Below are positions 1 to 40,002 of a stretch of DNA of 40,002 nucleotides, in pieces (the first letter of the stretch is position 1; the number at the start of each line of letters is the position of its first letter). Where the stretch lies: the IMG/VR virus record IMGVR_UViG_3300045988_166899; one strand, written 5' to 3'. This DNA is from a virus. The notes beneath the pieces are model-generated. The model was not told the DNA's origin and did no database searches. It was given only the letters and a program-made list of their open reading frames with translations. A program made the position numbers and the translations under genes.

Positions 1-8140: not shown

Positions 8141-8192
8141 CCTAGCCCCGTAGAAGCCCCGAGAAATCGGGGCTTTTTGATCGGGATTGGGA
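8141..8192 (+). repeat. intergenic element copy 2 incl. intrinsic terminator AGCCCCGA-gaaa-TCGGGGCT+T5 and GGGATTGGGA
   Basis: CCTAGCCCCG at 8141-8150, GGGATTGGGA at 8183-8192. Confidence 0.55.
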
Positions 8193-8225
8193 CGCCGATC
8201 CGAACATCAATGCAGGAGAGAGGAA

Positions 8226-8402
8226 ATGGATTTTACCGCATATCAAGCAGACGATTTCACCCGTAGCCATCCCGTGCTCGTCGGGGAACGCAAGGGTACG
8301 ACGCTCCGGGAACGCCTTGAACGCATCCGCAACAAGGCAAGAAAGGACAGCGTGCGCGAGGCAGCGGAACAATGGCTGAGAAAGATGGAGGCGACGGCAT
8401 GA
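8226..8402 (+). CDS. hypothetical protein
   Basis: MDFTAYQADDF...; SD GAGAGGAA. Confidence 0.45.
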   Translation: MDFTAYQADDFTRSHPVLVGERKGTTLRERLERIRNKARKDSVREAAEQWLRKMEATA

Positions 8403-8557
8403 TTTCCAACGTCTACATGAAGCACGCCAAGGTATCACTGGAACGGCCTAAAAAGGTTGACCGGGCTAGAGTTGCTGCGGTCATCATCTTTATGTCGGTC
8501 ATGCTTGGGATCTGCATTCTTCCACAGATCTTGTACGGGATGGAGGCCATGCGATGA
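8372..8557 (+). CDS. small membrane protein
   Basis: 61 aa; hydrophobic segment VAAVIIFMSVMLGICILPQILY; coupled to next gene (ATGA). Confidence 0.4.
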   Translation: MAEKDGGDGMISNVYMKHAKVSLERPKKVDRARVAAVIIFMSVMLGICILPQILYGMEAMR

Positions 8558-9384
8558 AACCGGAAATGCGGCTCAATGAACCGCCAGAAACCTACCACGC
8601 CACCCGCGCCATCAGCAAAAGCGGCATGGACAAGCTCCGGCAGGCCCCCGCAAAATTCAAAGCTTGGATGGACGGAGTTACAGAAGAGGAAACGGAAGCA
8701 TTCCTTTTCGGTTCTGTTTTCCACTGCCTTGCACTCGAACCCGGAGAATTCGGCAAACGGTACGCCGTAAAGCAATTCAACGGCTCAACCAAGGCGGGCA
8801 AGGAAGAAACCGCGACCGCCAAGGCCGCAGGGCTGGAACTGGTGCCAGCCAAAATACACAATGCAGCTTCGGCAATGGCGGAATCCGTTCTGATTCATCC
8901 TTTGATCGGCAAGTTGATGACTGCAAAGGATAAACGGACGGAAGTCTCTATATACTGGAGCGAAACCGTGGACGGGCTCGAAATTCCATGCAAGGCCCGG
9001 CTGGACATGCTTGCCACCGTGCCGGGGTTCGGGCTCGTCGCCGTTGACCTTAAAAGCACGGACGACGCCAGCCCGGAAGGGTTGGCCCGCTCTGTACTCA
9101 AGTGGGGATATCACAGACAGGCAGTATGGTACCGCCGCGCACTCCGGGCCGTGGGCATGGACTCCAGCGTGTTCGTGCTCGTCGCCGTCGAAAAGACCGC
9201 CCCCCACCTTGTCACCGCCGCCAACGTCAGCGAGGCCGCGCAGCAAGTCGGACTTGAAGAAATCAAGGACGCACTCAGCACATACGCATCCTGCACCAAG
9301 TCCGGCCTCTGGCCCGGATACGTTTCTGAAATCATCGATCTTGACCTGCCCGAATGGGCTTACAAGAGGAGATTCGCCGCATGA
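8554..9384 (+). CDS. PD-(D/E)XK-family phage exonuclease (RecT partner)
   Basis: 276 aa; VAVDLKST / HRQAVWYRRAL...VFVLVAVEK resemble PDDEXK (YqaJ/Cas4-like) nuclease motifs; ATGA-coupled to recT. Confidence 0.65.
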   Translation: MKPEMRLNEPPETYHATRAISKSGMDKLRQAPAKFKAWMDGVTEEETEAFLFGSVFHCLALEPGEFGKRYAVKQFNGSTKAGKEETATAKAAGLELVPAKIHNAASAMAESVLIHPLIGKLMTAKDKRTEVSIYWSETVDGLEIPCKARLDMLATVPGFGLVAVDLKSTDDASPEGLARSVLKWGYHRQAVWYRRALRAVGMDSSVFVLVAVEKTAPHLVTAANVSEAAQQVGLEEIKDALSTYASCTKSGLWPGYVSEIIDLDLPEWAYKRRFAA

Positions 9385-10295
9385 GTCAACTTGTACAGCA
9401 GAACAATATCACAGACCTTATCAAATCGCAGATGCCCGCCATTGCTTTGGTGATGAATGGCACATCGGAAAGGGAGCGGAAAATCAAGGCAGAACGTTTT
9501 GCACGTATCTGTCTGACCGCTGTCCGTAAAAATCCAAAACTCATGAAGTGCTCGCAAGAAAGCTTTGCAGCGGCTCTTATGAACTGTGCACAGCTCAACC
9601 TTGAGCCCAATACGCCGCAGGAATTGGCATATCTTATTCCCTATAAGGATGAATGCCAATTTCAAATTGGATACAAAGGGTTTCTACAGCTCGTATATCG
9701 TTCTGGCATTGTCTCATCATTCAATGCCGATGTTGTATACAGGGCTGAGGTTGAAAACGGTATGTTCGAATACCGTAAAGGGATCACACCAACCATTACC
9801 CACAAAGTCGATCTACTGCATCCAGAAGCCCGCGAGGGAGAACTTATTGCGGCCTATGCAGCATGTACGCTCAAGGGCGGCGGTGAGGGGATGCTTCGAC
9901 TTGTTGATAAAAAGGACATCGAGCGCGCACAAAAGACTAGCGCCAGTCTCGCCGCGAACAAAAAGTATGGAAAGGACAGCCCGTGGATTTCTTCTCCAGA
10001 AGCCATGTGGATGAAGACAGCCATCAAACGTCTTGCTGCTTGGCTTCCTCAGACGGAAATGCTGGCAATGGCCGTTGACCTCGACGACAAGTCAGAACGC
10101 GGGGAATCCCAACTTGTTCTTCCTGAATTGACGCCGACAGATGGCCTAAACGCGGCACTCACGGGAAGCACGCCGGAAGCGCAGCCAGCCCCCGCCGTCA
10201 ATCTGATCACCTGTCCGAAAACTGAAAAACAGGTGAACGATTTTAAGTGCTTCGAATGTGACCAGCACGCCCAATGCCCCGCGTGGGCAGAATAA
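9381..10295 (+). CDS. recT: RecT-family single-strand annealing recombinase
   Basis: YLIPYKDECQFQIGYKGFLQLVYRSG typical RecT core; AGAGGA SD. Confidence 0.85.
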   Translation: MSQLVQQNNITDLIKSQMPAIALVMNGTSERERKIKAERFARICLTAVRKNPKLMKCSQESFAAALMNCAQLNLEPNTPQELAYLIPYKDECQFQIGYKGFLQLVYRSGIVSSFNADVVYRAEVENGMFEYRKGITPTITHKVDLLHPEAREGELIAAYAACTLKGGGEGMLRLVDKKDIERAQKTSASLAANKKYGKDSPWISSPEAMWMKTAIKRLAAWLPQTEMLAMAVDLDDKSERGESQLVLPELTPTDGLNAALTGSTPEAQPAPAVNLITCPKTEKQVNDFKCFECDQHAQCPAWAE

Positions 10296-10301
10296 CCACC
10301 C

Positions 10302-10331
10302 CGGCCCGGCTCACCACCGGGCCTTTCTTTT
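10302..10331 (+). terminator. intrinsic terminator GGCCCGG-ctcacca-CCGGGCC + TTTCTTTT
   Basis: read directly. Confidence 0.7.
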
Positions 10332-10342
10332 GAGGTAATGCC

Positions 10343-10636
10343 ATGAACAAATCTGATTTCGTCATAATGGTTCGAGCTTCCGACACCACGGACATCATGA
10401 CCTCAATCGAGAAGGCCGAATGTGTCGTCAATCAGGTATTGGATACGCTCCAACGGGCTATCGTGAAACATCATTCCCTGAAAATTCAGGGCTTCGGCGT
10501 GTTCGAAGTCGTGGACGTGCCCGCCCGCCAAGGTCGCAATCCGCGCACCGGGGAAAGCATTCCCATTCCCGCGCACAAGACCGTGAAGTTTAGGCCTGGC
10601 AAGGAACTGCGGGGGGCGGTGAACCGTGGACAGTGA
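10343..10636 (+). CDS. HU/IHF-family DNA-binding protein
   Basis: 97 aa; RNPRTGESIPIPAHKTVKFRPGKELR arm motif. Confidence 0.85.
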   Translation: MNKSDFVIMVRASDTTDIMTSIEKAECVVNQVLDTLQRAIVKHHSLKIQGFGVFEVVDVPARQGRNPRTGESIPIPAHKTVKFRPGKELRGAVNRGQ

Positions 10637-10874
10637 CGCCCTCCCCGAAATCAGACTAAAATGTCCTGATTTGGCATCGATAATTCCGGGGCGTCGTTTC
10701 CTCTACCGAGCCAAGGTAGGCGGCGAACGTCAAACCGTCACCGTTACGGCCTCCTGTGCCCCGTATCCCCGTGATTTCGGGAAAGGCCGCAAAGCTATGT
10801 ACGTCAACGTGTACGGCTACGAGGGGAAATGGACGGTTCCCGCAAGCAAACTGAGGATTGCGGAGAAAGTATGA
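10626..10874 (+). CDS. hypothetical protein
   Basis: 82 aa ORF overlapping neighbours. Confidence 0.4.
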   Translation: MDSDALPEIRLKCPDLASIIPGRRFLYRAKVGGERQTVTVTASCAPYPRDFGKGRKAMYVNVYGYEGKWTVPASKLRIAEKV

Positions 10875-11209
10875 AAGTAAAAAAATATGTCTGTCCGATA
10901 TGTCATAAAGAGTATCCTACATATCAGCAAGCTGAAAGATGTCTTGATGACTGTAAAGACAATGCTTCTGTGGAAGAATTTCTATGTAACTTTGAAGATC
11001 TACACGGATACGAGATCGACAGCATTATCGGAAAGTGCATAAGCTGCGAACACTGCGATGGTAAAGGTACATATTTCGCAGCTTGTCCGTTGAAAGCAAC
11101 CGGGAAAAAACGCGAAGGATGTGCAGCGTATATTCCCGCACACGATCTGCATATTGTTTGCTCTCGATATAACTATCTCCAAAAGATCGGACAGTTACCT
11201 CAATATTGA
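10871..11209 (+). CDS. Cys-rich (zinc-binding?) hypothetical protein, AT-rich
   Basis: MKVKKYVCPICHKEY...CISCEHCDGKG; GGAGA SD; local GC dip. Confidence 0.5.
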   Translation: MKVKKYVCPICHKEYPTYQQAERCLDDCKDNASVEEFLCNFEDLHGYEIDSIIGKCISCEHCDGKGTYFAACPLKATGKKREGCAAYIPAHDLHIVCSRYNYLQKIGQLPQY

Positions 11210-11219
11210 AGCACCCCAC

Positions 11220-11246
11220 GCCCCGCCCTCCCCCGGCGGGGCTTTT
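11220..11246 (+). terminator. intrinsic terminator GCCCCGCC-loop-GGCGGGGC + TTTT
   Basis: read directly. Confidence 0.6.
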
Positions 11247-11297
11247 CATACCCCAAACCGTGGGCCGCGCATACGAAGCACGCGGAAAGGGGAAAAC

Positions 11298-11558
11298 ATG
11301 AACTTCGGACAAGCTCTTGAAGCTTTAAAAGTCGACAAACGTGTTGCGCGGGCAGGATGGAACGGCAAAGGTATGTGGTTGCGTCTCGTTCATTCTGAAG
11401 ATGTTCGCACCTGTTCGGATTTCTGGGGCGAAGAAGTCAACGCCGATCCTCCCTGCCTGTTGCCATGGATCGGGATGAAAACAGCAGACTATCGTTTCGT
11501 TCCTTGGCTGGCGAGCCAAACGGACATGCTCGCGGAAGACTGGGAAATCATCGAATGA
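11298..11558 (+). CDS. tad2: DUF2829-family protein, Tad2-like (Thoeris anti-defense 2) candidate
   Basis: 86 aa; MNFGQALEALKVDKRVARAGWNGKGMWL... and C-terminal PWLASQTDMLAEDWEII match DUF2829 hallmark motifs. Confidence 0.65.
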   Translation: MNFGQALEALKVDKRVARAGWNGKGMWLRLVHSEDVRTCSDFWGEEVNADPPCLLPWIGMKTADYRFVPWLASQTDMLAEDWEIIE

Positions 11559-11644
11559 CGAAATGGGAAAGGCGGCTCACGTGGGTGTGGGTCGCCTTCT
11601 TCGTGTGGGTGGTCTGGATGGTGTGCAGGGGCGCGGCTGCATGA
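11555..11644 (+). CDS. micro-ORF, 29-aa hydrophobic peptide MTKWERRLTWVWVAFFVWVVWMVCRGAAA
   Basis: ATGA overlap with tad2-like stop; below ORF-track cutoff. Confidence 0.25.
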   Translation: MTKWERRLTWVWVAFFVWVVWMVCRGAAA

Positions 11645-11663
11645 ACAACGCGTGGGGTGAAAT

Positions 11664-11996
11664 ATGCTGACGGATAAGGAAAAAAGGTGGCTGGAATTTC
11701 GGAAAGACGTGTGCTTCCGGTGCAAGAAGCGCAGGCAGACATGTAGCCTTCAACTTCGTGATGATTGCCGGAAGGCTGGATACCCCATTCGTGATTTGGC
11801 GATGGTGATCCCGCCAGACTACCGCGACGCCGCCGAGTTCGAGGCGAGGGTGGCGGCAAGGCTAGCTGGAGCATGGGCAATCGGAGAGGACATGTGCTTT
11901 AACAACCACTGTCAACTCTTTGCCAAAGACCGTTGTACAGCCTGTTACCTCAAGAACGCCCGTATCGCCGTTGAAGAGGAGATGGACAATGAGTGA
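11664..11996 (+). CDS. Cys-rich small protein A
   Basis: CFRCKKRRQTC...CFNNHCQ...CTAC; SD GGGGTGA. Confidence 0.5.
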   Translation: MLTDKEKRWLEFRKDVCFRCKKRRQTCSLQLRDDCRKAGYPIRDLAMVIPPDYRDAAEFEARVAARLAGAWAIGEDMCFNNHCQLFAKDRCTACYLKNARIAVEEEMDNE

Positions 11997-12192
11997 AACC
12001 TCCCTTGAATCCATTATGCAGTGCTCGAAAGAGGCAATTGCGCGGGCGTATATGTGCCGGGCATATGTGACAGTTCCCATCGGGGAATGTCCCGACCCGT
12101 ATTGTCGGGTGAGAGGATGCAAGACATGCGGACGGGTAACGCCTCAAGCTTGGGAAGAAGTGTTGAACAACGCGCAGGAGAAGAGAGGATGA
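11989..12192 (+). CDS. Cys-rich small protein B (paralog of C)
   Basis: MSETSLESIMQCSKEAIARAYMCRAY...CKTCGRVTPQAW; ATGAGTGA overlap with A. Confidence 0.5.
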   Translation: MSETSLESIMQCSKEAIARAYMCRAYVTVPIGECPDPYCRVRGCKTCGRVTPQAWEEVLNNAQEKRG

Positions 12193-12512
12193 AGATAGAA
12201 GATCTTGAAAAGTATTCCAAACGGGCTCTGATACGCGCTTATCTATGCGCGCACAGCGAGGGACAGTCCGGGTGCCCAGCGGGAGGCGGTGAGCACTGCA
12301 AGATGATGAAGGGATGCCGAAAAGTCACTCCAGCTGATTGGTATAATGAGGACGTACTGCCAGAGTACAAAGACTTCCCCCCAACACAGCTTGCCGAACG
12401 ATGCCGCCGTGGTGCGTGCCCAGTGGAAAATGGCTGTTGCCCATTCTGGCCCACGCCTGACGGATGGTGTTGTCTTGTTACTGATCAAATGTGGGAGGAC
12501 ATAGCGGAATGA
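12189..12512 (+). CDS. Cys-rich small protein C (paralog of B)
   Basis: MKIEDLEKYSKRALIRAYLCAHS...CKMMKGCRKVTPADW; ATGA overlap with B. Confidence 0.5.
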   Translation: MKIEDLEKYSKRALIRAYLCAHSEGQSGCPAGGGEHCKMMKGCRKVTPADWYNEDVLPEYKDFPPTQLAERCRRGACPVENGCCPFWPTPDGWCCLVTDQMWEDIAE

Positions 12513-12853
12513 CCGCACAAGAATGGCTTGACGAACTGGAACGGCTTAGGAAGGCGGCGATCATGCCGCCCTATTATCTCAGGAAGAAACTCTTTTTTGG
12601 AGAGGATGAAGAAGAATACTACATCACCGATAAAGAAGAGCGCATCATCTGCCGGATGAAATACATGTCCACAGAACCGGATAACGCCGCATACATCGTC
12701 GCCGCGTGCAACGCAGTGCCGAGGCTGGTGGAGATGATAAAATACTTATCCGAAGAGGCAAGCGGGGAAGCTGGCGGTCCCGGAGAATGGTTTATGCGGA
12801 CGTCGGAAGAAGTCCTTCAAGACGCATATCAAGCTACGGAGCCGAAAGAATGA
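12509..12853 (+). CDS. hypothetical protein
   Basis: 114 aa; ATGA coupled both sides. Confidence 0.5.
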   Translation: MTAQEWLDELERLRKAAIMPPYYLRKKLFFGEDEEEYYITDKEERIICRMKYMSTEPDNAAYIVAACNAVPRLVEMIKYLSEEASGEAGGPGEWFMRTSEEVLQDAYQATEPKE

Positions 12854-13338
12854 TCACCCCCGAAGAACTCGACTACATCCGAACCGCCGCCATTGGCGAC
12901 ATGCTCGGAGACTCCACGGAGCTCGACAAACTCGGACCAGCAGCTACCATTTTTAGGCTGTGCCGGGAACTGGAACTATCGCGGAAACACGCCGTCACCA
13001 TGTCAGAAGTAGCAGCCGCAGCGTGGGGCGGGGAAATCCCGTCACCGTTGCCCGGTCATACTCACATAACCGAAGAAGACTTTTCCGAAAGATATAACTG
13101 CCCTTGGTGTGGCGGTTCTGGTCACATCGACGATTGCGATGAAGCAGACAAACAGGTCAAGGCTCAACTGGAACGGCTGGATCGGGAAGCGGATGTCCTC
13201 AGTATCTGGCTTGCAAACGCATATATCGACATTGATTTACTGCCCGAGATCGATTCCGGTGCTATGAATCCGCCGTTGCCTGAAGATGTACGGGAAGCCG
13301 CTCGCGAGGCAGTCAGAACAGATGAACTCCAAACATGA
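12850..13338 (+). CDS. hypothetical protein with CPWCGG motif
   Basis: 162 aa; ATGA coupled. Confidence 0.5.
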   Translation: MITPEELDYIRTAAIGDMLGDSTELDKLGPAATIFRLCRELELSRKHAVTMSEVAAAAWGGEIPSPLPGHTHITEEDFSERYNCPWCGGSGHIDDCDEADKQVKAQLERLDREADVLSIWLANAYIDIDLLPEIDSGAMNPPLPEDVREAAREAVRTDELQT

Positions 13339-13516
13339 AAGAAATGCCGCAAGGGTATGGGAATTGGCAGAATTGCTTGCCATCTCTGGCGGATGTGAAG
13401 GATGTAATCTCAGGGGACTGCACAGTTGTCAGGATATCGTATCCAGAAAACTGTGCTGGATCAAAAAGGCCGATGAGATGATTAAAAGGCGCAAGGCCGT
13501 GAAGGAAGGGAGATGA
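13322..13516 (+). CDS. small hypothetical protein
   Basis: 64 aa; ends ATGA-coupled to HTH gene. Confidence 0.35.
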   Translation: MNSKHERNAARVWELAELLAISGGCEGCNLRGLHSCQDIVSRKLCWIKKADEMIKRRKAVKEGR

Positions 13517-13830
13517 ACACCACAGTACAAAAAGCCATTCACGATGGGATGAAAGCGACTGGGATCACACAAACTGAACTAGCTGTTGTCTTACGCAGCA
13601 GAGCGCGTGCTTCCGAGATTATTAATGGGAAAAGGGAGCTAAGGATGACTGAACTGCTTGTACTTTCATATCTGCTTCATATCCCGCTTGAAACGCTGAT
13701 GCCTCCTCTTAGTGAAGAGGATAAGCTGCATATCGACTCGCTCATTGCTTGGGAGAGAAAACTTCAAGAGACAAGATATATAAAAAAAAGAACTTCTAAA
13801 CGGAGTAAGGAATCATGTCCGAAGAACTGA
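13513..13830 (+). CDS. XRE-family HTH protein, HigA-antitoxin-like
   Basis: GITQTELAVVLRSRARASEIINGKREL matches HigA-type HTH; no HigB-like partner seen. Confidence 0.65.
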   Translation: MNTTVQKAIHDGMKATGITQTELAVVLRSRARASEIINGKRELRMTELLVLSYLLHIPLETLMPPLSEEDKLHIDSLIAWERKLQETRYIKKRTSKRSKESCPKN

Positions 13831-14045
13831 CGTTGCTACCGTGCCCACTGTGTCAAGCAAGAGCACACGTTGAATGCCACAATGGAAAGTTCCGTGTGAT
13901 ATGTAAAGGCGAATCAGGATGTCCATTCAGAATGGGCGGAAAGTGGTTTGTTTTTCCCGATGAGTGCTATGACTGGTGGAACGCCCCCCCGAGCGCTGGA
14001 GTGGACGGACGAGCCGCCGAAGGTGTCTGGGTGGTACTGGTATAA
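13815..14045 (+). CDS. lar: Lar-family restriction alleviation-like zinc-ribbon protein (ORF runs through a C7 tract)
   Basis: LLPCPLCQARAHVEC...GCPF...ECYDWWNAPP resembles Lar CPFC...C..CG...AIxAWN architecture. Confidence 0.5.
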   Translation: MSEELTLLPCPLCQARAHVECHNGKFRVICKGESGCPFRMGGKWFVFPDECYDWWNAPPSAGVDGRAAEGVWVVLV

Positions 14046-14299
14046 AACATCTTCACACCTTGGGATTACGAAGTTCCCCGAATTATGCGACAGAACAAGA
14101 GAGGGCTGGCAATGGGCAGGCCCCATCCCCGAACCCCGCATACACAGAGTGCGTATTGATAGAAACGTTTGTCGGCATGGCCGAAGTGTGGCGCGTCTCT
14201 TGTAATAGAGTTGGATGTCCTGCAAAAACTCTGCTTTTCGATACACTCAAGGAAGCCATAGACGCTTGGAACGCCAAAGCCAAGCACGAACCGAAATAG
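13948..14299 (+). pseudogene. frameshifted DUF551-like + second Lar-like C-terminal segment spread over two frames
   Basis: frame 1: LEWTDEPPKVSGWYWYK (DUF551-like); frame 2: VSCNRVGCPAKTLLFDTLKEAIDAWNAKAK (Lar C-term-like); C7 tract 13984-13990 and GGCCCCATCCCCGAACCCC nearby. Confidence 0.3.
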
Positions 14300-14322
14300 C
14301 CCCGAAAGGGGCTTTTCCTTTT
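14298..14322 (+). terminator. intrinsic terminator AGCCCC-gaaa-GGGGCT + TTTTCCTTTT
   Basis: read directly. Confidence 0.6.
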
Positions 14323-14334
14323 CTGGAGGAGAAC

Positions 14335-14829
14335 ATGCGAAGACCCATCAACCCCGTAATCCCGTACCCAAACGAGGCCATCCAGCACACCCGCTGTGTT
14401 CTGGCCCTGTCCATGATCACCGTGGCGATTTCTTTCCTCAAGCCGGAAATGCTGGCGCATCTTGGCGACCTCGGAAAGCAGGTCGAGAAGGTCAACCGCT
14501 GGATCGACCGATGCGCGGACGACACGCAGAAGCGCAGGCTCTCCGCAGGCGCAAAGCGAGATCTGGATGCCAGGTTCCATATCCTTGCCGGGCATGTCGG
14601 GGACATTCAGGCGGCTTCCGGCGACGCTTCTCGCTGGACGCAATGGGCCGCCGGGATGTGGGCCGGGCTGACCTTCCTTGAGGACTGCCGGAACACCTGC
14701 CCCGCATACTTCCGGGGCCTTCATTGGCACAACCTGCTCAAAACGCTGACCACGCTGTGCAATACACTCGAAAAGGTCGACCCGCAGATCGCTGAGATCG
14801 GGACGCGGGTGTACGAGCGGGCCGCGTAG
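14335..14829 (+). CDS. hypothetical protein
   Basis: 164 aa from MRRPINPV; GGAGGAG SD; ORF-track upstream extension rejected. Confidence 0.55.
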   Translation: MRRPINPVIPYPNEAIQHTRCVLALSMITVAISFLKPEMLAHLGDLGKQVEKVNRWIDRCADDTQKRRLSAGAKRDLDARFHILAGHVGDIQAASGDASRWTQWAAGMWAGLTFLEDCRNTCPAYFRGLHWHNLLKTLTTLCNTLEKVDPQIAEIGTRVYERAA

Positions 14830-14843
14830 GGAGGACAAGAAAT

Positions 14844-15056
14844 ATGGAAACGACAATCTCGGAAATCCGCTCAATCGTACAGCGGCGTCGGGAGTTAGAG
14901 ATTGAAGACCAACGCCTCAACCAACGGTTTCTCGAACTGCTCGAACTCAACCAAGGGGCTAGAAAATCATCTCGTGATACGCTATCCCCCAAAGCAGGGA
15001 AGGCGTTTTTTGCTGACGTGAAAAGGAAATCCCATGAGCGTAGCAAAGCGCGGTGA
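14844..15056 (+). CDS. small coiled-coil protein upstream of integrase (role unknown)
   Basis: 70 aa; GGGAGGA SD; overlaps int start. Confidence 0.45.
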   Translation: METTISEIRSIVQRRRELEIEDQRLNQRFLELLELNQGARKSSRDTLSPKAGKAFFADVKRKSHERSKAR

Positions 15057-16092
15057 CGGCAGATGGGCCGTCAAGTTCAAGGATGAGGAGGGGCGCTGGA
15101 GACAGCGCTCTTTCCGTACTGAGGAAGATGCCCGGCAGTTCGATGCGGATTGCCAGTATGATGCGGTAGAAAACACACGCCTGACGCTGTTGGAGGCGGT
15201 GCTGGTGTACCTAAAAAATACCGAACACGCCGAGAACACCGTAGGAATTTATGAGTTCATTGTGTGCGGGCATGATCGAAAGAATGGGGAACACAGAGAG
15301 GGTCCAGCGGAGTTCCTTGCAAACAGATTCGTGGATACATTGACTCGTCGTGACCTCGAAACTGTACGTGAACGGTGCAGGAATGACGGCCTCTCAACAG
15401 CGAGTATCAATATCTATGTCGGAAAGATCAAGGCTGCACTCAGTTGGTGCGTTGAACAAGACTTACTCCATGAAAACCCTTGGGGGAAATATCGACAACT
15501 CCCCGGCGTAAGAAACAAGCCACGGACAGGAACATTGGAAGACTTCCACAAACTCTTTCCTGTGCTCCCGCCGTGGCTTCAATGGGCAGCAAAAACAGCC
15601 ATTGCCCTATGCTTACGTCCCGGCGTGTCCGAACTTTTCCGATTGGAATGGTCGGCATTCGACTGGAAGGCTAGAACCGTGAGCGTTTACATGCCCAAAG
15701 TAGATAGCACCAAAATGGTATTTCCACCAGAGGAATATCTTCAGGAGGCATGGGTACGCTACCAAGATGATGCGATAAACGGACAAAGTTTGGTTTGTAG
15801 AAATAGAAAGGGAGGACGTGTGAATAAAGGGCTTTATGAGATTGCATGGAGGCGGGCTTGCCGAAAGGCCGAAGTGTCTATGCCTATGTATGCCCTGCGA
15901 CATATCGCCGCGTCCGAGATGCTTTCAAGAGGCGTGGACATCGCCGCAATAGCTGCGCAGCTTGGGCACAAAGATATTACCACCACAGGTATTTTTTACA
16001 CACACGCTCTCGCCTCTTCCCAACGTCGAGCGGCGGCCGCACTCTCTTCTTGCACCAATTTGGTGCAGATTGGTGCGGTAAACGGCATCTAA
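15034..16092 (+). CDS. int: tyrosine integrase
   Basis: 352 aa; N-terminal arm-binding-like RGDGRWAVKF; C-terminal LRHIAASEMLSRGVDIAAIAAQLGHKDITTTGIFYTH catalytic region (R..H..Y). Confidence 0.9.
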   Translation: MSVAKRGDGRWAVKFKDEEGRWRQRSFRTEEDARQFDADCQYDAVENTRLTLLEAVLVYLKNTEHAENTVGIYEFIVCGHDRKNGEHREGPAEFLANRFVDTLTRRDLETVRERCRNDGLSTASINIYVGKIKAALSWCVEQDLLHENPWGKYRQLPGVRNKPRTGTLEDFHKLFPVLPPWLQWAAKTAIALCLRPGVSELFRLEWSAFDWKARTVSVYMPKVDSTKMVFPPEEYLQEAWVRYQDDAINGQSLVCRNRKGGRVNKGLYEIAWRRACRKAEVSMPMYALRHIAASEMLSRGVDIAAIAAQLGHKDITTTGIFYTHALASSQRRAAAALSSCTNLVQIGAVNGI

Positions 16093-16203
16093 AACAAACC
16101 TTATCAGTAACTTATGTAAAAACTTTGCTTTTTCCGCGAAAAAGCACATACATAATTTATTCCAATAAATAACGAACATCCTGCACCAAGCAGCTTGGTG
16201 CAG
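16051..16203. other. candidate attP: inverted repeats TGCACCAAtTTGGTGCA (16051-16067) and CTGCACCAAGcAGCTTGGTGCAG (16181-16203) flanking AT-rich core incl. palindrome GCTTTTTCCGCGAAAAAGC
   Basis: read directly; immediately 3' of int. Confidence 0.4.
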
Positions 16204-16270
16204 ACGGCAAAAAGCGTCTTCCCAACGCCTCAAAAAAGTGAGCATCGGTATGCTGTGTGAATGCGAAAAC

Positions 16271-22633: not shown

Positions 22634-25555
22634 TTACTCCTGCATCTGGGAAATGAGGTCGAGAAGGGAAGTACGCCCAGCCGTCATTGCCATACCCCGC
22701 CTGATGTCTTTCAACACCTTGCCAATCGCTGGAATTTCTTTTGGTTTCGCACGCCCGAGAAGTTCAAGCGCATAGTTGGGATCAAGCATGGCTTGCGTCA
22801 GGTAATCACGGACGGCACTGTCTGCACCGCCGTAAACCCATTTTTGCAGTTTCTCGCCAATAATATTTCCCGGAATGCTGGCAGCGCGGGCAATGAGGTT
22901 ATCCGTCAGAGTTTTCCCGGTCGGTCCCCCTGTGCGCCCCACATCTCCACCTAACGCGCGATCAAGAATGTGCTGTGTCGCAAGATTTTTCGCGGTTGCA
23001 CTTCCCGAGGTGGACGCCAGCCTGTCCGCCCGTTGTGCCCGAGCAAGATCCGCGCGGACGTTGGAGAGTGAGGACAAATCCTGATCATCAAATGCCCCGG
23101 AAGAGATGAGGCGATCCCGGAAGGTTCCACCCTTGCGCCAATCAAAGAGATCGCTATTGATCAAGGCATTGGCGCGGAGATCTCCCGTTTTGGAAAGGGA
23201 AATAGCCGAATCAAGGCCTTGTTCCGCCGCTTCCGTAATATTGATATTGCGGAGCATGGCATTTAGATCTTTGCGGAGCCCAGGCACCTCATCAATGGCG
23301 TTCCGGTGCGCATACATCCAATTCTTCAACCCCTGAGACGTTGCCCGCCCCTTCCCCTTGCCTACCGCAGATTCGGCAGCCTGAGAGAGAGCATACCTTT
23401 TCAAATTTTCAACGGCTTGCGGATCACGCCCTACGCCGCGCATGAACGTTTGAATATCTTCCTTGGAACCTTCACCTGCGTGAAAATATCTTTTAGGAAC
23501 AGAACTTTCTGGTCCGGAGTATGTCGCATTCAATCCCTTGTTGGGACCCTCCCTAAACGCACGGTTCATCTCACGGTTTGCGGACTTGGCTTCCCTGAAT
23601 TTTTCAGCCTGTTCTGGGGAGAGTCCGGTATGTGCGGGAAGGTTTTCCGCAAGGTACTGATCCCGCAATGTAGCTATCTGCTGTTTGCGCGTCTGGGTTT
23701 GTGGCCCGAACCTGTCCACGATCATATTGACGAATCCGGTAGCGTCACGCGGCGCATAATCCGTTTCAAATCCGCCAGCCCGTGCGGAAACCATATCAGC
23801 GCCAAGTTGAGAAGGATCGAGCGTTCCGCTCTTGCGGATCAAGTTTGGATATGCAGCTTGCACATCATCGAATGAACGGCGCCCGAACAGGCGGACAAAC
23901 TCGTCTTTATTAATGCCACGCTTTGCTATTTCGGCCATATCATCCCAAAAAGGGTCATTGCCTACCGCTTGTTCAGCGTACCGTGTCGCCTCTTTGTACA
24001 AAGGGCTACGGCTGTTGATTTGAGGGCGTTGTCCGCGCAGAGCCTCATTGTATGACATATCGTCAACGTAGCCGTCGAGAAAGCCTTTGATACGGTTAGC
24101 CATTGCCGCCTGTCGGTAATCTCCGGCCTTGGCATCATTAAATGCGGCCTCGCTGAGTGCGGAACGCCAATGATTGATTTCTGAAAAAGGGACTGCGCCT
24201 TCCGCGTCCATAGCTTCCCGCATGGCGTTTATTTGTCTTTGCGTCGCGCTGTCTGGTGAATGGACACGGTAACGCCCGAACATCTTATTGGCATATGTTT
24301 TAGCGTCATCAAGAATAGGCTGAACAAGAAAACGGGACGTCCCTTCCGGGTCAACAGACTCATAGGCCGGAGTCACGAACTGTTTTTTGAAAGCTGTTTC
24401 GCCAGCGTTTCTGGCTTCAAGAAGATCTTTTCCAACTTGCGAGGCATCCGTGGACATCGCCGTTCCGCTCAATTCAGAATCAATGCCCGCACGTAGTCCG
24501 GCTACACGAGGGTTTGCGCGGTTGTAGACGTCAGCAAGGGCTGCTTGCCTAGCCTGTTCCTGTTCGCCGTATCGGTTCGTAATTCTGCCGCCCTGCGTAT
24601 CCGTATCTTTCAGGCTGCGCTCAAGAGCGGCGATGCCGGGATCTTCGGCAATCTGGCCCAATGTCGGAGCGCTTCCGGGGACAAGTTCGGAAGCGGGAAG
24701 ACGTTCCCGTATTGCCCGTTCAATACCTTCAGGAGTGGTCGCCATGCGGCGCAGCGTAGACCCGGCAATCTTTTTCTGTCCTGCGGAGGAAAGGGCATCC
24801 AAGGCCGTAATCCCTGTTCCGATAGCGCGGCCAGCCACACGAAAAGGAGCCAAGGCCGCGCCCGGTGCAACACCGCCCGCCAGAGCCGCCGCAAACTGTC
24901 CTCCCTCTCCTGCCCCTGACTGGCGCGCAACCTCAGAAGCCAAGTTTGCCGAGGCGTCACCAGCAACTTGCAAGGCGGGTGAAGCGGTCAAATACTGCGC
25001 GATTTTTGGGGCATCTTGCGCTTCCTGCATGATTGTTTTTCTACCCCGCAACATAGCTTGGAATGTTGTGTCCTGCGGTTTTGTGATTTTTATGGAGTCA
25101 GTAAGAGTTCTTAGAGGTTTTGCCCCTTGCATCACCGCACCCGTGCCGAGCATGGGAAGCGTTCCGGCTGCGCCCTCAATAAACGCCCCGCGCATTCGTT
25201 CGGCATCCGTCTCCGGTTTCGCCAAGCCCATCCAGTCAGAAATGACGCGGCCCGGATCACCAAGGCCAAGCGTTGCGCCCTTGCCCAGTCCTTCAAGGAC
25301 ATTTCGGCTTCCAAGGCTGAAAGCGCGGCCCGGATCATGCATCCCGATAGCGTCTCTGGCGTTTTCCCAAAAGCTTTTTTCACCCTGTTGCGGCTGATCC
25401 GGCGTAGAGGCTGAACCAAGGTTCAGGGGTTCCCATCCGGAATCCCCAAGATAGAGCATATCACCCTTGTCGTTGCTAGCCGTTTGTAACTTTGTCCACT
25501 GTCCATTTTTCAGCCCGAGGACTTCTCTTGTCTGAGGATTGTATGCCGTTCTCAT
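22634..25555 (-). CDS. large virion protein (973 aa; tape-measure-like or ejection/internal protein)
   Basis: longest ORF in structural operon; Ala/Gly-rich helical segments but no clear TMP hallmarks. Confidence 0.6.
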   Translation of the reverse strand: MRTAYNPQTREVLGLKNGQWTKLQTASNDKGDMLYLGDSGWEPLNLGSASTPDQPQQGEKSFWENARDAIGMHDPGRAFSLGSRNVLEGLGKGATLGLGDPGRVISDWMGLAKPETDAERMRGAFIEGAAGTLPMLGTGAVMQGAKPLRTLTDSIKITKPQDTTFQAMLRGRKTIMQEAQDAPKIAQYLTASPALQVAGDASANLASEVARQSGAGEGGQFAAALAGGVAPGAALAPFRVAGRAIGTGITALDALSSAGQKKIAGSTLRRMATTPEGIERAIRERLPASELVPGSAPTLGQIAEDPGIAALERSLKDTDTQGGRITNRYGEQEQARQAALADVYNRANPRVAGLRAGIDSELSGTAMSTDASQVGKDLLEARNAGETAFKKQFVTPAYESVDPEGTSRFLVQPILDDAKTYANKMFGRYRVHSPDSATQRQINAMREAMDAEGAVPFSEINHWRSALSEAAFNDAKAGDYRQAAMANRIKGFLDGYVDDMSYNEALRGQRPQINSRSPLYKEATRYAEQAVGNDPFWDDMAEIAKRGINKDEFVRLFGRRSFDDVQAAYPNLIRKSGTLDPSQLGADMVSARAGGFETDYAPRDATGFVNMIVDRFGPQTQTRKQQIATLRDQYLAENLPAHTGLSPEQAEKFREAKSANREMNRAFREGPNKGLNATYSGPESSVPKRYFHAGEGSKEDIQTFMRGVGRDPQAVENLKRYALSQAAESAVGKGKGRATSQGLKNWMYAHRNAIDEVPGLRKDLNAMLRNINITEAAEQGLDSAISLSKTGDLRANALINSDLFDWRKGGTFRDRLISSGAFDDQDLSSLSNVRADLARAQRADRLASTSGSATAKNLATQHILDRALGGDVGRTGGPTGKTLTDNLIARAASIPGNIIGEKLQKWVYGGADSAVRDYLTQAMLDPNYALELLGRAKPKEIPAIGKVLKDIRRGMAMTAGRTSLLDLISQMQE

Positions 25556-25566
25556 TGCAGTACCAC

Positions 25567-26820
25567 CTAGTTGTTAAGCACAAATCCGGCGGGAAGTTCA
25601 GGGACAGCAGGAGTTTTTTCACGTTTACCTCCTACAGCTCCTCGGACAGACACGTTTCCATTCAACGCAGGTTTAGCATTAGGAAACTCTACTTGAATAT
25701 CAGGCTTGCGGGCTGAAGAAGGAAGTTTGCTCCCCATCATATCCAAACTGCTTGAGAACAAAGCATTCAGGCGAGTTATCTTGTCTTTGGCCACTTCTTC
25801 ACTGTCCCACGGCCTTGGCATGTACATATCACGATAGCTATTTAGCTCTTCTTTTGTGATAGCTGCGCCAGTCATTGCTCGGAGCCAAGCTTCAAGGGCT
25901 TGAGTAGCCTGCTTATCGTATTGTGCGGCATCAGTGCCTGGAATCATTGACGCCAACGCAGTAGACCGCTTGAAATTTCCATTTTCATCAAAAAGGCCAC
26001 TTACAACGTTTTCAAGCTGTTGTTGGGCTTGCAGTACACCTGCGGCTTTTGTGGCCTGATCAAAAGGAAGTCCTGTATTGACATTGACAGAAGATGCTCC
26101 TTTCTTCCTATAGTCCATCAACTCCTGGACGGTAGGATTCCTTCCAAGGATGATCGCAAGATTTGCAGCATCTCCACTAAGCTCAGGCTCTCCCTCATAC
26201 GCTACATCAACGGTTCCATCAGGTTTTGTCCTGAGCAGGCGGTTACCAACTTTTTCATATTTAGGCCCTAGCTTGCTTGCCAGTTCAGCCCGTTTCATCT
26301 CCATGTCCATCTGTTGCTTACGCCGCACGTCCTGCGCCTGCTGCATCTGCCCGAGCCCCTGAATCATCCCAAGGCCCCCGGCACCGACCAACTCCCCAAG
26401 GCCCGGGGTGCGTCCGTTTCTGGGCCTGTTCGCGCTCAAAATGGACAGTCCAGCTAGGAGTGCCGCGCTTCCGGGGTCTTTCATGACCTGATCCCGGATG
26501 GAGGAGTATTCCCGCTCCTGTTCTTCAAAAGAGGGCTCACGCTTGCCGCCAAAGAACGATCCCGGAGCCGAGGCTGAAGTCGTGGAAGGGGTCCCGCCCT
26601 GTTGTGACTGCCCCTGTTTCTCTTGCTGTCCGTCAGTCCCCAATAGGCTGAGAAGGCCGCCAGTTTGTGCCAAATTCGGATTGCTTCCGAAAAACGATCC
26701 TGTAGGTTGCTGTGGCGCCTGAAAGCTCCCCGCTGTCGGCTGTTGCTGGTTCTGCTGTGCAAAAAGGATGTCCGCCGGAGTGAACCCCTGACCGAAATAG
26801 CCGCTTCCGAAAAATGCCAT
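25567..26820 (-). CDS. Gln-rich hypothetical virion protein
   Basis: 417 aa. Confidence 0.55.
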   Translation of the reverse strand: MAFFGSGYFGQGFTPADILFAQQNQQQPTAGSFQAPQQPTGSFFGSNPNLAQTGGLLSLLGTDGQQEKQGQSQQGGTPSTTSASAPGSFFGGKREPSFEEQEREYSSIRDQVMKDPGSAALLAGLSILSANRPRNGRTPGLGELVGAGGLGMIQGLGQMQQAQDVRRKQQMDMEMKRAELASKLGPKYEKVGNRLLRTKPDGTVDVAYEGEPELSGDAANLAIILGRNPTVQELMDYRKKGASSVNVNTGLPFDQATKAAGVLQAQQQLENVVSGLFDENGNFKRSTALASMIPGTDAAQYDKQATQALEAWLRAMTGAAITKEELNSYRDMYMPRPWDSEEVAKDKITRLNALFSSSLDMMGSKLPSSARKPDIQVEFPNAKPALNGNVSVRGAVGGKREKTPAVPELPAGFVLNN

Positions 26821-26828
26821 ACGTCACC

Positions 26829-27797
26829 TCACAAGAGACCGAGAAGGCCGCCAATTCCTGACGCAGCAGCAATCCACGGGTTGCTTGCCCCCAACAATGA
26901 AGCTATACCGCCTCCCGCGAGAGCGCCTCCAGCAACATTACCCAGCGTGTTGCTCCCTCCGGATTGCTTCCCGGTGCTGGTACTGGTGCCGCCGTAGTTC
27001 CCCTGAATCAGCTGGTTGTAAGCGCTCAATGCACTCAATGGGCGCTGCGCGTTGTAATTGTACCGATCAATATCCGCATTGATCTTTTGCTGGTTGTAGT
27101 CGTCCATGATTCCGCCAGCCTGAGACAAGGCCGAAGCGTCAGTATAGGCTTGGTTCCCTAGCTGTTGCGCAACATTGGACCCAAGAATCTGTTGTCCAAT
27201 ACCCTGATTGTAGAGTTGCCCCGCTCCCTGTGCTGCGGAAAGACGACGGTTCTGATCTGATTCATAGGCCCCGCCGTAAAGCTGTGTCGCTAGGTTATTT
27301 GCGGCATCTGCGGATGCGGCCTCATGTGCTCCAGATCCATACCTGCCCGCTCCGCTAAAATTGGCGTTCAGAGAGGCTTGCGCCTGATTGTTCGCCCTGT
27401 TGTACATAGCATCAAGGTATGGGTTCGAGTCGGAAGAAGACGCCATCTGATTAAGCGTCTGTAATCCCTGATTGCCCGTGATACCCGATCCGCCCATGAT
27501 ACCTTGAATCGCATCCGTCGCGGAGTTGATAACCCCTGATCCATTCTGTGCCCTGTCCGCCTGCATCTGGAGCGCCTGTTGCGTCCACGGCGACTGATCG
27601 GCAACCGTCTGCCCCGGATAGTATTCAGGTGCAAGCTGACCGTTTTGATAAAGTTTGTTTGCTTCATAAAAAGTGCCAGCAATCGGAACGCCATTTATAT
27701 GTATCCCGCCGACTAAATAGGGTTGCTGACCTTCCCAAGGATCGGCCTTCTGCACTGTCGTGGTGGAACCACCACTGCTACCTTTTCCACCGCCCAT
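26829..27797 (-). CDS. Gly/Gln/Asn-rich hypothetical virion protein
   Basis: 322 aa low-complexity. Confidence 0.55.
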   Translation of the reverse strand: MGGGKGSSGGSTTTVQKADPWEGQQPYLVGGIHINGVPIAGTFYEANKLYQNGQLAPEYYPGQTVADQSPWTQQALQMQADRAQNGSGVINSATDAIQGIMGGSGITGNQGLQTLNQMASSSDSNPYLDAMYNRANNQAQASLNANFSGAGRYGSGAHEAASADAANNLATQLYGGAYESDQNRRLSAAQGAGQLYNQGIGQQILGSNVAQQLGNQAYTDASALSQAGGIMDDYNQQKINADIDRYNYNAQRPLSALSAYNQLIQGNYGGTSTSTGKQSGGSNTLGNVAGGALAGGGIASLLGASNPWIAAASGIGGLLGLL

Positions 27798-27806
27798 ATC
27801 TTTCTC

Positions 27807-28361
27807 CTATACCTTGCACCATTCCATAGGTACGGTTTCGCGAGTGTAATATGTTGCTATTCCATCTTCATTTTTTCCGGATTCATTGAAAAAACACGCG
27901 CCTGGGATAATGCCAGCAGGTTGAGCCCCAAGCCTGTCGATAAAACGTACCGCCGAACGGTTGCAAAGTGGAGTCAGCCCGAGAAGACGATCAAGTAAAA
28001 AGTCCTGCCCGTCATGCGCCCATAGCGCCGTCCCAAGGCAATATCTCCCAAATCCAAGCTGTACGGGGATCTTTTCTGCAGTGCGTTTTGCTTTCGTCGG
28101 AAGCTGGCCAAAATGGCAGTACGCCGTCTTTCCCTCATGCCCAGTAAGCCAGAAAATCCCCGCAATCTCATCCCGGAACAGGATCACCCACAAGTGCACG
28201 TCTTCGTCCCGACAGAACCGGGCAAAATCTTTTCCGTCCATTGGTGGCTTATTATAGAAAATATGCTGATCGCGGTCACATTCTACGAACCGTTCCCAGA
28301 CCGATCCTAATTGCACATCGGAAAGCTCCGTCTTGTAGACGCGGGAAAATTCACCCATCAT
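27807..28361 (-). CDS. hypothetical protein (possible enzymatic fold, unassigned)
   Basis: 184 aa. Confidence 0.5.
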   Translation of the reverse strand: MMGEFSRVYKTELSDVQLGSVWERFVECDRDQHIFYNKPPMDGKDFARFCRDEDVHLWVILFRDEIAGIFWLTGHEGKTAYCHFGQLPTKAKRTAEKIPVQLGFGRYCLGTALWAHDGQDFLLDRLLGLTPLCNRSAVRFIDRLGAQPAGIIPGACFFNESGKNEDGIATYYTRETVPMEWCKV

Positions 28362-28786
28362 GCGCCCCCAAGAAGGTTTTTAAAATAGTCCGCCATCCCG
28401 CTTCCCTGCGTTCCGTTCATAAACGACATTCCGCCAAGGTTGTTGGGAGATTGCCCTGCAGGAACCCCGCCGAATTGAACCCCGTTCTCCAGATTGGGCA
28501 GTGCGGATATGGCCTTGTTTGCATCAAAGCTGAAATCACTCTGCCCGGCAGGATTCCCTTGCATGTTTTTGAGCATCCCAAGCAAGCCGCCTATTTGTGT
28601 AGGATCCATGGCTCCATTGTCCTGCATCGGCATAGGGGAAGCGTTGGGGATAGCCCCTCCTGCCCCTTGGGAAGGTGATACTTGAGCCATAGGAGAACCA
28701 AACTGAAGCTGAGGTCCGATACTGCGCTGATACATAGATTTATCCTTGTTTGATTTGCCCGCCCGCGCCGAGAAGCGCCCACCCAA
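28358..28786 (-). CDS. Gly/Gln-rich hypothetical virion protein
   Basis: 142 aa. Confidence 0.45.
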   Translation of the reverse strand: MGGRFSARAGKSNKDKSMYQRSIGPQLQFGSPMAQVSPSQGAGGAIPNASPMPMQDNGAMDPTQIGGLLGMLKNMQGNPAGQSDFSFDANKAISALPNLENGVQFGGVPAGQSPNNLGGMSFMNGTQGSGMADYFKNLLGGA

Positions 28787-29072
28787 AACGGCAAGCCCCC
28801 GGAGCGGAGGAAAAAGTGAATGTCATTTCACCATTGAGCATGGATGAGAGCCACCACGACACGGCGGAAGCCTTGGCGTCGAGAGGAACAAGGGACGCCA
28901 GCTTCCCCGCCCCACAGCGGGCATCTCGAACCGTGACCACTGTCTCTCCTTCCATTACGTCTACTACGCCAGTTGTGTACGTTTCCCCGCGCAGGGCCTC
29001 GTTTGCTGTCTGTGCAATTTCAATGATATGGAGCGGCGTTGACTCTCCTGTAACCGTGCAAAATGCCATCAT
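28740..29072 (-). CDS. hypothetical protein
   Basis: 110 aa; 47-nt overlap with next ORF. Confidence 0.35.
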   Translation of the reverse strand: MMAFCTVTGESTPLHIIEIAQTANEALRGETYTTGVVDVMEGETVVTVRDARCGAGKLASLVPLDAKASAVSWWLSSMLNGEMTFTFSSAPGACRFGWALLGAGGQIKQG

Positions 29073-30532
29073 ATACCCCCTTCAAGTTCCGCCATGACCT
29101 CACAGCCAACAGCAGACAGCCAGTGCTTTCCGGAAGGGATACGGACCCGCGCACGAATATAGTTTGCAGAAAGATGTTGGTAGCAGACCCCATCTCTGGA
29201 CTGCCTGCTATATGTTCCAAAGCTTGGTATATCCCTTTGAAGAATGCGCCATACCGGGGCGGCTTCGGCGTCACCCCGGTCAACAAGCGGGCGTATGCCG
29301 TGCATGAACACCCTTTGCCCGCCGACTTCCGCCGTATCAATGACGGCTTCGAGGGCATCTCCAGAGAAGCGGGACAGCGTATGCTCCATGTCAAAGGCTG
29401 ATATGCCGAGGCTTCTGTTCTTCAACCCCGAAGAATCCAGAGAGAACGGCACATCTTCAAGGCTTCCGTATACGTCAAGATCTTCAAGCGTCATGCCACG
29501 CGCATAGTCTTCAAAAAGGAATTCCGTGTTCAGCTTCGCATATGACCATTTGTCGACGATATAGTTGTAGATGAGAAGCCTATTGTGGATATTATGCGGG
29601 CACCCGTTGTCCGGGAAAGACCAGAATGCCACGCGGTTTTGCGCGTCCCATACTCCGCGGACTTCTTCAACCCTGTCCATATCGCAAGTATCGAAAAACC
29701 ACTGGTCGATGCGTTCTGCACCTATGGCTCTCACACTTGCGCCGTCTGTAGCGTACCAGCCATCAGAAGCCAGATAAATGCATGTTGTTTCGCACACGAT
29801 AGGAGAATGGGAAGCGAGTGCGCCTCTCCGTCTGTCCACAACATTGAACTGGAAGACATAGGGAGGGCCTACAAACGTAGCCCGATGAACAGCTTCTTCC
29901 ATGAAAATCAACCCGTCTACACCGCCAACGCCGCCTACAATGGCCTGTACATTCCCGCCTACCGGGAAAATTTGGATGTCCGATTGCTTGTACTGAGCGT
30001 CATTGCTCCCCGGTGCAGGCCATGCATCGGGATCGTCAATGCCTGACCACCGGATTGCGTTTCCCTGACCCGACAGTTTGCCGAGCACAAGAAAATCCTT
30101 GATAATTCCGAGCCTAGCGGCAGCCGGAGCATCTTTGACGGCAGAAAAATCCTGCACAGCCCCGGAAACTTCCGCTTTCAGCAAAATCGTCCCGTACAGC
30201 GCATAGATAACGTCCCCGTAGCTCACAAACTCCCGATTTGAAGACAATGCCGCCCCCGAGTATTTTTGCGCCCATTCCGCGCCGTCGAGCGAAAAAATCC
30301 CATGCTCAGTACTCGCCACGGTAATCAGCCCACCCGAAAGATCTTTCATGCTAAATGCGCCAAGTACGCTTGAAGAAAGCGCAGGTTTCGCCATCTTCGC
30401 CAACCCCGGCATACAGCGATAGCCGCGCTTCCCCGGAATGACGTTCTGGGCGTCGAGCGCCTGTTGTCCGCCGTACGCGGGCTGATCTGGCTCCCATGCG
30501 GCAAATTCGATCGTTGTCATGTTTATGGCCAT
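29069..30532 (-). CDS. putative tail/adaptor structural protein
   Basis: 487 aa in structural operon. Confidence 0.55.
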   Translation of the reverse strand: MAINMTTIEFAAWEPDQPAYGGQQALDAQNVIPGKRGYRCMPGLAKMAKPALSSSVLGAFSMKDLSGGLITVASTEHGIFSLDGAEWAQKYSGAALSSNREFVSYGDVIYALYGTILLKAEVSGAVQDFSAVKDAPAAARLGIIKDFLVLGKLSGQGNAIRWSGIDDPDAWPAPGSNDAQYKQSDIQIFPVGGNVQAIVGGVGGVDGLIFMEEAVHRATFVGPPYVFQFNVVDRRRGALASHSPIVCETTCIYLASDGWYATDGASVRAIGAERIDQWFFDTCDMDRVEEVRGVWDAQNRVAFWSFPDNGCPHNIHNRLLIYNYIVDKWSYAKLNTEFLFEDYARGMTLEDLDVYGSLEDVPFSLDSSGLKNRSLGISAFDMEHTLSRFSGDALEAVIDTAEVGGQRVFMHGIRPLVDRGDAEAAPVWRILQRDIPSFGTYSRQSRDGVCYQHLSANYIRARVRIPSGKHWLSAVGCEVMAELEGGI

Positions 30533-31203
30533 TGTACGATCCCCCGCCAGTTAGCAGGATGCGTTCCAGAAATAGGGCCCCACCCCCGCGCCGTATCATC
30601 ATGAAGAATTTTCCAGTCTCCTGTTATCTGTGCCTCTTCGTTCCAGTTATGCCCTTTGATCGAAGGGATTGCAGTTTCGAAAGTATGTGCAGTAATTTCT
30701 CCGGAAGTACATCTTTCTCGCAATACCAGAAGACTGTTTTCACTCGAAACAGCATAAACAGGAGCCGTGAGAAGTCGAACTCTACGCGGCCCCTCCGTCT
30801 CCGTAGCCTGAGCATAGGCTGAACCGGAAACGGGTCGGATGCGGAAAACCATTCCTCCATCATCAGATGCTGCGGAGTCCTTCCCAGAAAGACTGAGCCC
30901 GCGAACAAGTGAGGCATGTTCTGAAGATACAGCCCTTGTTTCTCCTTTGGGTAAAACAGTGGCGGAAATAAAACCAAATCCGCTTGTCGCTACCGTTGCC
31001 GCACCGGAAAATAGGCGTATGCGCTTGGAAAGCATCACGCCCTGTGTCGTCCTTGCCGCTTCCGTTCCCCGAATTCCATACACACCGATTGTCAGCCAGC
31101 GTGGATCATCAAGCGACCACAGCAGGGAATCAATATCGCCCCATTCACCAGTAGATTCGAGCGTTTGGGGAGGCGGCGAAAGGGCATAGAACGATGACGA
31201 CAT
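30523..31203 (-). CDS. hypothetical structural protein
   Basis: 226 aa. Confidence 0.5.
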   Translation of the reverse strand: MSSSFYALSPPPQTLESTGEWGDIDSLLWSLDDPRWLTIGVYGIRGTEAARTTQGVMLSKRIRLFSGAATVATSGFGFISATVLPKGETRAVSSEHASLVRGLSLSGKDSAASDDGGMVFRIRPVSGSAYAQATETEGPRRVRLLTAPVYAVSSENSLLVLRERCTSGEITAHTFETAIPSIKGHNWNEEAQITGDWKILHDDTARGWGPISGTHPANWRGIVQWP

Positions 31204-31210
31204 ATTGAAC

Positions 31211-31579
31211 TCAGTCTATGTTTAAGGCAATGCTTCCGGCTTCAAATCGTACAATATCACTAGGGGATATTTCTTTCGGATTTGTAATATCCCCATACCA
31301 GATCATGTTCCCCCCGCTTGCGGCAGTGAACAACGCCCATGCAACGATGGTTCCCCACAACGCCGTAGCAACGGGGAACTCAATAGCCGATGCGCTTTTG
31401 AGGCTTCCACCTGATGGCGTGCCGAACGTTATAACCTGCCGCGCGTACGCCCCGCCGGAAACTTCATTTCCTCCACCGGCTTCTCCCGGAATGGATGTGA
31501 ATAGCCCCAAATAGTATGTTCCGCCCGACTTGAAGGCGTTCAGCATCCAGTTTTCTCCGTAGTCTGTCAGGCTCATCAT
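31211..31579 (-). CDS. hypothetical structural protein
   Basis: 122 aa. Confidence 0.5.
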   Translation of the reverse strand: MMSLTDYGENWMLNAFKSGGTYYLGLFTSIPGEAGGGNEVSGGAYARQVITFGTPSGGSLKSASAIEFPVATALWGTIVAWALFTAASGGNMIWYGDITNPKEISPSDIVRFEAGSIALNID

Positions 31580-32217
31580 ATCCTCCGAATCGGCGCCATA
31601 GCGACGTTTGACGTGAAGCGCGCCCGCTGTTCCTGTTCCTCAACCTTCTGTTTGGCCGCCGAATAGTATTGCGTCCACATCTCGACCGGAGCGGAACCCC
31701 GCGTATACGGGCCTGCTTCAACGAGGGCAGCGTACAAGTAGAGATCTGGGCAGGTAATCAACACTTCATTATCAGGCTGTTCGGCAGAGAGTGGCGGGAT
31801 CTCAGCGTAGTAGGTCAGTATCAGCTTACCGTCAGCATCGGCAGCCGGAACAAGGAACAGGTCCCGCCCGATGATCGTGTACTGTCGGGGAAGCCCGCGC
31901 ACCACCGATTTGACCGCGTACAAATCAGGCGGCATGTACGTGAGGTTGACCGGGGGATTGGACATCCACACAAGATCCCGCATTTCCATGAACACGTCCC
32001 AATCCCCGGCTTTCCTCTTCCATGGGAGGGGGACAGCCGTTTGTCCGGCCTGCACTTCAGTTGTGGCCCTGCGTTCCATGACGCGCATCCGAACCTCACG
32101 ATTCAGCCTGAGTTCAGCAAGCTGGATAAACAGCGGGATCTTGTCGTCCAGATCTCCGCGCCCGAGATACTCTCTCACGGCTTCTTTCAGCCCGTCATAG
32201 GAACGTAGATCCATCAC
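31576..32217 (-). CDS. hypothetical structural protein (head-tail region)
   Basis: 213 aa. Confidence 0.5.
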   Translation of the reverse strand: MMDLRSYDGLKEAVREYLGRGDLDDKIPLFIQLAELRLNREVRMRVMERRATTEVQAGQTAVPLPWKRKAGDWDVFMEMRDLVWMSNPPVNLTYMPPDLYAVKSVVRGLPRQYTIIGRDLFLVPAADADGKLILTYYAEIPPLSAEQPDNEVLITCPDLYLYAALVEAGPYTRGSAPVEMWTQYYSAAKQKVEEQEQRARFTSNVAMAPIRRI

Positions 32218-32570
32218 ACCCTCTCCAAGGTCGTGCGAAACGCCCGGTTTTCGGGGTCGTTCAGGAAGTGCCGCATAGCCTCAGGATCGCCGAGCAGATC
32301 AAGCCCCTGTGCCGCAGCAATATCAACGGCGGCTACCGGGATGCTGGCAACCTTGCGGAACGTGGGGGCGATGCGGAACCCGTGGAGCCTGTCGCCATTC
32401 CTCTCCGCCGCGTTCAATTCGAGAATGTCCGTGACTTCTTGTTCCCTCGTGATAATGTGTCCACCATGAAAACGGTCGACGACACCATCATTACGCCATT
32501 CGAGGACGTCCCCATTCCCCACCCGTTCAGTCAGATTCACTGCCATCGGAACCCCGTACAATTTCGGCAA
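32214..32570 (-). CDS. hypothetical structural protein
   Basis: 118 aa. Confidence 0.5.
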   Translation of the reverse strand: MPKLYGVPMAVNLTERVGNGDVLEWRNDGVVDRFHGGHIITREQEVTDILELNAAERNGDRLHGFRIAPTFRKVASIPVAAVDIAAAQGLDLLGDPEAMRHFLNDPENRAFRTTLERV

Positions 32571-32703
32571 AGCCTTTTTCTATGAAAGGCATGGCCTCTT
32601 TCTCCGGCATCTTGAGTTCTTCCCCTCGGTTACGGGGGAAACCGTCAAACCAAGGCTGACGGTCGGTTGTGATGCGGATCGTGATATGCTTCTGTCTTGC
32701 CAT
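32527..32703 (-). CDS. small hypothetical protein downstream of capsid gene
   Basis: 58 aa from MARQKHITIRITT; AGGGG SD. Confidence 0.35.
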   Translation of the reverse strand: MARQKHITIRITTDRQPWFDGFPRNRGEELKMPEKEAMPFIEKGFAEIVRGSDGSESD

Positions 32704-32737
32704 AGTTACCCCTGAGCGGGGTTTCCCCCGCCGCTCA

Positions 32738-40002: not shown

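Follow-up and report, generated by a model that had tools for sequence, protein, structure and literature searches.

The window analysed here, that is, the whole stretch of 40,002 nucleotides of the virus record IMGVR_UViG_3300045988_166899, contains a short open reading frame whose product had been proposed, from the letters alone, to be an anti-Thoeris sponge of the DUF2829/Tad2 family encoded within a small counter-defence islet. The locus therefore raises two questions: whether this protein is a Tad2 protein that captures the signal of type I Thoeris, and whether its neighbours also serve counter-defence. The gene, hereafter tad2, and its translation signal are as follows:

11298–11558, plus strand: tad2-like coding sequence, a domain-only member of the DUF2829/Tad2 family, from ATG to TGA (86 codons).
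11286–11292, plus strand: Shine–Dalgarno-like element AAAGGGG, read from the sequence, 5 nt before the ATG of tad2.

The 86-aa product, as read from the window, is MNFGQALEALKVDKRVARAGWNGKGMWLRLVHSEDVRTCSDFWGEEVNADPPCLLPWIGMKTADYRFVPWLASQTDMLAEDWEIIE. It carries verbatim the two motifs that had been quoted as the hallmark ends of DUF2829 (MNFGQALEALKVDKRVARAGWNGKGMW...VPWLASQTDMLAEDWEIIE), and the AAAGGGG element bears out the claim that tad2 has its own Shine–Dalgarno sequence. An identical element is located ahead of tad2 in two related loci (L008 and L093). An in-frame GTG at 11121, giving a protein of 145 aa, was rejected as the start: the longer frame would overlap both a Cys-rich gene and a terminator, and M1 of the 86-aa form is where homologs as well as the Pfam model begin.

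The family assignment was analyzed by employing profile and pairwise searches. The protein matched the Pfam family PF11195 (Tad2-like) with an E-value of 8.3e-27 and 94 bits, residues 1–85 being aligned to positions 1–73 of the 73-position profile, while the curated cut-off of this family is 25 bits. The original prediction had named such a search as its check, and the strong, full-length match is, at the level of sequence, far beyond chance. In line with this result, phmmer comparison with the sequences of the PDB matched all crystallised Tad2 proteins, namely SPO1 Tad2 (gp34.65, 8SME; E 9.5e-17, full length, about 46–48% identity), ModTad2 (9EIB; E 4.9e-16), HgmTad2/AcrIIA7 (8KBI; E 2e-14) and SptTad2 (8WJD; E 2.7e-14). 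PHROGs 872 and 1048, both without assigned function, were also matched.

At least 7,989 relatives were present among the 5.8 billion proteins searched, and PF11195 was carried by all of the best 120 of them. A contig-level genome search with the 86-aa protein recovered 252 relatives with a maximum identity of 64%; homologs of at most 60.5% identity were found in 293 phage records, labelled as hypothetical, DUF2829 or ‘anti-CRISPR protein’. The exact protein has already been deposited (DAT64538.1, ‘Protein of unknown function (DUF2829) [Caudoviricetes sp.]’), and near-identical deposited proteins are named ‘DUF2829 domain-containing protein [Bilophila wadsworthia]’. Membership in the Tad2 family is essentially certain, and tad2 is an ordinary member rather than a new type of system, the family being already flagged by Pfam, NCBI and AntiDefenseFinder-type tools. 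The gene is under purifying selection, with a pN/pS of 0.29 against the diverged variant of the related locus L089.

An AlphaFold2 (AF2) monomer model built on 115 relatives reached a mean pLDDT of 88.4 and a pTM of 0.76. Its predicted helices (H) and strands (E), H3–11, E15–18, E27–31, H40–43, E57–61, E67–69, H74–78 and E82–85, follow the order alpha1-beta1-beta2-alpha2-beta3-beta4-alpha3-beta5. The model displays the N-terminal helix, the five-stranded antiparallel sheet and the short helices in the beta2–beta3 and beta4–beta5 loops by which a Tad2 protomer is defined, and the same topology has been described for SPO1 Tad2 (Yirmiya et al., 10.1101/2023.05.01.538930). A Foldseek comparison with the PDB yielded 24 significant matches, all of them Tad2-family chains (TM 0.70–0.79), with SPO1 Tad2 in complex with 1''-3' gcADPR (8smf_B; TM 0.77/0.79) at the top. 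No non-Tad2 fold was found in the PDB by this search, the first match beyond the 24 chains having an E-value of 2.3. The predicted monomer fold, for which a structural comparison with Tad2 had likewise been proposed, thus matches Tad2 crystal structures and nothing else.

SPO1 Tad2 (gp34.65; PDB 8SME/8SMF/8SMG/8WJE) is the best structural match of the predicted model (TM about 0.78), with the same predicted order of secondary-structure elements. Both proteins belong to the same Pfam family, are of domain-only size (86 aa here vs. 89 aa), and have a short insertion (25 aa here vs. 24 aa) and a similar S-D-F motif. Their phages differ, SPO1 being a lytic Bacillus myovirus, whereas the phage studied here is a temperate phage of a Gram-negative anaerobe; moreover, a coupled 29-aa hydrophobic micro-ORF after tad2 is a feature of the present phage.

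The residues of SPO1 Tad2 that contact 1''-3' gcADPR or pocket waters are W25, N26, I63, T65, D67, H71, W73, S76, T78 and D79 (Yirmiya et al.). In a HMMER alignment with the SPO1 sequence taken from the supplement of that study, they correspond, in order, to W21, N22, M60, T62, D64, V68, W70, S73, T75 and D76 of the 86-aa protein. Eight of the ten are identical, the differences being M60 (I63 in SPO1) and V68 (H71 in SPO1); the replacement of the water-coordinating H71 by valine counts against a type I Thoeris sponge. Residues of both the M60 and the V68 type occur in experimentally active type I Thoeris inhibitors, with V-P-W in the Maridesulfovibrio bastinii and Nitrosospira homologs and M in the Ruminococcus callidus and Nitrosospira homologs (sequences in Supplementary Table 12 of Yirmiya et al.). 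Over 12 pocket columns, the protein is identical to the R. callidus homolog at 11 and to the Nitrosospira homolog also at 11. Its WLASQTDML stretch is identical in HgmTad2, where W21/N22/G23 even have the same numbering, and the W21A/N22A and S90A/T92A/D93A mutants of HgmTad2 lose gcADPR binding (PMC10680739). V68 pairs ambiguously with HgmTad2 V84 (HMMER) or N85 (MAFFT). Across the 115 relatives, the pocket positions show either no variation or a conservation above 90%. These motifs are imperfect predictors of activity, because the homolog of E. coli AIEC is active with S-I-G-D at the place of S-Q-T-D (Yirmiya et al., Supplementary Table 12).

Judged by sequence, the closest tested relatives are the prophage homologs of Nitrosospira sp. 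Nsp1 (55.6% identity), R. callidus (54.4%) and M. bastinii (48.7%), each of which experimentally inhibits type I Thoeris. The M. bastinii homolog shares with the 86-aa protein an identical 15-residue stretch, VPWLASQTDMLAEDW; M. bastinii belongs to the Desulfovibrionaceae, the bacterial family of Bilophila, so that a Tad2 member from this family is already validated. The insertion sequence of the three homologs is unlike that of the present protein, and identities of at most 56% to tested homologs are too low for ligand specificity to be transferred with certainty. In the original test of the family, type I Thoeris was inhibited by four of five diverse Tad2 homologs (Yirmiya et al.); the remaining one is an inhibitor of type II.

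The full-length PF11195 match, the Tad2-only fold matches and the conserved pocket residues together make ‘candidate anti-Thoeris sponge’, the label given in the original prediction, the right one. By homology to SPO1 Tad2, the 86-aa protein probably acts as a homotetramer that captures the type I Thoeris signal, and the conservation of the pocket points to 1''-3' gcADPR as its likely specific ligand. The gene would be transcribed early after infection or induction, as suggested by its position within a rightward recombination-to-integrase gene array. The protein would assemble, like SPO1 Tad2, as a homotetramer of two V-shaped dimers, with two pockets where non-dimeric protomers meet; W21/N22/G23 of the beta1–beta2 loop would line these pockets together with M60, T62, D64, V68, W70, S73, T75 and D76. 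These pockets would bind the TIR-made type I Thoeris signal 1''-3' gcADPR (= 3'cADPR) without degrading it, the ThsA effector would remain inactive, and abortive infection would be evaded by the phage. On this reading, some Bilophila hosts would carry a TIR-signalling defence.

Apart from V68, points that weigh against a type I Thoeris sponge include the terminator directly upstream of tad2, with no sigma70-like promoter before the ATG, and the variation in ligand among Tad2 homologs, which extends to CBASS, Pycsar and Thoeris types I, II and IV (PMC12393519). The latter leads to an alternative that we consider unlikely, in which the protein is a Tad2-family sponge with a different or additional ligand: His-ADPR (type II Thoeris), N7-cADPR (type IV Thoeris), cyclic mononucleotides (Pycsar) or cyclic dinucleotides (CBASS). 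Together, 18 tested Tad2 homologs blocked all five of these systems, and many of them blocked more than one (PMC12393519). ModTad2 (Myroides odoratus prophage; PDB 8V3E, 9EIB), of the same family, fold and size, is a His-ADPR and cUMP sponge without type I Thoeris inhibition, and its identity to the 86-aa protein (48%) is about the same as that of SPO1 Tad2 (48%). However, the canonical pocket of the protein resembles those of type I inhibitors, with V68, L71 and T75 where ModTad2 has A68, T71 and S75 (V-P-W-L-A-S-Q-T-D vs. A-T-W-T-P-S-V-S-D). The residues that contact His-ADPR are not given in the ModTad2 preprint.

With regard to cyclic dinucleotides (CDNs), HgmTad2/AcrIIA7 and SptTad2 (PDB 8KBI–8KBM, 8WJC, 8WJD) share family and fold with the protein and are dual gcADPR/CDN sponges. 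They bind CDNs via an insertion of 35–41 aa, with R31, S47, F70 and N85 as contacts, and SPO1 Tad2, with its 24-aa insertion, bound no cyclic oligonucleotide (PMC10680739). In the present protein, beta2 is separated from the core strand that follows by an insertion of 25 aa (residues 32–56), near the SPO1 length rather than that of the CDN binders. The HgmTad2 contact R31 is replaced by V31, an equivalent of N85 is absent or is P69, and S-D-F at S40-D41-F42 resembles the motif that surrounds F44 of SPO1, the residue by which the second pocket is occluded. The combination that marks dual-specificity Tad2 proteins, a 35–41-aa insertion with R31/S47/F70/N85-type contacts, was not found in the protein, and given the short insertion, V31, the missing N85 equivalent and the S-D-F motif, an HgmTad2-type CDN pocket is not expected.

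The genomic setting of the putative type I Thoeris sponge was also analyzed. Positions 1–55 of the window are identical to 39948–40002, and the window therefore corresponds to a circularly assembled phage genome of 39,947 bp. It is a complete circular temperate phage of Bilophila wadsworthia and encodes an integrase, RecT, Rha and tail proteins. The phage is common in gut metagenomes; the exact tad2 protein was present in 682 index blocks of an assembly collection, including contigs of about 39.9 kb that carry the same genes as well as integrated copies. In one integrated copy (L001), homology stops at window position 16146, 54 nt past the integrase gene (window 16093–16146; L001 12796–12960), and the sequence continues with tex, the product of which is annotated as Bilophila wadsworthia by exact protein look-up. 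The palindrome TGCTTTTTCGCGGAAAAAGCA at 16126–16146, at the end of homology between the free phage and the integrated copy, is likely the attP core. A megablast search of 10300–12600 against GenBank phages gave no match, and hence no close cultured relative at the DNA level. The main landmarks of the rightward array are listed below:

4990–5724: cI-like HTH protein, upstream of the rightward array.
8554–9384, plus strand: DUF3799 protein (Pfam, from syntenic gene calls).
9354–10295, plus strand: RecT.
10343–10636, plus strand: HU.
15034–16092, plus strand: integrase, at the end of the rightward array.

On the plus strand, the array runs in the order DUF3799, RecT, HU, an 82-aa gene, the Cys-rich gene, tad2, the micro-ORF, small Cys-containing proteins and the integrase; a leftward CP76/Dam array is also located upstream of it. 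That the array is an ‘early operon’ is a reasonable inference from this gene content. A moron-like unit separates the cI-like repressor from the early array; it comprises a tandem pair of matches to the Rfam DUF3800-VI RNA (RF02915; 37 and 55.7 bits) at 5866–5918 and 5925–5976, just upstream of an AT-rich DUF3800 gene (6034–6795; regional GC about 0.39). A second AT-rich patch (20001–21000, GC 0.384) occurs among the leftward structural genes and contains two small plus-strand ORFs, one of them with a weak zinc-ribbon match; it is followed by a Rha-family regulator at 21093–21830 (PF09669, E 1.6e-28).

Two hairpins, one on each side of the tad2 gene, were examined as terminators:

11220–11250, plus strand: intrinsic-terminator-like hairpin (stem-loop 11220–11242) with a TTTTCAT tail, called by the terminator scan.
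About 11570–11598, plus strand: stable 12-pair hairpin just past the tad2 stop, within the micro-ORF (dG -23.8 kcal/mol, z -4.61).

The upstream hairpin consists of GCCCCGCC, a 7-nt loop and GGCGGGGC, with eight G-C pairs, a dG of -18.9 kcal/mol and a z of -3.35; it is 100% conserved in L089 and also present in L008 and L093. The downstream hairpin is followed in the window by CUUCGUGU, a weak U-tail, which is the reason why the scan made no call there, while in L089 the same hairpin is followed by the T-rich TTTTTTCTTT. Consequently, of the earlier claim that tad2 lies between two intrinsic terminators, the upstream one (11220–11242) was confirmed, but the downstream one is a strong hairpin with a poor U-tail that the scan left uncalled. 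The scan found no sigma70-like promoter between 11242 and the ATG of tad2, and expression of the gene behind the upstream terminator therefore needs read-through, antitermination or an unrecognised promoter. G+C-rich hairpins with T-runs are present at three places in the rightward array (10303–10323, 11220–11242 and 14298–14313), which suggests antitermination or several transcription units.

The second question concerned the genes around tad2, of which the following were considered:

10871–11209, plus strand: Cys-rich 112-aa ORFan, a neighbour of tad2 on a present/absent cassette (10873–11209).
11555–11644, plus strand: 29-aa Trp-rich hydrophobic micro-ORF (MTKWERRLTWVWVAFFVWVVWMVCRGAAA), its ATG overlapping the tad2 stop as ATGA.
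11664–11996, plus strand: 110-aa Cys-containing protein, within the conserved block 11210–12191 that includes tad2.

The proposal of a counter-defence islet had drawn on the micro-ORF coupled to tad2 and on an adjoining AT-rich, Cys-rich gene. Both are as described: the ATGA overlap is present in the window, and the Cys-rich gene has a GC of 0.404 compared to 0.538 for the genome and encodes 11 Cys in 112 aa. The islet itself was not supported, since the Cys-rich gene is an ORFan without family match that is absent in some relatives, and neither the micro-ORF nor the 110-aa next gene has a functional match in Pfam/PHROG searches. Further, no meaningful match was obtained when tad2, the genes next to it and the AT-rich genes were scanned with PADLOC.

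The Cys-rich protein belongs to only four protein clusters among 5.8 billion sequences, and no Pfam match above cut-off and no PHROG or PADLOC match was obtained for it. A match to zf-C2H2_6 was sub-threshold (19 bits vs. 25). Because of this sub-threshold match as its only one and the four clusters, the gene was not accepted as evidence for an islet. The protein has a CxxC...CxxxC pair and a DnaJ-like CxxCxGxG motif (C59–G66). Its 337-bp AT-rich cassette is exactly absent, with contiguous junctions, in four of the eight near-identical relatives (L004, L006, L007 and L008).

For the 110-aa protein, neither a Pfam nor a PHROG match was found. Its 188 relatives are all unannotated and without a Pfam domain, the only named sources among them being Bilophila wadsworthia and metagenomic ‘Myoviridae sp.’, and its AF2 model was poor (pLDDT 64.5). 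It is the first in a run of small Cys-containing proteins that follows tad2 at 11664–13338 (110, 67, 107, 114 and 162 aa).

A block that starts at 11210, extends to about 11610 and comprises the terminator, tad2 and the start of the micro-ORF was present in all eight near-identical relatives, and in most of them similarity reaches 12191 and includes the 110-aa gene, L004 being fragmented beyond 11617. The position of tad2 is kept across three recombinase modules (Exo/RecT, AAA_24 and ERF/SSB). The spacer that separates the terminator from the ribosome-binding site of tad2 (11243–11285) is an insertion hotspot: in L093 (3813–4640) it holds three extra genes flanked by a ccgcgcatacgaatcacgcgg repeat, and in L089–L092 a 65-aa gene (L089 5738–5964). 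The latter, related Bilophila phages encode at the same syntenic position (e.g., L089 6001–6390) a 129-aa Tad2 variant with a 43-aa N-terminal extension (MTTLKELVEKLEWYGFTDKHGHH...), here behind an ERF/SSB/Gp157 module and not Exo/RecT. Thus, tad2 is a stable element in a zone of cassette flux. Such flux fits an accessory region, and nothing marks the neighbours as anti-defence genes.

Related loci retain the frame, the ATGA overlap and the hydrophobic character of the micro-ORF in 12 of 12 cases; the substitutions are conservative, and the pN/pS is about 0.36, from few changes. This conservation is confined to the present phage group. The idea of a hydrophobic micro-ORF as a family-wide companion of Tad2 was discarded, as one stood directly downstream in only 2 of 80 diverse Tad2 loci. 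It is a decidedly slim prospect that tad2 and the coupled 29-aa Trp-rich micro-protein work together as a counter-defence module of two genes that is particular to phages of Desulfovibrionaceae, or else that the sponge has a spectrum beyond 3'cADPR tuned to uncharacterised Bilophila TIR/nucleotide signalling. The mildly unusual features of the locus are limited to this lineage-specific coupled micro-ORF and to the cassette flux around tad2.

It is very improbable that the DUF2829 protein has a non-defence role in this phage, for instance as a binder of a host ADP-ribose-type metabolite, or that it is an inactive relic. The position of tad2 behind a terminator would suit such a role, but the purifying selection on the gene, the pocket residues conserved across the 115 relatives, the spread of the exact protein over the 682 index blocks and the activity of the five homologs of the original test, four against type I Thoeris and one against type II, argue otherwise. 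An AcrIIA7-type anti-CRISPR that inhibits Cas9 can hardly be credited: AcrIIA7 is a DUF2829 protein, the so-named PDB entries 8kbi and 9kzr match the 86-aa protein (E 2e-14 and 3e-13) and some phage records label homologs ‘anti-CRISPR protein’, but Cas9 inhibition by HgmTad2/AcrIIA7 and other tested homologs was not reproduced in vitro or in vivo (Li et al., PMC10680739), Yirmiya et al. (10.1101/2023.05.01.538930) argue for an anti-Thoeris family, and AntiDefenseFinder merges the Tad2 and AcrIIA7 names into one family.

The description of the Tad2 family dates from 2023; a survey of IMG, MGV and IMG/VR yielded 2,783 non-redundant homologs, and homologs occur in prophages of more than 100 species from six phyla. 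Literature searches on Bilophila with Thoeris, defence systems or anti-defence found nothing usable, and a paper on D. piger prophages makes no mention of Thoeris or Tad2. What is known of Tad2 is left unchanged by the present protein, which in practical terms is now correctly annotated and adds a candidate to those available for studies of specificity.

B. wadsworthia, a pathobiont of the gut, tolerates bile and reduces sulfite. If the candidate type I Thoeris sponge is active, a temperate phage of this species carries a signal sponge; TIR/Thoeris-type signalling immunity would then matter in human-gut Desulfovibrionaceae and would bear on phage host range there.
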